The notes under the pieces are model-generated. The model was not told the origin of the DNA and did not search any database. It saw only the letters and a list, made by a program, of their open reading frames with translations. Shown here one piece after another: positions 1 to 64,000 of a DNA stretch of 64,000 nt. The translations under genes were made by a program, and so were the position numbers. Each line of letters starts with the position of its first letter. Within the stretch, counting starts at the first letter, position 1. The stretch is from a virus, in IMG/VR virus record IMGVR_UViG_3300018080_000122, positions 32,001-96,000 of that record. One strand, written 5' to 3'.

Positions 1-971
1 TAAATGAATCTTTCAGTGCTGCAGGTATTAGAAGACCAACCAAGGCAGGTATGGGGATTGGTTTCAGCTGCTAAATGAATCTTTCAGTGCTGCAGGGACC
101 AGAACTCTACTCAGGATTTATCGGCGTGGCCAAGTTTCAGCTGCTAAATGAATCTTTCAGTGCTGCAGGGCCTGCTCCTTGGCCTGCTGCTTGGCCACCT
201 TGGCGTTTCAGCTGCTAAATGAATCTTTCAGTGCTGCAGGGTGCTGGACACCTGCATCCGTCTCCCACTCGGCCAGTTTCAGCTGCTAAATGAATCTTTC
301 AGTGCTGCAGGTGCTAACCTTTCGGTCCAGCGGCCTATCAGCATGCTTCTTGTTTCAGCTGCTAAATGAATCTTTCAGTGCTGCAGGAGAGCCGCCTGGA
401 TGATGCCAGACGCTTCCCGCCACGCAGTTTCAGCTGCTAAATGAATCTTTCAGTGCTGCAGGTCTGTCGAACCTGTCGCCTAATCTACTGCCAGTTGCCT
501 TCGTTTCAGCTGCTAAATGAATCTTTCAGTGCTGCAGGTGGCTTGCCACAGCAAGCTCTCTACGATCTCTAGGCGTTTCAGCTGCTAAATGAATCTTTCA
601 GTGCTGCAGGAATCCCTGGTATTTCCTTCTTCTTAGCCATTCTCTAGTTTCAGCTGCTAAATGAATCTTTCAGTGCTGCAGGTTAAAACACCAATCTTAG
701 ACGCGTATGACAGGAGAGTTTCAGCTGCTAAATGAATCTTTTAGTGCTGCAGGCCGTTCCTCGAATCAAAGTATTTTCCAGGTGGCTGTTTCAGCTGCTA
801 AATGAATCTTTCAGTGCTGCAGGGGATTCTTCCTGGAGTAGACTCTGGCCGTGGCGTTCACTGTTTCAGCTGCTAAATGAATCTTTCAGTGCTGCAGGTG
901 GCTACTCATCGTCTGCCTGCCCCGCTTTCTTCTTCGTTTCAGCTGCTAAATGAATCTTTCAGTGCTGCCGG
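1..971. CRISPR. CRISPR array, repeat GTTTCAGCTGCTAAATGAATCTTTCAGTGCTGCAGG (36 bp), truncated by the window start
   Basis: One partial repeat (1-25) and 13 full repeats at 61, 134, 205, 276, 352, 427, 503, 575, 647, 718, 788, 863 and 936, separated by 13 unique 34-40 bp spacers. Repeats at 718 (C>T) and 936 (ends GCCGG) are single-base variants. Orientation is ambiguous; the minus-strand repeat ends in TGAAAC. Confidence 0.99.
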
Positions 972-1007
972 GATTAACGCTGTTTACCAACGCTGAAAAA
1001 GTTTACG

Positions 1008-1038
1008 CTGCTAGACTCATCTAGCAGATGGAAAGGAG
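1008..1038. promoter_or_regulatory. Hairpin/anti-repeat element overlapping the effector RBS (candidate tracr-like or leader-repeat element)
   Basis: Perfect stem CTGCTAGA-CTCA-TCTAGCAG at 1008-1027. Bases 1013-1034 match the reverse complement of the repeat at 17/22 positions. RBS AAGGAG at 1033-1038. Confidence 0.55.
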
Positions 1039-1044
1039 TTTCTA

Positions 1045-2577
1045 ATGGATAAAAGCAAGAGAATACTAGCTGTTTTACGTGCTGATTTGGGTCTGCCTAC
1101 ACTTAATAAAGATAAGAGGCAGGAGTGGGCCGCCAAAAGCACGACGTCCGCAAAGCGCCTACTACAGCAGTCTGACGAGTTTGAACTCATACGGGAACGT
1201 CTGGCCATACTGCGCAACCTCTCCCATCGTGTGCACAACAAAGCAATGACTAGCATTTACTTCACCAAAAAGACTAATTATCTAAAATCCAAGAAAGGTG
1301 AATCTGGAGTAAACGCGCAGTCCCAAGCCTATAGAGATGTGCTGAACGATAATGACGATCCTTTAGCGTCACATCTCAAAGATCAAGGCGTCCCAACAGG
1401 ATTTATAACGACTACAATAAATTTTGTCTCGCAGTGTTACAACAAAACCAAGGAAAAGCAGGTCAACATGGGCGACCAATCTCTACCATCATGGAAGTAC
1501 CCCAGCCCTGTAAGTTTTGCACGAGCGCTGTGGCGTGTAGAGAAGATGGATTATGTAACTATGGACGGTACCGTCAAGAAAGTCGACGCCATACGAGTGC
1601 CTTTGTGGAGCAGAGACGCAGCTAAAGACGCCGGGAGGAAAGGCACTAGTAAATGCTCAGCGTGTATCCCCATATTCCCTCCAACCAAGAACAAAAACGG
1701 TAAGAAGATAGCCCACAACGATTATTGGTGGGCAAGGTTCAAAAAGCTGCTAGATAACGCCAGCGCACAAGGTGGCCTCAAAATAATCTGGGACAAAAAG
1801 AAGAAAAAATGGTGCGCCCTCATATCTGTGTATGAGGACAAAGCAGAGCCGTCCACAAAAAACAAAATCCTTGGAGTAGACATCGGAATCACTAACCCGG
1901 TCGTGTGTGCCGTTGGCCACGGTTGGGGAGTTAAGTTCATAGGGAGCAAGCGAGAAATGCTTAGAAAGAAAGGGTATTTCAAAAATAAAATTAGGGAGTG
2001 CGGCCGCTCCAGCAAGGGCAGAAAGTGGGTTCCTGGTAATGGTGGTCGGGGGTTCAAACGGCGCAACAAAAAAATGATGCAAATACAGAACGCGGCGGCC
2101 AGATACTGTAACACCAAGTGCCAACAATATGCCGCTAAGGTGGTCAAGATGTGCAAGAATTTGGGATGCGGCATCATAGCCATCGAGAAATTCAGAAAAT
2201 CTCCTGTTAAACAAGCCCAGGAGAAGTCCGCCAATGACAGGGGATACGTTGAGAAGAAAGTGCTAATGTGGCGCCCATATCTGATGCATATGGCCATTAT
2301 CAATGCAGCTACTCGCGCAGGTATACAAGTTATTCAGGTAGACGCTGGGTACACATCACAGAGATGCGCGCAATGCGGATGCATACTTAAGGCTAACAGG
2401 GACGTCAATAATGCCCAAGAGTTTTGTTGCCAGAAATGTGGGCATAAAGAAAATGCAGACGTCAATGCTGCCCGTAACGTGGCGCAGCAAGCCGCAGGGG
2501 AGTGGAAGGCCCCCAAAAAGATCAAAACCAAATCCAACGCAAAAAACAAAATCAAGGCCAATAAAAAGATAGGGTAA
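1045..2577 (+). CDS. Compact type V CRISPR effector, Cas12f/TnpB-like RNA-guided nuclease (510 aa)
   Basis: RuvC-I ILGVDIG, RuvC-II IIAIEK, YTSQRCAQCG...CQKCG zinc finger and RuvC-III NADVNAARN; D/E/D triad intact. Starts 73 bp from the array with a strong RBS. Confidence 0.9.
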   Translation: MDKSKRILAVLRADLGLPTLNKDKRQEWAAKSTTSAKRLLQQSDEFELIRERLAILRNLSHRVHNKAMTSIYFTKKTNYLKSKKGESGVNAQSQAYRDVLNDNDDPLASHLKDQGVPTGFITTTINFVSQCYNKTKEKQVNMGDQSLPSWKYPSPVSFARALWRVEKMDYVTMDGTVKKVDAIRVPLWSRDAAKDAGRKGTSKCSACIPIFPPTKNKNGKKIAHNDYWWARFKKLLDNASAQGGLKIIWDKKKKKWCALISVYEDKAEPSTKNKILGVDIGITNPVVCAVGHGWGVKFIGSKREMLRKKGYFKNKIRECGRSSKGRKWVPGNGGRGFKRRNKKMMQIQNAAARYCNTKCQQYAAKVVKMCKNLGCGIIAIEKFRKSPVKQAQEKSANDRGYVEKKVLMWRPYLMHMAIINAATRAGIQVIQVDAGYTSQRCAQCGCILKANRDVNNAQEFCCQKCGHKENADVNAARNVAQQAAGEWKAPKKIKTKSNAKNKIKANKKIG

Positions 2578-2594
2578 TAACGAAAAAAGACTAG

Positions 2595-2618
2595 CAAAAC
2601 GTGTAGTCCTGTTATAAT
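2595..2618 (+). promoter_or_regulatory. Extended -10 sigma70-type promoter
   Basis: CAAAACG-N8-TGTTATAAT in an intergenic gap; the same spacing occurs at 11644-11667. Confidence 0.55.
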
Positions 2619-2860
2619 GTATAGAGCGAACAGGAACCGCAACCAGATGGAGTATTTCAGATCCCAAACCATGTTCAGGTGCACGGATCGTGTGAACTGC
2701 AACCACCGGCGGCAGGTATTCGGTCAAGGTTTGTGGGCGCAAGAGCAGGATAGGCCATGAGGCTCCAGTTCAGCAGACAGGTGGCTCCGCGAGTATTCGT
2801 TGCCGTTGGATGGCTGGCCGTGATGTGGTGGGGATGGGATAACGGCAGACTAGAGATCAG

Positions 2861-3085
2861 GTGGGATTGGAGATGAGCATCTTGCACGATACATCCGTTG
2901 ACTACTACGGCATTTTCGATAAGGCGTCCGCCGCTGATGACATCAACATGGTCGTGGTGGATGTCAGCCTCGATCCAGCGGACGGTCAGTGGCATATCCT
3001 CGTAAGGTCAGACGATCTGGATGTGAGCCGAGCGCGTCGTAGGTGGGAGACTGCTATCGAGAAGCGCAGGATGGAGAAGTCATGA
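2861..3085 (+). CDS. hypothetical protein
   Basis: ORF in a tightly packed plus-strand run; its stop overlaps the next start (ATGA). Confidence 0.55.
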   Translation: MGLEMSILHDTSVDYYGIFDKASAADDINMVVVDVSLDPADGQWHILVRSDDLDVSRARRRWETAIEKRRMEKS

Positions 3086-3486
3086 GCGAACCTCATCAAG
3101 TCAGCGAGCCGGAACCAAATCCTCTCAGCCTCTACCGCGAGAACCAACGCCTTCGTGCAATGATTGCACATATGAAAGACGGCGGATGCCATGCTGCGCA
3201 TCCGGGCGAAATCACCTACGAATGCTCCCTACACATTCCTGGCGGCAAATGTTGGGCGTGTAGAGCACGTGCCGCGATGGAGCCTGAAACAGACAACGAT
3301 TCTCTGCGCCGTGCGATTCGCTTGGTGATTGATGCTGCCGAGACGCTAAGTAGCGCGGCGGGCTACGAGCCCGATGGTGAAGGTGGAATGGACCATCGTG
3401 GTATGTGTCAGCAAGAACTGGATGCTGTAGAGCGCGTGAAGAGATGGCTTGGGCCGAGGCCGATCACACCCGAACTAAGGGACTAG
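3082..3486 (+). CDS. hypothetical protein (Cys/His cluster)
   Basis: ATG at 3082 after a GGAG RBS; contains C..H..C..H..CxxC. Confidence 0.6.
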   Translation: MSEPHQVSEPEPNPLSLYRENQRLRAMIAHMKDGGCHAAHPGEITYECSLHIPGGKCWACRARAAMEPETDNDSLRRAIRLVIDAAETLSSAAGYEPDGEGGMDHRGMCQQELDAVERVKRWLGPRPITPELRD

Positions 3487-3526
3487 TCCTAGAGTGCATC
3501 GATCTACTGGACGCGAGGAATCTGAA

Positions 3527-3733
3527 ATGAGACTGAGCGACAAGAATAGGGAGATCCGTCGAGAGTTCGACCTGGGTAAGCGGTTGGTGATCCGATGCGC
3601 TGATTGCCGTCGCGTAGTCGCGAGCACCCCCTGGGTAGTGCCTACATGGTCTTCGCCTAAAGAAGAAGTCTACGCTTTGTGCGGCTGGTGTAGGAAGCGC
3701 AAGGGGTCAGCCGATGAATCACCGCCTGAATAA
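3527..3733 (+). CDS. small zinc-ribbon protein
   Basis: CADC...CGWC motif pair; GAGG RBS. Confidence 0.55.
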   Translation: MRLSDKNREIRREFDLGKRLVIRCADCRRVVASTPWVVPTWSSPKEEVYALCGWCRKRKGSADESPPE

Positions 3734-3980
3734 ACTCGCTGAAGCACTCTGCATAACGCCGACAAACAACCTGCGTCTCGAACTGTCGCATGTCGGTGGA
3801 AAGCGGGCGTGGTGGCTCTGTGGCTGCAAAGAAGGCGATCAGGCTCTTCCACAGACCGGCAACGCCGAGACAGCCGAGGAAGCCCTGGGGAATGCCGAGA
3901 GATGGCTCGCGCCGGAACTGGATCGTCTGGATTGGGAAGATCGAGAAGCAAAACGGCTGATGTACGAGGGAGAGGAGTGA
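3714..3980 (+). CDS. hypothetical protein
   Basis: ORF overlapping neighbours in operon-like packing. Confidence 0.55.
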   Translation: MNHRLNKLAEALCITPTNNLRLELSHVGGKRAWWLCGCKEGDQALPQTGNAETAEEALGNAERWLAPELDRLDWEDREAKRLMYEGEE

Positions 3981-4360
3981 TGATGAATCTAAACGATGTA
4001 GAGATGGATGATCTGACCCCGTTTAAGCGACCTGTCTGTAGATGGGCAGTTCATCCTGTCATCGACGACGATAAAGTAATCGGTCATGAAGTCCTGCTGC
4101 GGCTCGGATTCCACAAACAATATATTCCGATCACCGAAGACCAAGCCAAAACCCTGAAGGCGATGCATCTAGATGCTTATGGAGCCCAGTGTGCGGCTGA
4201 GTTGGCCAAGAATCCCGTCATGCCGTCCGACGAGAAAGAAATACTTGCTGCCGCTGAGAATTACGAAGCGACAGTGGAGCAGGCTATGGACGACGCAGAA
4301 CGCATGTTGCCGCCGCTTATTGAAGATCTGATGGCTTGTGAGCAGCAGAAGATACGGTAA
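3980..4360 (+). CDS. hypothetical protein
   Basis: GAGGAG RBS followed by ATG; acidic ORF; start trimmed from the 3809 call. Confidence 0.6.
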   Translation: MMNLNDVEMDDLTPFKRPVCRWAVHPVIDDDKVIGHEVLLRLGFHKQYIPITEDQAKTLKAMHLDAYGAQCAAELAKNPVMPSDEKEILAAAENYEATVEQAMDDAERMLPPLIEDLMACEQQKIR

Positions 4361-4363
4361 AAT

Positions 4364-4732
4364 ATGTCACTCAAATGTATAGTCTGTAGCAAAAACATGG
4401 AGTTAGCCACTTTGCCCAACACTAGGCGCGGGCTCGTTCCAGTGCTGGACGGCGTAGTGTGCTACACAAGCGGGTCGTTCGGCTCCAACGTGTTTGAAGA
4501 ACTGAACATCGGCAAGTACACCAGAAAACTGCTGCAGTTTGTTATATGCGACGACTGCCTGAAGAAGAACGCGGACAACATCTTCTTCGTGAAAGAAGTG
4601 ACCACTAAGTCTGTAGTGGACTACATGACTTTAGAGGATTACTGCGCCAGGGAACAGCAGAACCTGAAAGACATGTACAGTAAGCTCGTGTTCAAATCCA
4701 CAGAGAAGAGGAACAAAGATGAAAATACGTAA
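4364..4732 (+). CDS. zinc-finger-containing hypothetical protein
   Basis: CIVC...CDDC motif pair. Confidence 0.65.
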   Translation: MSLKCIVCSKNMELATLPNTRRGLVPVLDGVVCYTSGSFGSNVFEELNIGKYTRKLLQFVICDDCLKKNADNIFFVKEVTTKSVVDYMTLEDYCAREQQNLKDMYSKLVFKSTEKRNKDENT

Positions 4733-5210
4733 CGGATTTGTATCTAATTCTAGCAGCTCAAGTTTTGTGGTGGGGTTTAACCCCGTCCCAGAAACCAAAG
4801 AAGAGTTGAAAGAAATGCTCTGGGGTGACCTAGAAGCCTTGGGAGCCTACGACTACGGCATCACCACCGAAAGGGCAGCTGATATTGTCTGGCAAGACTT
4901 GCAAGAGCAAGAAGGTCCTCTGACTCGTGAAGAGATCATTGCGATGATTTCACAGGACTACATGCCAGAACTAGACGGGCACAAATGGTGGAGCATCACA
5001 GATCTCAAAGAACAAGAAAAGGCCCGCGAGAAATACTACAATAAGAAGATAGAGCGCGCCACAGAATTGGCCAAAGAGATGTTCGAGAAAGCTGGCGAAG
5101 GCACCAAGTTCTTCCAGTTTCGTTACCACGATGATACTTCAAACGGAACTGTGCTCGAACATGGGGACGTCTTCAGGAACGTGCCCAGCTACAGAATAAA
5201 CGAACACTAA
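4719..5210 (+). CDS. GFVSNSSSSSF-motif protein 1 (class A)
   Basis: N-terminus MKIRNGFVSNSSSSSFVVGF. Confidence 0.85.
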   Translation: MKIRNGFVSNSSSSSFVVGFNPVPETKEELKEMLWGDLEALGAYDYGITTERAADIVWQDLQEQEGPLTREEIIAMISQDYMPELDGHKWWSITDLKEQEKAREKYYNKKIERATELAKEMFEKAGEGTKFFQFRYHDDTSNGTVLEHGDVFRNVPSYRINEH

Positions 5211-5219
5211 GGATGAAAA

Positions 5220-5585
5220 ATGAAGATACGAAACGGTTTTGTGTCCAACTCCAGCAGTTCCAGCTTCGTGCTCATCGTCCATCCCAATGATCACAAAAAA
5301 GCTATGGAACAATTCTCAGGACATGAATCTAAGTTCCTGAATGCCTTGGTCTCCTGGCGTAAAGTCCTTGGTGAGTGGGCACGTGTGTTTTCTGGCGAGT
5401 TCAGCACGGAGAACGCGTGTATTGATATAAATAAATTATTCATGATGTGGGAGGGGGATTTCTACAAAAAGCACCCAGAATTCCAGATGTGCTTCGATGA
5501 AATGCGCACGTGCTTCCAAAATTACAGACGGTACGTGACCAAGATCGCCAAATTCAAACCGTTCTATGACGAGAAAGATTACTAG
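5220..5585 (+). CDS. GFVSNSSSSSF-motif protein 2 (class B)
   Basis: N-terminus MKIRNGFVSNSSSSSFVLIV. Confidence 0.85.
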   Translation: MKIRNGFVSNSSSSSFVLIVHPNDHKKAMEQFSGHESKFLNALVSWRKVLGEWARVFSGEFSTENACIDINKLFMMWEGDFYKKHPEFQMCFDEMRTCFQNYRRYVTKIAKFKPFYDEKDY

Positions 5586-5594
5586 GAGATAGAC

Positions 5595-5990
5595 ATGAAG
5601 ACCAGAGACGGGTTCGTATCCAATTCCAGCAGCACCAGCTTCACTGTAGGTTTCAATGGCAAACCTCCAAACAAAAAAGAAATACTAGAAATGTTTGGAG
5701 TTGAGGAGCATTCCCCACTTCGGAGTTTGGCCTGGGAGCTGTCAGACTTCTTCGCGAAACGAATCCGTGATCTGGAGAAACACGAAACGGATTCGAAAGA
5801 CGATTGGGAAAGGGAGTGCGCCGAACGCGACACGAGGCTGTTCAAAGAAGTTGGCCTGACATATCAAGGTTTCTTCAGATGTGAGCGTGATTTCGCGGAG
5901 TGCAATCAGCCCATGGCTGGGTGGGCTATTCCCTGGATAAAGAACGAAAAGCTTTATATTGTCAACCATGAACGGGGAGACATGAGATAG
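5595..5990 (+). CDS. GFVSNSSSSSF-motif protein 3 (class A)
   Basis: N-terminus MKTRDGFVSNSSSTSFTVGF; AGGAG RBS. Confidence 0.85.
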   Translation: MKTRDGFVSNSSSTSFTVGFNGKPPNKKEILEMFGVEEHSPLRSLAWELSDFFAKRIRDLEKHETDSKDDWERECAERDTRLFKEVGLTYQGFFRCERDFAECNQPMAGWAIPWIKNEKLYIVNHERGDMR

Positions 5991-6190
5991 TGCGCTACCG
6001 TGTACGATCATACAGTCATCCCAGTTATGAGGATCTCCCTCACGAAGTCATGATACTTCGCGGGGCCGAAGCCAAGGACCTGTCATTGGTTGTCCCGGTC
6101 ATGTTTGGTATGGGAGCCAAGAAAATCATAATTGAAGACGAAGATGAGTGGCTGGCCGCAGAGAAAAAGGCAGCGGAGGATTGTACATGA
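5990..6190 (+). CDS. hypothetical protein
   Basis: 66-aa ORF filling the gap, with overlapping start and stop. Confidence 0.55.
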   Translation: MRYRVRSYSHPSYEDLPHEVMILRGAEAKDLSLVVPVMFGMGAKKIIIEDEDEWLAAEKKAAEDCT

Positions 6191-6864
6191 AAGTCAGGAA
6201 TGGTTTTGTGAGTAATTCCAGTTCTTCCAGCTTTATAGCGCAGAAGATATATCTGTCCTACATGCATCTTAAAGCCATCAGAGAGCACGGCATTCTCCTC
6301 AAAGACATCTCGCCAACCGACCCTTGGGGTTTTGGTATTGTCTATCCAGATGACTTAGAGCACGACCGCGCCTCAGAAACACCTATAAGTCAGAAGCAGC
6401 TTAGAGAGTGGCACGATCTTCGCTACGCTGATGACGCTTGGATTATTGATGAGACGGATTCCCATATTGCTGGCGCTACCATCATGGATAATTTCAGTTT
6501 CAAATGGTTCCTGCGCGCCATCGGCGTACCAGAAATAGCCTTCATGTGCTTCGAGAATGAGCATTTTGATTGTTGTCACCGTGTCGTTGAAGATATGCTG
6601 ACCAATAGATGTGGGTATAAACAACAAGCGTATCGTTACGACAAGTGGGCAGAAGTGGCCAGCGCAACCGTTTTTGTAGATCCCGAACCCGATGAAGAAG
6701 ATCTTATAGCAGCAATACGTGACGCGATCTACCCTCTTGGAAAAACAATAACAGGCATCAGGAAAGAAATCAAAAGCAAAACGGTTGCGCCATTTAGGAT
6801 TTCGATTATGACTGAAGAGTGGCTCATTAAAAGAAGGGAGGCAATAGATGGGGCTAAGTCATAA
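6187..6864 (+). CDS. GFVSNSSSSSF-motif protein 4 (class C)
   Basis: ATG at 6187 after GGAGGA; N-terminus MKVRNGFVSNSSSSSFIA. Confidence 0.85.
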   Translation: MKVRNGFVSNSSSSSFIAQKIYLSYMHLKAIREHGILLKDISPTDPWGFGIVYPDDLEHDRASETPISQKQLREWHDLRYADDAWIIDETDSHIAGATIMDNFSFKWFLRAIGVPEIAFMCFENEHFDCCHRVVEDMLTNRCGYKQQAYRYDKWAEVASATVFVDPEPDEEDLIAAIRDAIYPLGKTITGIRKEIKSKTVAPFRISIMTEEWLIKRREAIDGAKS

Positions 6865-7186
6865 TATTTATGTCGGCCCGTATCTGCAAATCAAAGGCGC
6901 AGATGATTTGTGGGAAATCCTAGAAGACCTGGGCGAGCGTTTAAGCATCTTCAATCAAGAGTACGGACCCGACGACTATGATTTGGTAACTCCCAACGTG
7001 GATTGGGGAGTTGGTCGGGAGACCTACCTGGACAGGAATTGGTGTGGCGAGATGTTGATGAGCGGCGCCCGCATCGGTAAAGAGAAAGAAGAATTTGCCA
7101 GGTTTTTCTTTACAGACATCTTGAATCTTCAAAACCGATGCGGCAGTGTGATCTTGGAGTGGGGCATTCTAGGAGAGATAATCTAA
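6848..7186 (+). CDS. hypothetical protein
   Basis: GGAGG RBS; acidic 112-aa ORF. Confidence 0.65.
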   Translation: MGLSHNIYVGPYLQIKGADDLWEILEDLGERLSIFNQEYGPDDYDLVTPNVDWGVGRETYLDRNWCGEMLMSGARIGKEKEEFARFFFTDILNLQNRCGSVILEWGILGEII

Positions 7187-7677
7187 TGAAGACCCGCCAC
7201 GGATTTGTTAGCAATTCGAGCAGCTCGTCGTACACGTGTGATCTCTGCGGTGTAGCGCGCGTCTCGTATAATGAAGGCCTAGACGGCACAGAGATGGTCT
7301 ATTGTGTTGGCTGCCACCATACCATATGCGAAGAACATCTTGCAGAACAAGATTTCGCAGGGTGGCTAGCTGAGCGCGAACACGCGCTTAAAAGAATAGG
7401 AGATGATATTACACTTGCACTTGAACAAGAAGAGTATGACTTGCTGGCGCGGCTGGCCAAGACCGCGTCTGACATAAAGCAGGACGTGAATAGCCCGCGC
7501 GATCCAAACACGGTGACGCCACAGTGGTGCCCCATATGCCAGATGGAGCGCCTACCGAATGTTCTGCTATTCCGGTACCTAACCAAAATTCAAAACACTC
7601 ACCTGGATATCATCCTTGGAGAGATCCAAGAAAGATTTTCTGACTATGAGTCTTTCATGAAGTTCATTGAAGGCTAG
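7186..7677 (+). CDS. GFVSNSSSSSF-motif protein 5 (class D, zinc-binding)
   Basis: TAATG overlap; MKTRHGFVSNSSSSSYTCDLCG, C..H..C..H and CPIC. Confidence 0.85.
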   Translation: MKTRHGFVSNSSSSSYTCDLCGVARVSYNEGLDGTEMVYCVGCHHTICEEHLAEQDFAGWLAEREHALKRIGDDITLALEQEEYDLLARLAKTASDIKQDVNSPRDPNTVTPQWCPICQMERLPNVLLFRYLTKIQNTHLDIILGEIQERFSDYESFMKFIEG

Positions 7678-7692
7678 ATAAAGGAGGTAAAA

Positions 7693-8187
7693 ATGAAGAT
7701 CCGGCATGGTTTTGTATCAAATTCCAGTAGTTCAAGTTTCGTGTGCGAAGTTTGCGGTCATTCAGAAGTGAGCTACGCAGACCCTGAAGACATGGTCTAC
7801 TGTGAAGATAAGGCCCACCTGTTCTGTAAAGAGCATTTGGTTGGAGTGGATTTAAACGACTGGATAGAAGAGCAGCGAAAAGAACTTCAGCGACTGAAAG
7901 AGAAGGTTGCCGAAGCGGTTGAAAATGATCTATACCATTTGGTGCAGTCTCTTACCAGGGAGATCAACCACATAAAAAATAAGATGGCAAGGGGGCGCCC
8001 AGAAAGTGAAAATGGCGACGGCCACGTCCCGTCGTCCCAGTGCCCACTATGCCAAATGACGGAATTCCATGACCGCATTCTACTCAACTATCTCATGAAG
8101 AAGCACAACACGGACAAGAAGACCATCACTGCAGCAATTCGAGGGCAATACAAAACTTACAAGGATGTTCAAGATTCTTTATCCTGA
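7693..8187 (+). CDS. GFVSNSSSSSF-motif protein 6 (class D, zinc-binding)
   Basis: AAGGAGG RBS; MKIRHGFVSNSSSSSFVCEVCG, HLFCKEH and CPLC. Confidence 0.85.
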   Translation: MKIRHGFVSNSSSSSFVCEVCGHSEVSYADPEDMVYCEDKAHLFCKEHLVGVDLNDWIEEQRKELQRLKEKVAEAVENDLYHLVQSLTREINHIKNKMARGRPESENGDGHVPSSQCPLCQMTEFHDRILLNYLMKKHNTDKKTITAAIRGQYKTYKDVQDSLS

Positions 8188-8202
8188 GCCAAGGAGATTT
8201 TT

Positions 8203-8787
8203 ATGAAAGTACGCTATGGTTTCGTTTCAAATTCCAGCAGTTCATCCTTTACATGTGATGTGTGCGGCCACAATGCTTCTGGGTGGGACATGGATTGTGC
8301 TGAAGCGCAGATATTCCTATGTGAAAATGGCCACTCTATTTGCTACGAGCACGGGCTCATATCAGACAGGTTCAAAAAATACATGGTCGACCTGAAAGCC
8401 GGTATTGAAAAGGCCATAAAAGATGATGATTTCGAAAGCCTGGATAAGTACCGCTCTGACTGTGTCTACATTGAGAACCTTGCAGGGGCCACCGAGACGT
8501 TAGAAGAAATTCAGGATTTCCTGGAAGATCCAACAATGGCCAATATTCCTAAAATTGGGGATTATCGTGATGAGATGCTTTATGCCGCCCCCGCAGATGT
8601 ATGCCCTATATGCGCCATAAAGAACATCGACATCCATACTATGGCCAGATACCTCCTCCTGAAAACCGGGCAGACGGCGCGAGAAGTAGCTTCAGAGATG
8701 TGCGACGCCTTCGTATCTCACAAGAAAATGCACGAGAAGCTGCGTGAAGTGGATTTACCAAAACACACCGTGGAAGTAGTTAAGTAG
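8203..8787 (+). CDS. GFVSNSSSSSF-motif protein 7 (class D, zinc-binding)
   Basis: AAGGAG RBS; MKVRYGFVSNSSSSSFTCDVCG, HSICYEH and CPIC. Confidence 0.85.
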   Translation: MKVRYGFVSNSSSSSFTCDVCGHNASGWDMDCAEAQIFLCENGHSICYEHGLISDRFKKYMVDLKAGIEKAIKDDDFESLDKYRSDCVYIENLAGATETLEEIQDFLEDPTMANIPKIGDYRDEMLYAAPADVCPICAIKNIDIHTMARYLLLKTGQTAREVASEMCDAFVSHKKMHEKLREVDLPKHTVEVVK

Positions 8788-8801
8788 GAAGGAGACTAGC
8801 C

Positions 8802-9185
8802 GTGAACATTATTCTGGAGGGCATCAACAGAGAGTTCACCATCTGGTGGACATATCTCGATGACCGCCCAAAAGATAAGTTGGATCTCATAACTGCCATG
8901 CATGCCGTTGGCCAGATATATAGAGAGGGCGCGCGGAAGATAATGTGCACCCTATTTGACAATACTAGAGAAGTGGCATGGACCGGGTTCGCTCAATGTT
9001 CCTCTTCAGACCATTTCTCCAAACCGGCTGGGCGTAAAATAAGCCTCACCAGAGCCCTGGCCAATTCCGACATCGACAAGCCCATAAGAACCAAGATCTG
9101 GAAAGAGGTCGCGAAGACGTCCCCGAAGACACTCAGATGCAGCGTAGGCCACATACAGACGAGAGGATCCAAAAGTGAAGATTAG
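8802..9185 (+). CDS. phage hypothetical protein
   Basis: AAGGAG RBS; GxAxCxxxDxFxxxxGRxIxLxRA pattern of a type seen in small phage proteins. Confidence 0.65.
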   Translation: MNIILEGINREFTIWWTYLDDRPKDKLDLITAMHAVGQIYREGARKIMCTLFDNTREVAWTGFAQCSSSDHFSKPAGRKISLTRALANSDIDKPIRTKIWKEVAKTSPKTLRCSVGHIQTRGSKSED

Positions 9186-9570
9186 ATCAGGTTTTGTCAG
9201 CAACAGCAGCACCAGCTCTTTCATTCTGATTGTGACGGAAGACGCTCATCAAGGGGTCCTAAAGCACATACCAGAAGAGTACCATCCAATGTTAAACTAT
9301 GGATTTAGGGAGACCAAAGTCTTTGGGCGGCCCGCTAGGGTATTCACGATCCTTTCAGATCACGGTGGCAGTTACTCCAGCATGTGCTTGGAATATTGCC
9401 GCGAGGACATCAGTTTCCCTTGCCCTCCACCCAAGATTCAGCCTGAAGGCATGGACCTACCAAGACGGGCGCAAGAACCTGAGTGTGAGTACGAGCTGAA
9501 GAATGCCTACGAAGAAATCCTCAAAATAGTCGCCCCAGACGGGTTTTTTTCCAAGAGTATTGGCGATTAA
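9175..9570 (+). CDS. GFVSNSSSSSF-motif protein 8 (class B)
   Basis: GTG start; MKIRSGFVSNSSTSSFILIV; KVFGRPARVF resembles KVLGEWARVF in protein 2. Confidence 0.85.
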   Translation: MKIRSGFVSNSSTSSFILIVTEDAHQGVLKHIPEEYHPMLNYGFRETKVFGRPARVFTILSDHGGSYSSMCLEYCREDISFPCPPPKIQPEGMDLPRRAQEPECEYELKNAYEEILKIVAPDGFFSKSIGD

Positions 9571-9573
9571 TCC

Positions 9574-9601
9574 TTGCGCTAACCAAATCTCTTGCTACGA
9601 T
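9574..9601 (+). promoter_or_regulatory. Putative sigma70-type promoter for the radical SAM gene
   Basis: TTGCGC-N16-TACGAT with an extended TG; shares TCTCTTGCTA with the promoter at 11654-11663. Confidence 0.45.
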
Positions 9602-9634
9602 ATTACCAGAGCAAAACAGAAAAGGAGGCAATTA

Positions 9635-10705
9635 ATGAATCGTCAGGTGATTACTGTAGAGGGATTTGGTGACGTCACCATTGCAGATTCCGAATACGCC
9701 AAGGTGATTAGGTCCGAAAACTACAACATGGGGTTCAACAAAATCACTGGATATATGGCCAGGTGGGGGAAAACTCACGATGACGATCCAGACTACGGCC
9801 CCGGACCAGAGTTGCTTGACATAGAGATTAGCGTCAATGACTGCCCCAACAATTGCCGTTTTTGTTACAAGGGCAACACGAGTGAGCCCGGCAGGCACAT
9901 GTCGCTGGAGACCTTCAAGCGCGTCATGCAAGGTATGCCCAAGACGGTGACGCAGATCGCCTTTGGCATAACAGGATTGAAGGCTAACCCAGACTTTATT
10001 CCTATCCTGAAGCATTGTAGGGATCTGGGCATCGTTCCCAATTTCACCCTGTCAGGCGTAGGTCTCGACGAAGACTTTGCGCACCAGGTAGTGCCCCTTG
10101 TTGGCGCGGTCGCTGTCAGTGCCTACGAATCCGACAAGAACGTGTGTTACAACGCGGTGGAGATGCTTAGCCGCCATATCGACCAGACGAACATCCACTT
10201 GCTCATATGTAAGGAGACCGTGCCTTTCGTGGAGGAAGTTCTGGAAGACATTTGCCACGACCAAAGGCTTGCGAAACTTAGAGCAGTGGTATTCCTCTGT
10301 CTGAAACCGAAGGGGCGGGCTGCTGGCAGGTTCCACCAACCGTCGCAGGCAGACTACGATAAGGTCATCAACTACTGCTTGGAGAGGGATATCAGGTTTG
10401 GTTTCGATTCGTGCGGTGCGCCCAAATTTGAAGAATCCGTGATTGCCTCCAAAGCGTTGAAGGCACATCAGAAGCAGCAGCTCATCCAGTGTTCGGAGCG
10501 GTGCGAATCGTTCGGCATGTTTAGTGCCTACATCAACGTTGATGGTAAGTACTATCCGTGCTCATTCTGCGAAGACGAACCGGGGTGGGAAGACGGCTTA
10601 GAATTTGACAATTTCCTGACCGACGTGTGGCTGTCCGACAAAGTAAAGGCGTGGCGCGATAAGGCTTTGTCAGCCAAACGCGAATGCGTGATGTTCGATC
10701 TGTGA
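9635..10705 (+). CDS. Radical SAM protein with SPASM/Twitch-like C-terminal domain
   Basis: CPNNCRFC (CxxxCxxC); C-terminal CES...YINVDGKYYPCSFC...C; AAGGAGG RBS before ATG 9635. Confidence 0.92.
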   Translation: MNRQVITVEGFGDVTIADSEYAKVIRSENYNMGFNKITGYMARWGKTHDDDPDYGPGPELLDIEISVNDCPNNCRFCYKGNTSEPGRHMSLETFKRVMQGMPKTVTQIAFGITGLKANPDFIPILKHCRDLGIVPNFTLSGVGLDEDFAHQVVPLVGAVAVSAYESDKNVCYNAVEMLSRHIDQTNIHLLICKETVPFVEEVLEDICHDQRLAKLRAVVFLCLKPKGRAAGRFHQPSQADYDKVINYCLERDIRFGFDSCGAPKFEESVIASKALKAHQKQQLIQCSERCESFGMFSAYINVDGKYYPCSFCEDEPGWEDGLEFDNFLTDVWLSDKVKAWRDKALSAKRECVMFDL

Positions 10706-10723
10706 CCAAGGAGACGACGGGCA

Positions 10724-10939
10724 ATGCTGACGCTAGGAGAAAAGTTATTCATTGCTGACCAGGTGATCGTGTTCACCAAAAAGATGTTTGAGGTAGAAGG
10801 GCCTCTGGCCCAGCACTGGAATGAGTTGGACAGAGACGGTGAGCACGAAAAGTGCGACAGACTAACTGCAGAGGCGCGCAATTTCTGTCACCACCTGCGT
10901 GCACACGTACGCCAGGCCATCGAGAGGGGGCGTCTGTAG
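10724..10939 (+). CDS. hypothetical protein
   Basis: AAGGAG RBS, 71 aa. Confidence 0.6.
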   Translation: MLTLGEKLFIADQVIVFTKKMFEVEGPLAQHWNELDRDGEHEKCDRLTAEARNFCHHLRAHVRQAIERGRL

Positions 10940-11177
10940 CCGTGTGGTATCTTACTAAGGTGTGGTTGTCCTGGCTGTGGCCGCCCAACGCTATCAATTT
11001 CATAAAATTCGTAATGGAAGATGATGGGGGCGCTGGCTCAGGACCGGCGTTAGCCCGAGGCGCATTGGCCCTTTTCGGCTGCCCACTGGCGTTGCTGGCC
11101 ATGCTGATTAGCGCTAGTATAGTAATTGGCGTGGCAGCTGTAATAGTCACAACGATAGTAAAGTAAAGGAGGGAACA

Positions 11178-11564
11178 ATGTGGACGCGTTTGATAAAGCT
11201 GGAATGTGATTTGTGTGGCAAAACCGTTACAGTAGAAAACCACAATCCCACTTCCGTGCCGCTTCCAAGCGACTGGAGGAAGTGGAGCGATATATCGACG
11301 CGCAAACTACTATGCAGCAAACGGTGCAAAGATCTCCATACGGAGATGACTGAAACCATAGCCGCAAAAACTGGAGAGTTAGAAGTGCGTGTAAAAGCCC
11401 GGTTCAAACAACTGGCAACGGGCCAAATTAGAATGCCAGAATGTCATGGATGCGGCGACGAAGTCCCCACTCCTCTGTTGGGGTCGGACGAGCAGGAGTA
11501 CTGCAAGGAATGCTGGAGCGAGAAGTATGACGACAACGGGCTCCCTAAAACATCCAAAACTTGA
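11178..11564 (+). CDS. Cys-rich zinc-finger hypothetical protein
   Basis: AGGAGG RBS; CDLC, CSKRC, CHGC and CKEC. Confidence 0.7.
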   Translation: MWTRLIKLECDLCGKTVTVENHNPTSVPLPSDWRKWSDISTRKLLCSKRCKDLHTEMTETIAAKTGELEVRVKARFKQLATGQIRMPECHGCGDEVPTPLLGSDEQEYCKECWSEKYDDNGLPKTSKT

Positions 11565-11643
11565 AGAGGCACATCAACTAGTCATACCAGCAGTAACAGC
11601 ATAGCACCAATCCATTACAGAAAATACCTAGAAAACACGTGCC

Positions 11644-11667
11644 CAAAACGCGCTCTCTTGCTATAAT
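11644..11667 (+). promoter_or_regulatory. Extended -10 promoter for the DNA metabolism operon
   Basis: CAAAACG-N8-TGCTATAAT. Confidence 0.6.
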
Positions 11668-11704
11668 ACTAAGGAGCACGGGACACAAGAGACAAGGACA
11701 TGAT

Positions 11705-14551
11705 GTGCCAGGACGACTAGACTCGATGGTTTGGATACCTCGCAACGATCTTCCAGACTATTCTATAGACGCCTCCGACCTGAAACTAAAATACCAATCT
11801 GGTTATGGTGCTTCAGAACGAGTAGAAACTCTGAAGCTATACGTGCCAGAAAAACTGGTGGTGGGCATTCCGAGAGCTTACTTCTACCGTGCTGCTGGTA
11901 GCGCGGCAGGAAGTGTAAAAGACTGTAGAACGCGGGGGCGACACGTCAAGTTCCCTTTCAAGAGCACCCTCCGACCTAACCAAGTTGAAATCACGGACAC
12001 CTTTTATAAGCACCTTATAGACTCCCCTCATAATGGCGGTATCTTATGTGCACCCTGTGGCGCTGGCAAAACGGTCATGGCGTTGCATACCATTGCCAGG
12101 CTTGAGCGCTCTACCTTAGTCATTGTCCACACGTCAAGACTGCTTAATCAATGGATTGAGCGCATAGAAGAGCACATGGGAATCACAGCAGGGGTCATTA
12201 GAGAAGACGCTTTCGAGACGGACGCAGACATTGTAGTGGCAATGTTGCAAACTTTGCTGTCCAGGGGATACACAGCGAAAGACTTGAGCATGTTCGGCAC
12301 TTGTGCCGTGGACGAAACCCATCGCGTTGCAGCGCCCACGTGGTCTAGCGTTATCAAATCCCTTCCTATGAAATACCGTTTGGGTCTCACAGCGACTCCA
12401 AGACGATCAGACAAACTCGACAACGCTTTTTTCTTTCATATAGGGAAAGTGCTGGCCAAATCTGAAAAGAGAGAAATGAAGCCTCGCATTTATTTTGTCA
12501 ATACTAACGTGGGATTCAGGGTGCCCATGCTGGGAAACGGCAAAGTGAACAGAGCCCGCGCATTGAATATCCTGGCCAAGAATAAAGAGCGAAACCGTAA
12601 GATATCCAAAGAAATAGTCAAAGCTATAAAGTCGGACCGAGTGATTCTGGTATTATCTGACCGCATGGAGCTGCTGTATCATCAACGTAGACTATTAAAG
12701 GAACGGGATATCCCAGACGACAAGATAGGTTGGGTAGTAGGAGCCCACTGGGCAGGCGTTGATCCTGATGACCCATCAGAAGACCTTGAACAAGAAAGAA
12801 CCGCTAGCGGGCCTCCCAAGGCCGTCCTGCGGGCTGTCAAGAAGATAGTTCAAGAGCACGCGCCTCACGAGGAAGTCACGGTGGAAGGAAAGTGGATATT
12901 CGTCAGTGGCGCCAATACGCTTCCAATAGATGATTTGCTTGCGATACCAGGGCTCACAAAAGGTAAATACAAAGGGAACACAATAGGACTGGCAACTAAA
13001 ATAGTTGGTGGGCAGCCCAAAACAGTGAAGATCCCAGAAGCGCAGATGAAGGAAAACCAAAAGAGACAAATACTTTTGGCCACATTTGGGCTTGCCTGTG
13101 TAGATATAAATACTAATATTGTCGACCCATTGACTGGGCATAGCAATCTTCTAAGAGACCTAATAGGCACCAAACCAGAAATCGTGAGTGCCAGTAACTG
13201 CACAGGAAAATTAGTAACGGCGTCTTGTGTCGCTTATTCTGGAATAAAGGAGTGTGTAAAAGTCACTATTGCAGACAACTCGTTAGTGTTGTCAAACGAT
13301 CATTTAGTCTTCACACACAGAGGGAAAGTGCCAGCGGGGGATCTTACCACACAAGACTACATACTGCGGCCACGTATTGTAAAATGCCCCACAAGAAGCA
13401 TAGATGTAGACAAAGACGACATGTGGCTGGCGGGCATGCTATTGGGTGACGGGGCTATATCACAAATACACAAAAGGATAGCGCAGGTTATAAATGCCGA
13501 TGAAGAGGTTTTGGAACATGTTTCCAGTATTTTAAATAACAGAGGAATGCTAATCAAAAAAGTAAAGTGCAGGGACTACCACTACTGGATACGTTCTAAA
13601 AAAGGTAAGGCTGGGCGCGGAGCGAAGACATGGCTACGCAGATTTGTTGAACGTTGGGGCCTTTCAAACACAGCAAGATTTAAACATATACCTATAGAAT
13701 GGATGATGTCAAGCACCCACCTTATTAAATCTTTGCTTGGCGGGTTGTTTGCGTCGGACGGACATGTAGACAATAGGGGAACACCCGGATTCTCAAGTTC
13801 CAGCCGCAGAATGGCAGAACAAGTTCGTTTCTTGCTGTGGAGGTTGGGACTGCAATCCACTATACGTAAATCTGAAAGCACGTGGTCGATTGGGGTACCA
13901 GCCAGTAGTGCTTTGCGTCTAGACATTGATTGGCGCATAACAAGAAAAGCCAATAGACTTGACGAGCACAACCGTATGCATAACAAGTTATCTTTGGGCA
14001 CTTGGAATAAAATACCTGTACATCTGGTTTTGCGCATTAAAGAGATAGCTAAGACCAAGGGCGTCAAAATAGAAGAAATGATTAGGTTATGCAGGAAATA
14101 CGGCTACGCTGCGACTAACCTACGCCATAATCAACTAGAGGTAACTTACGAAGTAGCGTCTCTGCTAATGGAAATTCTCGGAGTAGAGGATGCTCCAGAA
14201 TTACAAAATATTAAAAATTTCCATTTTATGCCTGTGCTGAATATTGAAACGGTTGGGCCTAGACCAGTAGGAGATATGACAGTACCAGGACTGCACCGTT
14301 GGGTGACGAACGGTATGTTAATACATAACAGCGAAGGGCTCGATATCCCCGCCGTTGACGTTTTAGTATTAGCAACACCACGGTCGGACGTGGAGCAGGC
14401 TGTCGGTCGTGCTCTTAGAACACTTCCGGGTAAGAAGCAGCCGATAATAGTTGATTTTGTAGACGCTGCCTCGTATTTCCAAGCGCTAAAGGGTAAGAGG
14501 CGAAGGCAGTATCGCAAGCTGGGCTACGAAGTAGTAGAAACGAGGTCATAA
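11705..14551 (+). CDS. Superfamily 2 (UvsW/A18-like) DNA helicase interrupted by an intein
   Basis: LRPNQ, APCGAGKT (Walker A), DETH, GLTATPRRSD, SEGLDIP and QAVGRALR. Start placed at GTG 11705, downstream of the promoter and an AAGGA RBS. Confidence 0.9.
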   Translation: MPGRLDSMVWIPRNDLPDYSIDASDLKLKYQSGYGASERVETLKLYVPEKLVVGIPRAYFYRAAGSAAGSVKDCRTRGRHVKFPFKSTLRPNQVEITDTFYKHLIDSPHNGGILCAPCGAGKTVMALHTIARLERSTLVIVHTSRLLNQWIERIEEHMGITAGVIREDAFETDADIVVAMLQTLLSRGYTAKDLSMFGTCAVDETHRVAAPTWSSVIKSLPMKYRLGLTATPRRSDKLDNAFFFHIGKVLAKSEKREMKPRIYFVNTNVGFRVPMLGNGKVNRARALNILAKNKERNRKISKEIVKAIKSDRVILVLSDRMELLYHQRRLLKERDIPDDKIGWVVGAHWAGVDPDDPSEDLEQERTASGPPKAVLRAVKKIVQEHAPHEEVTVEGKWIFVSGANTLPIDDLLAIPGLTKGKYKGNTIGLATKIVGGQPKTVKIPEAQMKENQKRQILLATFGLACVDINTNIVDPLTGHSNLLRDLIGTKPEIVSASNCTGKLVTASCVAYSGIKECVKVTIADNSLVLSNDHLVFTHRGKVPAGDLTTQDYILRPRIVKCPTRSIDVDKDDMWLAGMLLGDGAISQIHKRIAQVINADEEVLEHVSSILNNRGMLIKKVKCRDYHYWIRSKKGKAGRGAKTWLRRFVERWGLSNTARFKHIPIEWMMSSTHLIKSLLGGLFASDGHVDNRGTPGFSSSSRRMAEQVRFLLWRLGLQSTIRKSESTWSIGVPASSALRLDIDWRITRKANRLDEHNRMHNKLSLGTWNKIPVHLVLRIKEIAKTKGVKIEEMIRLCRKYGYAATNLRHNQLEVTYEVASLLMEILGVEDAPELQNIKNFHFMPVLNIETVGPRPVGDMTVPGLHRWVTNGMLIHNSEGLDIPAVDVLVLATPRSDVEQAVGRALRTLPGKKQPIIVDFVDAASYFQALKGKRRRQYRKLGYEVVETRS
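13097..14329 (+). mobile_element. Intein with LAGLIDADG homing endonuclease (411 aa)
   Basis: Begins CVDINT, block B SNDHLVFT, LAGMLLGDG and LLGGLFASDG, ends MLIHN followed by S. Removal restores helicase motif V ATFGLA-SEGLDIP. Confidence 0.92.
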
Positions 14552-15123
14552 TGGGCAGCAGAGAAGTCTACAATAAGAACAGGAAGAAGCGCTATCATGA
14601 TGATCCTGAATACGCGGACTTGGTTAAGCAGCGTGTGCAGGAATACCGTGACAGGGTGCGCACTTCTAAGAAACGTAAACGCACACTAGAAACACAGGCG
14701 TTTGTGGCTCGTTGGCGTAAAGAAGGCATATCAGACGAGGAAATCGCCAAACGGCTGACGTATCTGGGGTCAAAGCCTCTTTCGCCAATAACTGTTGAAT
14801 TTGGGGGCAGAACTGTTAGACTGATTCCCATTTCCATACTAGGCGCGGAAATAGGTTTTGCTCCGTCCACTATCAGGAAATGGGAGCGTATGGAAGTGGT
14901 CCCAGAAGCCGCGCATCGAGATTCTAGCAACAGACGTTGGTATTCTCAAATTTATCTGTCCATATTGAAGGCCGCAGTTGGCGCGTGCATAAAGAAAGGC
15001 TGGAGCCTGAAGGGGCTCAAGCAGGAGGTTGATAAACGATGGCGAAAGGAAGTGGCTCCACACGGAAGCGAGGCAGACCTTCTAAGAAAGCAAAAAAGAA
15101 GCAAGAGGCTCCGGTTACGGTAG
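14551..15123 (+). CDS. MerR-like HTH DNA-binding protein
   Basis: ISILGAEIGFAPSTIRKWE...RDSSNRRWYS. Confidence 0.7.
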   Translation: MGSREVYNKNRKKRYHDDPEYADLVKQRVQEYRDRVRTSKKRKRTLETQAFVARWRKEGISDEEIAKRLTYLGSKPLSPITVEFGGRTVRLIPISILGAEIGFAPSTIRKWERMEVVPEAAHRDSSNRRWYSQIYLSILKAAVGACIKKGWSLKGLKQEVDKRWRKEVAPHGSEADLLRKQKRSKRLRLR

Positions 15124-15461
15124 AAGGAGAAATACACACTAAGAAAAAGATGGGAATAGCAGAATCAAACAAGTCCGAACGCGGCGTGTTTGATTGCCCA
15201 GAGACCATTCATGGGATCGCGCCGGACACTGAAGTAGTTGGGCATGTGCATTACAAGCAGAAGGTGTCCAAGAATATTGGTGGGGTATGGGCCACGATAG
15301 AGTTTGGACTTAGTTGCCCTTGTGCCACCACCCACTTCAATAGAGCGCAGGAGTGGGTTCGTAAAGCGGTGGACATTACCATTGACGAAGAATATGAGGG
15401 AATGTGCCGTGAAGAATGCGAAGAGGAAGAAGCCGAAGGCAACGACAAAGAGTGGCGCTAA
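15039..15461 (+). CDS. hypothetical protein
   Basis: AGGAGG RBS; basic N-terminus and acidic C-terminus. Confidence 0.65.
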   Translation: MAKGSGSTRKRGRPSKKAKKKQEAPVTVEGEIHTKKKMGIAESNKSERGVFDCPETIHGIAPDTEVVGHVHYKQKVSKNIGGVWATIEFGLSCPCATTHFNRAQEWVRKAVDITIDEEYEGMCREECEEEEAEGNDKEWR

Positions 15462-16923
15462 GAAAAAGAAAGCCACCAAAAAGAAAGCACCGAAGAAAAA
15501 GGCTCCTAAGAAGTCGCCCGCCCCTAAGTCAGAAGACGGGGCGAGCAGCAGTTTGAGTGATCTCGAAGCTGTTGTCAAAACCCTGCAAAAGAATAAGGGT
15601 AAAGGGGCGCTAACCATAGTTGGGTCCAAGTCTAGCTATGCTATGGCGCCCAAACACACCATCTCTACTGGCTGTTTCGCTGTAGACTACGCTATCGCTG
15701 GAGGCATCCCCGAAGAGAAGATGGTCATAATATATGGCGATCCCAATGTAGGTAAGACGTCCAAAGCCTACAGCATAATGGGGAACTCGCAGCAGAAGTG
15801 TCGCAACTGTCGGCAGCGTATCAGGACCAAAATAAATTTCAAGGGTCTGAGGAACGCCGATGGCGAAGAAATTCCTGTTGATAAGGTCATTGTAAATTGG
15901 CAACCGTCCAGGTATGTCTTCGAAGCGGTTTATCATGACGCTACTGATAAGATCTTGGCTGAGGCCAAGATGACTCTCGACCTTACAACCACAAAGTCGT
16001 GCGGCTGTAAAACTGCACCTGAACCTTACCTTATAGCCATAGCCTGTATGGACCGTAAGTTTGATCACGGTTGGGCCAGAAATTTTGGGGTGTCTGGTGA
16101 AGGGCTCGTTATTGTTCAAGGCGAGACGGGGGAAGACACTATCGATATCATTGACTCGCTCATTCGTGAGGGTGTTGTTGATTTGGTGGTCATTGACTCC
16201 CTAGCCCAAATGGTGCCCAAGAAAGAGATCAAGAAAGACGCAGACGACGAACAGCCTGCACTGCAGGCCAAGATGCTCAACAGGGCCATGCGTAAATGGT
16301 CCAATGCTCTGGTAGGCTATGGTGCAGACGATTTCGCCCCCACCATTATCATGATCAATCAGACCAGGTTGAATGTTGGTATGTTTGGTGGGCAGTTCAG
16401 GCCTGGAGGTCGCGGTCAACTATTCGCTAGCACGGTAGATATAAAGCTTAGCAGAGGTAAGTTTTCCTCTGGCGCCTGGGCCAAAAAACACGTTGCGTTG
16501 GACAAAAATAAACGTGCTGTAGCTCAGTGCGTGAAGTTCGCCATTACTAAATGCATGGTAGGACCACCAAATACTGAAGGGTACTATCAACTGAACCTCC
16601 GCCCATTCAAAGGGCGAACCCCCGGAACTGTGGACGATGAACACGCAGTGGCCAATTTTGCTACAATCACGTCGATGTTCAAGCCAGGAGAGGATTTATT
16701 CGGACGAAGTTTCCCATCCGAACCAAAACTGGTGCAGGAGTTCTTTTCTGACAGGGAATATTTTTACACAGTGCGAGAAGAGCTGATGAAATTCCTGCTC
16801 ACTGAATCCACAGACTGGATGGAATTTGGTGTGTGGAAGCCTGTTCAGAAACCCAAGAAAGAAGAAGAAGCCGACGTTATCCATGATGAGGATTGGATAG
16901 CCACCGAAGTGGAGTTCGACTAG
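15394..16923 (+). CDS. recA: RecA/UvsX-like recombinase with Lys-rich N-terminal tail and Cys-containing insertion
   Basis: ISTGCFAVDYAIAGGIP, GDPNVGKT, LVVIDSLA, INQTR and PGG. Start uncertain (15394 ATG or 15409 GTG). Confidence 0.88.
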   Translation: MRECAVKNAKRKKPKATTKSGAKKKKATKKKAPKKKAPKKSPAPKSEDGASSSLSDLEAVVKTLQKNKGKGALTIVGSKSSYAMAPKHTISTGCFAVDYAIAGGIPEEKMVIIYGDPNVGKTSKAYSIMGNSQQKCRNCRQRIRTKINFKGLRNADGEEIPVDKVIVNWQPSRYVFEAVYHDATDKILAEAKMTLDLTTTKSCGCKTAPEPYLIAIACMDRKFDHGWARNFGVSGEGLVIVQGETGEDTIDIIDSLIREGVVDLVVIDSLAQMVPKKEIKKDADDEQPALQAKMLNRAMRKWSNALVGYGADDFAPTIIMINQTRLNVGMFGGQFRPGGRGQLFASTVDIKLSRGKFSSGAWAKKHVALDKNKRAVAQCVKFAITKCMVGPPNTEGYYQLNLRPFKGRTPGTVDDEHAVANFATITSMFKPGEDLFGRSFPSEPKLVQEFFSDREYFYTVREELMKFLLTESTDWMEFGVWKPVQKPKKEEEADVIHDEDWIATEVEFD

Positions 16924-18729
16924 GTGCCCAGAAAACGAGATAGGAAAATAGTGCCGCCCGCCATGCAAGAGAAACGCATGGATGGTGTTGCATCTTCGCG
17001 GCGGCACGAAACCCGTCTCAGCAAGAAGTTGGGTAAAAACGCCCATCGTCAGAGAGCCTCCGGGGCGCGGCAGGGTAAAAAAGGGGATATTGACTGGTGG
17101 GGCGACGGCGAAGATTGGTGGCGCTCCGTCAAGGTGGAAAATAAAACCACCGTGAACAAGGACAAGAAGTCATTTTCTATCAAGAAAGCACATCTAGAAA
17201 AGATAAGCAAAGAAGCAGCGGTGCATGACATGCTTCCTATGATGGCTTTTGAGATTCCTGGAATGACTACGCTAACACCACGAGATTGGGCGTTGGTGCC
17301 CATCCATAGTGAGGATGCTATGAAGAAAGTGCTTGCAGGACTCTCTAAAAATAGGAGACACGAGCCGCCGCCCCCGAAAGTTCGCCACAAGAAAATGCCT
17401 GGGTCGGCAGATTTTTTCAACAAGACGCTCTACGATTTCTTGAAAAAGCGAGCAGTGTACGGGACCAGGCAGCGTGAAGATGGTCTCCTTCACGTATCGG
17501 AGATGTATGACTTCTGCCCCAGAAGAGAAGTGTTCAAAATCTCTTTCAAAGGAGGCAGAAAAGATCCTCCAGATCCAGGCCTGCAAATGATCTTCGACCA
17601 TGGCACCATGACCCATTATTGGTATCAGAATGCTTATATGGGGCCAGCTGGACACCTGTGGGGCACATGGAAATGCGTTGCGTGCGGAGACACCAGGGAG
17701 GGTGTGATGCCGTCTAAACCCTGCCAGTGTTCTATTGACGAATGCGGGAGCGAGTGCACGCCCGACCCAGAAATTGGATGCCGCATGTGCGTGGCTGAGG
17801 GCATGCTCATATCCACAGAGACGGGGCCTGAGCCGATAGAGGACATTATCGCGGGCGTAAAAGTGTGGACGCACGAGGGGCGCTTACGTGAAGTCACAGG
17901 GGTATGGAAAGAACACAGCAGGCGGGAGACAGTGTCCATCACTGTTTACGACTGTATATATCCAGTGCTGCTCACAAAAGATCACCCGGTTCTCATCGAA
18001 GTTGATGGAGCCTTTGAGGATATGGACGCAGGCGATGTCAGAGTAGGCGACACAGCGTTCTTCTTGAATAACGGAAAACCTTCCCGCACTGAAGTCGTTT
18101 CTGTAGCGGAAGGTCCTCCCCAAGCAGTGTGGAACATGGAAGTGGCCCAAGATGCCTCATTCTATGCGGGCGAGATTTTGGTGGGTAATTGCACCACTTG
18201 GGGTAGATGGGAATTCGTAGAGCCTAGAGTATTCTTCAAGAAGTACGGCGTCATAGGATCATGCGACGGTGTGCTTATGAATCTCCCAGGAGATAAGAAG
18301 AAAAAGCGTGTTTGGGAAATAAAGACGATACACATGGAGGCCTTCAAGCGCTTATCATTTCCATACACTAAACATATAGCGCAAGCTAGTCTGTATGGTA
18401 TAGGGCTGGGCGTGGAAAACTTGATGATGACTTATATCCCAAAAGGCGACATGGGTGAACCGCCCAAGGCTTTCCGGCTTGAGACAGATGAAGGTTTGGC
18501 CTACGAAGCGCTAGGCAAAGCTGAAAAATTCTGGAACGCCATCAAGAGAGGATTGTTACCACCAAGATTGTGCAATGCCAGGACAGCTCCCAAGGCAATC
18601 AAGTGCCCCCACAAGAAGATCTGTTTTACCAACACAGCCGAAGCCGACGTCAAGAAGATCTTACAAGAGAAGAAGGAAGAGGGAGAGCTGGAATGGGTGA
18701 AATCATCATTGGAGTTGATCCAGGGATAA
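16924..18729 (+). CDS. Hjc-like PD-(D/E)XK domain fused to a Cas4-like exonuclease, containing a mini-intein
   Basis: N-terminal E..SGA..KGDI..VENK. C-terminal HVSEMYDFCPRR, GSCDG, WEIKT, QASLY and terminal C..C..C. Possible internal start at 17320 (GAGGA RBS). Confidence 0.75.
   Translation: MPRKRDRKIVPPAMQEKRMDGVASSRRHETRLSKKLGKNAHRQRASGARQGKKGDIDWWGDGEDWWRSVKVENKTTVNKDKKSFSIKKAHLEKISKEAAVHDMLPMMAFEIPGMTTLTPRDWALVPIHSEDAMKKVLAGLSKNRRHEPPPPKVRHKKMPGSADFFNKTLYDFLKKRAVYGTRQREDGLLHVSEMYDFCPRREVFKISFKGGRKDPPDPGLQMIFDHGTMTHYWYQNAYMGPAGHLWGTWKCVACGDTREGVMPSKPCQCSIDECGSECTPDPEIGCRMCVAEGMLISTETGPEPIEDIIAGVKVWTHEGRLREVTGVWKEHSRRETVSITVYDCIYPVLLTKDHPVLIEVDGAFEDMDAGDVRVGDTAFFLNNGKPSRTEVVSVAEGPPQAVWNMEVAQDASFYAGEILVGNCTTWGRWEFVEPRVFFKKYGVIGSCDGVLMNLPGDKKKKRVWEIKTIHMEAFKRLSFPYTKHIAQASLYGIGLGVENLMMTYIPKGDMGEPPKAFRLETDEGLAYEALGKAEKFWNAIKRGLLPPRLCNARTAPKAIKCPHKKICFTNTAEADVKKILQEKKEEGELEWVKSSLELIQG
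17788..18189 (+). mobile_element. Mini-intein (Hint domain only, 134 aa)
   Basis: Begins CVAEGMLIST, block B LTKDHPVL, block F VWNMEV, ends LVGN followed by C. Confidence 0.85.
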
Positions 18730-19259
18730 ATAATTTTGGATTCGCTGTCTATGACGTAGAAGACGACAATTTCATAGACAGCGGAATATTCAGTGCACCC
18801 CCAGCAGGCAAGAAGGCACGTTTGCATTTTTCGGATGATTTTTCAAGAAGGTTCCACCTGCTAAGTGTAGAAATCAGAAAGATGATCCGTTGTCATAGAG
18901 AGGATTTGGGGTTGGTCGCTTTCGAAGGTTTCACTTTTCTAAGGCACGCTAAAGCCTCCACACTTGTCGGCGGGTCCATAGCAGCACTAATAAGCCACTG
19001 TGTCGCTTGGAACGTGCCCATATGCACAGTACTGCACGCGGAGATAAATGAATGGTTAGAAAAAAAGACAAGAAGCAAAAAGGAAAGAAAAAAAGAAATA
19101 GCAAAAAAAGTCCTAAGCCTGTGGCCAAACCCAAGTCACCCGTGGCCAAAGGAAGGAAAAAGAAAGCCAAAGATAGCGCAGCACCCTCTGGACGGCGCGG
19201 CACTAGCAGTAGTGGGAAAAATAAAGAGGGACAAGTTGAAATCGACGATGATAATGTGA
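18693..19259 (+). CDS. ruvC: RuvC-like Holliday junction resolvase
   Basis: IIGVDPG, VAFEG and C-terminal HPLDGAAL. Confidence 0.8.
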   Translation: MGEIIIGVDPGINNFGFAVYDVEDDNFIDSGIFSAPPAGKKARLHFSDDFSRRFHLLSVEIRKMIRCHREDLGLVAFEGFTFLRHAKASTLVGGSIAALISHCVAWNVPICTVLHAEINEWLEKKTRSKKERKKEIAKKVLSLWPNPSHPWPKEGKRKPKIAQHPLDGAALAVVGKIKRDKLKSTMIM

Positions 19260-20125
19260 CCTACTTGCCGGTGGAAGAGCGCACATTCACTGCAGACATG
19301 ATCCCGCGCGCTAACCAGGTTCTAGAAAAGATCCTGAAGCTCAACGAAGAACGCAAAAAAATACAGATGAAGCTGGCGAAGCTTCTATACGAAGTCAAAC
19401 AAAATCAATACTATGTCCACTACAAAGACGACGATGGGAATGCATTCAATAGTTTTGAAGGATTTGTAGTAGGTAAGCTCAAAGAGGATCTCCGAAAAGC
19501 GTATGCCCTGAAGCAGATTTGGGCCAAACTACATGTCGAGGGCGGTTTGAGTGCCAAAGAGCTTGAACAAATTCCCTGGACCAAAGCGCAGATGATCGCT
19601 TCGGAAAGCAATTCACCTGAAGAAATGGAAGAGTGGAAAGAAAAAGCCATTCAGATGCCCTACGGGCAGTTCAAGAAGGAAGTAGATAAGAACAGAAAAA
19701 ACAAACGCCGCCGGAAAGAGATCGTCAATCACAAAAATTTCGACAACAGCTTCGACGATGAGGATACAGAAAAGAAACCCAAGACAGACGAGAAGTGGGA
19801 GCGGCTTCTAGTCTACTTGTCTGAAGACCAAAATGAAGTAATTGAGGCGGCAATAAAGGCCGCCACAGGCCCAGCTAAAAGTGAAAAGAAAAACCAAGTC
19901 CTAAGCCTTATTTGCCAGGAATGGTTAGCATTCTACTCCAAAAATAAGACAGAGCACGAGCGTTTGGCTGCGCTGTTAGCACGGCTGTCTACCAACAGCG
20001 GGTACGAAATTTATTCTTTCCCAAAGAATGTGCGCAGCAAGAAAGCGCGCAAAGAAATAGTCAACAATATCCTGGACGATATTTACGATCTGTTTGGGAT
20101 AGAGGCGCATATCGCGGATGAGTGA
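19052..20125 (+). CDS. hypothetical protein, possibly DNA-binding
   Basis: 357-aa ORF; the Lys-rich N-terminus overlaps ruvC, so the start is uncertain. Confidence 0.7.
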   Translation: MVRKKDKKQKGKKKRNSKKSPKPVAKPKSPVAKGRKKKAKDSAAPSGRRGTSSSGKNKEGQVEIDDDNVTYLPVEERTFTADMIPRANQVLEKILKLNEERKKIQMKLAKLLYEVKQNQYYVHYKDDDGNAFNSFEGFVVGKLKEDLRKAYALKQIWAKLHVEGGLSAKELEQIPWTKAQMIASESNSPEEMEEWKEKAIQMPYGQFKKEVDKNRKNKRRRKEIVNHKNFDNSFDDEDTEKKPKTDEKWERLLVYLSEDQNEVIEAAIKAATGPAKSEKKNQVLSLICQEWLAFYSKNKTEHERLAALLARLSTNSGYEIYSFPKNVRSKKARKEIVNNILDDIYDLFGIEAHIADE

Positions 20126-20128
20126 TTC

Positions 20129-20584
20129 ATGGCCCAGAAGAGAATACGCCGTAGGGAGTATTGGCATAAGAGAGCCGACAAAGGTATTTCCTACGTGATA
20201 TCCAATATAGATTTTGAGGAATGCCGAGCTATCATTCAAAAAATGGTAAAAGGTTTTCCCACGGCGGAGTACCGGATTACCTACGGAGAATGCGATTGTA
20301 AAGGCTTCCGTTACAGAGGCAGCTGCGCTCATGTAAATTTCCTCAGTTGTTTAGTTGACGGTAAAACGGCTACTGAGAAAGAAGCGAGCCTTATCTGCAG
20401 CACGATAGTGCATTCTAGGCAGTTCAAAAAATATAAAGCAGAAATCATTGAGCGTGAAGGCAAAGTCGAACTCTTACATATCCGTGCGGAAGTTCCAGAT
20501 CTCCCTACCACCAGGGTCGTAGAGTGGTATTCTGGTCTGCCTGTTATTACTGACATCAATATGAAAAAAGGTGGCGCAGATTGA
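20129..20584 (+). CDS. SWIM zinc-finger protein
   Basis: CDCKGFRYRGSCAH (CxC-x-CxH). Confidence 0.7.
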   Translation: MAQKRIRRREYWHKRADKGISYVISNIDFEECRAIIQKMVKGFPTAEYRITYGECDCKGFRYRGSCAHVNFLSCLVDGKTATEKEASLICSTIVHSRQFKKYKAEIIEREGKVELLHIRAEVPDLPTTRVVEWYSGLPVITDINMKKGGAD

Positions 20585-20633
20585 TTTCTGGACTACACTG
20601 GAACCAACTGCACCCCGGTAGTGAGGACGACCA

Positions 20634-20999
20634 ATGAAACGTGCTATCAGGAGCATGCGAAGGAAGACGACTAGAAAGGAAACGTTAGCCGCCAGGCTAT
20701 CTTTATTGTGTGACCAAAAGAAAGAGATCGACAAAGAGATAGCGCTTCTCAAAAAGGAAGTGGTTGATACGTTTGGGGAAAAGGAGCGTGTGGGCAGAAT
20801 CGTCCACAATATCACCCAAACCAAAGTGGTTACTGAGGAGATGCTAGACAAGTTAGACGAAGATGGGGTGCTAGAAGACGTGCTTGCCCCCGAGCGCGTG
20901 GACATGAAAAAACTGAACGCCCTGATCAAAAGTTGCCCTGAGTACGAAAAATACTTAAGATACACCACTCGCAGTAGAGTAGATGTCAAGAAAGCCTAA
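20634..20999 (+). CDS. hypothetical protein
   Basis: GAGGA RBS; coiled-coil-like 121 aa. Confidence 0.65.
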   Translation: MKRAIRSMRRKTTRKETLAARLSLLCDQKKEIDKEIALLKKEVVDTFGEKERVGRIVHNITQTKVVTEEMLDKLDEDGVLEDVLAPERVDMKKLNALIKSCPEYEKYLRYTTRSRVDVKKA

Positions 21000-21002
21000 C
21001 GA

Positions 21003-21974
21003 ATGAAAGTCAATAAACTGAACGACTTGGACGGCTCTAACTGGCTTAGACTTACCAAATCTTGGTGGACTCCCACAGGAAAATGGGCTGCGTGTCTTGA
21101 CATCGAGAATTCATGGTGGGAAACCGAATACCCCATTGACCCCACGCACAAAATGAGATCCTACATAGGTTGTGCCAAACCCCCATCAGTTGCGCGTGAT
21201 CTAGTCATGATGTTCACCAAGCGGAAAGAGTGGGTTATCGACACTTTTTCTGGCACTGGAGGCCTCATCCTCGGTGCTGCATTAGCCAACCGCCAGTGTG
21301 TCGCGTCTGACATTAGTCAACAACACCTGCAAAGACTGGACGAAGTGTCTAAAGAGTTTGTCATAGTGGACAAGCATCGTAAAGAGGCCATCACCCGCCG
21401 CGTTCGTAAGAAGAAAAAAGTCGTGTCTGAGACGGTGAACGTTGATTTATGGGAGCCTACTTTTGTCCCCGCCGATAAGTGTGAAGGCAAGCACAGAAAA
21501 ATAAACATTGAAACCATATGTGGCGGGTACAAAGACGTCATGGACACTTTCGAAGACGAATCTTTCCATTTTATTATTACCGATCCCCCCTATGGGGTCG
21601 GGCACACCGTCAAGTTTGACGAGGCCTGCAAAATGGAAGGCATATCTTCAGAAGACCCCGAAGACATAGGCAACCTCCAAAACATGAAGCAGTTTCACGC
21701 CGCCATGATATCTTGGGCGCACGAAGCCTACAGAATACTTAGAAAAGGCCGTTACGTTGTGGTGTTCATGGGTGACCGTTACATGGATGGCGAGCTGGTG
21801 CCTCTGGGCTGGACCGTGGCCCAGGTGATGCGCACAGCAGGTTTCAAGCTAAAAGGTGTGTGTCCATGGAGGAATAAGACTACACAGAGACCGTTGAAAC
21901 CTTATGCTTTAGGGCATGCTTACGTGCCTAACATTATCCACCAATATTTTATTGTGCTACGAAAAGAGGGTTAG
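21003..21974 (+). CDS. DNA amino-methyltransferase (N6-A/N4-C)
   Basis: SAM-binding DTFSGTGG and catalytic TDPPY. Confidence 0.85.
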   Translation: MKVNKLNDLDGSNWLRLTKSWWTPTGKWAACLDIENSWWETEYPIDPTHKMRSYIGCAKPPSVARDLVMMFTKRKEWVIDTFSGTGGLILGAALANRQCVASDISQQHLQRLDEVSKEFVIVDKHRKEAITRRVRKKKKVVSETVNVDLWEPTFVPADKCEGKHRKINIETICGGYKDVMDTFEDESFHFIITDPPYGVGHTVKFDEACKMEGISSEDPEDIGNLQNMKQFHAAMISWAHEAYRILRKGRYVVVFMGDRYMDGELVPLGWTVAQVMRTAGFKLKGVCPWRNKTTQRPLKPYALGHAYVPNIIHQYFIVLRKEG

Positions 21975-21977
21975 CGC

Positions 21978-23453
21978 ATGGGAATCCTGGAAGCAGTAAA
22001 GGCCAAGCATCCTTTAATTTGGCTCGTGGCCGACGACGAAGTAGACGTAATGCGCTTCTTGGCTGACATGAAGACTAAATTTTCGGTTTGGTCACGTTCG
22101 GGACTATCGCTTCCAGGAGATGATGCCAACATCGGTGGGTTCACGCCCCCTGCAGCAACAATAATGTCCTACTTGAAATTGAAGCGCCCTTCCTACCTGG
22201 TGTTACCTGACGCACACAAACGCTTGGAATCTGCCGAAGCGCAGCGAGAGTTCAAAGAATTGGTGATGGCCTGCGCACGCAGCCACGTAGGCACGAAAGG
22301 TGTTGTTGCCATCGCTTCTACTCCGGCGGTGCCAGAGGATCTTAGGACGCTAGCGTACATAACTCAATTCCCAAGGCCAACAACGGAGGATCTGAAGCAT
22401 GTGATCATGGACGTTGGCACGGACACAAATAAGAAAATATCTGAAGACCGGGCTTCCCAACTGGCTTTTGCTCTATCTGGCCTTACTAGGACAGAGGCTG
22501 AGTTGACGTCCAGATTACTATTGACGAGCAACAAGAAGACAGTATCTGCGTTCGCCAAAGCAAAGGCTAGGCAGATTTCTGCAGGCACACCGCTACATTG
22601 GGTCGATACGTCCGACGTGACGTTGAACTCGGTTGGCGGCATGGACAAATTAAAACGCTGGATAGAGACCCGTGCCTATGCGCTGGACGCTAAAAGCGGC
22701 TTACCCAGACCACGAGGCATCTTGCTGTGCGGTATCCCTGGTGTTGGTAAATCCCTTGTGGCTAAAGCAATTTCTACTGCGTGGGGACTGCCCCTCCTAC
22801 GTTTCGATATCGGCGCCGTTTTTGGTCCTTTAGTCGGGGCATCAGAAACCAACATGCGTAGGGCGCTAAGTATCATCGACGCCTGCTCTCCATGCGTCGT
22901 ATGGATTGAAGAACTTGAAAAGGTGACTGCTGGGGCTCAATCTTCTGACCGCACCGACGGAGGTACCACGGCACGGGTAATCTCTGATTTTCTGGTGTGG
23001 TTGCAGGAGAGGGAATCTTCAGCTTTTGTTGTGGGGACGATCAATAACGCCGATGGGGCTTCCCCAGAAATGGTAAGGAAAAGGCGTTGGGATGAAGTAT
23101 TCTGGGTGGACCTGCCCGGTTTAAAGGAACGCACAGAAATCTTCAAAATCATGTTTGACAGGTACGATGTTGGCATGTCTCTATCCAAAGAGGCAATAGA
23201 GATTTCCGAGAATCTCACGGGAGCTGAAATAGAGCAAGCCGTAGTAAACGCTATCTTTGACAGCTACGCAGATGACGCCAAATTGTCGTCGGACCATCTC
23301 GTAGCGTCAGTTAGATCTATGAAGCCGCAATCACACAGTTTGAAAATAGACTGGCATGAAATGCTGCGTAAATTCGCTGGCGCGTCCAGCGCACAGTGGT
23401 CTGTGCCAGTGCCAAACCGCCCCAAAGTGAAAGGAAAACGGAAGAAAAAATGA
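21978..23453 (+). CDS. AAA+ ATPase (SpoVK/Ycf46/Vps4-like)
   Basis: VGGMDKLK, GIPGVGKS, VGASE, WIEELEK and RKRRWD. Confidence 0.88.
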   Translation: MGILEAVKAKHPLIWLVADDEVDVMRFLADMKTKFSVWSRSGLSLPGDDANIGGFTPPAATIMSYLKLKRPSYLVLPDAHKRLESAEAQREFKELVMACARSHVGTKGVVAIASTPAVPEDLRTLAYITQFPRPTTEDLKHVIMDVGTDTNKKISEDRASQLAFALSGLTRTEAELTSRLLLTSNKKTVSAFAKAKARQISAGTPLHWVDTSDVTLNSVGGMDKLKRWIETRAYALDAKSGLPRPRGILLCGIPGVGKSLVAKAISTAWGLPLLRFDIGAVFGPLVGASETNMRRALSIIDACSPCVVWIEELEKVTAGAQSSDRTDGGTTARVISDFLVWLQERESSAFVVGTINNADGASPEMVRKRRWDEVFWVDLPGLKERTEIFKIMFDRYDVGMSLSKEAIEISENLTGAEIEQAVVNAIFDSYADDAKLSSDHLVASVRSMKPQSHSLKIDWHEMLRKFAGASSAQWSVPVPNRPKVKGKRKKK

Positions 23454-23821
23454 ACAGAACGGATATGGTGGAGCACCTTAGAAAAAGGCGAGTCATCGGC
23501 ACGGATAAGAGGACGGTAGAAAACGCCGTGCTAGAAGTTCTCGGTGCGATAGCGCACGGGCTTTACCACGAAGGTGAAGTTAGAGTCATGGGCTTTGGGA
23601 CATTCTTGGTGAAAGAGCGCAAAGAAAGGATGGCACGGAACCCCCGGACGGGGGAGCCTGTAGTAGCCAAGGCGCACAACACCGTAGTTTTCAAACCCAG
23701 CAAAGACCTTAAAGAGTCCATCCAACCCAAGAAGAAAAAGAAGACCAAGAAGAAACCCGCCAAGAGCACAAAAAAGAAGGCTAAAGCTAAAGCCAAACCC
23801 AAGAAGAAAAAGAAGGGCTAG
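23450..23821 (+). CDS. hup: HU/IHF histone-like DNA-binding protein with Lys-rich C-terminal tail
   Basis: MNRTDMV, GFGTF, ARNPRTGE and FKPSKDLK; ATGA overlap. Confidence 0.92.
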   Translation: MNRTDMVEHLRKRRVIGTDKRTVENAVLEVLGAIAHGLYHEGEVRVMGFGTFLVKERKERMARNPRTGEPVVAKAHNTVVFKPSKDLKESIQPKKKKKTKKKPAKSTKKKAKAKAKPKKKKKG

Positions 23822-23826
23822 ACGAA

Positions 23827-24018
23827 ATGCCTGTGAAATGCCGTAGAATTAAAGGCAAATACAGGGTGGTGGAATCTGCTACTGGGAAAATAGCAGTGAA
23901 CGCCGCCCTGACTCCTCTGGACGGAGGAGGCCACAACACCCAAGAAGGCTGTGCCGCGCAAGCGCGGGCCATCAACGCCGCTACCGAATCCAGAAAAAAA
24001 GATCGGGCGGAAGAATAG
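23827..24018 (+). CDS. hypothetical protein
   Basis: 63-aa ORF in the operon. Confidence 0.55.
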   Translation: MPVKCRRIKGKYRVVESATGKIAVNAALTPLDGGGHNTQEGCAAQARAINAATESRKKDRAEE

Positions 24019-24023
24019 GGGGC

Positions 24024-24323
24024 GTGGTGGATCTAGCAACGCTGAAAGAGAAGACCGACAAAGAGCAGGAAGTGATTGCTACGTGGTTTTTCTTTCTGTG
24101 GGTGCCTTGTTTAATCCTAAAAGGCCTAGTATTGTCTTGCCTGATGTATTGGTTTATTCAGCCGGGCGTAGAGGCTCCCCTATCGCAATGCATAGGTATA
24201 GTTTTAGTAGCAAATTTGCTTATCCCACAGTACAGCCCCGTGAATCATCAAAAAATATATAGAATGATACTAGGGCCGACATTCGTTCTTGCTGCGGGTT
24301 ACGTAGTTCATCTGGTGGGGTGA
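24024..24323 (+). CDS. small membrane protein
   Basis: Two to three hydrophobic segments. Confidence 0.6.
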   Translation: MVDLATLKEKTDKEQEVIATWFFFLWVPCLILKGLVLSCLMYWFIQPGVEAPLSQCIGIVLVANLLIPQYSPVNHQKIYRMILGPTFVLAAGYVVHLVG

Positions 24324-24390
24324 AAAACGGAGTCAGGCAAGTAAAACGAATGATAGGTGCCCCACCCAAACGGAAGTTCTACACAGAAAA

Positions 24391-24632
24391 GTGAGACAGA
24401 TGGTCAAAGGGAAATGGCCCATGGGGCTAGCAAAAGATAGACACCGCAACACAGGCAGATGTAGGAACAGGAAAAGCAGGAAGTCGCCGCCTCCTATGTC
24501 CCCCAATATATGCCCGACTGTGAAGGGAAAGGGTGGATCAAAACTTATAACGACTACGCAGGGACAAGATCTGAAATGCGCATAGAAGTGGTGCATTGTC
24601 CCGCTTGCAACGGCCTTGGATATCTTCTGTAG
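24391..24632 (+). pseudogene. Frameshifted DnaJ-type zinc-finger gene
   Basis: ...PNICP in one frame continues as DCEGKG...CPACNGLG in the -1 frame at TGCCCGAC (24511-24518). Confidence 0.5.
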
Positions 24633-24701
24633 ATTTCACCACAAAAGTGTGGATAATCGACTGAATGGACACAGGAATGATTGTACTTCAAGGAGAAGAC
24701 G

Positions 24702-25595
24702 ATGCTGCCATTCGCAGAGACCATGTGGGCTCCTTTTGTCCTAGCTATAGAGGGGCTCATTGGGTGTGGCAAGACCACACTCACCAGGACACTGTCATCC
24801 GCATTGAACTACAAAGCCTTTTTCGAACCCGTTGAAGGCAACCCTTACCTAGAAGATTTCTACAACGTCGTCACCCCGCCAGGCTGGCGCGAGAAGATAA
24901 AACAAGTGCTGCTGGGTCACGTGCAGACAGGCACCGCTGACAACATTATGTATAAGCTTGACAGTTTGGGCGTCACCTACAGCTCGATACCTGCGTTTAT
25001 GCAGCTGTTCCTGCTGACTCGACGCTTCCATCTCTACATGGCTGCGCTTTACTCCGATGCTTATGGGTTCAAAGGCGCTCTTCTAGACCGAAGTCTCCAG
25101 GGAGATACTGTTTTCGCACGTATGCTGCATGAAGACGGGTGGATCAACGACAGGGACATGGCCACTTACTGGGGGCACTGGCAGCGCTTCAAAGAGTTCG
25201 CCCCAAATCCACACGCCTTCCTCTACCTGGAAACGTCCCCTGAGACTGCGCTGGAGCGCATGAGAGAGCGCGCTCGTAGTGCAGAGGTAGGCGTGCCCAT
25301 AGAATACCTTCAACGGCTCTACGACCACTACGAGCACTTCCTGGAAGAGATGAGTCGTAGAGCAGTAATCATTAGGCTTCCCTACGACCCACCAAGGGAA
25401 GTCTACGACGCAAGAGAGTTTCCTGACGTCTACCCCAGCTTACAGGAGGAAGAAAACCCGGCCTTTAGAAAAGTCCTCCATCCAGATGAAGGGGATAGGG
25501 TGGTGCGCCTTTTGAAAGAGAATTTCCCCACCTACAAGTGGTTTGACAGGCACAGGGGCAATTCGGATCAGATGCTAAGCGGAGGGGACAAGTGA
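24702..25595 (+). CDS. Deoxynucleoside kinase (dGK/dCK family)
   Basis: IEGLIGCGKTT, FEPV, LDRS..GD.VF, R.RSAE and YLQRL. Confidence 0.9.
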   Translation: MLPFAETMWAPFVLAIEGLIGCGKTTLTRTLSSALNYKAFFEPVEGNPYLEDFYNVVTPPGWREKIKQVLLGHVQTGTADNIMYKLDSLGVTYSSIPAFMQLFLLTRRFHLYMAALYSDAYGFKGALLDRSLQGDTVFARMLHEDGWINDRDMATYWGHWQRFKEFAPNPHAFLYLETSPETALERMRERARSAEVGVPIEYLQRLYDHYEHFLEEMSRRAVIIRLPYDPPREVYDAREFPDVYPSLQEEENPAFRKVLHPDEGDRVVRLLKENFPTYKWFDRHRGNSDQMLSGGDK

Positions 25596-26206
25596 GAACA
25601 CGACACTCGCTTATTTTTTGCCGGTCCAACGCCATGTTTGCGGGCAAGTCCGAGACCGCGAAGAGACTGGTATCTATAGCTGAAAAGGGACGCAAGATCA
25701 AGTGGGCGTGCATTCGGCCTCTCGAAGCCAAACGCAAAGAGGATTCAACGTACTCCCACGTCACGCACGCTGGGGGCAAAGCTCACTGCTACTACGTTGA
25801 CACGGCCATGGAAGCTAAGCATCTCATCGACGATCTTATTGACGACGGGTGTGGCCTATTTTGGATTGACGAGCCTTTTTTCTGGTCCAATCTCACGGAT
25901 TTCAAATCCCTGGTGTTCAGCACGCTGGAGCGAGCAAATGTTATAATTTCTTCTCTAACGTGTACAAGCGAAGGAGAGCACTGGGAAGAACTTTCTATGC
26001 TCCTGGCGTTAGCCGACGAAATTTTTCAATGTAACGACGCCGTGTGCGTGGACTGCTGCAAAGTGGCGCTCAGGACGTGGCACGTTGGCAGAGAGGAAAA
26101 AACAGCAAAGGTGAAGGTTGGAGGGGCAGCAGACTATATTCCTGTCTGCGTAGACTGTTGGAACGCGAGGGCAGAGAGGGCAAAAGTTGGCGCTGAAAAA
26201 GGCTGA
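25592..26206 (+). CDS. tdk: Thymidine kinase (TK1 type)
   Basis: AMFAGKS, WIDE, CVDC, VGGAADYIPVCVDC lasso/zinc motif. Confidence 0.85.
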   Translation: MRTRHSLIFCRSNAMFAGKSETAKRLVSIAEKGRKIKWACIRPLEAKRKEDSTYSHVTHAGGKAHCYYVDTAMEAKHLIDDLIDDGCGLFWIDEPFFWSNLTDFKSLVFSTLERANVIISSLTCTSEGEHWEELSMLLALADEIFQCNDAVCVDCCKVALRTWHVGREEKTAKVKVGGAADYIPVCVDCWNARAERAKVGAEKG

Positions 26207-26864
26207 CCATCAGGCTTTGTTGGATTTGGTAGACGTAGTCCACTTCCAAACCCTGGAAGAAATACCTGCCACCGAAATATCTTTGCAATGGTGGTGCGAT
26301 AAATTCCGTCCGGGAATAAAGAGGACGTCGCAAAAGCGCGCGTGGGAAAGATTCAAAGCCGCTTTGAAACGGCTGGATATTGCTTTCCAAGTTAAGCCTG
26401 GGCGAGTGATTTTTGAGGGGGATCTCGCCCAGGCTGTTCGTGATCGGCTAGAGACTCTAGTTGATGGCCCCAAAAAAGAGGCGCACGCAGAAAAACGGAG
26501 GGCTTGGCAGAGAGAGTATCTGGCCAAGAACAAAGATAAAAATCGACAGTGGGGGCGCAATTACAGGGAAAAGAATAGAGAGTACGTGAAGGCGTGGCGG
26601 CATCAGTACTACCTGGACAACCAAGAAAAGGCTAAGGCCCAAGCGAAAGCGTGGGCCAAGAAAAATCCAAAGAAAGTGCGGGCTAAACAAAAGAAATGGA
26701 ATGAAAAGAATAAGGACAAACTCCGAGAATACCGAAGAAAGCGCTACCACGAAAACGTAGAAGAAAGCCGCCGCAAGGCCCGAGAAAAGTACCATCGCAA
26801 CAAGAGGAAGAGGGAGACTAAAGAGGAACGAGAAAAACGGTTTGAGTCTCTATTGGAGGACTAG
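26187..26864 (+). CDS. hypothetical basic protein with repetitive helical C-terminus
   Basis: Repeated [YW]xxKN[KRP]xK units. Confidence 0.65.
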   Translation: MALKKADHQALLDLVDVVHFQTLEEIPATEISLQWWCDKFRPGIKRTSQKRAWERFKAALKRLDIAFQVKPGRVIFEGDLAQAVRDRLETLVDGPKKEAHAEKRRAWQREYLAKNKDKNRQWGRNYREKNREYVKAWRHQYYLDNQEKAKAQAKAWAKKNPKKVRAKQKKWNEKNKDKLREYRRKRYHENVEESRRKAREKYHRNKRKRETKEEREKRFESLLED

Positions 26865-26866
26865 TT

Positions 26867-27424
26867 TTGAGCTACAGGCCCATAAGCGACATGATGATTT
26901 TGGCGCGCCCCAAAGTGAAATATTATGGGGCCTACCCGTCGGGATTTCTATCCAGAGCCAGAGAACTTTTGGGCGTGCATGCAGAAGAGCCAGTCCTTCA
27001 CGTATGCTCAGGTAAGATAGAAGAATACCCGTTCGCGGGGTTCGGACCAAACGACGCCACTGTAGATATTGATTCCTCTCTGTCTCCTGAATGGGTCATG
27101 GACGTTAGAGAAGAACTGCCGTCCTTGGACGCAGAATGGGGTGGCCCCCTATGGCCAGCGATCTTGGCGGACCCTCCCTACGGCGAGACGGAAGCAGAGA
27201 ACTATACGTGTGGAAGATCAGTACTGCCCGACCCGAACAAACTGTTGAAGATGTGTCTGGAGCACGTGCGGCCCGGAGGAAGAGTAGGGATGTTGCACTA
27301 CTTGGTGCCCAGACCGCCAAAGAAAATGGACGGAAAGAACACTAAATTTGTCGCCGTCTTAGGTGTGATGACGGGATTTGGGCAGAGAATAAGGGCCTAT
27401 TCAGTGTTTGAACGGCCCTTATAG
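26867..27424 (+). CDS. Putative minimal DNA adenine methyltransferase
   Basis: GAYPSGF, VLHVCSG, VDID and LADPPY. Confidence 0.7.
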   Translation: MSYRPISDMMILARPKVKYYGAYPSGFLSRARELLGVHAEEPVLHVCSGKIEEYPFAGFGPNDATVDIDSSLSPEWVMDVREELPSLDAEWGGPLWPAILADPPYGETEAENYTCGRSVLPDPNKLLKMCLEHVRPGGRVGMLHYLVPRPPKKMDGKNTKFVAVLGVMTGFGQRIRAYSVFERPL

Positions 27425-27425
27425 A

Positions 27426-27656
27426 CTAGTCGTCACCAAGAATATTTTGTAGCTCTTCTTCTGATATGCCCATCTTCCTGGCCACCTTTATTATCTGTGA
27501 CCGGGAAGGGTCTACTCCTGTGCCGTTGGCCGCTGCAGCCACCGCTTTTCGCACTGTAGAAGAGGCTTGGCACTTTTTCACTAACCGCACAGCAGTTGCT
27601 CTTAGTCTGGCCTTGACCTGATCCCACTCTTTCTTCGTTTCAGGATCGGAAAGCAT
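27426..27656 (-). CDS. hypothetical protein
   Basis: GGAGG RBS; last gene of the late arm. Confidence 0.6.
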   Translation of the reverse strand: MLSDPETKKEWDQVKARLRATAVRLVKKCQASSTVRKAVAAAANGTGVDPSRSQIIKVARKMGISEEELQNILGDD

Positions 27657-27665
27657 TCTAGCCTC

Positions 27666-28190
27666 CTATTGTTCCCCGTCGCTATCGCTAGCAGCAGGGT
27701 ATACCCCAGAACCACCCACGTCGTGGTGGTCCATACCCCGATCAAACCGCTTGCTGAACTCACTCATCTCACGGATCATCTCTCGGAGCTCTTCTCTCCA
27801 TTGTGTTTGTAAATCGTTTCGGCTGGTCTCAAGTTCCTTCACCCGAGCCTGGAGAGCCGCCGATTCTTTGAGGAGAGTTTCATGGCAGGTGACTTGCCCA
27901 GATTTTACAGTCAGTACTTCGGTAACCAAGGCGTCAATACGCTTCAGCTGCTCACGCTGTTCTTCAGTCTGAAGATTTTTGATTTTATCTTGGATGTCCT
28001 TGAGCTCTTTGGTGAGATCCCCAGTGTCCCTTTTTTTAGATTTGGTTTTAGACGTGCCGTTCTGCCTGCGCTCTTTGATGAGCGTGGCTATTATATCGAT
28101 CAGCTTGCCGAAACCGGCCACGCCTCCACTCACAATGGTGAGAATGAGGACCAGCGTCGTCACATCAATTTCGATTGCAGCAAGCACCAT
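27666..28190 (-). CDS. Membrane-anchored coiled-coil protein (holin/spanin-like candidate)
   Basis: N-terminal hydrophobic helix followed by a long coiled coil. Confidence 0.55.
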   Translation of the reverse strand: MVLAAIEIDVTTLVLILTIVSGGVAGFGKLIDIIATLIKERRQNGTSKTKSKKRDTGDLTKELKDIQDKIKNLQTEEQREQLKRIDALVTEVLTVKSGQVTCHETLLKESAALQARVKELETSRNDLQTQWREELREMIREMSEFSKRFDRGMDHHDVGGSGVYPAASDSDGEQ

Positions 28191-28253
28191 GTTAGCCTCT
28201 CCTCTGACCCTATTAAGCTAACCACCGCAACGTCGTCTCGCCATATGATGTCC

Positions 28254-28931
28254 CTAAATATAACAAAGCTCAGGGTTACCGTCCACGATCTTAACGTAGG
28301 TGAGGCCCTCTGGCCCAAAAGATCCGCTGTTCAAATACATGCGGCCCTTATATTCCCTTACTTCTGGGATATGGGTATGTCCTAGTACCACAATGTCGCC
28401 CAACAAATTTTCCATGGCCCTATCAGCGATGGGCTCCGCATATTTTTCTTTCCCGTTCATGGCCGCGAAAGAGTGGCGGACTTTTCGTTGGATTGACGTG
28501 CCAGGCCCCATAAAGTAGCAGGCGACCTTGTCCGCAGTCACAGCAACCCACGATGCCATTTTAGACGCCGTTCCGGAGAACGTGTCGAACTCGTTACCAT
28601 GAGCTAAGACTATACTTTTTCCTCCGTCACTGTAATTGTAAGGTTGGGCCGCAACACGCATGTTGTTCAAACGGCGCATTCCTTTGAACTCCGCGTCGTG
28701 ATTGCCCGGTATATAAATTACTTCATACGGAAGTACGTCAATCTCTAATAATATATCTTTATTTTGTTCTACTATGTCGCAGTAGTCGTAGTGCCAAAGA
28801 TCGAACACATCTCCAAGAAGGACCAGGCGATCCCACTTGTCCCTATGTATAAGTTTAAACAACTCCTTGTTGGCCGACCTGAACCTACCTGGTTGGCCAA
28901 AGTGTAAATCTGATACTACTAAAGTGCGCAT
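28254..28931 (-). CDS. Calcineurin-like metallophosphoesterase (LpxH-like)
   Basis: SDLH, LGDVFD, GNHD, HG and GHTH. Confidence 0.88.
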   Translation of the reverse strand: MRTLVVSDLHFGQPGRFRSANKELFKLIHRDKWDRLVLLGDVFDLWHYDYCDIVEQNKDILLEIDVLPYEVIYIPGNHDAEFKGMRRLNNMRVAAQPYNYSDGGKSIVLAHGNEFDTFSGTASKMASWVAVTADKVACYFMGPGTSIQRKVRHSFAAMNGKEKYAEPIADRAMENLLGDIVVLGHTHIPEVREYKGRMYLNSGSFGPEGLTYVKIVDGNPELCYI

Positions 28932-29467
28932 GGTGTGGCCCCCTCGCACAGCCTGAGCATCTTTAAATCTTCTGGAGACGTCAGGTCCGGCAAAAGATTT
29001 TTCACAGGCTCAAACGAATCGTTGCGAAGCATCCCATCCAAAAGATGAAGGTAACGTGCGACGACCTCGCTACAAAACATCTTGTCTGGCGTGTCAGGCA
29101 CGCACATTCGCGCCAGACGCTTGTTGACCTTCTCCAGCACCAGGTAAGCACAGAAGCGGCCGATGCCCGCGAAGTCGTACTCCGCCCCCAGCTCCCGAAA
29201 GATGATGTAGAGAGCTTTGGGACCCATTACATCGTCTCTAATTCGGAAGGCGTACATGAGTTTGTTGTGGTTGTCCCATCTTTCCGCCGCGACCAGGTTC
29301 ACTCCAGATCCAGTGGATTCAAGAACCCACCGGTAGCCTGTGGAGAATGGGCCGCCTATATGACTGAAGTGGATGGAGGCGTGGGAAACATCGGAATTGG
29401 TGATCTTACGAATGGCCCATGAGATCGGACTGCACGACTTTGGCCGGGATAGTACTATAGCAATCAT
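28919..29467 (-). CDS. Permuted papain-like NlpC/P60 (YiiX/YaeF-like) amidase
   Basis: ISWAIRKITNSDVSHA, VLES, LGAEYD and FCSEVVA (His before Cys). Confidence 0.78.
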   Translation of the reverse strand: MIAIVLSRPKSCSPISWAIRKITNSDVSHASIHFSHIGGPFSTGYRWVLESTGSGVNLVAAERWDNHNKLMYAFRIRDDVMGPKALYIIFRELGAEYDFAGIGRFCAYLVLEKVNKRLARMCVPDTPDKMFCSEVVARYLHLLDGMLRNDSFEPVKNLLPDLTSPEDLKMLRLCEGATPCAL

Positions 29468-29475
29468 GGCTCATA

Positions 29476-30498
29476 TCACAGATCTGGCATCGTCTTCTTA
29501 CGGCCAGCAACAGCCGTAACGCCGACTGTTCTTTGTGCGCCGCCCGTTTCCAAGTGAACTTTCACAGAGAGCTGCCAATGCGGGAGGAACAGTGCTGGGC
29601 GCACACTCTGCACGCCCATGAAGACCGTGTCATCTCCGAGCATGGGAATTCTGCACACCTGGCGACTCAGCGTGACCGGGACAGACATCAGGTGGCAACG
29701 AAGATTCTCTTTGGGGTCGTGAGCCGACGTCCAAATGAAAATCGAAGGCGTCTCGTAAGGATTCCAACCCCATATACCCGATGTGCTGGGGACTGGCACG
29801 AGGTTGTCGTTGATTTCGCCTTTGGTGGTGGTCTCGCCGTCTATATTGTGGGTAGATTCGCCCTCTGCACACGGGATAAAAACGTCAGACTGCACCTTGG
29901 CATTCCCAGTGCCCGCAGCTTCTGCAGGAGCGCTTGCAGGAGCAGTGGCCACAAAAGAAAAAGTGTCTTGGTATAGCCCATTCAAATGTCGAACGAAGCC
30001 GCCCACGAGGTAAACGTGCTCCAAGAACTGCCCCGTGATGGTATAGTCCCCCGCATCCGATTCCTGCAACTGTAGGAGGGTGCCGTCGCCGCGTTTGAGA
30101 TCGGTCAGATCGTCGAATGCCCCAGTGGTGAACTGGTTGTACCCCGCAGGGAAGACGTCCGGGTTGACCCTGACCGAAGCGCAGGTACCGTTGGTCCCGA
30201 TTGGGCTGACAGGTGCGAAGTTCACCCAATTTCCCGCCGCGTCCACGATGTGAACCTCATCCACACCAGGGGATTCCGTTGCGTCATGCGCGGCCACCAA
30301 TGCGTCCAGAATCGTCTCGTTCTCTGTTGAGAGATCTGCTTTGAAGGCCACTCTCATGGTGTCGTCTTCGGAATATGTCTCGTCTGTATCCAGGGCAACC
30401 GTGATGGCGCTCTGCTGGATGTCGTAGACGAAGGTGGCCACATTGACGGCGCCCTCGGGAAAATCGGTGCTGATCGTGTAATCCTTATACGTGGCCAT
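29476..30498 (-). CDS. putative virion protein
   Basis: Acidic, beta-rich 340-aa ORF in the late operon. Confidence 0.55.
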   Translation of the reverse strand: MATYKDYTISTDFPEGAVNVATFVYDIQQSAITVALDTDETYSEDDTMRVAFKADLSTENETILDALVAAHDATESPGVDEVHIVDAAGNWVNFAPVSPIGTNGTCASVRVNPDVFPAGYNQFTTGAFDDLTDLKRGDGTLLQLQESDAGDYTITGQFLEHVYLVGGFVRHLNGLYQDTFSFVATAPASAPAEAAGTGNAKVQSDVFIPCAEGESTHNIDGETTTKGEINDNLVPVPSTSGIWGWNPYETPSIFIWTSAHDPKENLRCHLMSVPVTLSRQVCRIPMLGDDTVFMGVQSVRPALFLPHWQLSVKVHLETGGAQRTVGVTAVAGRKKTMPDL

Positions 30499-30953
30499 TA
30501 ATCCCTCCGAAGGTCTGCTTTACTGTGACAAATCAACGACGCCGTTGGGAGTCTGATCTTCCTGCCCATCTGCGCCGCCACAGGGTAATTTCTGACTTCA
30601 ATGTCGACTGTGTGATCACCTGGAGACAAGGTTACGTTGGCGAAACCGGATTTGCTGATCAGCTGTTTTAGGCTGCCTTTAACCTCTTCACTCATAAATC
30701 CATCACCGTTGGGATCTACTATTGGTGTGGTTTCATCAAGCATTACCCTGATATCGACACAGGTCTTGCCAAGGGCGCGGAATTCGCACTGCCAATCCAA
30801 CCGATAGTCGCCACCAGGGGCGTCGTTGGCCTCAACACGCAGATGCCTGCGCCACTTTGTGCCCACCATGGACATCTTCGTGAATGACTCCCCTGTGTAG
30901 ATGTGCTTCACAGTTGGGGCCGCAGCTTGGCGACAGATATCCTTCATTCGCAT
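30498..30953 (-). CDS. hypothetical beta-sandwich protein
   Basis: 151 aa, abutting its neighbours. Confidence 0.55.
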   Translation of the reverse strand: MRMKDICRQAAAPTVKHIYTGESFTKMSMVGTKWRRHLRVEANDAPGGDYRLDWQCEFRALGKTCVDIRVMLDETTPIVDPNGDGFMSEEVKGSLKQLISKSGFANVTLSPGDHTVDIEVRNYPVAAQMGRKIRLPTASLICHSKADLRRD

Positions 30954-30955
30954 GA

Positions 30956-32929
30956 TTACGCCTCGTCTACCCGCCAGATGACAAAGTAGTCATCCAACGT
31001 GGGTGTGTGTTCTGTGTCCGTCGTGGTCAGATTGAATCGGACTTTCAGATTCTTTTTGTTGTCCCACGCTTCTGAAGCGTCCGCAGTTTCCAGAACGCCT
31101 CCAGCAGTAGTTTGCCACCAGTCCACCGCACGAGGAATCCCCAATCCAGTTTTCCAGTGGTTGCCGCCGTCCAAGGAAATGTCCATGCTGAGCGAGGTGA
31201 ATGGCGCTTCAAAACCATTCACATAAGGAAGGATTTCGTAGACGTCCAATCCATTCTGGATGACCTGTGCGTAGGATGTCAAACTGCCCGACGTATCGTA
31301 GATGGGGTTACTCACGCGCCGCCAGTTGTCCAGATTGCAGGTGTACGAAGTGCTCTTGCGAGTCAGCCTGAAATAGCAGTAGTACACAGACCCCCGACTA
31401 GCCGAACTGATATCGAAGATCGCGGTTTCCCAGTTAGTGCTGGATGTGGTGTAATAAAAATACTGTATCGGTGATCCACTAGAATAGAGCCCGAATTGCA
31501 CTTGCACGTTTGGAATACTGGTCTTGATGTCGATTTTCACAGCGCCATAGGATGACCAATCTTGGTAACTACCTATATTTTTTCGGATGCCGTACCAGAG
31601 CTGCTCTGTCCCTGTAGAGGTGTGGGTCATCTTCAACGAGCCTGTACCCTCATTATAGACCGAGGTGTCCAGAGCAAATGCACCATCTCCAGAGTACCAG
31701 ACTTCGTACCAGGGTGGTGTCGCGACAGCGTCGAGCGCGTCATACTGCGTGTCCGTCGTATTGGCATCCAAAGTAACTTCGCCACCAACGACCGAGATAT
31801 CTGCACTGCTCTCGATCTTTGATGAGTCCGCGAAGAAATCCACCAACGCGTTGCTCGCGTCGTCGAGACGGATATAGGTTTCGTCGTCTCCAAGAAAGGC
31901 TGCGACCAGGTGGTTGGCCAGACAGCCGCATTGAAAGCGGTCCATGTAACGCCCAGCAATAACCAGTTTGGAACCCGCAGCCTGGGAGATCTTGGATACC
32001 TCGATTTCAGCCCCAGTCAAGATTACTTGATCCGTGGCGTCCTCCATCAAGATGGACCAAGTGCCGGGGTCATTGACCTTGACCGACCAACATTTGACTT
32101 CGCCGCCGTCTTTGGTCCGTATACCGACGTCGGGGTCGTCGATACGTAGACCCCACATATGGATCTCGGAATGATCGGCGTAGAGCCCCTCGTCAAAAGT
32201 TCCATCGAGAGTGCAATTCCAAATACGAACCGTGCTGTTATCTTCCGCTTTTACGCCGTAATCTCCGCCAGACGCTTGGTGAGAAATCCGCAAACCGTTG
32301 CCGTGAAATCTGGCCTCGTCAACGTGAATCGCCTTCTTTACCCCCGAGAAACTGACCGTGTTGGCCATCACAGAGGCCAAAGGCTCTTCTACTTTAATTC
32401 CTTTATCAAAGTTGGAGATCTGCATGTTCACCAATTGCCAGAACTGGTAAGTGGTGGGGTTACCTGGGTCTGCCTTTATAGCAGTTTCGTTGCTGCTGTC
32501 TCCGTCCAGGAAAATCCCCATCATGCCGCCAACGGAAACGGCGCCCATTCCTGTTGGAGTGGCAAACAAATCGTTATCGGGGTCACTGGGTTTGATGCAA
32601 ACCGCGAAAGGACCATCACCAGTGAACTGGGTCAGAGTTGGAAGAGTGAGGGCGCCACCAGAATTGTCTTCCGTGTAGACTCCCGCCCCAATCCGAATAC
32701 ACCAGTATTCGTCGGATGGTTTAGTCAATCGCAGAGATATTGCGGCCGCGACCGTCTTGAACGGTTTGGTCTGTGTGCCATCTTCTGTGTAGCTGTCCGT
32801 GCGCTTTTCCACATAAATGGTGTGGGAACCGGAGGCCGAAAATGGGATTTCGAGATATTCCGCAGCGGCCACAACCCCATCACCATCGGGATCGTACTGC
32901 TCCTGAGTCATAATGGGATTGCATTCCAT
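30956..32929 (-). CDS. Tailspike-like parallel beta-helix protein with putative carbohydrate-binding module
   Basis: IYV..DGTQTKPFKTV..GAGVYTE cap, GI-x beta-helix repeats and aromatic CBM-like C-terminus (EGTGSLK, DWSSY, WET). Confidence 0.7.
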   Translation of the reverse strand: MECNPIMTQEQYDPDGDGVVAAAEYLEIPFSASGSHTIYVEKRTDSYTEDGTQTKPFKTVAAAISLRLTKPSDEYWCIRIGAGVYTEDNSGGALTLPTLTQFTGDGPFAVCIKPSDPDNDLFATPTGMGAVSVGGMMGIFLDGDSSNETAIKADPGNPTTYQFWQLVNMQISNFDKGIKVEEPLASVMANTVSFSGVKKAIHVDEARFHGNGLRISHQASGGDYGVKAEDNSTVRIWNCTLDGTFDEGLYADHSEIHMWGLRIDDPDVGIRTKDGGEVKCWSVKVNDPGTWSILMEDATDQVILTGAEIEVSKISQAAGSKLVIAGRYMDRFQCGCLANHLVAAFLGDDETYIRLDDASNALVDFFADSSKIESSADISVVGGEVTLDANTTDTQYDALDAVATPPWYEVWYSGDGAFALDTSVYNEGTGSLKMTHTSTGTEQLWYGIRKNIGSYQDWSSYGAVKIDIKTSIPNVQVQFGLYSSGSPIQYFYYTTSSTNWETAIFDISSASRGSVYYCYFRLTRKSTSYTCNLDNWRRVSNPIYDTSGSLTSYAQVIQNGLDVYEILPYVNGFEAPFTSLSMDISLDGGNHWKTGLGIPRAVDWWQTTAGGVLETADASEAWDNKKNLKVRFNLTTTDTEHTPTLDDYFVIWRVDEA

Positions 32930-34431
32930 TATTCTTTACCCACCTGATAAATACACGTCTGGGCGCCGGACGGCGTCGCAGGGGTGGCCGTCGCTGGCAA
33001 TCCAGAGGTTGAATAGGCTTGAGTGAAAAGCGGCCGCCTGGACGCCCCATAAAAATGTAAAGCGCTTAGCCAGGATGGCGCTACGCCTCCAATGCCAGTC
33101 CAGTTGCTCTTGATGGCGAACCAGTAGTAACCTGAATTCGGTATCGTGTAGGCCGAAGCCAGATTAATGGTTTTCAAACCTGCCGGTGTCTGCACGACAG
33201 CCCCGCCCGCAGCGCAATAAGCCACCCGCGTATCCGGCTTCCCAGCTGCCAACGTCCAGTCCGTTGTGGCCGGATTGGTTTGACTGTAGAGCCCCACCCA
33301 CGTGGTGGCCCCATTGCCTGTGGCCCCGCTGGTCAATTCCATTAAAAAGGATGTGAGGTTGGTTCCAGCCTGGAGCCACGTACGCATATAAACTATTAGG
33401 TCTTCTGTGGGAGTGGCTTGCCATCCAAAGTCGAACGGATCACGGCCCATCGCGATCCATTCACCGGATTTGCTGTTGTCCTCAGGACACGTCAGCAACT
33501 TATTTGAGCTAGCGATCTGCGCGTTCACCGTCGCACTGGAGGCGATGCTGTCGTTACCCGATACCAACGACGCCGTCAAATCCAGGCGGCCGTTATGCTG
33601 TGCGGAGTAGGCGTAAGTGTAGCCCTGCAGATAGGAGACCTGAGCGCTGATCTGCGCATCCTCTTCCACGCGCAGCCCAATGGCGCCTTCAAGGTGGTTG
33701 GCCTCTACTTTCACGACGGCCTCGCCAGTGGCCATCACGCACGAGTAGCCTGGGCAGTAGCAGTCCGTCATGATGAGATGGACGTCAGCATCGGCTCCAT
33801 CTGCAAACACAACTGCGGGGTCACATTCGTCTGCCCAACAGAGCTCGATCTGTCCATAGAGTTTGCCGTCGCTGACGCGAACGAGTGGGGCTGTGCCATC
33901 TATGGCCATCAGCTCGTCACACTCCAGAAACAGGTGGCCCCAATTCAGCTGAAATAAAGGATGGTTATCCTCCAACCACCCCTGTGTCAGCTCCACAGAG
34001 AGCACGCCGCCAGACGCCTGAATCGCGGGCTGGGTTGCCCCTCCAGGGACGATGCAGGTGTTGGCGCGGACATAGGACATCGTGCTGTTGGTGGAGACCC
34101 GCTTAATCGCGCCCGCAGTGCCCTCGATGTGATTGACACGAAGGCTCGCTGCGCCGTGCATGGTCACCAGGCCGACGATGGTAGCCGCCTCTGCCTCCAC
34201 GTAGACATAAGATGGAATCGTGAAGCTTTCCGTGTAGAGCCCCCCGTCAACGCATTCTATTGAATAAGAATTGGCCCAAGACGGAGGCGGAACCTCCGCC
34301 GCTGCTGCCGCCAGGGCCTCCGTAAAAGTCGGGAACGCGCTGTCAATGGTCCTGCCATCATTCTCGCTCTTCCCGTGTTTCCCAACATAGAAAACGTTTG
34401 CTTGCTCAACCGCCGCTGGATAACACTTCAT
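32929..34431 (-). CDS. Tailspike-like beta-helix protein
   Basis: FYVGKHG..DGRT..FPTF cap; C-terminal domain shared with the next two ORFs. Confidence 0.65.
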   Translation of the reverse strand: MKCYPAAVEQANVFYVGKHGKSENDGRTIDSAFPTFTEALAAAAAEVPPPSWANSYSIECVDGGLYTESFTIPSYVYVEAEAATIVGLVTMHGAASLRVNHIEGTAGAIKRVSTNSTMSYVRANTCIVPGGATQPAIQASGGVLSVELTQGWLEDNHPLFQLNWGHLFLECDELMAIDGTAPLVRVSDGKLYGQIELCWADECDPAVVFADGADADVHLIMTDCYCPGYSCVMATGEAVVKVEANHLEGAIGLRVEEDAQISAQVSYLQGYTYAYSAQHNGRLDLTASLVSGNDSIASSATVNAQIASSNKLLTCPEDNSKSGEWIAMGRDPFDFGWQATPTEDLIVYMRTWLQAGTNLTSFLMELTSGATGNGATTWVGLYSQTNPATTDWTLAAGKPDTRVAYCAAGGAVVQTPAGLKTINLASAYTIPNSGYYWFAIKSNWTGIGGVAPSWLSALHFYGASRRPLFTQAYSTSGLPATATPATPSGAQTCIYQVGKE

Positions 34432-34435
34432 GCGA

Positions 34436-36001
34436 TTACTCCCTACCCAAGATGTAAATCAGGGGATTGGAGGACGCTACAGCCACAGGAGTTGCTGTAA
34501 CGGGCAGGCCTGCTGTCGCGTAAGTTTCCTGGTAGGCTGGATAATTGTCCCCTCCATAGAAGAGGAGGTTGCTCAACCACCATGGCGAATTGCCGCCGAT
34601 GCCCGTCCAATTCACTTTAACTGCCAACCAGTAGAACCCTGTGGTTGGAACCGCATAGCTAGACGCCAGCGCGACGGCCTTTTCTCCGGTGGGCGCCTGA
34701 ATATTGGTTCCCGCGCCTGCTGTGGAAGCCACTAAAGTGTTGGGCTGCCCTGCCGCGACCGTCCAGTCTTCCTGGTCAGGATTAGTCTGATCATAAAGAC
34801 CCAACCATGCAGTCATTCCAGGCGCGGCGCCAGCCCCAGCAAGATAGACGGCGAGAGCTTGTAAGGTAATGCCTGTCGGCAACCAAACCCTGTAGTAGTT
34901 GATGACGTCTTCCGTCGGGAAAGCACGGTAACCGAAGATGGAAATGTCTGTATTGTGAGCGACCCAGTCACCAGGTTTGCGAGTCACCCTGGGTGCCATG
35001 ATAAGGTCGCCAGACTGCGCCTGCGGAACAAATCCATCCGTGCCGCGCGTCTTCTGGTACTCCACTGGCCCCGCATACGTGATGTTGGCCAGTCCTCCTG
35101 TGGCTTCTAGCACCGTCCCGGAAAGGCGGTCCACGTGCAGGTTGATGATCCCATTATTCGAAGCGGAGACTGCTGTGTCAGTGCTAATGTGTCCCACGAA
35201 CGCGTCGACCACAGAACCAGACCCGTCCACGTAGAGACCGTAGGTGTTTGATGGCGCATATTCAAGTATGTGGTCGATCTGTGCCAAGACCGTGGAGCCG
35301 TTCAACGCGTAGATCCCAACGCTGGTGGTCCCATTCAGATAAACGTCCTGGGCGAACAGGTGCACATGCCCCTGCAGAGGCGCAAACAGGTCCCCAATGA
35401 CGGCCCCTATGTTGGCTGAAATCTGGGCGCGCCGGACGGAGACCACCAAAGCCCCTGTGGAAGTATTTACAATTCCACTAGGTGTGCCTGCCCCAGAAAG
35501 AAGCAGATCAGTGGTTGTGACCTGCGCTACACCGCTTCCAGCGGTCTTGGCTATTGCCCACGCCGTGCCGGTGGAAGGGGATAGTGTGATCGAGTTGAAC
35601 ACGTAGACCCCGCCGTCGACACAAGTCAGTGCCACGCTGCTGGCAGCAGAAGTACCCACCAGTGTAGCGTTCGGGGCGTAAATGTGGATGTTGGTTCCTG
35701 GCGCGATGTCCTCTGTGTAGACGCCAGCATCCATGCAGGCAATGGTTAATGGGGAACCAGGGGAACCCGCTGCCGTGATGGCCGCTCCGAAAGTCAGTTT
35801 CGCGCGCTCAAGAGTCTGCCCATCATAACTGTCATTACCATGCTTACCCACGTACAGAACTTGGGTCTGGGCGGGTAGCGCAGTTGGAATATTAGTTAGC
35901 TGTGCGCCGCTAACAGCGGGAAGACCTGGGACACCCCCAACATTCTCAAGGACCACGCCCTCGCCAATAACGGTTTCCTCAGTCTTCGGTCTTACAGGCA
36001 T
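34436..36001 (-). CDS. Tailspike-like beta-helix protein (paralog of 32929-34431)
   Basis: LYVGKHGNDSYDGQT, DAGVYTE, PTED and GFYWLAVKVNWTGIGG. Confidence 0.65.
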   Translation of the reverse strand: MPVRPKTEETVIGEGVVLENVGGVPGLPAVSGAQLTNIPTALPAQTQVLYVGKHGNDSYDGQTLERAKLTFGAAITAAGSPGSPLTIACMDAGVYTEDIAPGTNIHIYAPNATLVGTSAASSVALTCVDGGVYVFNSITLSPSTGTAWAIAKTAGSGVAQVTTTDLLLSGAGTPSGIVNTSTGALVVSVRRAQISANIGAVIGDLFAPLQGHVHLFAQDVYLNGTTSVGIYALNGSTVLAQIDHILEYAPSNTYGLYVDGSGSVVDAFVGHISTDTAVSASNNGIINLHVDRLSGTVLEATGGLANITYAGPVEYQKTRGTDGFVPQAQSGDLIMAPRVTRKPGDWVAHNTDISIFGYRAFPTEDVINYYRVWLPTGITLQALAVYLAGAGAAPGMTAWLGLYDQTNPDQEDWTVAAGQPNTLVASTAGAGTNIQAPTGEKAVALASSYAVPTTGFYWLAVKVNWTGIGGNSPWWLSNLLFYGGDNYPAYQETYATAGLPVTATPVAVASSNPLIYILGRE

Positions 36002-36002
36002 G

Positions 36003-36824
36003 CTACGCCTCCAGTCCCATTGTAAGGACAACTGCGCTGGCAGGGTTGACTACGAGGCCAGGTGAAGCAGGTAAGACTACACCAGAACTGGCTTCTAACC
36101 ACATGGACTTGAGGAAGGCTGAGCCATACATAGGCGTTGTGGCAAACTCCAGATCGACGCTGTTAGTTATAATAGCCAGCCAGTAGTACCCCGACACAGG
36201 GGTAGTGTACGATGCTCCCAAAGCGACAATTTTGTCTGCGTTGTCGTCCCCAGCCGCTGTGGTAAATGAGCCAGTCTCGGCCACTTTGGTGTTTGGCAGC
36301 CCGTTTGGATTTGAGGGCACAGATTGCGTGTAGATGCCCATATTCACTGAGCGAGCAGGGTTTCCTCCGCTTGCCTGGTAATAGGCCATCCTGTCAATTA
36401 CCTTGCCTTTATGTACATATATTCTGGAGTATTGGACTTCGTTAGCGTCGATGGAACCAACAAGAGTGTAGTCTTCTCTAGTCCCCGTGAAGTACTCTCC
36501 AGGCGTCCCGAAGTCAGATCCACTATCCGTATTTGTAGTTTCAAACCAAAACGCATCGCCGGTAGCCGCACCGAGGCAAGCAAAAGCCCTTTTATCCGTG
36601 GTGTTTATCCATCGGCTGCCTACAGCGTAGCCTGCAACGTCATCATCATTAACGGTAGGATCGGTCGTCGCAGTGAAATTGTGCTTTAGGGACGCAGCGG
36701 CAGCGATCTGAGCCGCAGAGACTCCTCCAACGTACGCCACACTGGGATTTGGATAAGTCCCTGCGAGATCGCCCCCAGCGGGGCCAGATGGCAGCCCATA
36801 ACCAAAACCATTGGACAAAGTCAT
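36003..36824 (-). CDS. Tail fibre-like protein
   Basis: GPAGGDLAGTYPNP, DPTVNDD..GYAVGSRWINT and shared GYYWLAI C-terminal domain. Confidence 0.65.
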   Translation of the reverse strand: MTLSNGFGYGLPSGPAGGDLAGTYPNPSVAYVGGVSAAQIAAAASLKHNFTATTDPTVNDDDVAGYAVGSRWINTTDKRAFACLGAATGDAFWFETTNTDSGSDFGTPGEYFTGTREDYTLVGSIDANEVQYSRIYVHKGKVIDRMAYYQASGGNPARSVNMGIYTQSVPSNPNGLPNTKVAETGSFTTAAGDDNADKIVALGASYTTPVSGYYWLAIITNSVDLEFATTPMYGSAFLKSMWLEASSGVVLPASPGLVVNPASAVVLTMGLEA

Positions 36825-36860
36825 CTGCCGCCCTCCTTTTCTCCCCGCATTCTACAACAT

Positions 36861-37181
36861 CTATTTATTGATTGCGACTTCTCCTTTGGAGGCGCCGCAA
36901 ACCAACTTGATGAGACCAGGACCCGCGTAGCGCACGATCCTCTTGGCAATGGGATCTAAGATCCAGTCCCATCCTGTCTTGGTGACATCGATGACCCGGC
37001 AGAGAAGATCTATAACCATCTCCTCTTTCTCTTGGCTGGAAAGTCCCTTCACAAGCTCAATGGATTCCATGCCAATTTTGATCACAGTGGCCAAGTCGCC
37101 CCACTGAAAACCGTCGGCAAATTCTTCTTTGACTTTTTCGGCCTGGTTCTCAAGCCATTCCTGCTTAATTTCTGATGTCAC
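36861..37181 (-). CDS. hypothetical protein
   Basis: GGAGG RBS, GTG start, helical. Confidence 0.6.
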   Translation of the reverse strand: MTSEIKQEWLENQAEKVKEEFADGFQWGDLATVIKIGMESIELVKGLSSQEKEEMVIDLLCRVIDVTKTGWDWILDPIAKRIVRYAGPGLIKLVCGASKGEVAINK

Positions 37182-37244
37182 AGACTCTACCTCCGATTCG
37201 GATTCGAATAGGTTGTCCAGGAAACTCCCGTCACACTCCTTTTC

Positions 37245-37655
37245 TCAACCCGAAGCCCCTCCAACATTAGTCAAACCGTTTACTGCGCCTTTAACGGCAC
37301 CCTGAACCAGCACAGCGACCAGTTCCTTGGCCACCATGCAGAAGCCCGTTCCAAGTGCCATCAGAGCCCTCTTGATAATCGCGGCAACCTCTGCGCTTGC
37401 TGCGACCTGCTCCTGAACCAACACGTGCTCCATGGTCAGCTCCACATGGTTCGCGCGGTCAGCCCAGTACTCTACATCTTTGGCCTCGTCAGACGCTATG
37501 GCCATACCTTTGTACTTCAGATACTTGGTGGCCAGGCTGTCCAAGTAAGGCAGCCGATTAGCGTCTTCAACCATATCAGCCAATTCTCTAGCAGCCTGTT
37601 GTCCAGTGTTCTGCGCCAGATCTTTGATCTTGCTGAAAATTTCGTCTGTGCTCAT
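37245..37655 (-). CDS. hypothetical protein
   Basis: 136 aa with amphipathic C-terminus; TAATG overlap. Confidence 0.6.
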   Translation of the reverse strand: MSTDEIFSKIKDLAQNTGQQAARELADMVEDANRLPYLDSLATKYLKYKGMAIASDEAKDVEYWADRANHVELTMEHVLVQEQVAASAEVAAIIKRALMALGTGFCMVAKELVAVLVQGAVKGAVNGLTNVGGASG

Positions 37656-37981
37656 TATTCGTCACCCCGATCTTCTACGTGTTCGTCCTTACGTTCCTTG
37701 CTAGGATCGAGTGCGACATCCACTGTCTGCTTCAGTTGCGCCCAGTGGGCCTTCCGCTCCTTCACTGCTTCTTCTTTCTCTTCGGTCCACTCTTCGTCTG
37801 TGAGGCCACTGGGTCTGTCGTCTTCCATAAAGGCGTCCGACTCCCAGAACTCCACGAGATCCGGCTCGAAAGCCTCCAACGACTTCTTGACCTTCTCCAT
37901 AGAAGGACGAAGATCAGGGCCACCAAAACAACCCACCAGTAAAAGAGAAAGGACCAAAACAACTACTAACCGTTTACTCAT
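37655..37981 (-). CDS. putative lipoprotein
   Basis: MSKRLVVVLVLSLLLVG-C lipobox signal peptide. Confidence 0.75.
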   Translation of the reverse strand: MSKRLVVVLVLSLLLVGCFGGPDLRPSMEKVKKSLEAFEPDLVEFWESDAFMEDDRPSGLTDEEWTEEKEEAVKERKAHWAQLKQTVDVALDPSKERKDEHVEDRGDE

Positions 37982-37991
37982 AACCTTGCCC

Positions 37992-38630
37992 CTACTTTAA
38001 TTCACCTGCGGCCAAATCCGCACGGCAATAACCACATAAATTAAGTCCCCCAACGGGGAACATTATACACCCGAGAGTGCTACAGTGATGTCCCACTGGA
38101 TGTTTATGATGCGTCTGCATTTTCAGGTATTTGTCCACCAGGCCCACACAATGAAGCCATTCGTGCACGATAGTACATTGGAGTGCCTGAGTGTTATTTC
38201 CGTACACCTGCGGAAACACGGCGAAGTCCCTTCGATTCCAGGACTTCCCACCTATAGTCGGGCTATCGGCATGCACGCCCAACGCCCACAGCATATAAAA
38301 TGTGTCCTTGTTTTTCTTGTTTAAGAACACAAATTTTCTGCAATCAAAGATGTCCCAAGTGCCATGACCCTGTTCTGGAACGCCTTTATCAAGTCTGAAC
38401 TCCACAACAGTCCCGTACGAGCACGCCGACTGCATAATATTCTTAGCTGCCTGGAGAACGGCTGGTGGAGGAGGTTCTGGCGTAGTCCAGTCCACTTCAA
38501 TAACAATGCGTTTGGTAGTTTGATTTGGGCCGTCGACGACCTCAACAGAAGGGCACCCAAACAATAAAACAAGAATAATGCTACTCAGGCTTAGCTTGAA
38601 TAGACCCCTCGAACACTTCGTAATCCTCAT
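37992..38630 (-). CDS. Lipoprotein zinc metallopeptidase (metzincin-like)
   Basis: LVLLFG-C lipobox; HEWLHCVGL and HCSTLGCIM Met-turn. Confidence 0.72.
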   Translation of the reverse strand: MRITKCSRGLFKLSLSSIILVLLFGCPSVEVVDGPNQTTKRIVIEVDWTTPEPPPPAVLQAAKNIMQSACSYGTVVEFRLDKGVPEQGHGTWDIFDCRKFVFLNKKNKDTFYMLWALGVHADSPTIGGKSWNRRDFAVFPQVYGNNTQALQCTIVHEWLHCVGLVDKYLKMQTHHKHPVGHHCSTLGCIMFPVGGLNLCGYCRADLAAGELK

Positions 38631-38856
38631 TTGTGACACCTTCTGGAAGTCTGTCTGCCCACGCAGTCTGCACGCCGTCCTTCTTCCATGTGTGAGGAGC
38701 GTCATAGCAACTTATAACAGGTGAAGGCGTTTCCCCAAAAGCCCGCTCTATCTCGGCTATGGCGTAACTTTCTCTGGTCGGTTGCCCATCTCCATGCCCC
38801 CAAGCAAACTGGACGGTGTTATCAGACATACCGCATGCAAATATTTCTTTAGCCAT
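38581..38856 (-). CDS. hypothetical protein (possible fibre chaperone)
   Basis: 91 aa following a fibre-like gene, TAATG overlap. Confidence 0.55.
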   Translation of the reverse strand: MAKEIFACGMSDNTVQFAWGHGDGQPTRESYAIAEIERAFGETPSPVISCYDAPHTWKKDGVQTAWADRLPEGVTNEDYEVFEGSIQAKPE

Positions 38857-40079
38857 TAGACGTACTCCCCCAAGAGGTTGAAGTTGCAGAAATTGAATGA
38901 GCTGCCCGTTTCTCGCAGCTCCAAGTAATCTCCAGCACTTAGGCTTATAGGGCTTGTAAACGCCCCTTGCCCACGGGGAGTGGTGTACGTAATAGAGTCC
39001 GCCAAAATACCGTTGACATACACGCCCATGACTGGAGAACCCCCCGCGCTGTTGGCGTAGTAAGCCCAGTCTGTAAGCGAGTAATTTGCAGGTACTGGGT
39101 GCCTCGTTTCCTGGCTGCTGGCAGCAGCGGCTATTTCACTTGAATTGCCGAACGGGAAGAGGTAGAAGGCCCCTGTACCCGTATCTCCACCAAAAGTGAA
39201 GATCTCGGAATCTTGGCCATAGTCCACCCCAGCCACAAAAACAGTCTCCGCGCTGCTAGCAAACCCTGACGTAGACCGCAATTCAAAGTAGTCCCCAGAA
39301 ACCAAAGACTCGCCGCCCCATATGTGCGTGCCATGTTGCTCGCCCGCACGGATCACAAAGCTATGCGCCAGGGCTCCGTTGACATAAACGCCGATTGTAC
39401 CCCCATCCCCTAGTTCTCTGCGCCACGATACCGAATTAAGAGTGCCCGATCCTGGCACGGGGTGATCCGCGAAACCTGCGCCAGCAGTGCCCCCAGAATT
39501 GGCCCGCATCGTCAAAGAACCAGTGAACGTCCTACCGAAAACGTAAGTGGCTGCCCGACGGTAAGTGCTCGCCATCAAAATTATGTTGGTGCTTGTGGCA
39601 GCGATATTAGCTACTCTACCAACCAAGCTGCTCTCATCAACAGTGGTGAACACGTCTCCCAGCAAGTTACCACTGCCGTCGTTGGTGAACTCTTGCTCAA
39701 AGGCCGCAGAGCCCTTCAAAGCACCAGCTTGCCAGACGTCAGAGGCGGACCCACGGATCGCCACTTTACGTAGTTCTCCTGGATGGCCCCCAGGAAAAAC
39801 GTAACCAGCAGTGGAAAAACGCATCCGTGTGTCGTAGTGGAATCTGTAGAACATGTGAGAGATAGTCGTCTCCAGGTCTGGGGGGTCAATGGTGCCCCAT
39901 CCGGAAGGCTGACTATAATCCGATATCAATAATTTGTTGTTCCCCGCAGGCGCAGGAATAGCTGCTGGAGTTGCAGCAGCGCTTGCCCCAACAATCTGGC
40001 CACGCTGGGTGAGAACGCTCTTCTTTATCTCGAAGTCGCCTACTGGCAAGCCGTCGACGTGGATGTCGCCACCGCTCAT
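38856..40079 (-). CDS. Tail fibre/receptor-binding-like protein
   Basis: VLTQRGQIVG..LISD..GW fibre linker; C-terminal region paralogous to 40755-41921. Confidence 0.6.
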   Translation of the reverse strand: MSGGDIHVDGLPVGDFEIKKSVLTQRGQIVGASAAATPAAIPAPAGNNKLLISDYSQPSGWGTIDPPDLETTISHMFYRFHYDTRMRFSTAGYVFPGGHPGELRKVAIRGSASDVWQAGALKGSAAFEQEFTNDGSGNLLGDVFTTVDESSLVGRVANIAATSTNIILMASTYRRAATYVFGRTFTGSLTMRANSGGTAGAGFADHPVPGSGTLNSVSWRRELGDGGTIGVYVNGALAHSFVIRAGEQHGTHIWGGESLVSGDYFELRSTSGFASSAETVFVAGVDYGQDSEIFTFGGDTGTGAFYLFPFGNSSEIAAAASSQETRHPVPANYSLTDWAYYANSAGGSPVMGVYVNGILADSITYTTPRGQGAFTSPISLSAGDYLELRETGSSFNFCNFNLLGEYV

Positions 40080-40082
40080 ATC

Positions 40083-40745
40083 TTACTCCTGCTCAAAGTA
40101 GGGGCGCCCAATGTAAAGCTCTTCCCCAGAGTCAAGGGTGGCCAAGATGTCAATAAAGAAACGTTTCTTGGCCCCTGTGGGTTGATTGGAGAAATCAGTG
40201 TCCACAAGAGATCGCTCGGTCAGCGTTCCAGGCGCGGTCTGTATCCCCTCACCAAATTGGTCCACTGCACCTTGCCCATCCACGTACACCCGGATCGTGT
40301 ACTGTGGTGAGGCTCCCACACCTTTAATGGGGATCTTCAGACTAGTGATTGTGGTCTGGCTTGGCCCTAACCGCCCAGCAAATACCACTGATAGGGTGGC
40401 TCCTGCAGAAGTTGAGACCACCTTCCAGTAGCCCTCAAAATCTCCACTGTAACTAGGGGCGTCTCGTTGCGCAGATATCGTTCCAGAAACGCCATCCTGC
40501 CCAGCGTAGACAAGATAGCCTTTAGTAGCCCCTAACAGGCCGTCGATATATTCTTTTTGGGTCTTGCCGTCCCATACGTGTCGGTCGCCAGGCATAATTG
40601 GAAGCGCCTCCAAAACGCCACCAGTACCTGCACCTAATACCAGAGCGGGTACTGTGTTTAGTGGTCCACCAGATCCAGAGCCTAATACCAGAGCGGGTAC
40701 TGTGTTTAGTGATCCGCCAGATCCAGAGCCTAATACTCCAGCCAT
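40083..40745 (-). CDS. putative virion protein with N-terminal VLGSGSGG repeats
   Basis: Three N-terminal repeats; C-terminal domain similar to that of 48107-49459. Confidence 0.6.
   Translation of the reverse strand: MAGVLGSGSGGSLNTVPALVLGSGSGGPLNTVPALVLGAGTGGVLEALPIMPGDRHVWDGKTQKEYIDGLLGATKGYLVYAGQDGVSGTISAQRDAPSYSGDFEGYWKVVSTSAGATLSVVFAGRLGPSQTTITSLKIPIKGVGASPQYTIRVYVDGQGAVDQFGEGIQTAPGTLTERSLVDTDFSNQPTGAKKRFFIDILATLDSGEELYIGRPYFEQE
40633..40736. repeat. 48-bp coding tandem repeat (about 2.2 copies)
   Basis: CCTAATACCAGAGCGGGTACTGTGTTTAGTG[G/A]TCC[A/G]CCAGATCCAGAG at 40633 and 40681. Confidence 0.9.
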
Positions 40746-40754
40746 TCGAAGCCT

Positions 40755-41921
40755 CTAGAACCTCATGAACAAATTGAAAATTACCCCGCCCCACGATGCT
40801 GTCGTGTGTTTCAATTCCACGTAGTCTCCTGCGGACACACTGATCGGGGTGGTGAACGTTCCGTTGTCAGGCTCAGACCCAGTATAAGTAATGGTATCCT
40901 GTTGTGCGCCATTCACCAAGACCGCGACGACGGGGGTGCCGCTTCCGGTCATATCGTTGTAGGCCCATGCGGTGATCTCGCCGTCCTTGGGGATCGGATG
41001 TCTAGTGGGGATTCCCGATGCAGATACTTCGCTGGTGACTGACGTAGCAAAGGGCGTAAGATAATAATCCACGGTGGACATATCCCCGCCGAACGTCAGG
41101 ATCTCGCCGTCCTCACCGCTGTCCGGAAGGAATCCAAGGATGGCTAGAGTCTCGACATCAGAGCCCGTCACGTTGTACATTTGGGTGTACAGAACGTCGC
41201 CCGCGTCAACATCTTGGCCAACGAAGAAGAGGGTTCCATGTTGTTGTGATTGCCCCCCGAAGGGGAAGGACAGGAATTGATAATCGGTCTGGGAACCGTC
41301 TAGAAAAGCCCGCAAACTTCCTGAGTCTCCATTCTCTCTGCGCCACGCCATACACACGACCTTGCCGTCAACAGGAACGGGATGATAAATGGAGCCGGTG
41401 GTCGCGTACCCATCGCCATTTGCCATGAGATATGCAGAGCCGGAATCGTATTTTCCGAAGACAAAGGTAGCGATGTTAGTATCGAGAGCTGCCAAACAGA
41501 TCAATTTATTGGCGCTGCTGCCGACGCTTTCCAAATTGCCGACCAGAGAATGGGGGTTGATCGGGACAGAGAAATCTACATTGGCCACACCATTCGATCC
41601 GTCGTGGGTTGTAAGGAGATGTACCCTCCCAGAATCTTCTACGAATGTGTAGATGGAATCGTTGACCGTTCCTCTACTTGATATCTTGGTGATCCGTCCA
41701 CCAGCGATTCCAGGGTAAGACGGAAGATTTGAAGAGGCGGAACCCACCATCGGCCTGTCTGAGTTGAAGCGAAAAAAACTGTGGCCTAGCGAGCCTCCGG
41801 GTATTGGGGAAGCGCCTACTACAAATGTCTCGTTGGCTATCTTGATAATGTGATCGTTGGCCTGCCCACTAGCGTCAAGATTGCCAACAGAGATTGGAAT
41901 TTTTGGTAAAAGGTCGGCCAA
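40755..41921 (-). CDS. Receptor-binding-like protein (paralog of 38856-40079)
   Basis: Shares HPVP..WRRE.GD.G, EI.TFGGD, TRHP.P and PIS.SAGDY.EL. Start reassigned to TTG 41921 after AAGGAG. Confidence 0.6.
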   Translation of the reverse strand: MADLLPKIPISVGNLDASGQANDHIIKIANETFVVGASPIPGGSLGHSFFRFNSDRPMVGSASSNLPSYPGIAGGRITKISSRGTVNDSIYTFVEDSGRVHLLTTHDGSNGVANVDFSVPINPHSLVGNLESVGSSANKLICLAALDTNIATFVFGKYDSGSAYLMANGDGYATTGSIYHPVPVDGKVVCMAWRRENGDSGSLRAFLDGSQTDYQFLSFPFGGQSQQHGTLFFVGQDVDAGDVLYTQMYNVTGSDVETLAILGFLPDSGEDGEILTFGGDMSTVDYYLTPFATSVTSEVSASGIPTRHPIPKDGEITAWAYNDMTGSGTPVVAVLVNGAQQDTITYTGSEPDNGTFTTPISVSAGDYVELKHTTASWGGVIFNLFMRF

Positions 41922-41922
41922 T

Positions 41923-42162
41923 CTACTCTCCTTGAGGGCTGCTATGAAAACCGCCCTCGTAGTAATACCAATCCTGCTCAGACAAGTCAGGGCACGAGAT
42001 GGAAACAGAGACCTGCTCTTCGTTCGTTGCATCAAAAGAACCGTCGCTGCTGAAATCGCATTTACCCCATCGTAGGACCTGCGTTGCGACAAGAGACGCT
42101 TCTACAGCAAGTCGATGACTCCAACCTGTGTGATTTTGCTTAGCTATCACTACATTTTTCAT
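41923..42162 (-). CDS. hypothetical protein
   Basis: ATG 42162 after GAGGA; fills the gap exactly. Confidence 0.55.
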   Translation of the reverse strand: MKNVVIAKQNHTGWSHRLAVEASLVATQVLRWGKCDFSSDGSFDATNEEQVSVSISCPDLSEQDWYYYEGGFHSSPQGE

Positions 42163-42169
42163 ATCATCC

Positions 42170-43471
42170 TCACAGACTGAATATATATCCGAGGACTTCA
42201 ATGTTTACTGATGCTGTGCCATCAATCCTACGGTACTCAATCAACGCCGAAGAATCAGTAACAATATTGATTGTCGTGGCCCCATGCGCTTTCCACGCCA
42301 AGTGGCGAGCGTTGAAATCTACCCCAGTCACGAGATCGTTTGGATCGAACGCGAAGCGCGATGTCGCCGCGCTGGTGTAGCAATGGATCTCGGCCTCGCG
42401 GGATATCACAGGAGGCAGATAGTCAGATAGATCAACATCTGTCCCGGAAGCACTCGTAGCCGTTCCTCCTGACAGCACTGTCAGATCATTACGGTCGACA
42501 TGATAAATCAGCCGCCGCCGTCGGCCTTTACCAAGCACTTCGAAATCGCATATTTCTGTCGAATCATCTGAACGGATCGCGCCAATCACCCGCTTGAGTG
42601 TGTAGCCTGATGGCATTGTTGGAGAGGTGCCGCTGAGAGAAGCAAGCCCAGCGACCGCTTTGGATGTGGGATTTTTGATTGCCCAAATGTAGTACATGGT
42701 GTCCGATGCTTGCGAGCCCGTGTCTAAACCGTTTGCCCCAGTCGTTCCCAGGTTGATTGTTTGTGTTGTTTGGAATAAGATATCGTCAGTGTCGGAATCG
42801 TCCCGGCATCTCCCCGTTCCTATATCAACTGTCGTCGTTGAGTTGTAAGCTAGGACCATCTCGTTGATCCCGCCAGGGGACATGATGCCTTCACGAGTGA
42901 CATTACTAGCTTCTACATCCACATTGGCAGTGGCTTTTTCCAGTCGCCAATCACCCCCGTGCTCGTTGGACGGAGCGTCCCTTCGAGCAACCTTTAAGTA
43001 AACTAACGCTCCAACTGACAGATCTGTATTTGAGATCGTGCGAAGCGTGAACCGCTCTTGGGTGTCAGCGGACGATCCTGGGGAGAGATCTGCATTCGTG
43101 GCCGTGAGGGTCGTCGTGGTCCCGTCGGGATGCGCAATCACCCCCTCGGTGGCTATTCTAACTGTCTTGCTTGCCTCAGCAGTGGACATGCCTGCCACAG
43201 CTTTGATAACCATGTCTGACGAGCCGTCCCACCCATCTGATACGCCGACTTTGAAATAGACTTCTTCATCCGCTGCAAAATCAATTACTGGGATGCCGTC
43301 CATGGTGCCTGCATCGGGAGGAGTCTCATCTGTAGAAAAGAACTGCGTCACTGTGATGGTGCCTGCCACTGTGTCGTCCAGTGTGAACGGAACCCAGTTG
43401 GAGCCATTCCAATGAAGTAGCTGATTGGTGGCGGCCCCAGATTGGCCTAGTTGTTTTGCCCTGGGCCTCAT
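42170..43471 (-). CDS. Tail fibre-like protein
   Basis: GAATNQLLHWNGSNWVP linker; GANGLDTGS..YYIWAI..PTMPSGYTLKRVIG domain typical of phage fibres. Confidence 0.7.
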   Translation of the reverse strand: MRPRAKQLGQSGAATNQLLHWNGSNWVPFTLDDTVAGTITVTQFFSTDETPPDAGTMDGIPVIDFAADEEVYFKVGVSDGWDGSSDMVIKAVAGMSTAEASKTVRIATEGVIAHPDGTTTTLTATNADLSPGSSADTQERFTLRTISNTDLSVGALVYLKVARRDAPSNEHGGDWRLEKATANVDVEASNVTREGIMSPGGINEMVLAYNSTTTVDIGTGRCRDDSDTDDILFQTTQTINLGTTGANGLDTGSQASDTMYYIWAIKNPTSKAVAGLASLSGTSPTMPSGYTLKRVIGAIRSDDSTEICDFEVLGKGRRRRLIYHVDRNDLTVLSGGTATSASGTDVDLSDYLPPVISREAEIHCYTSAATSRFAFDPNDLVTGVDFNARHLAWKAHGATTINIVTDSSALIEYRRIDGTASVNIEVLGYIFSL

Positions 43472-43480
43472 GTGAACCTC

Positions 43481-44017
43481 TCAGTCGTCTATTTGAATCC
43501 AGACATTACGTATTACCAATGGGCCGCCACCCAACCCCATTGGCTCCTGCCCATTTATAGGCAAATCAGACAACCTAATGATGAGGCTCCCCGCCAACAT
43601 CCAATCTGTATGTATTTCTTCGAGGGGTATTTTGAAACTCCAGCGATGGCTCTCGCCTTTTTTGCATGTGATAGGCATCACGTTTCCGTTGTGATCCCCA
43701 GTGACCATCTCCACAGCGGACCCGTCTACTTTACGAAATCTGTAAGACGCCAGGAATTTCGTGTCGGCAAAAGAGGTGAATTCCATTACCACATGGAAGG
43801 CCAGCATTCTCATTCTAGGGATCGGCACTGGGGCGAATGCGACCGCGCCATCACCCTCAAACACTAGGCCATCAACAATATAATCTTTGTTGACGTTCCA
43901 AAACGCACCCTTCTCTAAGACTGGGGTTAACGCCACGGTTGGAAAATCGGGAACTCCTCGCATCTGTTTGGTACGAGGAGCTGTGTTCATGTACTTCTTA
44001 CGGTTACGATCTTGCAT
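43481..44017 (-). CDS. hypothetical protein
   Basis: 178 aa, preceded by a structured intergenic region. Confidence 0.6.
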   Translation of the reverse strand: MQDRNRKKYMNTAPRTKQMRGVPDFPTVALTPVLEKGAFWNVNKDYIVDGLVFEGDGAVAFAPVPIPRMRMLAFHVVMEFTSFADTKFLASYRFRKVDGSAVEMVTGDHNGNVMPITCKKGESHRWSFKIPLEEIHTDWMLAGSLIIRLSDLPINGQEPMGLGGGPLVIRNVWIQIDD

Positions 44018-44091
44018 TCTTGCCCCTTTCGAAGAGGGGTGGAGGAGAACAGGGGCGCATTCGGGGCAAGGTTACCTGTTCTCCTCTCCCC
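44015..44091 (-). promoter_or_regulatory. Structured intercistronic RNA element (stem-loop with anti-SD loop)
   Basis: 12-bp inverted repeat 44042-44053/44075-44086; the loop is complementary to the 8 nt upstream of ATG 44017. Confidence 0.55.
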
Positions 44092-44104
44092 AACTTCTGC
44101 CTAG

Positions 44105-45727
44105 TTAGTCACTGGAGGTGTAGGCGGCGACCATGACGTCATTCGTGTCCTGATCGACAGCGGTGCCACTAGAAGCCAGCCACGTAATCGTCTTGTTGCC
44201 AGTTCCACCCAGTGTATAGTCCTTGCCCGAACCTTGCTGCTGCAGAATGCCGTTGAGGTAGATCTTGACCGCCAGCACCGCAGTGGGCGTGTTGGTCAAG
44301 GTGTCAGTCATTGCGGTGTCGGAACCGGAAATCGCTTGTGTGGTGATTTCCTCCTGACGAGCCGTACCGCCCAGACTGCCCAGCTGTTGGTCGATGCCAT
44401 AAAGATGCGCCGTCAGGTTATCGACGCTATCGGCCTCAGTAGGAGTCGTGCTGGGAGTGTAGTTCGTGGGGTCCCAGTCAATGTCCAGCTTATCGCCATC
44501 GATCTCGGCGTTTCCACCCGTGATCAGCTGTGCGGGGTTGACCGCAACATCGTCGGCGTTGACCGTTATACCGTTGCCCTCGCCCACGTTTAAAGTGTTG
44601 CCGTCTTTGGTAAGACCGGAGCCTGCGTTAACCTGGCCAGCACCAGAGAACTGAATCCAGGAACCAGTGGGAACGCCACCATCGAAGACGAACGCGTTGT
44701 TTTCCCAGTAGGCACCTTCACCATTCACGAGGATGCCGTCGCCATCTGAGGGACTGGTCAGCGTGGGCGTGAGTGAAGTTCCATCCCATTCGGCGTACTT
44801 AGCATTGTCTGTGTTATCTGTCAGCGGCGAGATGAGGGGGGTACCGTCATCCTCAGCACAGACCGCGCGAGTGCCTGCAGGGGGGTAGTTACTGGACTGA
44901 TCGACAATCAACTGCCAGTTAGCACCGTCATACTGAAAGATATCGCCAACTTCTGCCGCCGTACCATCAATAGTGGCGTCACCGTCGGTGGCAGAAACCA
45001 CATAAGTATCGCCATCGTTGGGAGAAAGTCCCTCAATGGTAGTTTCTGCGGCGTTACCCACGTAATTCATCAGGTCTACAGGCTCGTTCCACTGGATGCC
45101 CGAGACCAAAGAATCCGCGTACGATTTATTCACGGGGTCGTTGGCGGTGTCGGGCGTACCCGTAACTTGCAGCGTGTCGACAGTGAACGTCCAAGAACCT
45201 GCCGAGATGGAAACGGAAGTAGAAGCATTGGCTTCGTCGATAGCAATGCCAGAACCATCGACTTTGACACCCTTGTTAGCTGCCACCGACGCGGCGAGGG
45301 CGGAACCGCCACCACCGGTCAAACCGTTTCCAGCTGCTGCTGTCGCAATGCGAAGACCGTTAGCTGCGACTTCCACGCCGGGAATGCCGCCGCCGTCCGT
45401 CGTGTTGGGCAGAACGGAAAGTGCAGATCCGCCGCCACCCGTAAGACCATTGCCAGCCGCTGAAGTTGCCAGATGCGTGCCTGTGATTACACCAGAACCA
45501 ACAGAAAGACCGGAAGCAGTGCTAGACAGTGTGGACCCGTTGAGTTTGACCTCCAAACCCCCATTGGTCGCGTCAGCCTGAAGGCTACCATCTGCTTCAA
45601 GTCGAAGTTGCTTAGCAGGAATTCCCACTAGAATGCCCTCCAGGGGGCCGCCGGAGCCGCTCCCTAATACTTGACCAGGAATACTGTTCAGGTTGCCACC
45701 TGAACCAGAACCAAGATTGCCGGCCAT
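44105..45727 (-). CDS. Long tail fibre-like protein
   Basis: Gly/Ser-rich; AAGNGLTGGGGSAL twice, VNKSYAD, WIQFSGAGQVNAGSGLTKDGN and YLNGILQ..DYT. Confidence 0.72.
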   Translation of the reverse strand: MAGNLGSGSGGNLNSIPGQVLGSGSGGPLEGILVGIPAKQLRLEADGSLQADATNGGLEVKLNGSTLSSTASGLSVGSGVITGTHLATSAAGNGLTGGGGSALSVLPNTTDGGGIPGVEVAANGLRIATAAAGNGLTGGGGSALAASVAANKGVKVDGSGIAIDEANASTSVSISAGSWTFTVDTLQVTGTPDTANDPVNKSYADSLVSGIQWNEPVDLMNYVGNAAETTIEGLSPNDGDTYVVSATDGDATIDGTAAEVGDIFQYDGANWQLIVDQSSNYPPAGTRAVCAEDDGTPLISPLTDNTDNAKYAEWDGTSLTPTLTSPSDGDGILVNGEGAYWENNAFVFDGGVPTGSWIQFSGAGQVNAGSGLTKDGNTLNVGEGNGITVNADDVAVNPAQLITGGNAEIDGDKLDIDWDPTNYTPSTTPTEADSVDNLTAHLYGIDQQLGSLGGTARQEEITTQAISGSDTAMTDTLTNTPTAVLAVKIYLNGILQQQGSGKDYTLGGTGNKTITWLASSGTAVDQDTNDVMVAAYTSSD

Positions 45728-45739
45728 CTGCGGCGCCTC

Positions 45740-47410
45740 CTACGTGGACACAAATGGCCTTCGTTCGTACCATGCTCCTAATTCTGCCCCGTCCACCAAA
45801 AACTGCCAAATTGCTGAGTACTCACTACCATCAGATGTAACCGTCCAAGTTTTGTCTGAATCTTTGAGTGAGCCGCCGCTCACATCACCAAGTGTGGCAT
45901 CAAAGAACTCGTCATCCCCAGTGCCATACTCCCCCGTCAAGCTCCCACCCTTTTGCACCAGGTATTTCACGTCCACGCTACCGCCAGAACCGAAAACGCG
46001 CAGGAAAAATTTCTGCCCTCCTGGGACCGCCGTTCTCGGCCCTGGCGTGGTTGCGAAATTCATCCCGTCTTCGTAGTACGCGTCTCCGTCGCCGTAAGCA
46101 GTCTCACACGGGTGAAATGTCCCGCCGCCCGCAGACGAACCCAAATCAGTCCATGACGTTGGGCCAGCGCATTCCAACTGCGCCAAATTGCCTGACCCGT
46201 AATAAGATTGGCAAATTATGTTTACCTTGGTGGCCCCAGTGGGCCCATTAGTATTTCGATCTCGGAACACCGTCATCATCTGGTAGGTCCGAGAACTATA
46301 CCCAGAAGGGAGCGTGAGCCAAGTCGGTGACCAGGTGGATTTGTTGAACGACGAAGCCTGGGTAAGTGCCCCCTGCGACCAGATGACGATGAGAGTGCCA
46401 TCGGGAGCCTCAAAAACACATGTCCCAATTACAGGGTCGCCACCGAGATAGGCATTGTATTTCAGGGAGAAGGTTCCGGCTTCGAGCCGCCAGAGCATGT
46501 GGTTGCCGCCACCTCCTCCTGACAGATAGAGATAGCCATCGCTGTCTACGCCCCAGTTGGACACCCGAACGTCGCTGGCGTTGATCCCAGTCAATAGGGT
46601 AACGGTCCCAGCCGCGAAATCCACCACCTTGAATTTGTCATCACCTGTAGCAGTTCCATAATCGGCAATATAAACCTGGTTCTTGTACATGATCGAAGCC
46701 ATGTTGATGGCCTGGAAAGTGGCGTCAGCCCCGGTCAGCGTGTGGTTACTCCAGGTATCAGTAGCGGGATTGTACTTGCAGAATTTGGCGGTGTTGTCTG
46801 TAGACGTTGCACGGAAAAGGTAGGCTATTTTCTCGATTCCGTCGCTGTCCACAAACCTGTAGAAGCCCTTGCCCAAAAGGTCGTGGGATGCTTCGGCACC
46901 GCCGGGGTTGGTCCACACGTGATCTGGGACTACAGCGTCTCCGAGATCGCTACCCGTCACGGCGGATGTCGAGCCGCTTTTGCTGCCACCATCATCAATA
47001 TTCTCAGGCGATTGAAAATCAGCTGATGAGGCGTCCAGCTCGACTACCAAGTAAGTCGAGCCATCGGTATCACGAACTGTGCCGCTCGCTCCCGATGTGG
47101 AACCATTAACATCGTCACCATTAACCCACGTATCGCTGGTCGTGATTGTTAATTTTTGAAGGCCATTGAAGGTCTTCCAGATGTAGGCGTTTGAAGAATC
47201 TGTTTCTTTGTTCACCGCGAATAATTGCATCTTATTCGTCACACCAGAGGCGTATCGCTCACAGGCAATCACGGCCCTTCTCGGGCTAGCATAACTAAGG
47301 TGCGTGCTGTCAGCGGCGTTGAACGAGTTACCAAAAGTGGACAACGTCCCATTTTGTAACTGTACGAAGTTGGCTCCACTCTTGTCTATACCAAGAAGCT
47401 TGACTGCCAT
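45740..47410 (-). CDS. putative virion beta-propeller-like protein
   Basis: KYNPATDTWS Kelch-like segment; G..V.G.TSGASG.V beta-barrel motif. Confidence 0.55.
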   Translation of the reverse strand: MAVKLLGIDKSGANFVQLQNGTLSTFGNSFNAADSTHLSYASPRRAVIACERYASGVTNKMQLFAVNKETDSSNAYIWKTFNGLQKLTITTSDTWVNGDDVNGSTSGASGTVRDTDGSTYLVVELDASSADFQSPENIDDGGSKSGSTSAVTGSDLGDAVVPDHVWTNPGGAEASHDLLGKGFYRFVDSDGIEKIAYLFRATSTDNTAKFCKYNPATDTWSNHTLTGADATFQAINMASIMYKNQVYIADYGTATGDDKFKVVDFAAGTVTLLTGINASDVRVSNWGVDSDGYLYLSGGGGGNHMLWRLEAGTFSLKYNAYLGGDPVIGTCVFEAPDGTLIVIWSQGALTQASSFNKSTWSPTWLTLPSGYSSRTYQMMTVFRDRNTNGPTGATKVNIICQSYYGSGNLAQLECAGPTSWTDLGSSAGGGTFHPCETAYGDGDAYYEDGMNFATTPGPRTAVPGGQKFFLRVFGSGGSVDVKYLVQKGGSLTGEYGTGDDEFFDATLGDVSGGSLKDSDKTWTVTSDGSEYSAIWQFLVDGAELGAWYERRPFVST

Positions 47411-48069
47411 TATGCAAATGCCCCCATTCTGCTATCAACAAGGGACTCGTTGGCGTCCAGGTCGGACACTACCACTTTAGCCGTCTCCAAAGTAGCTGTG
47501 CTCACACTACAAACTTTGTCTTCGCCGGTCTCCAACCCATCGACCACGTCCGCAGTCGCTGAGACGACAGATTCAGCGGTCACGGCTACTTCTCTCGCGT
47601 CAGGATTGGGGGCACTGATGCCATTGTCCACGGTCTCGGCCTGGAAATCTGAGGACCCAGAATGCAAAGACACCGTCATGGTGGACGTACCGTCGGTGCT
47701 GATCACAACCCCCGAAGCACCAGAAGTTTGGCCATTGACGGTCATGCCGTAATACCAGGGGTCTTCCGTAGAGAAATTGAGGACCTGCGTCTTGGCCACA
47801 ATCTGATCGTTGTCAGAAAACGTCCCGCTGGAATTCTCCACGATAAGGTAGGCACTCTCCACCCACATTATCTTAGCACTAGCCCCTCCAGAAGTCCCCA
47901 CAAAGCACTGCGCATTGAAAGTGCCGCTTGGATTGTCAAAAGGGATCTTGTCCAGGCGGATGTAATCCAGAATCTTTCCTGAGTAAGGGTTGGCCCCACT
48001 CACCAAAGAAACTGGATATTGTTTACCTTTTACAGTCATGCCGCTTATGTCTATATCAGCCCAGGCCAT
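47410..48069 (-). CDS. putative virion protein
   Basis: GGAGGAG RBS; two G.TSGAS/GGAS-type repeats shared with the neighbouring ORF. Confidence 0.55.
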   Translation of the reverse strand: MAWADIDISGMTVKGKQYPVSLVSGANPYSGKILDYIRLDKIPFDNPSGTFNAQCFVGTSGGASAKIMWVESAYLIVENSSGTFSDNDQIVAKTQVLNFSTEDPWYYGMTVNGQTSGASGVVISTDGTSTMTVSLHSGSSDFQAETVDNGISAPNPDAREVAVTAESVVSATADVVDGLETGEDKVCSVSTATLETAKVVVSDLDANESLVDSRMGAFA

Positions 48070-48106
48070 GACTCCTCCAAATAGAACTATACTCTAACCA
48101 AAAAAT

Positions 48107-49459
48107 CTAAGAATGTCTAACACGTAATGCGCCGCAGTTGGCGACTTCGGTATTGTCCAAATGGGCCTCTATTTTAACGATATACCTTTTTTCGCTCGTG
48201 GGCTGTGCTGAAAGGGCAGTTCCCAAAACTGTTATCACAGTGCGAGTACCCGACATTGCAAGCGGAGTGACGCCCGTGTCGTAAACAGAGCCGGTTCCCT
48301 CTGCATAAACGATCAGCCGGTAATCTCCAGTGCCCCACAAAGGAACTTTAATCCAAGAAATCGCGGTAGCATCTTCAGGCATCTGTCCTTGGAAGGAGTA
48401 GTCTATTTGGAGCCCTGCTCCCGAAGACGTGGCGAGGAATATTCTCTGAAAATCGCTGGTGGGGTCAGCGGGAGTGATTGAGGTGGTGACCCCAGAAGTA
48501 GACACAATCTCAAACACGGGCTCGATGTTATCTTCAACATTGGCCCCGACAGGTCCGGCACGCCTACGCTCATCCGTGATCATAGCCGTATTTATATTTG
48601 CTGTAGCGGTCCTGGCCAGGGTGGCGATGAGGTGGACCCAGTGCTCTTGCCCGTTGGAATCGGTGTAGTTTCCTCCATGGGTGCCGTTCTCAACCACTCT
48701 GATAACAGGGCGCATTCTCACCCGTCTAGCGCACTCAGTGTTTGTGGGCGGTGCGCCTATGGAGTGGTCCAGATCAGAATCGCCCCACGTTGGTTCAGAC
48801 ACGGACGAAGGCATCTCATCAAGAAATACATCCACATAGACCTTATCTGTTCTCGCTCCGCTAGGCGTGGATAAGTTGACCCTGTAATAATTCCCCACTG
48901 CCACAGAGCCAGTCATGGACGCAGAAACTGTGATGGTGGTTGCCGTGTTAGCGGTGATTGTGAAAGTAGTTGCGGGAGCAGAAATATCTGGGCACAACGT
49001 CCGGCCCACCAACGCATTCACTCCCCAGTTGGCTGAAGAGTCAGTGATGGTGTCGTCAGGGTTCGTCGTGGTCGAAATCGCATCCAACTGAGGATGGAGC
49101 AGATCAATGGTGCTGACATAGTTAATGTCGGAGAACAAGACGGCGTGCCAGCCTTCTACAAACAACCGGCCCGCCCCGTCTGCTGTGCCGTCCCCGCCGC
49201 TGATATTAAAGTTGTTGGCAGGGGAACCGGCCTGCTCGACTTTGAACCCGTCATTTGGAGAGCCGTCGCCAACGGCAGCGGACGTGATTCTCCTAATCAT
49301 GTTCATGTGGGCCAGGGACACGTCGTTCATGTCTGCGTCGGTGATGGGCACGCCATACTGGTTGGCCATCGATACAAACATCTTCTCTTCGTCGTAGCGA
49401 GAGATAGGCGCCATCTGGCCAGTAATCTCAAGGTAATTGCCACCGAAACCTGCGCTCAT
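48107..49459 (-). CDS. Tail fibre attachment protein (DUF6519-like N-terminus)
   Basis: YDEEKMF..Q.GVPITDADMND, GRLFVEG and RTDKVYVDVF; paralog of the 49472-52192 N-terminus. Confidence 0.6.
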   Translation of the reverse strand: MSAGFGGNYLEITGQMAPISRYDEEKMFVSMANQYGVPITDADMNDVSLAHMNMIRRITSAAVGDGSPNDGFKVEQAGSPANNFNISGGDGTADGAGRLFVEGWHAVLFSDINYVSTIDLLHPQLDAISTTTNPDDTITDSSANWGVNALVGRTLCPDISAPATTFTITANTATTITVSASMTGSVAVGNYYRVNLSTPSGARTDKVYVDVFLDEMPSSVSEPTWGDSDLDHSIGAPPTNTECARRVRMRPVIRVVENGTHGGNYTDSNGQEHWVHLIATLARTATANINTAMITDERRRAGPVGANVEDNIEPVFEIVSTSGVTTSITPADPTSDFQRIFLATSSGAGLQIDYSFQGQMPEDATAISWIKVPLWGTGDYRLIVYAEGTGSVYDTGVTPLAMSGTRTVITVLGTALSAQPTSEKRYIVKIEAHLDNTEVANCGALRVRHS

Positions 49460-49471
49460 GCTTTGGCTCCT

Positions 49472-52192
49472 TTATTGGCCGATGACCAGAACGTACAGAT
49501 CAAATGAGCTGGTTGGGTAGGGGTCAGATCCACTAATCGATCCATCCACTGTGAGGCTCGTGGAAGTGGCCCCGCCCACTATTGTGTAGTCCACATAGTT
49601 ACCTGCATGGGCATAAGAAGCGAACGCTATCTTACCAGAGCGTAAACCGCCACGGAATACTCCGTCTGCGGCGGGCTGATAGTGATTTCCACTAATGGCG
49701 ACAGCGCTAGATGGAATTGTGCCCACGCCCGCGCCTACAGAAACCAACCACCCCGTGCCTCCAGATATCCCAAGAAAACCCAAGACCACGTAGTTGTTGT
49801 TTGTGAACCCTGCAGACGTGAGATCGAACACAAACGTACCGGTCTTGATGCCCGTCCTGGAATCAAAATAGTACTTCAAACGATCAGCAGAGTGTTGTGT
49901 GTGTGACGGACTGAAGCCAGTGTGCCCAGCACTGGCGTAATCCAACTGAGACAACCCAGAGTGGTTAGTGATAGGAGTGCCGGAAGAAGCCCTATAATTT
50001 CTAATCATGGGGCGCGCGTCTACAATGTGGTCTTTCGTTATGGCAGGGATACCGCCACCATTGTATTGAGGCACAACGATTGCCAGCACTGACCTATCAT
50101 CGCTAGGTGCAGGTACGGAGCTGTCCATAGTAGTCTGATCTGGTATAGTGGGACCCGCCACCACTTCAGACCCCTCGCTATAAATAATTGTGCCAGTGTC
50201 TGTGACTTCTACTAGGTCGTAGCGCTCATTGCCTGACGTCAATACGGCTGAGATACCTGTAACGGCTACACCACTAGCAAGCCTCACTATAAACCCAGAG
50301 TTGTCGTGTTTGCTGAGGATGCCCATCAAAACTCTGAGTTGGTTCGTGGGAGTGGTTGCAGGCAAAACCTTGAAATTTGTCTCTGCAGAATAGCCCGCCA
50401 CAGTTAGCCCATTGACTGGGCTAACCAAAGCCTCTGAAGCCACGGGCTCAGTAACATCATAGTATTTCTTGTCGAACTGGACTTTCGTAGGAGCAGCTAC
50501 TGAGACTACGCCATCACTGTCCTCTACAGTAGCATTCACCTGTGCTGCCGTAGCAATGCCATCCAATTTGGTGGCTTGTGCCTGAGTCATGTAGCCGTCT
50601 ACGGAAGTGGTGGCAGCAGGAAGCGACGTGGAAACGGACCCAGTGACTGGGCCAGCACCACCATTAACTAGCAACGGAGCTACTGCAGACAGGGCTGTGA
50701 CAGCCGCAGTAGGAAGAACTGAACCATCGGCGGCTAAAGACTGGCTCAACCTGTCGCCCAGTGCTCCCCTAGATCCTCTGGCCTCAATCACTTCTTCTTT
50801 AATATCAACAAAAGAAGAAACATCCCTGCGTATGTCGGTGATCATTGCTTGCGTGATGGCTGACGTTGCCGTCCTGGCGATTGTGGCAATGGGCACGCGG
50901 GCATGGGGAGTTCCGTCGACATCGGTGAATCTATCTTCTGGGGTCTCTGTGTAGCCTTCAATGACCCGCACAATCTGGCGGACTTTCCAACGTCTGGAGG
51001 ACTCGCCTGGCGAAGCAAAGGCGTGAATCAGATCTGGATCGTCTGCCCCGCCAACTTCTTCAAAATACATGTCTACATAGACATAATCGTTCCGAGGGGC
51101 GCCAGGAGTGGTCAGGTTGACTCTGTAGTGGTTCCTAGCGACGGCCACCCCAGTCATGGACACACCCACCGTGATGGTGGTGGCCGTGTTGGCCGTGATG
51201 GTGTAAGTGGTGCCAGGCTGAGTGATGTCGGGCACCAATTCACGCCCAATAAGGGAATTGATCTCATAGTCAGCTGAAGAGTCCAAAATGGTGTCGTCAG
51301 TCAGCGTAGTCGTTTGGACGGCTGTAATGATAGGGTGAATGTCGTTAGTGATGGTATTGTTGTTGATATAATCGACATCCGTCACTAACATCCCAGGGAA
51401 CCCATCTCCAAGGAGACGTCCAGCGTTCTCATCACTTTCCGCTTCACCGCCAGATAAGTTGGTGAACGCTGCAGCCCCTGCCGCTTGCGCGCCCGTCCCG
51501 TACTCCGTTGCGGTAACATGATTCGACGCTACTGCGTGGCCATTGACTGCACCCACGATTGCCAAAGCCGTTGTGGTACCAAGGTCAATAGATACGTCTA
51601 TATCAATCTGCTCAATGGAATCCAACTGCGCTTGGATGCCTGAAAGGCCGCCTGTAATCGTTTGGCCCAAAGTCATAGAAACCGTTTCACGAATAGTGAT
51701 CAGGTTCAGTGGGTAGTTCACTGACTGGACGGTGCCCGTTCCACCCAAACCGTCTGTGACGGTCTCGCCAATGGTGAACACGCCAGTCACCGACGACATA
51801 TTGTAGATAACGTCAATATCCACGTTCAACGAACCAGTATCGTTGTGACGAACTCTTATGCTGTTGCCAGCAGTCCCCCTGGAATTTGCTGTGTAGATGA
51901 CGCGCCCATCGATTGCCGAGCCGTCGATCTGCAGTGTAGCGAACACCCCTCCACCCATAAGAGTGAAGTTATTTACGTTGGAAGTGGTGGACTCCATAAC
52001 TTTGAAGCCGTTGTTTGGAGAACCGTTTCCCAACGTGAACTGCGCATACCGTCGCAGGAATATCGCTACCGCTTTGCTGATATCGTTGCGATCAGCATCC
52101 ACGATAGCCTTGTCCATTTGGGCAATTTCGACCAGATAGCGCTTGGCTTCCTCGAAAATGCTCTTGCTAACGTCAGCCGTTTGCCTAGCCAT
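49472..52192 (-). CDS. Large tail fibre/baseplate attachment protein (DUF6519-like N-terminus)
   Basis: FEEAKRY..Q.DKAIVDADRND, RNDYVYVD, DPDL, EVIEARG, DGYMT..KLDGI and HSGLSQL fibre motifs. Confidence 0.65.
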   Translation of the reverse strand: MARQTADVSKSIFEEAKRYLVEIAQMDKAIVDADRNDISKAVAIFLRRYAQFTLGNGSPNNGFKVMESTTSNVNNFTLMGGGVFATLQIDGSAIDGRVIYTANSRGTAGNSIRVRHNDTGSLNVDIDVIYNMSSVTGVFTIGETVTDGLGGTGTVQSVNYPLNLITIRETVSMTLGQTITGGLSGIQAQLDSIEQIDIDVSIDLGTTTALAIVGAVNGHAVASNHVTATEYGTGAQAAGAAAFTNLSGGEAESDENAGRLLGDGFPGMLVTDVDYINNNTITNDIHPIITAVQTTTLTDDTILDSSADYEINSLIGRELVPDITQPGTTYTITANTATTITVGVSMTGVAVARNHYRVNLTTPGAPRNDYVYVDMYFEEVGGADDPDLIHAFASPGESSRRWKVRQIVRVIEGYTETPEDRFTDVDGTPHARVPIATIARTATSAITQAMITDIRRDVSSFVDIKEEVIEARGSRGALGDRLSQSLAADGSVLPTAAVTALSAVAPLLVNGGAGPVTGSVSTSLPAATTSVDGYMTQAQATKLDGIATAAQVNATVEDSDGVVSVAAPTKVQFDKKYYDVTEPVASEALVSPVNGLTVAGYSAETNFKVLPATTPTNQLRVLMGILSKHDNSGFIVRLASGVAVTGISAVLTSGNERYDLVEVTDTGTIIYSEGSEVVAGPTIPDQTTMDSSVPAPSDDRSVLAIVVPQYNGGGIPAITKDHIVDARPMIRNYRASSGTPITNHSGLSQLDYASAGHTGFSPSHTQHSADRLKYYFDSRTGIKTGTFVFDLTSAGFTNNNYVVLGFLGISGGTGWLVSVGAGVGTIPSSAVAISGNHYQPAADGVFRGGLRSGKIAFASYAHAGNYVDYTIVGGATSTSLTVDGSISGSDPYPTSSFDLYVLVIGQ

Positions 52193-52203
52193 TAAGCGCC
52201 CTC

Positions 52204-52791
52204 CTACGGAACAATGCTGATTTCATGGACGAAATACAATTGGATCTCTATGGAGTCGTCTTTGAATATTTTGGCGTGGTTGAAGAAGTTGAACGCGATG
52301 CCGGTGTCAGCCGTAGACGTGGCGTCTCCACCGAACAGTGCCTGCTCGCGCAGCCATACCCCCGGAGACGGAGGACCGTCGGCAAATGTGTAAGTCATAC
52401 GAGTCTCGATAATGGCTGTTCGGCCCACTGCAGGAAGGTAGTCTGGAGGGGGCGTGGGATTCACTTCCATGTAAGCCACGTAGTCGGGCGCCTTTCGAAA
52501 ATACTCTGCCACCAGAATGGTCTGGGACATAGAAGGTGTTGGCGTGCCGCTAGTATCCCAAGACGCCAAGCCTTCCCCAACAGCGTACTGAAGGATGCCC
52601 CAATCTGTGAAAGTGGTGTCCTTCTTCAGCAGCCCAGCGAAGAGCACGGCGGCAGTATCCACAACCCTGTTGTCTTCCCACTTCCGTTCCGTCACTTTGA
52701 TGGTGCCGTCAGGCATCTTCTTCTTGATGACTGCACGGTTACGCCCTTTGATGCTGATACGCATGCTTTCTTGGGATTCAGGCTTCCCCAT
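52204..52791 (-). CDS. Tail collar/fibre attachment-like protein
   Basis: N.VVD, YAVGEG..P..SQT.L..EYFRK and LREQALF pattern. Confidence 0.6.
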   Translation of the reverse strand: MGKPESQESMRISIKGRNRAVIKKKMPDGTIKVTERKWEDNRVVDTAAVLFAGLLKKDTTFTDWGILQYAVGEGLASWDTSGTPTPSMSQTILVAEYFRKAPDYVAYMEVNPTPPPDYLPAVGRTAIIETRMTYTFADGPPSPGVWLREQALFGGDATSTADTGIAFNFFNHAKIFKDDSIEIQLYFVHEISIVP

Positions 52792-54086
52792 TATGGCCTC
52801 CGTCTGGGTGTTATCCAGTCAGGGTCACTGACCAGTCTATCGGCAGTCACTCCAGATGCTGCGGTCATTATGAATTTAGTTTCATATGTCCAGTTCCACG
52901 ATTCTACAAAAGACACGCTGGGTGTCTCAACAGTTAGCATGGAAAGGTTTATGTAGGCAGTCTCCGTGACCGAGATCTGCGCCGACTCCACGATGGGGGT
53001 GGGCACAAATATTGGAATTGCAGCGTGCGACGCCTGTAAGTTTTTCGGTATAACTCTTTCCAAAGCTTTTCGTATTTGAGTTGGCGACAGAGTGTTCGCA
53101 CTGGCGGAAGGGGAGATAAAGAAGACTCTGACCTTGTCGAAGTTTCGATCGTAGCGTCCAGATCCTGGGTAGTACGTGGTTGGGTCATCTGGGGTTCCCA
53201 TCAAATAGTAATTGGCAGTGTCCCAGTATTTACGGTCTTCCCGGTTATACACTCCCATGTTATCGCCGCACTCATCGAACTCTATAGTCCATGGAATCAG
53301 AACCTGAAGAGCTGAATGAATGCCGTTCCTGGTCCCTTTAATCCAATAGAGAGGGACCGCGCGTTTTATTTCTTCACGTCGCCGTTCTGGCGACGCTTCC
53401 AAATCCACCGTGACGCCGACTCGGCTACCAATGAGGGAAAGCATGTCCAACGGCGCCTTGTCCACGTCGTATAAGGTCACTAGATGACGTGACAGCGCGT
53501 ATATCCGGTCAAACTCCAACGAAATCAACCGCATCAGCCTATATAAGAACCCCTTGGATGGGGGGACCTCGTGGCTTCCAAAATGGAGTTTCTGCCCATG
53601 GAGAAGCGGATTGCTGATTTCATCGTTGACAGAAGCCCTATCTGGAACCGTGGTTTCGCTGAGGGCTTTTTGTTCAGTCTGGTCGTCGCCCTCTCTGAGA
53701 ATTCCCGGCAAGAACTCCCATATCAAATCCGCCAAAACTCCAGTGGTGTAGGCTAACGCGTAACCAGAAGTCAAATCACTGGTGTACCATGTAGACTCAC
53801 TGGTGACATAAGCAAACATGGAGTAGTAATAGACCACGCCGTCCGACACAGACGTGTCAGCATACTCCACGACTGAAAATGGGGTGGGTAAACCGGCGTT
53901 GGTCTCAGAGTGGACTACTGTACCGTCGGAGACATCTTCTGGGTAACTTCTGGTCTTCTTAACAAGACGTAGCTCCCCGACGTCAGTGGGCACGAACCCG
54001 TCGAAGGACCAGTTAATAATTACCTGTGGTCCCTGCACAGCGGGTTCTACCGTGAAATCTCGGACTGCCCAGTCTGCGAGGGCCAT
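52791..54086 (-). CDS. Baseplate wedge protein (P2 gpI-like) with N-terminal Fn3-like domain
   Basis: LPGILR..D, DVDKAPLDMLSLIG and RRREEIKRAVPLYWIKGT. Confidence 0.8.
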   Translation of the reverse strand: MALADWAVRDFTVEPAVQGPQVIINWSFDGFVPTDVGELRLVKKTRSYPEDVSDGTVVHSETNAGLPTPFSVVEYADTSVSDGVVYYYSMFAYVTSESTWYTSDLTSGYALAYTTGVLADLIWEFLPGILREGDDQTEQKALSETTVPDRASVNDEISNPLLHGQKLHFGSHEVPPSKGFLYRLMRLISLEFDRIYALSRHLVTLYDVDKAPLDMLSLIGSRVGVTVDLEASPERRREEIKRAVPLYWIKGTRNGIHSALQVLIPWTIEFDECGDNMGVYNREDRKYWDTANYYLMGTPDDPTTYYPGSGRYDRNFDKVRVFFISPSASANTLSPTQIRKALERVIPKNLQASHAAIPIFVPTPIVESAQISVTETAYINLSMLTVETPSVSFVESWNWTYETKFIMTAASGVTADRLVSDPDWITPRRRP

Positions 54087-55834
54087 TAGATGCCTCCCTC
54101 GAAAGTAATATTGTTTATCGTAGACAACTCAGGGAATTCCCCATCGTCCAGAGCAACGGACCCCACCAGATTCGATACGCGGATAGTCGCAGTATCTCCT
54201 GCTCTCTGAGGGTTTACTCCTGCAGTGATGGTGAACCTGATCTCACTGTTGTCCGACGTGTACTCCGTGCCGATCACACCGGTCGCCGTTTGGAGCCCGG
54301 CCACAGATCCCAGGACATTGAAAGTGGTAGGCGTCACAAAAGTAACGGTCCACACCTCTGCAATGGTAGAGGTGGTGATCGATATCGTTCCAAAAGTGGC
54401 GTTACCAGTCCAAATTTTCAAAGTGGCTTGTGGTTCCCTGGTGAACTTGGTCAAGTTGATATACTGAACACCTTCTTGGTTGTCCACGAGAGCGTAGAAG
54501 TCACTTATCTGAACTGTTCGGCCGAATGCCACGTCAGTTCCCGTTGCACTGAAGAATCGAACTATAGCCAACTGCGTGTTCTCTTGGACGGTCTCCAAAG
54601 AATATGCTGGATCGACTTGAACCGTCCCCTCCACTTCAATAGAAACATAGGTCGGCGCCGACATTTGAATGATTGTTCCGAGACACTTCTTGGTTTCCAG
54701 GTGATCCTTCAGATTGTTCAGCAGCGCAGTTGATGGGGTGCCTCCACCTTCAGGAACAATGGTCACCTCAACCTCGGCGCACACTTCAGAATCAGCTGCG
54801 CCTGCTCTTGCAACGCCAGGATAACGCTCTGAGAAATAAATATAATCGTCAGCCGTGACTGCTCTCTTCATGGCCGACAAGCTGGCGGGGCCAAGTTTCT
54901 TGGCCTCTTCAATGGTCTCGCGCAACTCGCCGCCAGAAGCAGGCTCTGTGTTGTAGGTCGTGGGAACTAACAAAGAGCCCCCATAGCTGATGGAATCAAG
55001 TAGCACTGTGAGGGTGTTGGAACCGATGTTCCCAGTGACGTTACCCCGATGCGTGGTCAGCTCACGATAAGTGATTCTGATTGTGGCCCCAGACGCGGGG
55101 ATCTTGCCATTAATGTTGTCACCGAACGTGAACGTCACGTAGTCATCGTCATCACGAAAGACTGTGTACCTCTGATCCGTATCGCCGTATCCAACAAAAG
55201 AATTGTCTTCGGCAGCGGCCCAAAGAACTTCGCCCCCACCCTCATTGATGTAAACGCTGTAGGTGTCGTCCACCGTCAAGACCGAAGTCAACGTACGCTT
55301 CTGAAACTCTGTGTTATCTGAAGGTGCTAGCGTTTCGCTCTTGGTTTCCCCCTCTGCCACGTCGACACTGTAAAGCGCCAGACCACTAGAGTCCAACTCA
55401 TCCCCAAGAGACCCGGCGGGAATGGTGAGATCGTCTGTGGTCTCGAAAGTCACCGCGTTGGACCCTGAAGTCTTCACCCTGGTGCCAGATGGAATTGTTA
55501 TGTTCGTGGGCAGCGCAGACGGGAGAATGAACTGCTGAGTCGACACGGCTGAAGAGGGGCCACGAGGATTGTAGTTAATGAGTGTCCCCTGGGCGATAAT
55601 AGATGCCTTGGAAATGGCCGTTTCCCAACCACCATCGCGGGCTATCTGCTCAAAAATGAAATTGTCCTTCTCACTAAGGGCGGACACCAATTCAACCAAG
55701 GCAATCCCAGGGTCAGACGCGTTGTAGTTGGTCCACTCCGGCGTAAAGAACGGAATCAAATTTATAAGCATGTCCCGAATGGCAAGGTAGTCCCGAGCCG
55801 TGGTGTCTATTACTGGGAATTTGAACTGGCTCAT
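54086..55834 (-). CDS. Baseplate wedge protein (gpJ / T4 gp6 / Afp11-like)
   Basis: TARDY, PEWTNYNASDPGIALVE, FGDNINGKIP, ASGG..E and RAVTADDY. Confidence 0.88.
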   Translation of the reverse strand: MSQFKFPVIDTTARDYLAIRDMLINLIPFFTPEWTNYNASDPGIALVELVSALSEKDNFIFEQIARDGGWETAISKASIIAQGTLINYNPRGPSSAVSTQQFILPSALPTNITIPSGTRVKTSGSNAVTFETTDDLTIPAGSLGDELDSSGLALYSVDVAEGETKSETLAPSDNTEFQKRTLTSVLTVDDTYSVYINEGGGEVLWAAAEDNSFVGYGDTDQRYTVFRDDDDYVTFTFGDNINGKIPASGATIRITYRELTTHRGNVTGNIGSNTLTVLLDSISYGGSLLVPTTYNTEPASGGELRETIEEAKKLGPASLSAMKRAVTADDYIYFSERYPGVARAGAADSEVCAEVEVTIVPEGGGTPSTALLNNLKDHLETKKCLGTIIQMSAPTYVSIEVEGTVQVDPAYSLETVQENTQLAIVRFFSATGTDVAFGRTVQISDFYALVDNQEGVQYINLTKFTREPQATLKIWTGNATFGTISITTSTIAEVWTVTFVTPTTFNVLGSVAGLQTATGVIGTEYTSDNSEIRFTITAGVNPQRAGDTATIRVSNLVGSVALDDGEFPELSTINNITFEGGI

Positions 55835-56229
55835 GACTGCTCCTCAATGTAGTAGGGATACACCAAGTTGCCTTGAGTATTCGTGATTATCAAGCGATAG
55901 CGCACTGTGATGTCAATCTGAGGACCTGAACGGGCCCCACTTACAGACACAGACTGAACTCTAGGCTCAAATCTAATAATAGCGCGCTCTATATCTGCGA
56001 CCAAGCTGTTGACGGTGTCGTCATTGGCGGGGTCGAACACAGTGTCCTTGGCTGTGGACCCAAATCTCCGATTCATAATCCTGCTACCAATAGACGTCCC
56101 TATAATAACGCGGATCGAATTCCTTACTGAATCTTCGCCAGACGCAGTTTTTATGCCCTGGGTCCGACTGTCAACCTGAATGGGGTAAGCCCAACCAGTG
56201 CCCAGATAAGCTTCAGGATCTACAGCCAT
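55831..56229 (-). CDS. Baseplate protein gp25/GPW-like
   Basis: YLGTGWAYP, IIGT..GSRIM..FGS, RFEPRV and NLVYPYY. Confidence 0.88.
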   Translation of the reverse strand: MAVDPEAYLGTGWAYPIQVDSRTQGIKTASGEDSVRNSIRVIIGTSIGSRIMNRRFGSTAKDTVFDPANDDTVNSLVADIERAIIRFEPRVQSVSVSGARSGPQIDITVRYRLIITNTQGNLVYPYYIEEQS

Positions 56230-56653
56230 TGCCTTTACCCTCAATCCGCTTCATAATGTCCCGTGCTACCTGCCACCGCGTCTCCAAGAAATTCAATTTT
56301 CTCTGCTGCACGGCCTTCTTGGCTAGCAAGTCGTTGGGACGTAAGTTAGCGATCTTTGCCTGGATCTCGTCAATGGTAAGCTGCAGCACCATCTCGGCCG
56401 CAGGATCATCCCAAAGATTGCTGCTTCTAATAGCCTCCAACGCGTCCTCTAAAGAAGTTTTTGTCCCTGCCAATTTTCTACGAACAGCGTTTACGCCGTC
56501 AATCTCTTTCTTGAGTTTATGTATTTCTTCAGTCAGGGCCACGCGCTCCTCAGTCCCGCTGTTGTGAAGCAGAATCTCCATCGCTTCACGTATTCTATCC
56601 AACTTTACGCTGGACTGTTTAGAACGGGAAAAATCTCGTGAACGCTTCGACAC
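56213..56653 (-). CDS. coiled-coil hypothetical protein
   Basis: 146 aa, overlapping neighbours. Confidence 0.6.
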   Translation of the reverse strand: MSKRSRDFSRSKQSSVKLDRIREAMEILLHNSGTEERVALTEEIHKLKKEIDGVNAVRRKLAGTKTSLEDALEAIRSSNLWDDPAAEMVLQLTIDEIQAKIANLRPNDLLAKKAVQQRKLNFLETRWQVARDIMKRIEGKGNGCRS

Positions 56654-57953
56654 CGGCCGCTCCTGCCACCATTACGAGCCCAAAAGTAATTGCACCCTCT
56701 TCGATTTCTGGCCGGTCTGTGGCCGCTAACATCTCAGACACAAACCCATCTGTGCCTGTGCCTTCTGGAATGACCGTGTAGTGGATGCCTGTGTTCAGCA
56801 GCGCCAGCGGCAGATTGTCTATGATTTCTCTAATCTGATCCACGATTGCTGACAGCTGTTCAATACGCTCCTTGACCAGCTCCACCAAACGGTCGATGGC
56901 GTCAAAAGCAGACAGACCAACGTCAATCAAGGCTATGATCCGCTTCAGCCCTCCAATGATTTCATAGACAATTCCAAACGCCTGCCCCAACGACGCTAGC
57001 TTCGTCCAATCCGGCGGTCGCGACCACAGAGTCCAGTGTTGGATCGGCCTGAAATCCTCTGCGTAAATGGCCCAATCATTCACCTGCGGAGTCGACGCGT
57101 TTGGGGATGCGTCTGGATCAAACTGGAAAGAAGCTTCCAAGTTGTCCAGGTACAACGTCGAACCCGTCTTGCTCAGATACGTAACGGGCGTGGGAGATCT
57201 CCACGCACCAACGTCCGTCTTGACACCAGGATTTCTAATCCATACCTGCCCACTGGGAGGAAACAGTTCTGGTGTTGACACCGACACCGCTGGCGCGTTG
57301 GGATTTGACAAATCTACGCTGGTGATTGAGCATGCGCCAGGCGGCGGCGTCACAATGTTGTCTTCAAACGCGCTCTGCGCAGAGTCGGCCATTATCTGCA
57401 AGATTCGCTTGATCTCGGAGAGGAACGGGAGACCAAAGAAGTACTCTACGCCTTCAATAAGCTCCAGAAGATCCTGTGGCAGTGGCGTAATCAGAGAAAA
57501 CACAATAACGATGCCGCCAACAGAAGCGTCAGTGGTAAAGTTGGGCCTCTGAACGTCCCCGTAGTCGTAGAAGGAATCACTAGCCTGGAACAGCAACTCA
57601 TCCATTGTCTGGTCCAAGGGCCACCACTCAGGCAGAGTGGTTTGAATTCCTTCAACGACAACAGACCTGGTCTCAAACTCTGGTAGCAGTTTTGGACGAA
57701 TAACTAGAAAATAACCACCTGTGGCCTCGAAATCTGCGATGAAATTCTCGATGGTAGTTTTGAGTTGGATCAGTGTCTCACGAACAGGGTCAATGAAAGC
57801 CAGCATTTGGGCCTTCATCAGCACAGCTATGCCGTCGAGAGTGACGGCGGCAGACTCCATGACCGTAACTGCTGCCTCGACGGAAACGAGAATCGTTTCG
57901 ACATCGTCAGCTGGAATGAGATCTCCAAGTGTCAGTGATTTCCACTCAGCCAT
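56619..57953 (-). CDS. baseplate-region hypothetical protein
   Basis: 444 aa acidic/helical ORF located between the spike and gp25 genes. Confidence 0.65.
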   Translation of the reverse strand: MAEWKSLTLGDLIPADDVETILVSVEAAVTVMESAAVTLDGIAVLMKAQMLAFIDPVRETLIQLKTTIENFIADFEATGGYFLVIRPKLLPEFETRSVVVEGIQTTLPEWWPLDQTMDELLFQASDSFYDYGDVQRPNFTTDASVGGIVIVFSLITPLPQDLLELIEGVEYFFGLPFLSEIKRILQIMADSAQSAFEDNIVTPPPGACSITSVDLSNPNAPAVSVSTPELFPPSGQVWIRNPGVKTDVGAWRSPTPVTYLSKTGSTLYLDNLEASFQFDPDASPNASTPQVNDWAIYAEDFRPIQHWTLWSRPPDWTKLASLGQAFGIVYEIIGGLKRIIALIDVGLSAFDAIDRLVELVKERIEQLSAIVDQIREIIDNLPLALLNTGIHYTVIPEGTGTDGFVSEMLAATDRPEIEEGAITFGLVMVAGAAGVEAFTRFFPF

Positions 57954-57955
57954 TG

Positions 57956-59473
57956 TTACTCTAACTTTAGCTTGTCAGCCAGCAGAGACGTGGGTGGCGT
58001 AGGTGCACTTGCCGACGGTGGCGACCCTGGGCTGCTATGTGTGTGATTGTTGAATACTGTCACCAAGTTATTCAGATAATCTATCAGATCCTCTCCCTTG
58101 ACAGCTGTGGAAGTCCCGGTGCCGACGGTGGTCAGTCCAGCCAGGTTAGATAACCCCGTTACGGCCAGTTGGCCGCCAACACCTAGACCGCCGCCAATGG
58201 TGACCAGGGGAGTTAGAAAAAATATAGGTGAGGCGCTAATCTCTGTTATCGATATCCCAGACAGAATAAGCGGACCAGAAGAACTCATCACGATAGACGG
58301 AGCTTCTGCTGTTATGCTAGACGAGGCCAGCAAACTGATGGCAGCCGCAGTCAAAGTATAGTTGACCGCCGTCACGGAGAAATTACCGCCGATGGTGAAT
58401 GAGGCCGTCCCCGCCAAAACGGTGACGGTATAAGACCCTGAGATAACGTCAACGACGTACTGACCGACAGCCAACATTACTTTCTTGGAGCCCGGACCTA
58501 TAAAAGAAGTCCTGTCGTCGCCGCTGATGATCGTGGTGATCTTCGCCTCTACGTTGGCAAAAGCGTTACCAATCACCGTTTGCTTAGAAGACATCACTTG
58601 CTCTTCGATGCGTTGAGTGCTGGCAATGATGGCGTCCCCGGAGAGTAACTCGATGGCACCACGTGAAGACACAGACACTTTGGCGCAGTCCGTGACCAAC
58701 TGACCTGCTTCAATGTTCGTGTCGTAATTGCTCTTTACGAGGATGTCCCCCTCAGCCGACACCAGACGAATAGGTCCTTGGGCAGCCTGAAGATCAATCC
58801 CTTTTCCACCGTTCAACCAAATGAGGCCGCCAGCGCTTTCCATGCTGGAACCTTTGACCACATCAGTTTTGTTTCCAGACGTGCCTGCGAACCTATTGCC
58901 CACCGACTCGGAAGCCATACCTCCATCCGGCCTGATCTCGTAGTAAGCACCCGTGGGATGCCAGATCTGGCATCTCGGATTGTCCTCGGTGTTGTCCATC
59001 TCAATCTGCACGCCGGATGATCCACGAATCACAGTCGCACTGGGAAATTCTGTGACCATGGCAGGTGTAGGTGCACGCACCTCGATCTCAGCGTCATCGA
59101 TGTCAGTGATCGTGCTGGACGAATATCCCCGTGGATACTTTGTGGGGCCGTCTGGGAGGCCCTGAGCGTTCAGGGGTATCTCAGGCTGCCCATCAGGAGA
59201 AGCAAACCACTGTGCGGCCCAGATCGGCCTCTCAGGGTCACCTCCAATGAACGACGCCAGCACCCTATCACCAAGATTGATCTCAGGAGCGCTCTTGCCA
59301 CCAAAAACAGGGTTGGCCAGATAAGCCCAATTAGAAACAGTCGCTCCAAGAACCTCGGGAATGAGCAGCTTCACTCGGCACATTTTGAGGCCTGTGTCGA
59401 TTTCAGCAACTTCAGCCCGGTAGAGACCAAAGTAACGCTTGCGGCCATGTGAATCTACTACAGCGGAACCCAT
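57956..59473 (-). CDS. Baseplate central spike (gpV/gp5/VgrG-like)
   Basis: YFGLYRAEV..RVK..P..SNWA..P..GD.V..F.GGDPERP OB-fold, HPTG.YYEI, beta-helix repeats and FNNHTH apex. Confidence 0.88.
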   Translation of the reverse strand: MGSAVVDSHGRKRYFGLYRAEVAEIDTGLKMCRVKLLIPEVLGATVSNWAYLANPVFGGKSAPEINLGDRVLASFIGGDPERPIWAAQWFASPDGQPEIPLNAQGLPDGPTKYPRGYSSSTITDIDDAEIEVRAPTPAMVTEFPSATVIRGSSGVQIEMDNTEDNPRCQIWHPTGAYYEIRPDGGMASESVGNRFAGTSGNKTDVVKGSSMESAGGLIWLNGGKGIDLQAAQGPIRLVSAEGDILVKSNYDTNIEAGQLVTDCAKVSVSSRGAIELLSGDAIIASTQRIEEQVMSSKQTVIGNAFANVEAKITTIISGDDRTSFIGPGSKKVMLAVGQYVVDVISGSYTVTVLAGTASFTIGGNFSVTAVNYTLTAAAISLLASSSITAEAPSIVMSSSGPLILSGISITEISASPIFFLTPLVTIGGGLGVGGQLAVTGLSNLAGLTTVGTGTSTAVKGEDLIDYLNNLVTVFNNHTHSSPGSPPSASAPTPPTSLLADKLKLE

Positions 59474-59476
59474 TAG

Positions 59477-60691
59477 TTACACCTGAATGTCCCGTTGGTC
59501 CTGAAAAAGAATCGAGTCCGTATCTATTTCTACATATTCGGCCGACCCGGATTCAGAAGAAGACTTATCAGACAGCCTGTCAACTGCGGTCGCTTTCATT
59601 TCAAACGACCTCGACAGCTGCAGGGAAGTAGCCTGACCTCTAACTCCACTTACCAGGTGGCTCACCGACGACACGACATACACACCTTCAAAACGACCAA
59701 AACCCATGATATGCACGGGGGCCATGGGCGATATATTAGGCGAAAACGCGACTTCCGCCTCTACGGCACTAAGGAAAGCGTCTGCACGAGTGGCAGCTGA
59801 TGCCTCCAAAAGCGCGTCTGGGGCAGAGGGTCTATGACCCGCCCCCATTATAAATTTGTAATACTCCCCTCCAGTTATGTCGGAAGTGCTCCGTATCGCG
59901 CCCTTGTTTATGCCGTCTCGCACGGCCACAGTCATTTCGTTTTCATCAACACTGCCTGAGACCTGAAAAATTTCTCCAGTCACTGGATCGTAGTCTCTGC
60001 TGACGAAAATCCGCCCAACTTGCGTAGCCTCAACACCGCCGCGTATCGATTTCAGTTCTTTTCCGTAAGCCACACCAAAAACGTCAACAATGTTGCCCAG
60101 GAAAACTCTACGAAAATGGAGGACCTGTTTGTCCACGTACACTGCGAAGCCGTAGATCATGGCGCGACGTTGGAGCAGTTCAATGTCAGTCTCGCTGGCC
60201 TGCGTGACTTGTTCAAAAGCGTAGGGCGTCTCCTCTATAGTGCCAGCGACCTCATCCTCCGTTTTGAGAGAGTGTTCTTCAGCGATGATCTTCGCAATCT
60301 CAGAATCCGCCGTCTGCTTGAAACTGCGCTGCTTTTCTCCTTGGATCAGCCCAGGAGCGTTCGCGTAACCAGTCATGGTTAGTTTGGGTAAATTGCCCAC
60401 GCTGTAGTCCAAAGATGACGAATCTATAAAAAATTCCCCCTGGTCTATCTGTTCTTCTGTAGAGCCTGGGTAGCCCATATAAATCTTCACGATGTTCCCA
60501 GCATTGAAAATGTCTGCGTCCATCATGTTGGGGTTGCTAGGTTGATAGATGATTTGCATCCTGGCCAGACCAGAAATGCTTCTGGTGACAGACACGTCTG
60601 AGATGCCATTCTCAATGCCGAGATCTTCCAACGTGGAGTCGTTGAAAAGAACTCGGGCAACTGGTGTAGTGGGTAAGTTAGACTCAGCCAT
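59477..60691 (-). CDS. Baseplate hub (gpD/late control D-like)
   Basis: GNIVKIYMGY, RSF..DSEIA..IA, Q.SETD.ELL.R.A and RFEG.Y.V..V.H. Confidence 0.85.
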   Translation of the reverse strand: MAESNLPTTPVARVLFNDSTLEDLGIENGISDVSVTRSISGLARMQIIYQPSNPNMMDADIFNAGNIVKIYMGYPGSTEEQIDQGEFFIDSSSLDYSVGNLPKLTMTGYANAPGLIQGEKQRSFKQTADSEIAKIIAEEHSLKTEDEVAGTIEETPYAFEQVTQASETDIELLQRRAMIYGFAVYVDKQVLHFRRVFLGNIVDVFGVAYGKELKSIRGGVEATQVGRIFVSRDYDPVTGEIFQVSGSVDENEMTVAVRDGINKGAIRSTSDITGGEYYKFIMGAGHRPSAPDALLEASAATRADAFLSAVEAEVAFSPNISPMAPVHIMGFGRFEGVYVVSSVSHLVSGVRGQATSLQLSRSFEMKATAVDRLSDKSSSESGSAEYVEIDTDSILFQDQRDIQV

Positions 60692-61004
60692 TAGCATGCT
60701 TTTGGAACACGGACTGCCCAGGCACAATCAACCTGTCACCGTCCTCGACTGCGTAAGGATCGTAAATCTCACTGGCCTCCGCAACGAGCCACCAATCCAT
60801 TTCGTTTTTGGTCAGACGCATAGCCAACAGGTCCAGAGGCGCGGATGATGAGTACGCCACCGAAGTGAAATCAGACTCTAGGTCCAGTTCAAAAAAGATG
60901 TCTGGAGCCACGTATAGTCTGGTTTCGGTCTGCCCTTGGGCATTCTCTCGTACGATCCCATACACCTTGTGATTGTAGTAACGAGAACCTCTTCGTCTTG
61001 GCAT
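60684..61004 (-). CDS. LysM/tail X-like baseplate protein
   Basis: SRY..LDLLA..WWLVAEAS.I.DP..G..LIVP. Confidence 0.75.
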   Translation of the reverse strand: MPRRRGSRYYNHKVYGIVRENAQGQTETRLYVAPDIFFELDLESDFTSVAYSSSAPLDLLAMRLTKNEMDWWLVAEASEIYDPYAVEDGDRLIVPGQSVFQKHANG

Positions 61005-61016
61005 GATACGCCTCGC

Positions 61017-62006
61017 TTACTTGGACGCTTCCAGCCCAGCTTGAATGCGGATGTCTTTGTCCGTCAGGAGATTTCTCCTAGCGGTTGACCCCAGAGACAG
61101 CAGATTCTCCAAGGCGCGTATCCTCGCCTGAAATCTCTCCAACTGAGCGGAGCTGTAAGATATCCCATAAAAACTCTTGGCCTTCTTGCGCTCTTCTCGC
61201 CCCTGCTTCAAAATCTCCAGCTCCGCCCGCAGTTTCCTCTGTATAGCGAGATCTTCTATTTCCAGTTCCTGCTCAACAGTGAGCTTAGGTGTAGGAACAG
61301 TTATCCTTGACTTCCTTGAATCCAGAGTGCGTTCGACTTCCTGGAAAGACAGGCCTACAACGGCCCCTGTCTGAACGCCTTTTGACCAGGATTTGTGGTT
61401 GACCGTCATGGACTCAAGGTAGCAGACCATAGAAAAAGTCTGACCCAACATGAGCAGAAGCACCACCTGCTGCCCAACTTTTGCGTTATCGCTGTAGGTG
61501 ACGTAGACCATATCAGCACAGCGTCTGAGGAAATCTAAAATCTGCTCGACGGGACCTTCAGGTTTTCTGGTTACGTTGGTGACCCCTTTTCCTGGGGGCG
61601 CATGAAACCACAAGAAATAGGGTTTATAGAAAGAATCATCCCAGAGCTCAGTCAGCTCTCCAAACACGTCGTCTAAAACAATGGAGAAATCTATCTTGAA
61701 AGGCCCACTACCCATGAAGCCTTCGGTTCCGCGTCCCTGCTGCTTGCCGCGCAGTTTCTTGGCCGCGCCTGAAATCCTTACCTCAGCAGGAAAGAACGGT
61801 AAATATAAATACGAATTGGTAGAAGTCAGGTCGGCTTGCACACTGGACGACTTCCCTGGGTCAGCTCCCTGTTTCGTAGCAACGGAGAGATCTCCAAACG
61901 TAGCGGTGGGGAGCACCTCCAAGTAGATCCTTTTTTCAATCGGTACCGGAAGATCTGGCCACGCGTGCCAATCCCCGGACTTGAAACCCACGTCAACATC
62001 TACCAT
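61017..62006 (-). CDS. Putative tail tube initiator-like protein
   Basis: PFFPAEV..FSIVLD..YLESMTV..A.V.LSFQE pattern. Confidence 0.55.
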   Translation of the reverse strand: MVDVDVGFKSGDWHAWPDLPVPIEKRIYLEVLPTATFGDLSVATKQGADPGKSSSVQADLTSTNSYLYLPFFPAEVRISGAAKKLRGKQQGRGTEGFMGSGPFKIDFSIVLDDVFGELTELWDDSFYKPYFLWFHAPPGKGVTNVTRKPEGPVEQILDFLRRCADMVYVTYSDNAKVGQQVVLLLMLGQTFSMVCYLESMTVNHKSWSKGVQTGAVVGLSFQEVERTLDSRKSRITVPTPKLTVEQELEIEDLAIQRKLRAELEILKQGREERKKAKSFYGISYSSAQLERFQARIRALENLLSLGSTARRNLLTDKDIRIQAGLEASK

Positions 62007-62857
62007 TACCCACCTCCAGATGTCGGAGGAATATATTTCGTGCTGCCAGATCCGTCGGATCGTTCAATGTAAGCGTTGTAGTAGTTGGGGCCTCCCCGGC
62101 TGAGCCATTCCGCATTTTCTACTTGTGTGATGGTGGCCTCCACCAGATTCAAAGAAACAATCGCGGTCTGAGGAAGCCCTCTGTCTCCAAAATTGAAGAT
62201 CTTGGCGTCAAACTTGGCCACATTCACCAGGATCGGATCGCTTCTGGTCCATACCAGATAAAAGGCGGGGTGCATATCCGCCTTGTCATTGAGAGTTGGC
62301 TCGCCAGTTCTGGTCGCGTCTGCTATCCCAGTGGTTATTTTTGATAGGGCGGCCGTCAAGAATCTGATGCTGGCTACGACTACATTCTCTCTACCTTCAC
62401 CGTAAAGGAAAAACTCCCTTTTATCTTTGGACAGCTCCCTGTCGCCCACGCCTCCTGTAGCCACAAACCTGTCTTCAGTTGTCCACAAAGACAGACTGTC
62501 TATCCCAGGGAGAGTCAACTGGGGGTTGTCATCGGATTGAATCCACTCTTCGTCCCTGGATCGAATCTCATCATGGTATTGGAGCCTGTCAGGCTCACTC
62601 ATAGTGTTGTCCAGCAGTAACTGCATGGATATTTCTGTGGCAGCCACTCCAGAGAAAGGCATTGTGGATCTCTTCCCAGTGACCTTCTTGGCCTTCACAG
62701 TACTTTTCACTGACTGGGGCCAGTACTGAAAGTCCATACGAGGAGCACGAATGCCAGAAACAGTTCGAACGCGGTCATACCCAACGACCGACAGGTTACC
62801 GTCCTTCGGCGGGATAAGAAGAACTAGAGACATGATATCTGTGGCGTCTCTGGCCAT
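62006..62857 (-). CDS. Putative tail tube initiator (CIS-tube/Afp7-like)
   Basis: FQYWPQS..ISMQLLLD..LVW..F..GLP..A.V.L.L.E pattern. Confidence 0.6.
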   Translation of the reverse strand: MARDATDIMSLVLLIPPKDGNLSVVGYDRVRTVSGIRAPRMDFQYWPQSVKSTVKAKKVTGKRSTMPFSGVAATEISMQLLLDNTMSEPDRLQYHDEIRSRDEEWIQSDDNPQLTLPGIDSLSLWTTEDRFVATGGVGDRELSKDKREFFLYGEGRENVVVASIRFLTAALSKITTGIADATRTGEPTLNDKADMHPAFYLVWTRSDPILVNVAKFDAKIFNFGDRGLPQTAIVSLNLVEATITQVENAEWLSRGGPNYYNAYIERSDGSGSTKYIPPTSGGG

Positions 62858-64000
62858 TATCTGTTCCTAAATCTCTGGCGTAAGTCTCCTAACGCAGACG
62901 AACTCCGTCCCAACGGATTCCTACCCGTTGCTCCAATTTTGTGCTCCGTCGTGTGCTCCTCAGTGCGCCCGTCCACGTTGATCTCGTTGGTGATTTGGAC
63001 AGTTTGCTCGTCACCAAATACAGATGTTGGCGCGCCACCAAATTCGCCCAGCCCACCAAACGCACTGTCCAGCTTGTCATTCAGGCTGGCCACCATAGAG
63101 TCCATGTTGGCCATAAACCCTGCAGCGTCTTCCTGTTTCTGCTTATTCACAGACTCAAAAGCAGCATTAGTCCCTCCGCGTTTGGCGCCCCCGGCCGGGA
63201 ACTCGGGTATGCCCGCAATGCTAGTAAGGTCTCCAAATCCTGGGACAGCCCCAAAAGATATGAAATTCAGGAGTTCTGACAACGCAAATATTAACAGCAG
63301 AACTCCAGCGGCAATTGCGGTTACCGTCAAGAATATGGGGGCTAAGGCAATATCCAAAGCTGTGGCCGCACCAGCTGCTGCAGTGGTGGTTCCAGCGAAT
63401 ACTGCTTGTATTGCGCTGTATATGCCCGTCACATAGGCCAATCCCTTTGTGACCACTAATATGCCTCCTTGCACAATCTTCTGGAATGCCAGCGCAGCCG
63501 TTGCCGCTTTGGTGTAGAGCCATTGCAGCGCGAAGGCGGCAGCAACTAGACCAATCACAAAGCTAAGCGCCTTGCCCACGCCCCAAACCAACCACGCAGT
63601 CACTGTCCAATCTTCAAGTATATTAACCAGCTCGTACACAACAGACCACAAGAAGGTTACGATGCGAACTAGAAACATGAACATACCAATGACAGTTCCA
63701 AGCACGAAACCAACAATAGTAAACGCCCCAGCTAACCCTGTTATCAAAATGTTAGCTAAGTGAAGAACCTGCTTGGTAACCAATTTTATAGGCACCAACA
63801 ACTCTTCTATGAAATTCTTGAAACTGCCAAACGGCGCAACTAGCCCCTCAATAACCATGATCCCCAAGAATCGGATGCCTAACCACAGCTGACGTAGATA
63901 GCCCAACATTTCTTTTGCGGCATCGCCAAAGAACTCTCTGGCGCCTCCCCAATTCTTCACGAGAGCAGTAGCTACGATGCCAACTAAAGCTCCGAGAATA
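62857..64000 (-). CDS. Tape measure protein, C-terminal part (runs off the window)
   Basis: Ala/Gly/Leu-rich helical hydrophobic ORF open to the window edge, upstream of the baseplate genes; ends with ITNEINVDG. Confidence 0.8.
   Translation of the reverse strand, partial: ILGALVGIVATALVKNWGGAREFFGDAAKEMLGYLRQLWLGIRFLGIMVIEGLVAPFGSFKNFIEELLVPIKLVTKQVLHLANILITGLAGAFTIVGFVLGTVIGMFMFLVRIVTFLWSVVYELVNILEDWTVTAWLVWGVGKALSFVIGLVAAAFALQWLYTKAATAALAFQKIVQGGILVVTKGLAYVTGIYSAIQAVFAGTTTAAAGAATALDIALAPIFLTVTAIAAGVLLLIFALSELLNFISFGAVPGFGDLTSIAGIPEFPAGGAKRGGTNAAFESVNKQKQEDAAGFMANMDSMVASLNDKLDSAFGGLGEFGGAPTSVFGDEQTVQITNEINVDGRTEEHTTEHKIGATGRNPLGRSSSALGDLRQRFRNR

Follow-up and report, generated by a model that had tools for sequence, protein, structure and literature searches.

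A 16-residue, serine-rich tag opens eight proteins encoded directly upstream of a radical SAM enzyme in the viral DNA analysed here (a stretch of 64,000 nucleotides, referred to below as the window). Nearly all phages examined, and some immune-type operons of bacteria, have tag and enzyme together, so that the two probably constitute a system, not described before, for the chemical maturation of whole proteins. The form of it considered reasonably likely is a two-part one, in which a Twitch/SPASM-type radical SAM enzyme modifies the shared tag of a changeable set of client proteins.

The first-pass annotation had placed eight tagged ORFs next to a CxxxCxxC radical SAM gene with a Cys-bearing C-terminus, and both parts of this were borne out. 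All eight ORFs (8/8) were present on the + strand at the expected starts, with the common N-terminus MK[IVT]RxGFVSNSS[ST]SS[FY], and the ATG of the enzyme gene follows the last of them after a gap of 64 bp. The genes are:

4719..5210, + strand: tagged protein 1, 163 aa; body of the commonest family (cluster 0, phrog_7397)
5220..5585, + strand: tagged protein 2, 121 aa, pI 8.8; body a singleton in the clustering
5595..5990, + strand: tagged protein 3, 131 aa; body fits cluster 5 weakly
6187..6864, + strand: tagged protein 4, 225 aa; body in cluster 1
7186..7677, + strand: tagged protein 5, 163 aa; zinc-ribbon-like Cys/His body of cluster 2 directly after the tag
7693..8187, + strand: tagged protein 6, 164 aa; cluster 2; AlphaFold model made
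8203..8787, + strand: tagged protein 7, 194 aa; cluster 2
9175..9570, + strand: tagged protein 8, 131 aa, GTG start; body a singleton in the clustering
9635..10705, + strand: radical SAM enzyme, 356 aa from the ATG; CxxxCxxC; phrog_7293

The radical SAM ORF could also start at a TTG, at 9560. The degenerate DNA pattern for FVSNSSSSS[FY] matched eight times in the window and not once in 100 shuffles, and a scan of the whole 115.6 kb contig revealed no tag copies beyond the eight. Identity among these copies was 0.84 for amino acids, 0.67 for nucleotides and 0.43 for third codon positions; the high peptide identity set against low third-position identity indicates that the tag is conserved as peptide rather than as DNA. 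The tagged genes lie in the replication/early block, on the strand opposite to the structural genes. Promoter and terminator scans of the cluster gave matches no commoner than in shuffles.

The bodies behind the tag are diverse, as had been claimed. The 321 unique tagged proteins collected fell into 105 BLAST clusters and, as the best hhalign probability among the 14 largest body clusters was only 9.8%, no homology was found between these. The core of the tag begins six residues past the start Met in 356 of 369 cases. Two AlphaFold models from two families (163 and 164 aa; pLDDT 91 and 85) have different folds, that of protein 6 being a small zinc-ribbon-like sheet with a long helical hairpin. 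In both, residues 1-10 are modelled with low confidence, while residues ~13-20, at the S-S-F end of the tag, form strand 1. Foldseek found nothing credible in the PDB for either model (best E 2.0 and 0.15) or in BFVD for the first (best E 0.11), and the best VIA match to the first (Z 5.2) was owed to one long helix. In the INPHARED phage collection neither the DNA of the region nor protein 1 had a match; the enzyme alone found relatives. Literature searches with motif strings returned no relevant paper and none describing the tag, which is borne by ~27,000 protein clusters (50% identity) at present without annotation.

The earlier sorting of the eight bodies into four groups stood in part. Proteins 5-7 are clearly related (BLAST 9e-22, 2e-3 and 8e-4), but protein 3, previously paired with protein 1, suits cluster 5 better than the family of protein 1, and BLAST detected no relatedness between proteins 2 and 8. 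Cluster 1, to which protein 4 belongs, has 26 members across 25 loci.

That the motif is the first strand and loop, possibly the active site, of one divergent paralog family, and no tag at all, is barely tenable. The commonest family does pair the tag with an invariant D138, LEHGD at 147-150 and a C-terminal His, which together resemble a catalytic or metal site, and both models do have the end of the tag in strand 1. The LEHGD and His motifs are, however, absent from other families, residues 1-10 lie outside the fold in both models, the two folds differ and the body families lack profile-profile similarity. The one-fold reading, which the first-pass annotation had named as a way in which its proposal could fail, is thus already largely refuted: unrelated bodies carry the tag as a portable module, and it is no strand of a single shared fold.

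The link between tag and enzyme holds in both directions. From the tag side, the enzyme lay within 10 kb in 44 of 78 viral loci, with a gap of at most 1 kb in 35 of these 44, and was encoded elsewhere on the contig in 18 of the remaining 34; where contigs at least 90% complete had no enzyme nearby, it was found elsewhere in 10 of 11. From the enzyme side, tagged ORFs lay within 10 kb in 77 of 80 loci, the other three being one complete genome with tagged ORFs elsewhere and two fragments. Every tagged ORF (361/361) shared the strand of the tagged ORF that had seeded its locus. T4-like phages carry two tagged genes ~20 kb from the enzyme. One exception, a complete phage of 224.8 kb, has a tagged ORF and no radical SAM gene anywhere. 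Tagged proteins rarely lack the enzyme, contrary to what would have counted against the original proposal, and from one phage lineage to the next the linkage of the two is close to obligatory. The 78 loci share no conserved third gene, and no conserved protease or exporter either.

Variation within the tag points to a single reader. Of 552 tags, 542 have an aromatic residue at position 7, where Leu is fixed in one lineage; whole lineages have S, D, K, A or C in place of G6, and for this reason an idea of glycyl-radical chemistry at R-x-G-F was dropped. Rare variants at positions 6 and 7 are fixed across the copies of a genome although the bodies differ: same-locus variant pairs numbered 32 where shuffles averaged 5.8, and 18 where they averaged 1.9, and none of 2000 shuffles reached the observed values. 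Such within-genome fixation points to one shared reader of all copies. A further candidate regularity, that one serine is always AGY-encoded, holds for S12 in the window and fails across the family.

A host reader would account neither for these lineage-specific variants, fixed per genome, nor for the two-way link between the tag and a phage-borne enzyme. It is therefore highly improbable that the tag is a stability or expression signal (degron, protection or translation-initiation context) read by host machinery, with the enzyme unrelated, even if the fixed position at the extreme N-terminus and the invariance of K2 and R4 would suit one; conservation at the peptide level with free synonymous change also argues against it. 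Co-occurrence and within-genome co-variation would suit a docking handle just as well as a substrate. The tagged proteins could then be adaptors or regulators whose tag, itself unchanged, docks the enzyme to many targets (host proteins, nucleic acids or small molecules) or regulates it. This is unlikely, although the bodies include zinc-ribbon-like and other probable binding domains; a flexible arm with a row of small, invariant hydroxyl residues resembles a reaction site more than a docking surface.

Features of the enzyme also bear on this choice. It is assigned to the radical SAM superfamily by its CxxxCxxC motif, which in that superfamily, as such or as a variant, ligates the [4Fe-4S] cluster that binds SAM where a partial TIM barrel begins: C70 is >90% conserved and C74 and C77 are invariant among 31 homologs, and the window protein reads C-P-N-N-C-R-F-C. 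It scored 25.4 bits against Pfam Radical_SAM (cut-off 29.5), and a plasmid homolog 59.8 bits. Pfam SPASM gave 23.5 bits against a cut-off of 21.5; SPASM domains bind two auxiliary Fe-S clusters through seven C-terminal Cys, in a pattern that includes CX2CX5CX3C, but only four C-terminal Cys (C260, C290, C309 and C351) are conserved here, without CX2CX5CX3C, which fits a single, Twitch-like auxiliary cluster. There is also a conserved N-terminal extension of ~45 aa. Profile searches gave weak matches to SkfB, BtrN and PqqE, which together with the CxxxCxxC motif and the SPASM score put the enzyme in a class that acts on peptides and proteins; top matches of the enzyme profile in the PDB, to designer PPR repeats, were rejected as spurious. 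In NCBIfam only weak N-terminal matches to tungsten-cofactor maturase and PqqE models, far below cut-off, were obtained, and no characterised maturase family matched at family level. The nearest detectable relatives (SkfB, PqqE, BtrN) are SPASM/Twitch maturases of peptides or small molecules, for which a co-encoded peptide is the substrate, and this argues against a tag that serves for docking.

The sulfatase maturases anSME/AtsB are the closest parallel for action on whole proteins. They abstract a C-beta hydrogen from Ser to give formylglycine (PMC10114670), and the likeness would extend to a SPASM-group enzyme, a short Ser motif near the N-terminus and several clients per enzyme. However, the (C/S)-x-(P/A)-x-R motif is missing from the tag, the clients have unrelated folds, anSME/AtsB has two auxiliary clusters where the window enzyme conserves only four C-terminal Cys, and the present system is phage-borne with an enzyme that lacks a family-level match. 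Judged by client motif and family models, it does not belong to the anSME/AtsB group.

RiPP maturases of the SPASM/Twitch class (SkfB, PqqE, StrB/SuiB and FxsB) likewise adjoin their presumed substrates, which combine a conserved segment for recognition with a remainder that varies. With F-V-S-N-S at its core, the tag even fits 'FxSxx' literally; STAND-associated conflict systems are reported to include FxSxx peptides together with a radical SAM-SPASM enzyme (PMC7159879), and cyclophanes are the products of FxsB-type enzymes (PMC10114670). The substrate of FxsB and other three-residue cyclophane synthases, though, is a short peptide that bears its motif, aromatic in the first residue, at or close to the C-terminal end, whereas here the motif is N-terminal on proteins and is itself the likely reaction site. 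With no NCBIfam match to FxsB, HxsB, XyeB or GrrM at E ≤ 0.1, the enzyme would not be classed by sequence as an FxsB-type or cyclophane synthase. Nor is the locus a RiPP cluster, in which a short precursor made up of leader and core is usually accompanied by a leader protease, an exporter or both: the clients are 80-290 aa long (median 139 aa) and not short precursors, the two modelled ones fold confidently and the loci have no third conserved gene.

Relatives of the pair occur in bacteria. In plasmid operons of Agrobacterium and Rhodobacter, a protein starting MK[IL]K[LM]DFVSNSSSTSF is encoded directly upstream of a homologous enzyme; the plasmid enzymes (Agrobacterium, Rhodobacter and Rhizobium) are 30-34% identical to that of the window, and the small protein is tagged in all three operons translated (two Agrobacterium, one Rhodobacter). 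The cluster 5 family, which protein 3 fits weakly, resembles this tagged protein. The STAND partner of the plasmid operons combines SMEK_N and NACHT domains and matches Avs2 in PADLOC (8e-27); PADLOC gave no match for the window enzyme or three of its tagged proteins. The system had been proposed as phage-encoded, and it is indeed present in phages, but it is not confined to them.

The plasmid operons of all three genera are alike in architecture to KpAvs2-Avap1-Avap2, an anti-phage operon (Bechon et al. 2024, PMC11564622) in which two partners, one a small accessory protein and the other a radical SAM protein, accompany an Avs2-type STAND NTPase; the likeness is one of architecture. The plasmid relatives share the STAND gene of this operon type, while none stands beside the window cluster. 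HMMER found no DUF6375 match in this genome or in the plasmid small proteins, nor in 401 sampled genomes, where controls were equally without a match, so that this last search is uninformative. The radical SAM partner of KpAvs2 is dispensable for defence against one phage (PMC11564622), so that, if the operon is a true relative, modification may be non-essential for some functions. The small partner Avap2 binds the NLR-like protein regardless of whether the radical SAM partner is needed (PMC11564622), an observation that would favour tagged proteins acting as adaptors.

Occurrence in plasmid STAND operons, which have no capsid, weakens another idea raised at the outset, that the tag is a targeting or assembly signal which sends cargo to the virion or another compartment, the radical SAM gene being linked for some other reason. 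The internal proteins of T4 follow the same cassette logic, with a short N-terminal tag on diverse proteins. As with their portable capsid-targeting sequence, the present tag stands exactly at the start of diverse small proteins, in hyperplastic regions of large phages including T4-like ones. The sequences differ, however: the tag contains no Glu and hence lacks the L/I-x-E cleavage site of the prohead protease that marks T4-type signals, whose bearers are found in virions. Genes in the early block, opposite in strand to the structural genes, are not what a virion signal would suggest, and nothing in this idea would explain why one enzyme clade is so nearly always linked to the tag. A targeting role is thus very unlikely.

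Modification of the free arm of the tag by the enzyme is the most likely reading, on the strength of co-occurrence and of precedent in the enzyme class. The clients would have in common only the tag M-K-x-R-x-G-F-V-S-N-S-S-S-S-S-F on unrelated bodies. The free N-terminal arm of each (~residues 1-12) would be bound by the enzyme, whose 5'-deoxyadenosyl radical would take a hydrogen from an invariant residue, most likely among S9-S12, and the resulting covalent change would be needed by the clients. The preferred candidate for this change is the one known from sulfatase maturation, in which a Ser is oxidised to an aldehyde. A cross-link within F-V-S-N, by a carbon-carbon or ether bond, comes second, Leu in place of Phe at position 7 in a whole lineage arguing against an obligatory aromatic cross-link there, and epimerisation may be placed third.

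The clients probably, if speculatively, act in phage-host conflict, since they are early/replication-block, diverse and fast-evolving proteins and the homologous pair occurs in NLR-like (Avs2-type) operons. Tentatively, tag and maturase may even serve both sides, the enzyme placing a novel kind of covalent modification on the tag of whole, folded proteins: bacteria would mature the small partner of an Avs2-type sensor and phages a large, fast-changing early arsenal, some members of which (of the cluster 5 type, including protein 3) would act as mimics of that partner, by which the sensor is disarmed or evaded. This possibility is rather doubtful.

The question is testable in culturable phages (RB43, RB16, KP15 and related phages of Klebsiella, Enterobacter, Citrobacter and Cronobacter) and, with ~27,000 unannotated clusters bearing the tag, one experiment could offer a way into a large part of phage 'dark matter'. 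The tag might also yield a small, genetically encodable element for enzymatic protein modification. If the enzyme does modify it, the system would do for proteins what leader-guided maturation does for peptides, with a single radical enzyme and a portable tag of 16 residues serving hundreds of unrelated protein families, and it could explain the radical SAM accessory genes in NLR-like bacterial immune operons.

All eight ORFs that the first-pass annotation described as sharing an N-terminal tag are present on the + strand, starting at 4719, 5220, 5595, 6187, 7186, 7693, 8203 and 9175 (the last with a GTG start), and each N-terminus reads M-K-[IVT]-R-x-G-F-V-S-N-S-S-[ST]-S-S-[FY]. As a degenerate DNA pattern, the tag core had eight matches in the window and none in 100 shuffles, and there was no ninth copy anywhere on the 115.6 kb viral contig. 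The eight tags show 84% identity as peptides but only 67% as DNA and 43% at third codon positions, indicating that selection acts on the peptide. The codon for S12 is AGY in all eight window copies, while both classes of Ser codon are used at every Ser position among 327 tags. It is very unlikely that the tag is simply a stability or expression signal.

The source of the window is a myovirus-like phage, whose baseplate and virion genes are on the - strand. The tagged genes and the adjoining enzyme gene sit in a + strand replication/recombination block, just upstream of a helicase, a few kb beyond which are a UvsX-like recombinase and an exonuclease. Three untagged ORFs, some overlapping the ends of their neighbours, are interleaved with the tagged genes. 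Features in and around the cluster are as follows.

1045-2577, + strand, TnpB/Cas12f-like protein with OrfB_IS605 and Cas12f1-like TNB domains, upstream of the tag cluster
5990-6190, + strand, untagged ORF
6848-7186, + strand, untagged ORF
8802-9185, + strand, untagged ORF
9635-10705, + strand, radical SAM enzyme (ATG start; alternatively TTG at 9560)
11639-14551, + strand, ResIII/DEAD-type helicase split by an intein that contains a LAGLIDADG homing endonuclease (Pfam LAGLIDADG_3, 8.4e-15; Intein_splicing match weak)

Two of the untagged ORFs, 6848-7186 and 8802-9185, were long enough to cluster, and no homolog of either turned up in the 78 related loci; Pfam scans of 5990-6190 and 6848-7186 gave no match. 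A capsid or compartment targeting signal is an improbable role for the tag, being weakened by the location of the tagged genes in the early block, by the lack of an L/I-x-E site and by the occurrence of the tag in bacterial operons.

The product of the gene adjoining the last tagged ORF is a radical SAM protein whose C-terminal domain bears Cys residues (Pfam Radical_SAM, 25.4 bits; SPASM, 23.5 bits; phrog_7293, 4.5e-66). Among 31 homologs, the (near-)invariant Cys residues are C70, C74 and C77, forming CxxxCxxC with a variable first spacing, and C260, C290, C309 and C351 in the C-terminal part; CX2CX5CX3C is absent. Judged by published definitions (PMC10114670), this pattern appears to fit one auxiliary cluster (Twitch-like) better than a canonical two-cluster SPASM domain. 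Resemblance to characterised enzymes is faint, NCBIfam matches being only N-terminal, to tungsten-cofactor maturase and PqqE models, and PDB matches being to PqqE (1e-3, single sequence), SkfB (2e-4, profile) and BtrN (0.03, profile). Ahead of the core, about 45 residues form a conserved extension (Y-N-Y-x-F ... T-G-x-F-x-R-W-G ... D-D-P), which is too small to be a standard RiPP recognition element.

A peptide scan of IMG/VR for the tag gave 487 stretches, and 78 loci were retrieved for analysis. An enzyme homolog was present within 10 kb in 44 of these 78 (33 of the 52 with full flanks), and in 35 of the 44 it was within 1 kb of a tagged ORF. For 18 of the remaining 34 contigs the enzyme was elsewhere on the contig, as it was in 10 of 11 contigs at least 90% complete in which it was not within 10 kb of the tag. 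When loci were instead seeded with enzyme motifs, canonical tagged ORFs were found within 10 kb in 75 of 80 and a His7 variant of the tag in two more, giving 77 of 80; in a complete genome of 321 kb about eleven tagged ORFs lie elsewhere, and the last two loci, in which tagged ORFs were not seen, are fragments. No third gene is conserved across these loci. The linkage count proposed in the first-pass annotation showed co-occurrence from both sides, and the tag is near-obligatorily linked, in both directions, to one enzyme clade. Tagged proteins were not commonly found without the enzyme, the one clear exception being a complete 224.8 kb phage with terminal repeats (IMGVR_UViG_3300029288_000001, locus L051), in which a single tagged ORF is present and radical SAM genes of every kind are absent. 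This lone ORF is without explanation in an enzyme-substrate model.

Records of 180,500, 176,788 and 174,436 bp agree in size with the T4-like phages RB43, RB16 and KP15 and are probably theirs. These phages and Citrobacter phage Margaery each have a pair of tagged genes, all recorded as 'hypothetical', some 20 kb away from the enzyme; in Margaery (KT381880.1, 66.5-70.9 kb) the pair flanks the gene for a 748-aa protein within a single gene run. In Vibrio phage D479 there are five tagged genes, at distances of 1.7 to 10.5 kb from that of the enzyme.

The tag behaves as a portable module. Between 1 and 15 tagged ORFs were present per 20 kb in the 78 loci, 361 in total, and every one shared the strand of the tagged ORF used as seed for its locus. 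In 356 of 369 cases the tag core begins six residues past the initiator Met. After tag removal, 321 unique proteins fell into 105 BLAST clusters, and profile-profile comparison of the 14 largest gave a probability of at most 9.8%. Invariant D138, LEHGD and a terminal His are specific to the commonest family (that of protein 1) and absent from the others. AlphaFold predicts an alpha/beta fold for protein 1 (pLDDT 91) and, for protein 6 (pLDDT 85), a small zinc-ribbon-like sheet with a long helical hairpin; these two confident models are unlike each other in predicted fold, and searches of PDB and BFVD yielded no credible relative for either. Strand 1 of each model is made by the S-S-F-hydrophobic end of the tag, and confidence over residues 1-10 is low (47 and 60). 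The first-pass annotation had allowed that the motif might be a strand of one fold shared by all the proteins. Since the clusters are dissimilar and the two modelled folds differ, this idea fails, and a single fold common to all tagged proteins is scarcely credible. Some database proteins (P0120-P0128) have a second complete tag inside the protein, again with a Met before it; such proteins resemble read-through fusions of adjacent tagged genes, or gene calls under another genetic code.

Where positions 6 and 7 of the tag carry rare residues, all tagged genes of the genome share them even though the bodies differ (Asp6 in 5/5, non-Gly6 in 4/4, Leu7 in 7/7 on one contig and His7 in 4/4). The phage loci with such variants are as follows.

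L117 and L118, tags at 9520-11927, His7
L069 and L125 (same contig), Leu7 with Ser6
L087, Asp6

Same-locus pairs of rare variants numbered 32 where the shuffles averaged 5.8 (maximum 17), and 18 where they averaged 1.9 (maximum 13), with none of 2000 shuffles reaching the observed counts. Common descent of the tags, or gene conversion among them, could be part of the cause. In either case tags stay similar within a genome, which is what a single genome-encoded reader would lead one to expect.

Tag and enzyme are very probably functionally coupled. The enzyme would bind the free arm of the tag and then modify it, and covalent modification is somewhat favoured, while it is unlikely that the tagged proteins are instead adaptors docking to the enzyme. 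Accessible and invariant candidates for modification are S9 (Ser in 550 of 552 tags) and N10 (Asn in 552 of 552), both left free in the search, together with S11 and S12, whose invariance is assumed as they were set by the search patterns. Any single chemistry is at best a tentative suggestion. Oxidation of Ser to an aldehyde has the best precedent for Ser in whole proteins, by analogy with anSME. A cross-link inside F-V-S, which reads as the 'FxS' of FxSxx/FxsB systems (PMC7159879, PMC10114670), is attractive given that 98% of tags have an aromatic residue at position 7; against an obligatory aromatic partner stands the lineage in which every copy has Leu7. Epimerisation is also possible.

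The defence protein KpAvs2 requires a small protein, Avap2, which binds it, and the radical SAM protein Avap1 is required against T2 and dispensable against SECphi18, the roles of Avap1 and Avap2 being left unexplained (Bechon et al. 2024, PMC11564622). A tblastn search of plasmids with the phage enzyme revealed proteins 30 to 34% identical over about 90% of their length on Agrobacterium, Rhodobacter and Rhizobium plasmids. The three operons opened encode a SMEK_N + NACHT protein (PADLOC Avs2 models, 8e-27), one or two small proteins and the enzyme homolog, and the small gene immediately upstream of the enzyme starts MK[IL]K[LM]DFVSNSSSTSF.

L195 (plasmid NZ_CP048524), Avs2-like operon 3593-8029, tagged small protein 6596-6991
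L196 (NZ_CP023549), Avs2-like operon 3547-8002, tagged small protein 6565-6963
L197 (NZ_CP011248), Avs2-like operon 1583-6035, tagged small protein 4601-4996

The bodies of these bacterial proteins resemble one phage body family, cluster 5 (hhalign 79%, E 1.7e-5, 98 columns), whose profile aligns with them from end to end, and score at most 1.7% against seven other phage clusters. Window protein 3 (5595-5990), previously grouped with protein 1, weakly fits cluster 5 instead (18.9 bits), and its likeness to the Agrobacterium tagged protein runs beyond the tag to about residue 58 (G-V-E-x-S-P); it may be a phage mimic of a STAND partner. DUF6375 had no HMMER match in this genome or the plasmid small proteins.

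A 32-column tag profile matched 27,035 cluster representatives (50% identity; E <= 0.001; some near the threshold may be false) among 1.84 billion proteins, with the tag at residue 1 in nearly all of the best 150. Among 185,579 prokaryote genomes there are only 111 occurrences of the tag pattern. Most of 18 confirmed prokaryote loci are on MAG contigs, one being a 178 kb contig of a Flagellimonas assembly, and the enzyme was found with all five loci tested (same contig in four). ESM Atlas neighbours of the enzyme clade and of the protein 1 body are almost only viral.

No description of this system came up in full-text literature searches on the motif string and on radical SAM proteins of RB43/KP15-type phages. 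In kind it is already known, a SPASM/Twitch radical SAM maturase encoded beside its own substrates. What is new is its form and scale, with whole proteins of more than 100 unrelated families sharing a 16-residue N-terminal tag and a virus-wide enzyme clade, as is the presence of a sister module of tag and enzyme in NLR-like operons.
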